From the NCBI GenBank assembly GCA_003345555.1, contig PRDJ01000004.1, positions 1-9,245 on the forward strand: 9,245 bases of DNA, written 5' to 3'. Below the pieces are notes generated by a model. The model saw only the letters and a list, made by a program, of their open reading frames with translations. It did not search any database and was not told where the DNA came from. This stretch comes from Candidatus Thorarchaeota archaeon. Its GTDB lineage: Archaea; Asgardarchaeota; Thorarchaeia; Thorarchaeales; Thorarchaeaceae. This document shows positions 1-9,245 of this stretch, piece by piece. Every line of letters starts with the position of its first letter. Position 1 is the stretch's first letter. The position numbers and the translations under genes were made by a program.

Positions 1-39
1 ATCTTCTGACCAGTCACGCATAGGTCACAGAATGAAGAC

Positions 40-885
40 TCACTGCGATTGTGGGAACTTCAGCTGGATTATCTTCATGACTCCCAGCGAATCGCTAAGC
101 TTCATCAATAAACGGGTCTTTCTCTTCCATTTTGGATTATGGGGCAGGCGAGAAAACAGAGGAAACTTGTCAACAATCTGGAGCCTAGGGTCCCATTCGG
201 CCACTTGCCTCGCAGCATCGTTAATGTAAAAAGAGAACGAAACGCCCGTAGCGTCACTCTTTCTCAAGCGACGATTCCATACTCTTTTCCCAAGCTTGGA
301 AGGCACATCAAAGATCAGTTCTCCGCCGGGAAAACGCGATGCCATTGTCCGTATGAGCGTTGCTACCTCTTCTTCTTTGAAATAATAGAGCAACCCTCCA
401 ACGAGGAAGAGGATTCCTATATCCTTAGAGAAATCCACGGATTCAAGCCAGCCAAGATCAAGCACAGATTTTGTGATGGCGGTACATCGCGGAGCATCAG
501 GGATATACTTCCTTCGCTTGGCTATCGCATCGGGAAGGTCCAGGTCGTACCAATGGATTTGACCATTATCGACTCGTGAAAAAGTCGTGTCCATGCCGCA
601 TCCTACATCGACAATGGTTGCGCTTGGATGTGTTTCGATGTATCTCCTAATCGCATCGTCGAAAGAACGCGCTCGAAACAGAACAAACAACGCAATGAAT
701 TCATCCACAAGTTTCAACACTAGGGCAAGGTCAGCCGGCGAGTATCTGCTTTCAATAGTATTCCAGATTCGGATCGCATCTGTGTCGTTCAGCAACTCGG
801 GATACATCTGACTGTAAGTTGCCCGCGCCCAGAACGGCCCGCCCATCGTTTGTTCGAGTGAAAGTTCGGGAGAAATCTTTTCCAC
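40..885 (-). CDS. Class I SAM-dependent methyltransferase, leucine carboxyl methyltransferase (LCM)/TcmP-like O-methyltransferase family, 281 aa
   Basis: Family motifs in the translation: N-terminal 'EQTMGGPFWARA' (cf. ETMLIPLWARA), 'RARSFDDAIRRYI', SAM motif I 'IVDVGCGMDT', 'WYDLDLPDAIAKRR', 'GGLLYYF.EEEV', 'FPGGELIFD'. GTG start at 885, TGA stop at 40-42. Substrate unknown. Confidence 0.9.
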   Translation of the reverse strand: MEKISPELSLEQTMGGPFWARATYSQMYPELLNDTDAIRIWNTIESRYSPADLALVLKLVDEFIALFVLFRARSFDDAIRRYIETHPSATIVDVGCGMDTTFSRVDNGQIHWYDLDLPDAIAKRRKYIPDAPRCTAITKSVLDLGWLESVDFSKDIGILFLVGGLLYYFKEEEVATLIRTMASRFPGGELIFDVPSKLGKRVWNRRLRKSDATGVSFSFYINDAARQVAEWDPRLQIVDKFPLFSRLPHNPKWKRKTRLLMKLSDSLGVMKIIQLKFPQSQ

Positions 886-1135
886 CTATCCCTTCAGTCG
901 CATAGACATGCGGTCCATGTCGAGTACTCTTTTCAACAGATAATCGTGCATCTTGCACCTCTTCGCTTAAAGGATTGCTGTACCGAATCGGGCTATCGCG
1001 GCGTTCAAGGAAGGCCTGCCATTCCTTCGAGCTTTATCCTGGCGTATGGTCCCCCGAGTCAGTTCCTAAAGATTGAAGAATGGGTTTCTCGACAATCAGT
1101 TTCCTAGGACATCCGGCTTAGGGGATGACATTGCG

Positions 1136-2497
1136 ATGGTAGATGGAATCGTGATTATTGGATGTGGTGCAGCAGGAGCGACAGCTGCTATGCAGGCAAG
1201 GAAGTTCAACCGGAAAGTATCTATCACGATATTCAATTCAGAGCAGTATTCCCAGTACTCAAGGTGCGGCCTACCATATACGATATCGGGGAAGGTCAGA
1301 GATACCGAAGACTTGGTCCTGACTCCACCAGAGAGCTGGAAGGGATTGGGCATAGATGCTCGCCTAGGTACAACAATCACTGGTATCGATGCCAAGGTGC
1401 ATCGGCTGGAATACAGAGGAGCTGCCGGTGGAGGCACGATAGAGTATGATGCTTTGATATTCGCAACCGGTGCTCGGAATGCTGACCCTCCGATAAAGGG
1501 AATTGACAAGAAGCGTGTCTATGGTATCAGGACCATACCCGACGCCAAGGCTCTCTCTGGTGAGGCAACGAAAGCGAAGAATGTCGTTGTCATCGGAGGT
1601 GGAGTAGCCGGCATGGAAACAGCCGAGGCGCTCCATGAACGAGGCGTCCATGTTACCGTTGTCGAATTCCTGCCTAACGTCCTACTAGCCATGGTGGACC
1701 CGGATATGGCGGAGATTGTCGAAGAGCACTGCAGAAATCAAGGGCTGGAGATACTCACCAATGCTGCTGCACAGGAGATCCTTGGCGAGTCATCGCCAAG
1801 GGCTGTGAAAGTCGTCAGGAGAGACTCACAGGAGGTACTTGAGATAAAGGCAGACGCTGTTGTTGTATCCACAGGCGTTAGACCGGTCACTGATTTGGCG
1901 CAGAAGATCGGCGTGGAAATTGGGACAACTAAGGGGATAAAGACTGACGAGAGGATGTCAACTAATATCAAAGATGTCTACGCTTGCGGAGATTGCTCGG
2001 AGAATGTTGATTTCGTAACTCGAAAGCCCATGACGATGGGCTTGGGCACCCTTGCCGTTAGGCAGGGCCGCGTTGCAGGAATCAATGCCGCAGGTGGGGA
2101 CGAGAAGTTCCCGGGGATTGTTGGTGCAAAGGTGACCAAGATCTTCGGACTTGAAATCGCGAGCACGGGCTTATCCGAGGAGCTGGCCAAGCGCTTCGAG
2201 ATTGATGTCGTCAAAGGCTCAGTCAAAGGAAGCACAAAGCCTCCGTACTACATTGGGGGGAAAGATATCAAAATCAAGACGTTCTTCGATAAGCAAACTG
2301 GTAAGCTCGTTGGTGGCCAAATTGTAGGGACAGAGGATGCCGCCATGAGACTTAACGTCATAACGATGGGCATTCAGAACTCGATTGACGCCGCAGGTCT
2401 GTTTGACTTCGAGAATTGCTATGCCCCGCCAGTTTGCGAGACATGGGATCCCCTTGTCACTTCGGCAGATGCTGCGAAACGCAGGTTGAAAGGTTGA
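1136..2497 (+). CDS. FAD-dependent pyridine nucleotide-disulfide oxidoreductase, NADH oxidase / CoA-disulfide reductase family (single active-site Cys), ~453 aa
   Basis: FAD-binding 'IVIIGCGAAG'; active-site 'YSRCGLPY' (Cys42/43 equivalent); 'ATGA'; NAD(P)H-binding 'VVVIGGGVAG' followed by 'VTVVEF' (acidic residue suggests NADH); 'DVYACGD'; C-terminal 'YAPPVCETWDPL'. Start moved from 1073 to ATG 1136: in frame, preceded by GGGGATGA (1121-1128), and immediately before the first Rossmann strand. No rhodanese domain. Confidence 0.92.
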   Translation: MVDGIVIIGCGAAGATAAMQARKFNRKVSITIFNSEQYSQYSRCGLPYTISGKVRDTEDLVLTPPESWKGLGIDARLGTTITGIDAKVHRLEYRGAAGGGTIEYDALIFATGARNADPPIKGIDKKRVYGIRTIPDAKALSGEATKAKNVVVIGGGVAGMETAEALHERGVHVTVVEFLPNVLLAMVDPDMAEIVEEHCRNQGLEILTNAAAQEILGESSPRAVKVVRRDSQEVLEIKADAVVVSTGVRPVTDLAQKIGVEIGTTKGIKTDERMSTNIKDVYACGDCSENVDFVTRKPMTMGLGTLAVRQGRVAGINAAGGDEKFPGIVGAKVTKIFGLEIASTGLSEELAKRFEIDVVKGSVKGSTKPPYYIGGKDIKIKTFFDKQTGKLVGGQIVGTEDAAMRLNVITMGIQNSIDAAGLFDFENCYAPPVCETWDPLVTSADAAKRRLKG

Positions 2498-2504
2498 ATG
2501 CGGC

Positions 2505-2993
2505 TCAATCATGGGTGAGCAGCACTCGATTATTCAAAGCATACTGAAACGAACTGACTTGGATAGGAGAACCTGCAACAAGCACGGCCGTGCTGATGGT
2601 CCCTTTGTTAACTGAGTACTCATGGACGGCCTTGACAATCTCCTCAGCGACCTCCCAGCTCGGTACTCCCGCCACTTCGAGCCCGACCGTAAAGAAGCCC
2701 ACCTCCACTGCCTTCAGACCGTTAGCATCATCGAGGGCTTTCTTGGTCGCTTCATAGATCATTGTCCGTCTCCCGAAGTCCTTAAGGGAAACCTCTGGCC
2801 AGTAGGCGACTTTCTTTGCGAGCGTCATTTCTTGTACTTGGATGGCAGGGCCGACCTTGCCCGGAAACGTCCCGACTGCTTGCAGTGGCATGTATCCGAT
2901 CCTCTTTGACTTCACAACATAGTCCATTCCCACATCATCATGAGGACCGTTCTCAAGCTTGACGAGCAGACCATTCATTGACCACTCGTTCAA
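2505..2993 (-). CDS. Degenerate macrodomain-fold protein (pseudo-macrodomain), ~162 aa
   Basis: A 78-aa segment at its C-terminus aligns without gaps to the last 78 aa of the neighbouring macrodomain protein (22/78 identical by hand). The GDIT, NAAN and GGGV motifs are absent. Likely TTG start at 2993, 5 nt after GAGGTGA (2999-3005), which overlaps the upstream stop codon. Confidence 0.7.
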   Translation of the reverse strand: MNEWSMNGLLVKLENGPHDDVGMDYVVKSKRIGYMPLQAVGTFPGKVGPAIQVQEMTLAKKVAYWPEVSLKDFGRRTMIYEATKKALDDANGLKAVEVGFFTVGLEVAGVPSWEVAEEIVKAVHEYSVNKGTISTAVLVAGSPIQVSSFQYALNNRVLLTHD

Positions 2994-2998
2994 GGGAG

Positions 2999-3005
2999 TC
3001 ACCTC
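2999..3005 (-). promoter_or_regulatory. Shine-Dalgarno site GAGGTGA overlapping the TAG stop of the macrodomain gene (translational coupling)
   Basis: Plus strand 2999-3005 is tcacctc, read on the minus strand as TAG-AGGTGA-ctccc-TTG. Confidence 0.7.
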
Positions 3006-3526
3006 TAGATGTTCTTCAGAGCATCATCGAAGTTCTGGGCAATCGATGCGTTGAATGCAACAAGCACTACTCGGCGGACTGAGCCCGGATGCTTCGAATG
3101 CATTTTGATGGCCTCTACGATGGCACTCGCAGATTCCTCACCCGGCAAACCACCGACTCCAGCCCCAATTGCAGGAAGTGCAACCGAGCGAACGCCCTTT
3201 GACGACGCAAGCTTGAGACCTGCTATCACTGAGGTTTTGACCCTTGAGTAAGTAGCCTGACCTCCTGGGGGCATTCCTGCACAGTGAATGACATAGCGTG
3301 CCGCTAGCTTGCCTCCTGAAGTGATGATAGCCTCCCCGGCCTTGATTGGTCCTTGGGCCACTGCCTCTTTCTCAATCACGTCTCCTCCAGCATGTTTGAT
3401 AGCACCAGCGACGCCTGAACCCATCAAGAGGTCGGAATTGGCGGCATTGGCAATCGCTTCAACTGAAACCCTGGTTATGTCCCCGACGGTGCTTTCGACC
3501 TCAATATCCCCTACCTTGATCTTCAA
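3005..3526 (-). CDS. Macrodomain (Appr-1''-p processing / ADP-ribose-binding) protein, AF1521/YmdB-like, ~173 aa
   Basis: Motifs 'GDIT', 'AIANAAN', 'MGSGVAGAI', 'YVIHCAG', 'SVALPAIGAGVGG', 'VVLVAF'. Likely TTG start at 3526, with GAGGT (3535-3539) 8 nt upstream; the ORF track start at 3601 appears over-extended. Confidence 0.95.
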   Translation of the reverse strand: MKIKVGDIEVESTVGDITRVSVEAIANAANSDLLMGSGVAGAIKHAGGDVIEKEAVAQGPIKAGEAIITSGGKLAARYVIHCAGMPPGGQATYSRVKTSVIAGLKLASSKGVRSVALPAIGAGVGGLPGEESASAIVEAIKMHSKHPGSVRRVVLVAFNASIAQNFDDALKNI

Positions 3527-3534
3527 TTCGAATA

Positions 3535-3539
3535 ACCTC
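3535..3539 (-). promoter_or_regulatory. Shine-Dalgarno site GAGGT for the macrodomain gene
   Basis: Plus strand acctc at 3535-3539, 8 nt upstream of an in-frame TTG that begins the AF1521-like N-terminus (MKIKVGDIEV). Confidence 0.55.
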
Positions 3540-3663
3540 GTTTCAGTCCAGTAAACGAATTGACGCGCAATCGTAAAAGGCTGTTGAATTACGGTCATCA
3601 AGGCAAGAGCCGCGCGTGCTTGTCCGGCAGGTCTTTTTGGTTGATGTTTTCCTCCGGAATAGC

Positions 3664-4248
3664 GTGATTACCCCTTCCGATATCAGTGCCGGCGAGGTGG
3701 ATGCCCTCGTAAAGAAATACGGGCGACCGAGAAGGCTCAAGTTTGAGGCCGACTTCCTTGAGCCTGAATGTGAGTTGATCAGAGAAAGTACATCAAAAGG
3801 CCGCAATCATGACATCACCTGTTTCATCAAGAGCGGCGGAGGATATGTCGTAATCCAGAAGCCCGCCTACTCAGATACCGGCATCTTCAGAGCTCCTTCG
3901 GGCGGAGCACACCCGGGCGAGACCATAGAAGACGGAGCGAGTCGCGAGATGCATGAGGAGACGGGTCTAGAGATACGTCTCATCAGGTTCGTGCTGGATT
4001 TGTCTCTCACGGTCAACTGCGGGAAAGAGACGATTCCATGGCGGTCACTGGTCTTCCTCGCAGACATAGCGGGCGGCGAGATGAAGCCCATCGACTCTCA
4101 CGAGATTTCGGGCATAACTGTCATGACGAAGGAGCAACTCCTCGGTCCAGTGACCAAACTCATGAAGAAATCGGGAATGGGCGGCTTCAAGTACAGGGCG
4201 TTCCTGACGAAGTCTTTCTTCGAGGAACTCGAGAAGCTGAGGCGGTGA
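3664..4248 (+). CDS. Nudix hydrolase, substrate unknown (~194 aa; start uncertain between 3616 and 3664)
   Basis: Complete Nudix box GX5EX7REUXEEXGU: G-GAHPG-E-TIEDGAS-REMHEETGL. In-frame GTG at 3664 chosen tentatively as the start. Confidence 0.9.
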   Translation: MITPSDISAGEVDALVKKYGRPRRLKFEADFLEPECELIRESTSKGRNHDITCFIKSGGGYVVIQKPAYSDTGIFRAPSGGAHPGETIEDGASREMHEETGLEIRLIRFVLDLSLTVNCGKETIPWRSLVFLADIAGGEMKPIDSHEISGITVMTKEQLLGPVTKLMKKSGMGGFKYRAFLTKSFFEELEKLRR

Positions 4249-4491
4249 AGTCAGTCACTCGTGAGTTCTGGATTAAGCAGCACGGACATCATTCATCTAC
4301 ATTAGAGGTCTAGACTTGAGATGGTGGATACATTCGGCAATGTTCTGGACAGGTGCGTTGATCCATCTTCTGGACAATATCGAGAGTATCACTTTGATGG
4401 ATGTTCCTGCGGCTCAAACCTGTTTTGGTGGGAGTCTCACTCATTCCGGTAGTTGCGAGTTACATTTGCCAGGATGCTTCTCCGAATCGTG

Positions 4492-7400
4492 CTACTCCTT
4501 CTTGTCGATATGAATCACTATGTTTCCTCCTTGCAGGAAACCGTATGGGCCAAAGCCCGCCTCATGCCAAAGGACACCGTTCTTGTCGTAGACACGTATC
4601 TGGAAGACATCTCCCAATCCTTCTTCGGCGTTATCCCAGACATCAATCCGGAGGTTGTAGTTACCTTCAGACCATAGCAGCTCACCAGTCACCGAGTTGT
4701 ATTGCTGTACGACGCACTTTGCCTCAAAGAAGGAGTGGTTATCCACGATGGCCATGCCAATCCAGGCAGTGCTCTTGACTATGAATTGCCAATCGCCGAC
4801 TCGGTAGACATAGATTGCCTGTCCCTTCGGAAGACCGTTACTCTTGTATTTCACGTTGAAGCCGAAGTTGGCCTTCTGCCCGCTTGAGTCCCAGATCCAT
4901 CCCCCGCCAGTCGCGAAGTCACCCGTGGGTTCATAGACAACTATGTTGACGAAATCCGAGCTCGGACCCTGATAGTAGCTGTTAGCCTCACAGTCGAAGC
5001 TGACTCGGATCAGGTAACCGTTTTCGGGCAGGTTCGGTACCTCAATTATGAAGACGCCCACTCCGTCAACCTCTGTCCCCGAAATTGCGTAAGGGCCATA
5101 GGTTACGAATGGATTAAGTGGATCAAGTGGCACGGTGTAGATTCTGAAGGTCACCCATATCTTGGTAGGGTCACCCCAATAACCGTCATCATCATCAAAG
5201 ACCGTCGCTCGTAGAGTTATCGTATCAGCTGACAATGGTATGACTGTAGAACCAGTATAGTTTACAAGGGCGTATTCCTTCTCGATTATGAAATCATGGG
5301 CATCGGATGACGCAAGGTATTCCCCGTCCTCCACAAACCAAGCAGAAACCACGTATGACCCAGCTGGCTGATTCAGTATGACAGTGACGTTGGCAATGCC
5401 ATCTGAATTCGTGGTCGTCGAAGCAGTCTGGCTGCCTACAGAGAAGAATATCGTTTTGCCTTCTATCGGTAGTTGTGTAGCAACGTCAATCAGTCTGGCT
5501 GCCAGGTATGAAGGGTCAGAGTAGTTACCTGTAAATTCGTCAATATAGACGAGCTCGGAGGCGTTCACAACAATGTCAAAGGAGTGTTCAGACTCTACGT
5601 TTCCTGCCATGTCAGTACTCTTGTAGTAGACAGTATGCTCGCCTATCTCCAGCACATTGAACGGTCCCGCGTAAGTAATCCATTTTCCGGAATCTAAACG
5701 ATACTCTGTTTCATGGACCCCAGCGAGATTATCTGTGGGGTAGAGAACGAAATCGGTTGTAGTAGAAACATAGGTGTACGTATCACCTGACTCAGAGAAT
5801 GGAGGTAGAATTTCATGTGTCGTTTCAGGCGCAGTCTGGTCAATCTGGAAGTACATTGGGCTTTCCGTCTCGACTTTTCCGGCGTTGTCAATGGACCAGT
5901 ACTCCACTGTGTATGTGCCGTCGATATAGAACAGGACTGAACCAGTGTAGAGTACACTCGGTCCGCTATTCACCCTGTAGTAAGTCTCGAGGACGCCAGA
6001 TGTGACATCAATAGGTGTCAGACCAAGCTCGACTGGCGATACATACCAGTCGTTGTTTCCATCAGGAATCGCTGGTTCCAAGGAGGGTGTGGTGACCGGG
6101 TCTTCTGTGTCAATCTTGAATGAAGCGGTGTTGTGAGGCAGCTCAATGTTGCCGAGGTTGTCAACTGACCAGAACTCAATACTGTGGTACCCATTCCCCG
6201 ATTCTTCGAACATGCCCGTGTACAGCGTGACAGCACCTGAGTCGAGTATGTAATAGACCGATGCGACTCCGGTTCCAGCTCCATCGTCGAACGTCATGGT
6301 CACAAATACGCTGGAAACGTACCAATTATCATTTCCAAGGCTACCAGACAGTTCTTTGTGCGATACTGGCGCCGTGTTGTCGAGTTCATAGGCCGCTTCG
6401 TAGATGTCCTCAGTATTACCGAGCATGTCCACGGAGTAGTATTCGACACAATAGGTTCCGTCGATCCCAACTAGCATGAACTCGCCGCTATAGAGGATCC
6501 ATTGATCGTAGTTGATTCGGTAGTAAGTTGCATACACATCCGAGCCAGTGTCTATTGCGTCCAGTCCGAGATGAGTGTCGCTGGTGACATACGAGTTGTG
6601 TTCCGGCGTGCCTATATGGATAGTAGTTGTAGGCGGCGAGTTGTCTAGAATGAGTGTAGTAGAGAGTTCTGTTTCGGTATTACCGAAGGAATCCACAGCA
6701 TAGTAGTAGACAGTGTATTCGCCGTCAGCGCCCTCCAAAAAGAACGAGCCCATACGGGTCTGCCATTGACCATCGTTGACCTTGTAGTGAATACTCGCAA
6801 TACCAACACCGGTGCCATCATCAGCTGAAAGATCTAGAGGAGTATTTGATGTGACGCAGTCGCCCGCTACTGGTGTTCCCACATGAAGCGTGGTCACAGG
6901 TGGCGAGTTGTCTAGAGTGAAGGTCATGGATTTCTCAAGTTCTGTGTTTCCATAGAGATCCACAGCGAAGTAGTAGATGGTATAATCGCCGTCTTCTCCT
7001 ATCAGGAAGAACGGACCTTCATACGTCAGCCATGGTCCATCGTTGACCCTGTAGCGCGTATAGTCAACGCCGATTCCAAGACCATCGTCTGGACTCAACT
7101 CTAGACTGGTAGCTGAAGTGATGTATGAATCTACAAATGGAGTGCCTACGAGAAGGGTTGTCGTCGGAGCAACCACGTCAGTGACCGTAGCAGTAGAAGA
7201 TGCAGTACTCCACTCCTGATCCAAGAGTCCTCTGTCCAAGTCAGCATTGTAAGCAGTCACACTAATAGTGTGTGTGCCCACTGCACTAGGAACGGGATAA
7301 TCGCCAGCTGAAGATCCTGCAAAAACTCCGTCAATCTCCACCACGATGGAGTCGACTCCGCTCTCAGGATCTTCTGCAGAAACCGTCCAGTGACCCGGAT

Positions 7401-9245
7401 TTTCATACGTTGCTATGCCAGTGAAGTAAAGCTTGACGGTCACCCAAGAACTGGGGGCTCCATCTTCCTGTGAACTCACCCATGCTTCAAGGGTGTGAAC
7501 ACCAGGACTGAGAAATCCCAGAGTGTCCCACAGACTCACGGGAATAAAGCTCACATAGCGGTATCCTGTTGGAGAGTCGGCGAACATCACATGACTCATA
7601 TCATAGATGAAGGTCAATGTCTGTCCGGGAGATATTACGTTTCCCCTAACCTCATTAGGCGCGATAGTATAAGTCCCAATCCAGCCTCCAATACCATCCA
7701 GTCTGAACATGATCGCGCGTATCCCTGCCCAGTCCCTCGATGAACAATGGGCTGTGATCTCCATTGTGCACGAGGAGTAGGGCATGTTTGGTATTGTGAA
7801 GGTCTGAGTCGTAGGATTGGGCCAGTTTCCATAGACCTCTTCGAACGGAACCAATGGATCAAATGGGACGGCTGTGGTTATGGTGACAACTGGTGGACTA
7901 GTATCATCGTCCACGATTGTCACTGTGTCTTCTGCTGTGGAGCTATCTTGATCCAGCGGCCCCCAGTCCAAATCGGCATTAGTTGCGGTCACGTTGATTT
8001 CATGCGCCCCCAAGGAGTTAGGTACCGCGTATTCACCTGCTAAGGTGCCTACCAGATTTCCATCAACTTTCACGATAATAGTGCCAATTCCACTCTCAGG
8101 ATCAACTAGTGAGACTGTCCAGATGCCTGGACTCCCATCGGTAGCATCACCTGTATAGATTATCGTTATCGTCGGTCCTGTGATATCGTCATCGATCTTG
8201 ACAACCTCGAATAGAGTTTGCACATTGCCTGCATGGTCAGTAGAGGAATAGTAGACTTTATTCTCACCCTGAGTTGAGATAGTGAAAGGTCCTGAATAGC
8301 GAATCCAATTCGCACCATCCAGACTATACAAGGTCTCTGCAACACCCGAGATATCATCGCACGGTAGCAGAGTCATAATGACAGGAGAAACGTACCAATC
8401 ACCTACGTCGGGTGGTCTGTCAGCGGCGCTTTCGATTCTCGGCGCCATCTTGTCTATCTTCATGGCACCGTCTTCACGACGCTCATGTGCAACATCAAAG
8501 GCAAAAACTGCTACCCGAATCTCGCTACTGTCCACCGGAACAGTGACCGTGAAGGTAATTTCGTTGCCAGCACCATCAACCCTGTCGAAGTAGTGCCAGG
8601 AAGAATACGAGTCCCACATGTAGAACCATGCCATGGTGATTCCTGACAGGGAGTCGGTCACCGTGATCGTCGCCACGACCTCTGTGACGTACCAACCATT
8701 GTCACCCATCGTTCCATCAAGACTGATGACTATCGCAGGCGCCGTCTTGTCTATCCTGAAGGACTGTGATTCTGCTGCCTCCAGATTGCCGGCCTGGTCT
8801 GTGGAGTAGTAGCTGACTGTGTGTTCACCATCTCCCGATACAGTGAATGGGCCTTGATATCTTGTCCATGTCCCGCTATCAAGGCTGTAGTATGTCGTAG
8901 CCACTCCAGAGAGAACATCAGTGGCACTCAGGGTCACCGGGACATCCGTGTAGTACCAGCCACTCTCCGCGCTCCCTCCCAGCGCAATCGAGGTGTCAGG
9001 TGCCATCTTGTCTATCTTCATGGCACCGTCTTCACGACGCTCATGTGCAACATCAAAGGCAAAAACTGCTACCCGAATCTCCCAACTGTCCACCGGAACA
9101 GTGACCGTGAAGATAGCTTCGTTGCCAGTATCATAAACCCTCTCGAGGTAGTGCCAGGAAGAATACGAGTCCCACATGTAGAACCATGCCATGGTGATTC
9201 CTGACAGGGAGTCGGTCACCGTGATCGTCGCCACGACCTCTGTGA
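4492..9245 (-). CDS. Giant secreted/surface protein, 5'-partial (>1580 aa): tandem ~88-99-aa Ig-like beta-sandwich repeats (OmpL47-type-like), two Big/Ig-like domains and a C-terminal 'GGGW...GGNIVIH' domain
   Basis: Frame is open to the window edge. Recurrent repeat consensus 'D..(A/P)P.T......WY.S.V.......D..SGV..TYY.LD.G.W..Y.GPF....DG.HTV.YYS.D.AGN.E'. Repeat units at about 8737-8997, 8173-8439, 6898-7164, 6631-6897, 6367-6630, 6097-6366, 5827-6096 and 5560-5826. Variant units at 8998->9245 and 8440-8736; a second Ig type at 7891-8172 and within 7165-7890. Asp/Thr/Ser/Tyr rich, with no C-terminal transmembrane helix. Confidence 0.9.
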   Translation of the reverse strand, partial: TEVVATITVTDSLSGITMAWFYMWDSYSSWHYLERVYDTGNEAIFTVTVPVDSWEIRVAVFAFDVAHERREDGAMKIDKMAPDTSIALGGSAESGWYYTDVPVTLSATDVLSGVATTYYSLDSGTWTRYQGPFTVSGDGEHTVSYYSTDQAGNLEAAESQSFRIDKTAPAIVISLDGTMGDNGWYVTEVVATITVTDSLSGITMAWFYMWDSYSSWHYFDRVDGAGNEITFTVTVPVDSSEIRVAVFAFDVAHERREDGAMKIDKMAPRIESAADRPPDVGDWYVSPVIMTLLPCDDISGVAETLYSLDGANWIRYSGPFTISTQGENKVYYSSTDHAGNVQTLFEVVKIDDDITGPTITIIYTGDATDGSPGIWTVSLVDPESGIGTIIVKVDGNLVGTLAGEYAVPNSLGAHEINVTATNADLDWGPLDQDSSTAEDTVTIVDDDTSPPVVTITTAVPFDPLVPFEEVYGNWPNPTTQTFTIPNMPYSSCTMEITAHCSSRDWAGIRAIMFRLDGIGGWIGTYTIAPNEVRGNVISPGQTLTFIYDMSHVMFADSPTGYRYVSFIPVSLWDTLGFLSPGVHTLEAWVSSQEDGAPSSWVTVKLYFTGIATYENPGHWTVSAEDPESGVDSIVVEIDGVFAGSSAGDYPVPSAVGTHTISVTAYNADLDRGLLDQEWSTASSTATVTDVVAPTTTLLVGTPFVDSYITSATSLELSPDDGLGIGVDYTRYRVNDGPWLTYEGPFFLIGEDGDYTIYYFAVDLYGNTELEKSMTFTLDNSPPVTTLHVGTPVAGDCVTSNTPLDLSADDGTGVGIASIHYKVNDGQWQTRMGSFFLEGADGEYTVYYYAVDSFGNTETELSTTLILDNSPPTTTIHIGTPEHNSYVTSDTHLGLDAIDTGSDVYATYYRINYDQWILYSGEFMLVGIDGTYCVEYYSVDMLGNTEDIYEAAYELDNTAPVSHKELSGSLGNDNWYVSSVFVTMTFDDGAGTGVASVYYILDSGAVTLYTGMFEESGNGYHSIEFWSVDNLGNIELPHNTASFKIDTEDPVTTPSLEPAIPDGNNDWYVSPVELGLTPIDVTSGVLETYYRVNSGPSVLYTGSVLFYIDGTYTVEYWSIDNAGKVETESPMYFQIDQTAPETTHEILPPFSESGDTYTYVSTTTDFVLYPTDNLAGVHETEYRLDSGKWITYAGPFNVLEIGEHTVYYKSTDMAGNVESEHSFDIVVNASELVYIDEFTGNYSDPSYLAARLIDVATQLPIEGKTIFFSVGSQTASTTTNSDGIANVTVILNQPAGSYVVSAWFVEDGEYLASSDAHDFIIEKEYALVNYTGSTVIPLSADTITLRATVFDDDDGYWGDPTKIWVTFRIYTVPLDPLNPFVTYGPYAISGTEVDGVGVFIIEVPNLPENGYLIRVSFDCEANSYYQGPSSDFVNIVVYEPTGDFATGGGWIWDSSGQKANFGFNVKYKSNGLPKGQAIYVYRVGDWQFIVKSTAWIGMAIVDNHSFFEAKCVVQQYNSVTGELLWSEGNYNLRIDVWDNAEEGLGDVFQIRVYDKNGVLWHEAGFGPYGFLQGGNIVIHIDKKE
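6367..7164 (-). repeat. Older tandem triplication of an ~89-aa Ig-like unit (267-bp period)
   Basis: The three units share 'TT(L/I)..GTP....(I/V)TS.T.L.L...D' and end 'LDN(S/T)(P/A)P'. The exact 15-mer ggcgagttgtctaga occurs at 6635-6649 and 6902-6916. Confidence 0.75.
8444..8687. repeat. Intragenic direct repeat, copy 2 (244 bp visible; 558-bp offset to copy 1)
   Basis: Base-by-base comparison with 9002-9245 gives 234/244 identity. The mismatches are at 8524, 8526, 8555, 8558, 8559, 8571, 8573, 8577, 8584 and 8589. Confidence 0.97.
9002..9245. repeat. Intragenic direct repeat, copy 1 (truncated by the window edge)
   Basis: Matches 8444-8687 at a 558-bp (186-codon) offset. Identity runs to the last base of the window. 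Confidence 0.97.

Follow-up and report, generated by a model that had tools for sequence, protein, structure and literature searches.

Mosaic divergence in a tandemly duplicated two-domain unit of a giant Thorarchaeota repeat protein, probably shaped by patchy gene conversion

How do two copies of one protein domain, encoded within a single archaeal gene and letter-identical along most of their length, come to differ over one short stretch at sites that all change an amino acid? The question is raised by the window analyzed here, one whole contig of 9,245 nt from a 2.28-Mb Candidatus Thorarchaeota metagenome-assembled genome (MAG; 93.5% complete), which ends inside the repeat. A preliminary description of this DNA, made from the letters alone, had read the stretch as a hypervariable patch in a surface protein, and had proposed a diversity-generating retroelement (DGR), with both copies as variable repeats supplied by a template elsewhere and with gene conversion plus diversifying selection, or a strain-chimeric assembly, as alternatives.

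The repeat lies in the open reading frame of a giant OmpL47-type/Ig-like repeat protein (4492–9245, minus strand, as are its domains and patches given below) that is truncated at its 5′ end and encodes at least 1,583 aa. The frame was assigned from the ORF call together with Pfam and NCBIfam: Pfam returns the Ig-like families Big_13 and Big_3_3, barrel_OmpL47 (NF047446) matches nine stretches with 434.7 bits against a curated cut-off of 40 bits, and a C-terminal post-COAP-1 domain (NF041523; 4510–4917, aa 1443–1578) scores 46.3 bits, also against a curated cut-off of 40 bits. Judging from these family names, the protein is probably located at the cell surface; its N-terminus is absent from the assembly, and neither a protein search, nor an identity look-up, nor a search of the loose ends of the MAG contigs recovered the 5′ part of the gene. 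Counterparts elsewhere in the family share 42–71% identity with the C-terminal 350 aa. The same genome also encodes another OmpL47-type repeat protein, a 958-aa frame with at least seven domains (G000, contig C22, 21767–24640).

The remainder of the window includes a block (1073–4248) of NADH-oxidase-like, 165-aa unknown, Macro-domain and NUDIX genes, whose order is kept in most Thorarchaeota loci examined and which may form an NAD/ADP-ribose turnover cluster. The 165-aa protein (2505–3002, minus strand) has no Pfam match and shows a weak Macro-domain resemblance in one tblastn match. The best matches of the NADH-oxidase-like gene are to Ca. Thorarchaeota (86%, then 66–77%), other groups reaching at most 48%. 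In the Thorarchaeota loci of relatives that were examined, including the closest (L063, 86% oxidase identity), the giant gene is not adjacent to the NUDIX gene, and its position here is thus lineage-specific.

Direct comparison of the two copies of this domain, hereafter domain A (8444–8687 and 9002–9245), confirmed the core observation of the preliminary description, with exactly 10 differences in eight codons and none synonymous. In copy 1 the differing positions are 8524, 8526, 8555, 8558, 8559, 8571, 8573, 8577, 8584, and 8589, and the codon pairs on the coding strand are TTC/CTC (F/L), GAC/GAG (D/E), GAT/TAT (D/Y), GGT/GAT (G/D), GCT/ACT (A/T), ATT/GCT (I/A), ACC/ATC (T/I), and AGC/TGG (S/W), with 8 of the 10 differences at codon positions 1–2. 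The two copies are real, but the repeat does not end at 8687 as first described: contigs of the sequencing runs place the shared sequence at 8444–8746, one full domain. Copy 1 of domain A (8440–8748, ~103 aa) was delimited from homologs, a structural model and a 303-nt contig into which runs X3 and X5 collapse the domain, and copy 2 (9002–9245) is cut by the contig end 98 nt past the last difference. Ten differences would fall by chance within 66 nt with a probability of 3.5e-5 when 244 nt are considered, and of 5e-6 over the true repeat of 303 nt; the clustering is real. The patch is composite, being made up of a 35-bp core (8555–8589, counterpart 9113–9147; eight differences in seven codons, domain residues 54–65), a 28-bp identical tract (8527–8554), and the isolated S/W codon (8524–8526, counterpart 9082–9084), just before which, at 8523, the third record of run X1 ends. 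Domain A is thereby a mosaic of 80 identical bp, the patch, and 157 identical bp.

Assemblies of the sequencing runs that contain this DNA, all wetland metagenomes, place domain A within a larger duplicated unit. The evidence consists of contigs from four runs, of which X2 covered only the neighboring domain B; runs X7–X11, whose word shares are small, do not enter into it. The two copies of domain A are in frame and spaced 558 bp apart. In X3 and X5 they collapse to a single contig (8444–8746), the X1 graph forks at 8523/8524, which is the first variable site, and the junction leading from domain B into copy 2 (B1–A2) is present without any difference in X1 (record 8965–9031) and X5 (record 8948–9031). 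Record 21 of X5 (8717–8977) represents a second, mosaic-diverged copy of domain B (B2) beyond the contig end, joined to the same graph neighbors. A 47-nt piece common to both domain B copies (8948–8994) connects with A2 as well as with another upstream domain, and record 7 of X1 runs from this piece into an ordinary upstream domain. In X3, depth over domain A is 42.4 against 25.2 in the unique flank, a ratio of 1.68 (two copies of which one bubble arm was lost should give 1.65); the 47-nt piece has a depth of 54.7. In X1 and X3, shared segments reach ~1.7–2 times the depth; the X5 values scatter more and fit single-copy expectations poorly. Together, graph topology and depth indicate two tandem B+A units. 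In coding order, C0-B2-A2-B1-A1-rest is the simplest single-copy path and amounts to a two-domain tandem duplication of 558 bp, although no long read spans the whole unit.

The consensus letters of copy 1 are stable. A JGI contig (L021), which may stem from the same site as the window and is not a fully independent sample, covers copy 1 with a letter-identical patch; outside the patch, 13 SNPs and a single gap separate it from the window over 8.5 kb. The copy 1 patch consensus is identical in L021, X3, and X5, as read from contigs, from which rare variants are dropped; the copy 2 patch was read directly in the window contig alone. Past the last difference the window stops at 98 nt and L021 at 123 nt, as would be expected if assemblers using words of those sizes had stalled in the 157-bp identical block. 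Within the giant gene, L021 differs from the window by W>C, G>S, and I>V replacements and three synonymous changes (window:4567); of its remaining seven SNPs, five lie close together in the LCM methyltransferase gene (337–582).

The second half of the unit is also mosaic. Copy 1 of domain B (8747–9001), a canonical OmpL47-type domain characterized here from X5 record 21, depth and a codon tally, differs from B2 in three diverged blocks at 8747–8782, 8812–8877, and 8914–8947 (36, 66, and 34 bp). Between them lie tracts without listed differences of ~29, 36, and 47 or more bp, similar in size to the 28-bp identical tract within the patch; the list of differences leaves out three differences and the 66-bp block. 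Of 17 changed codons, 12 are nonsynonymous and five synonymous, a nonsynonymous share that does not differ from that of the patch (Fisher P = 0.14). Patchiness and an excess of amino-acid changes thus characterize the unit in its entirety rather than a single 66-bp stretch. The picture of a patch inside an otherwise perfect repeat holds for domain A, but that repeat is one half of a 558-bp duplication.

We consider a tandem two-domain duplication followed by patchy gene conversion under weak constraint to be the probable origin of this pattern. Under such a model, the 558-bp B+A unit would have been duplicated in tandem within the giant gene, the copies would have diverged under weak constraint, and short intragenic conversion tracts would then have overwritten the greater part of domain A and some of domain B. 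Islands of earlier divergence would be left over, and the patch would be one such island, positioned on a β-hairpin region that also varies among distant homologs. Gene conversion, previously offered as an alternative, is supported by the two-unit graph topology and by the mosaics in both domains; conversion as the cause, and the order of events, are what we infer from them. Repeat pairs in relatives also show identical tracts (35–132 nt) amid diverged stretches. Against this reading, no recombination intermediate or donor was observed. No near-identical duplication was seen in the giant proteins of relatives that were examined, and no ortholog carrying both copies was found in the other strains or species searched. 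Among the relatives, one giant protein contains a 108-bp tandem unit of 95–98% identity (L053, G008:C10), and another contains 261-bp units with identical tracts of up to 43 nt (L038, G003:C4).

The strongest competitor keeps the duplication and the conversion and adds selection. On this account, which we regard as unlikely while giving it real weight, the island was retained by selection for two versions of a putatively exposed hairpin, conversion tracts crossing it were purged, and the putative benefit would be that one protein has two specificities, for binding or for evasion. All eight changed codons alter the residue, and the patch has a pN of ~0.20 and a pS of 0. Control repeat pairs from the giant proteins of relatives, chosen for high DNA identity, contain 149 synonymous and 102 nonsynonymous changed codons (59% synonymous of 251), and relative to these the amino-acid excess is significant for the patch (0 of 8 synonymous, P = 9e-4). 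Additionally, none of the 14 same-residue codons across the whole 22-codon patch is changed, compared with 5 of 13 in the diverged blocks of domain B (Fisher P = 0.016), so the patch does not simply date back as far as those blocks; for the 35-bp core alone the corresponding count (0 of 5, P ~0.09–0.25 at the domain B rate) is unremarkable. Several observations weigh on the other side. First, ~23–28% of random changes here would be synonymous, and the lack of synonymous change departs from neutrality with a P of just 0.036–0.07, for a patch picked after the fact. Second, domain B has a similar excess over the controls (5 of 17 synonymous, P = 0.02). Third, variability among homologs is not significantly higher at the changed sites than in other columns of the domain (P = 0.12) or of the patch (P = 0.36). 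Of the earlier suggestion of conversion with diversifying selection, the first component is therefore supported and the second is marginal. The amino-acid rate of the duplicated unit is roughly neutral or slightly elevated, for which relaxed constraint after duplication suffices, and positive selection on the hairpin is possible.

Structural and comparative analysis of domain A bears on the same choice. Among OmpL47-type domains, A forms a long subtype (~103 aa) to which NF047446 alone gives no match; it is present in 4 of 86 family genomes, and its homologs in other giant proteins share 29–37% identity. The predicted model (pLDDT 95.9) is an all-β sandwich of seven strands with no helix of four or more residues, and a Foldseek search with it gave weak β-sandwich matches only, none at E 0.001 and none significant in the PDB. 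Whether the changed residues cluster on this model had been posed as a check: seven of the eight (residues 54–65) fall on two adjacent predicted strands (52–61 and 63–70) and the turn between them, which favors the account with selection, and the isolated S/W codon lies apart. At positions 55, 58, 59, and 64, the copy 2 residue recurs in 3–6 of 16 homologous domains, as tolerated substitutions would. An initial association of the changed sites with the most variable homolog columns (P = 0.005) disappeared after realignment (P = 0.36). A stronger claim, that the archaeon keeps two deliberately different binding-hairpin versions in twin domains through balancing selection against conversion, or else mutates them by an RT-independent or remote-template process, seems to us distinctly unlikely, and mutagenesis of an internal β-sandwich is by far the less likely arm of it.

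We judge it very improbable that two strain alleles of one domain were artificially joined in tandem, as the strain-chimeric alternative supposes. In its favor, the contig ends inside the repeat, the copy 2 patch letters come from the window contig alone, and the X5 depths fit single-copy expectations poorly. Other contig ends of the MAG overlap with 1–7% differences (C8/C66, C21/C26, C41/C61, and C43/C76 of G000), suggesting that strain variants are mixed within it. Against it stand the difference-free B1–A2 junction in two runs, the raised depth of shared segments in X1 and X3, the X1 fork exactly at 8523/8524, and the shared 47-nt piece that leads both to A2 and to another upstream domain. 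Furthermore, because identity extends for 80 bp on one side, words of ~99 nt, an assembler setting deduced from the contig end, would phase each patch with its own unique flank.

The DGR reading, in which the reverse transcriptase (RT) and template would lie in unassembled DNA or in a mobile element, is the least credible of all. Points in its favor are that most of the changes fall at codon positions 1–2, that the 5′ part of the gene is missing from the MAG, that remote DGR targets exist (PMC8144416), and that some Asgard MAGs are reported to contain DGRs (PMC7495880). A weak further point is the scarcity of A-ending codons in the patch (1 of 22); 46 of 1,294 22-codon windows elsewhere in the gene (3.6%) have one or fewer. 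The expected machinery was not detected. No match to PF00078 occurs in the 93.5%-complete MAG, from which contigs under ~5 kb are missing, and no RT was found in three other genomes of the genus or called near the four domain A homologs examined. Of the 86 family genomes, five carry RTs. The ones tested either have a group II intron or retron RT as their best-scoring type or are left unclassified, their short contigs hold no neighboring repeat pair, and none of the 86 genomes yielded a DGR-like RT/TR/VR cassette. The bAvd profile (PF22296) has no match in the genome and none above cut-off across the 86, although it is insensitive, with 0 of 14 controls above cut-off. In one relative's MAG, a 4-kb contig (L035, G104:C134) holds a retron-like RT whose neighbors are a ThiF/E1-like gene and an unknown ORF of 363 aa; this may be a defense or phage element or a binning contaminant. 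Another relative's MAG has a 3-kb contig (L034, G013:C5) with a LINE-like endonuclease-plus-RT frame split in two, probably eukaryotic contamination.

A template was likewise not detected. BLASTN at word size 7, combined with a direct scan allowing A or T at any site, found only the two known copies in the genome, the best third match agreeing at 33 of 56 invariant sites, and there was no match in viral contigs or Rfam. None of 752 HSPs genome-wide, taken whole, is an A- or T-biased repeat pair. A 60-nt window in contig C36 with six of seven mismatches at A is unrelated to the giant gene and was judged to be chance.

The letters of the patch also argue against adenine-directed mutagenesis. Mismatches between DGR templates and variable regions lie overwhelmingly (≥75%) at adenine (Roux et al., 2021, PMC8144416). 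Here, A is present at just 2 of the 10 variable sites in each copy, and 4 of 10 differences have A on one side while six have none, which argues against an A-template because two variable regions derived from one template should mostly keep A at a difference. The caution that many patch adenines are invariant was well founded, as 12 are, including an AAC codon. A one-parameter A-template model is rejected (G = 11.1, P = 0.0009), a test that selection on invariant residues could weaken, and counts for C, G, and T are similar to those for A, so that no base is favored. Position and fold are also atypical. DGR variable regions are typically C-terminal and in C-type-lectin folds (PMC8144416), whereas the patches lie >1,300 aa from the C-terminus in an internal β-sandwich domain, and self-BLAST found no repeat or template matching the C-terminal post-COAP-1 region, the expected variable-region site. 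The premise that Ig-fold DGR targets are known is disputed, since earlier Ig-fold assignments failed on re-analysis (PMC8144416). The copy 1 consensus, unchanged across the assemblies compared, points the same way.

As read here, the locus represents routine concerted evolution in a repeat protein, and its practical lesson is one of caution, in that two coding repeats at the end of a contig, differing by a nonsynonymous patch, can be mistaken for DGR variable regions. Were the hairpin indeed under selection, the patch would point to a binding surface in an uncharacterized giant Thorarchaeota surface protein. A genuine DGR with an internal Ig-like domain as its target would break the near-universal rule of C-terminal C-type-lectin targets, and nothing found supports one.

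Comparison with known systems places the locus accordingly. It resembles DGR variable regions in having a short nonsynonymous block, mostly at codon positions 1–2, amid identical sequence, and differs from them in lacking RT, Avd, template, and adenine bias, in affecting an internal β-sandwich, and in having a copy 1 consensus that is unchanged across the samples compared (PMC8144416). It resembles OmpL47-type (NF047446) and post-COAP-1 (NF041523) proteins, with nine stretches and a C-terminal end above curated cut-offs, and is unlike them in its longer domain A and in a near-identical duplication not present in the relatives' proteins examined. Conversion is described in repeat-rich surface proteins such as the yeast FLO adhesins (PMC3512402), and in primate CEACAM Ig domains it is combined with selection on binding surfaces (PMC8860441). 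Both systems consist of duplicated extracellular domains that conversion has partly homogenized into mosaic copies. On the reading favored here, the Thorarchaeota duplication is a fresh instance of this known and ordinary process, here within one gene of an uncultured Asgard archaeon and between two copies only.
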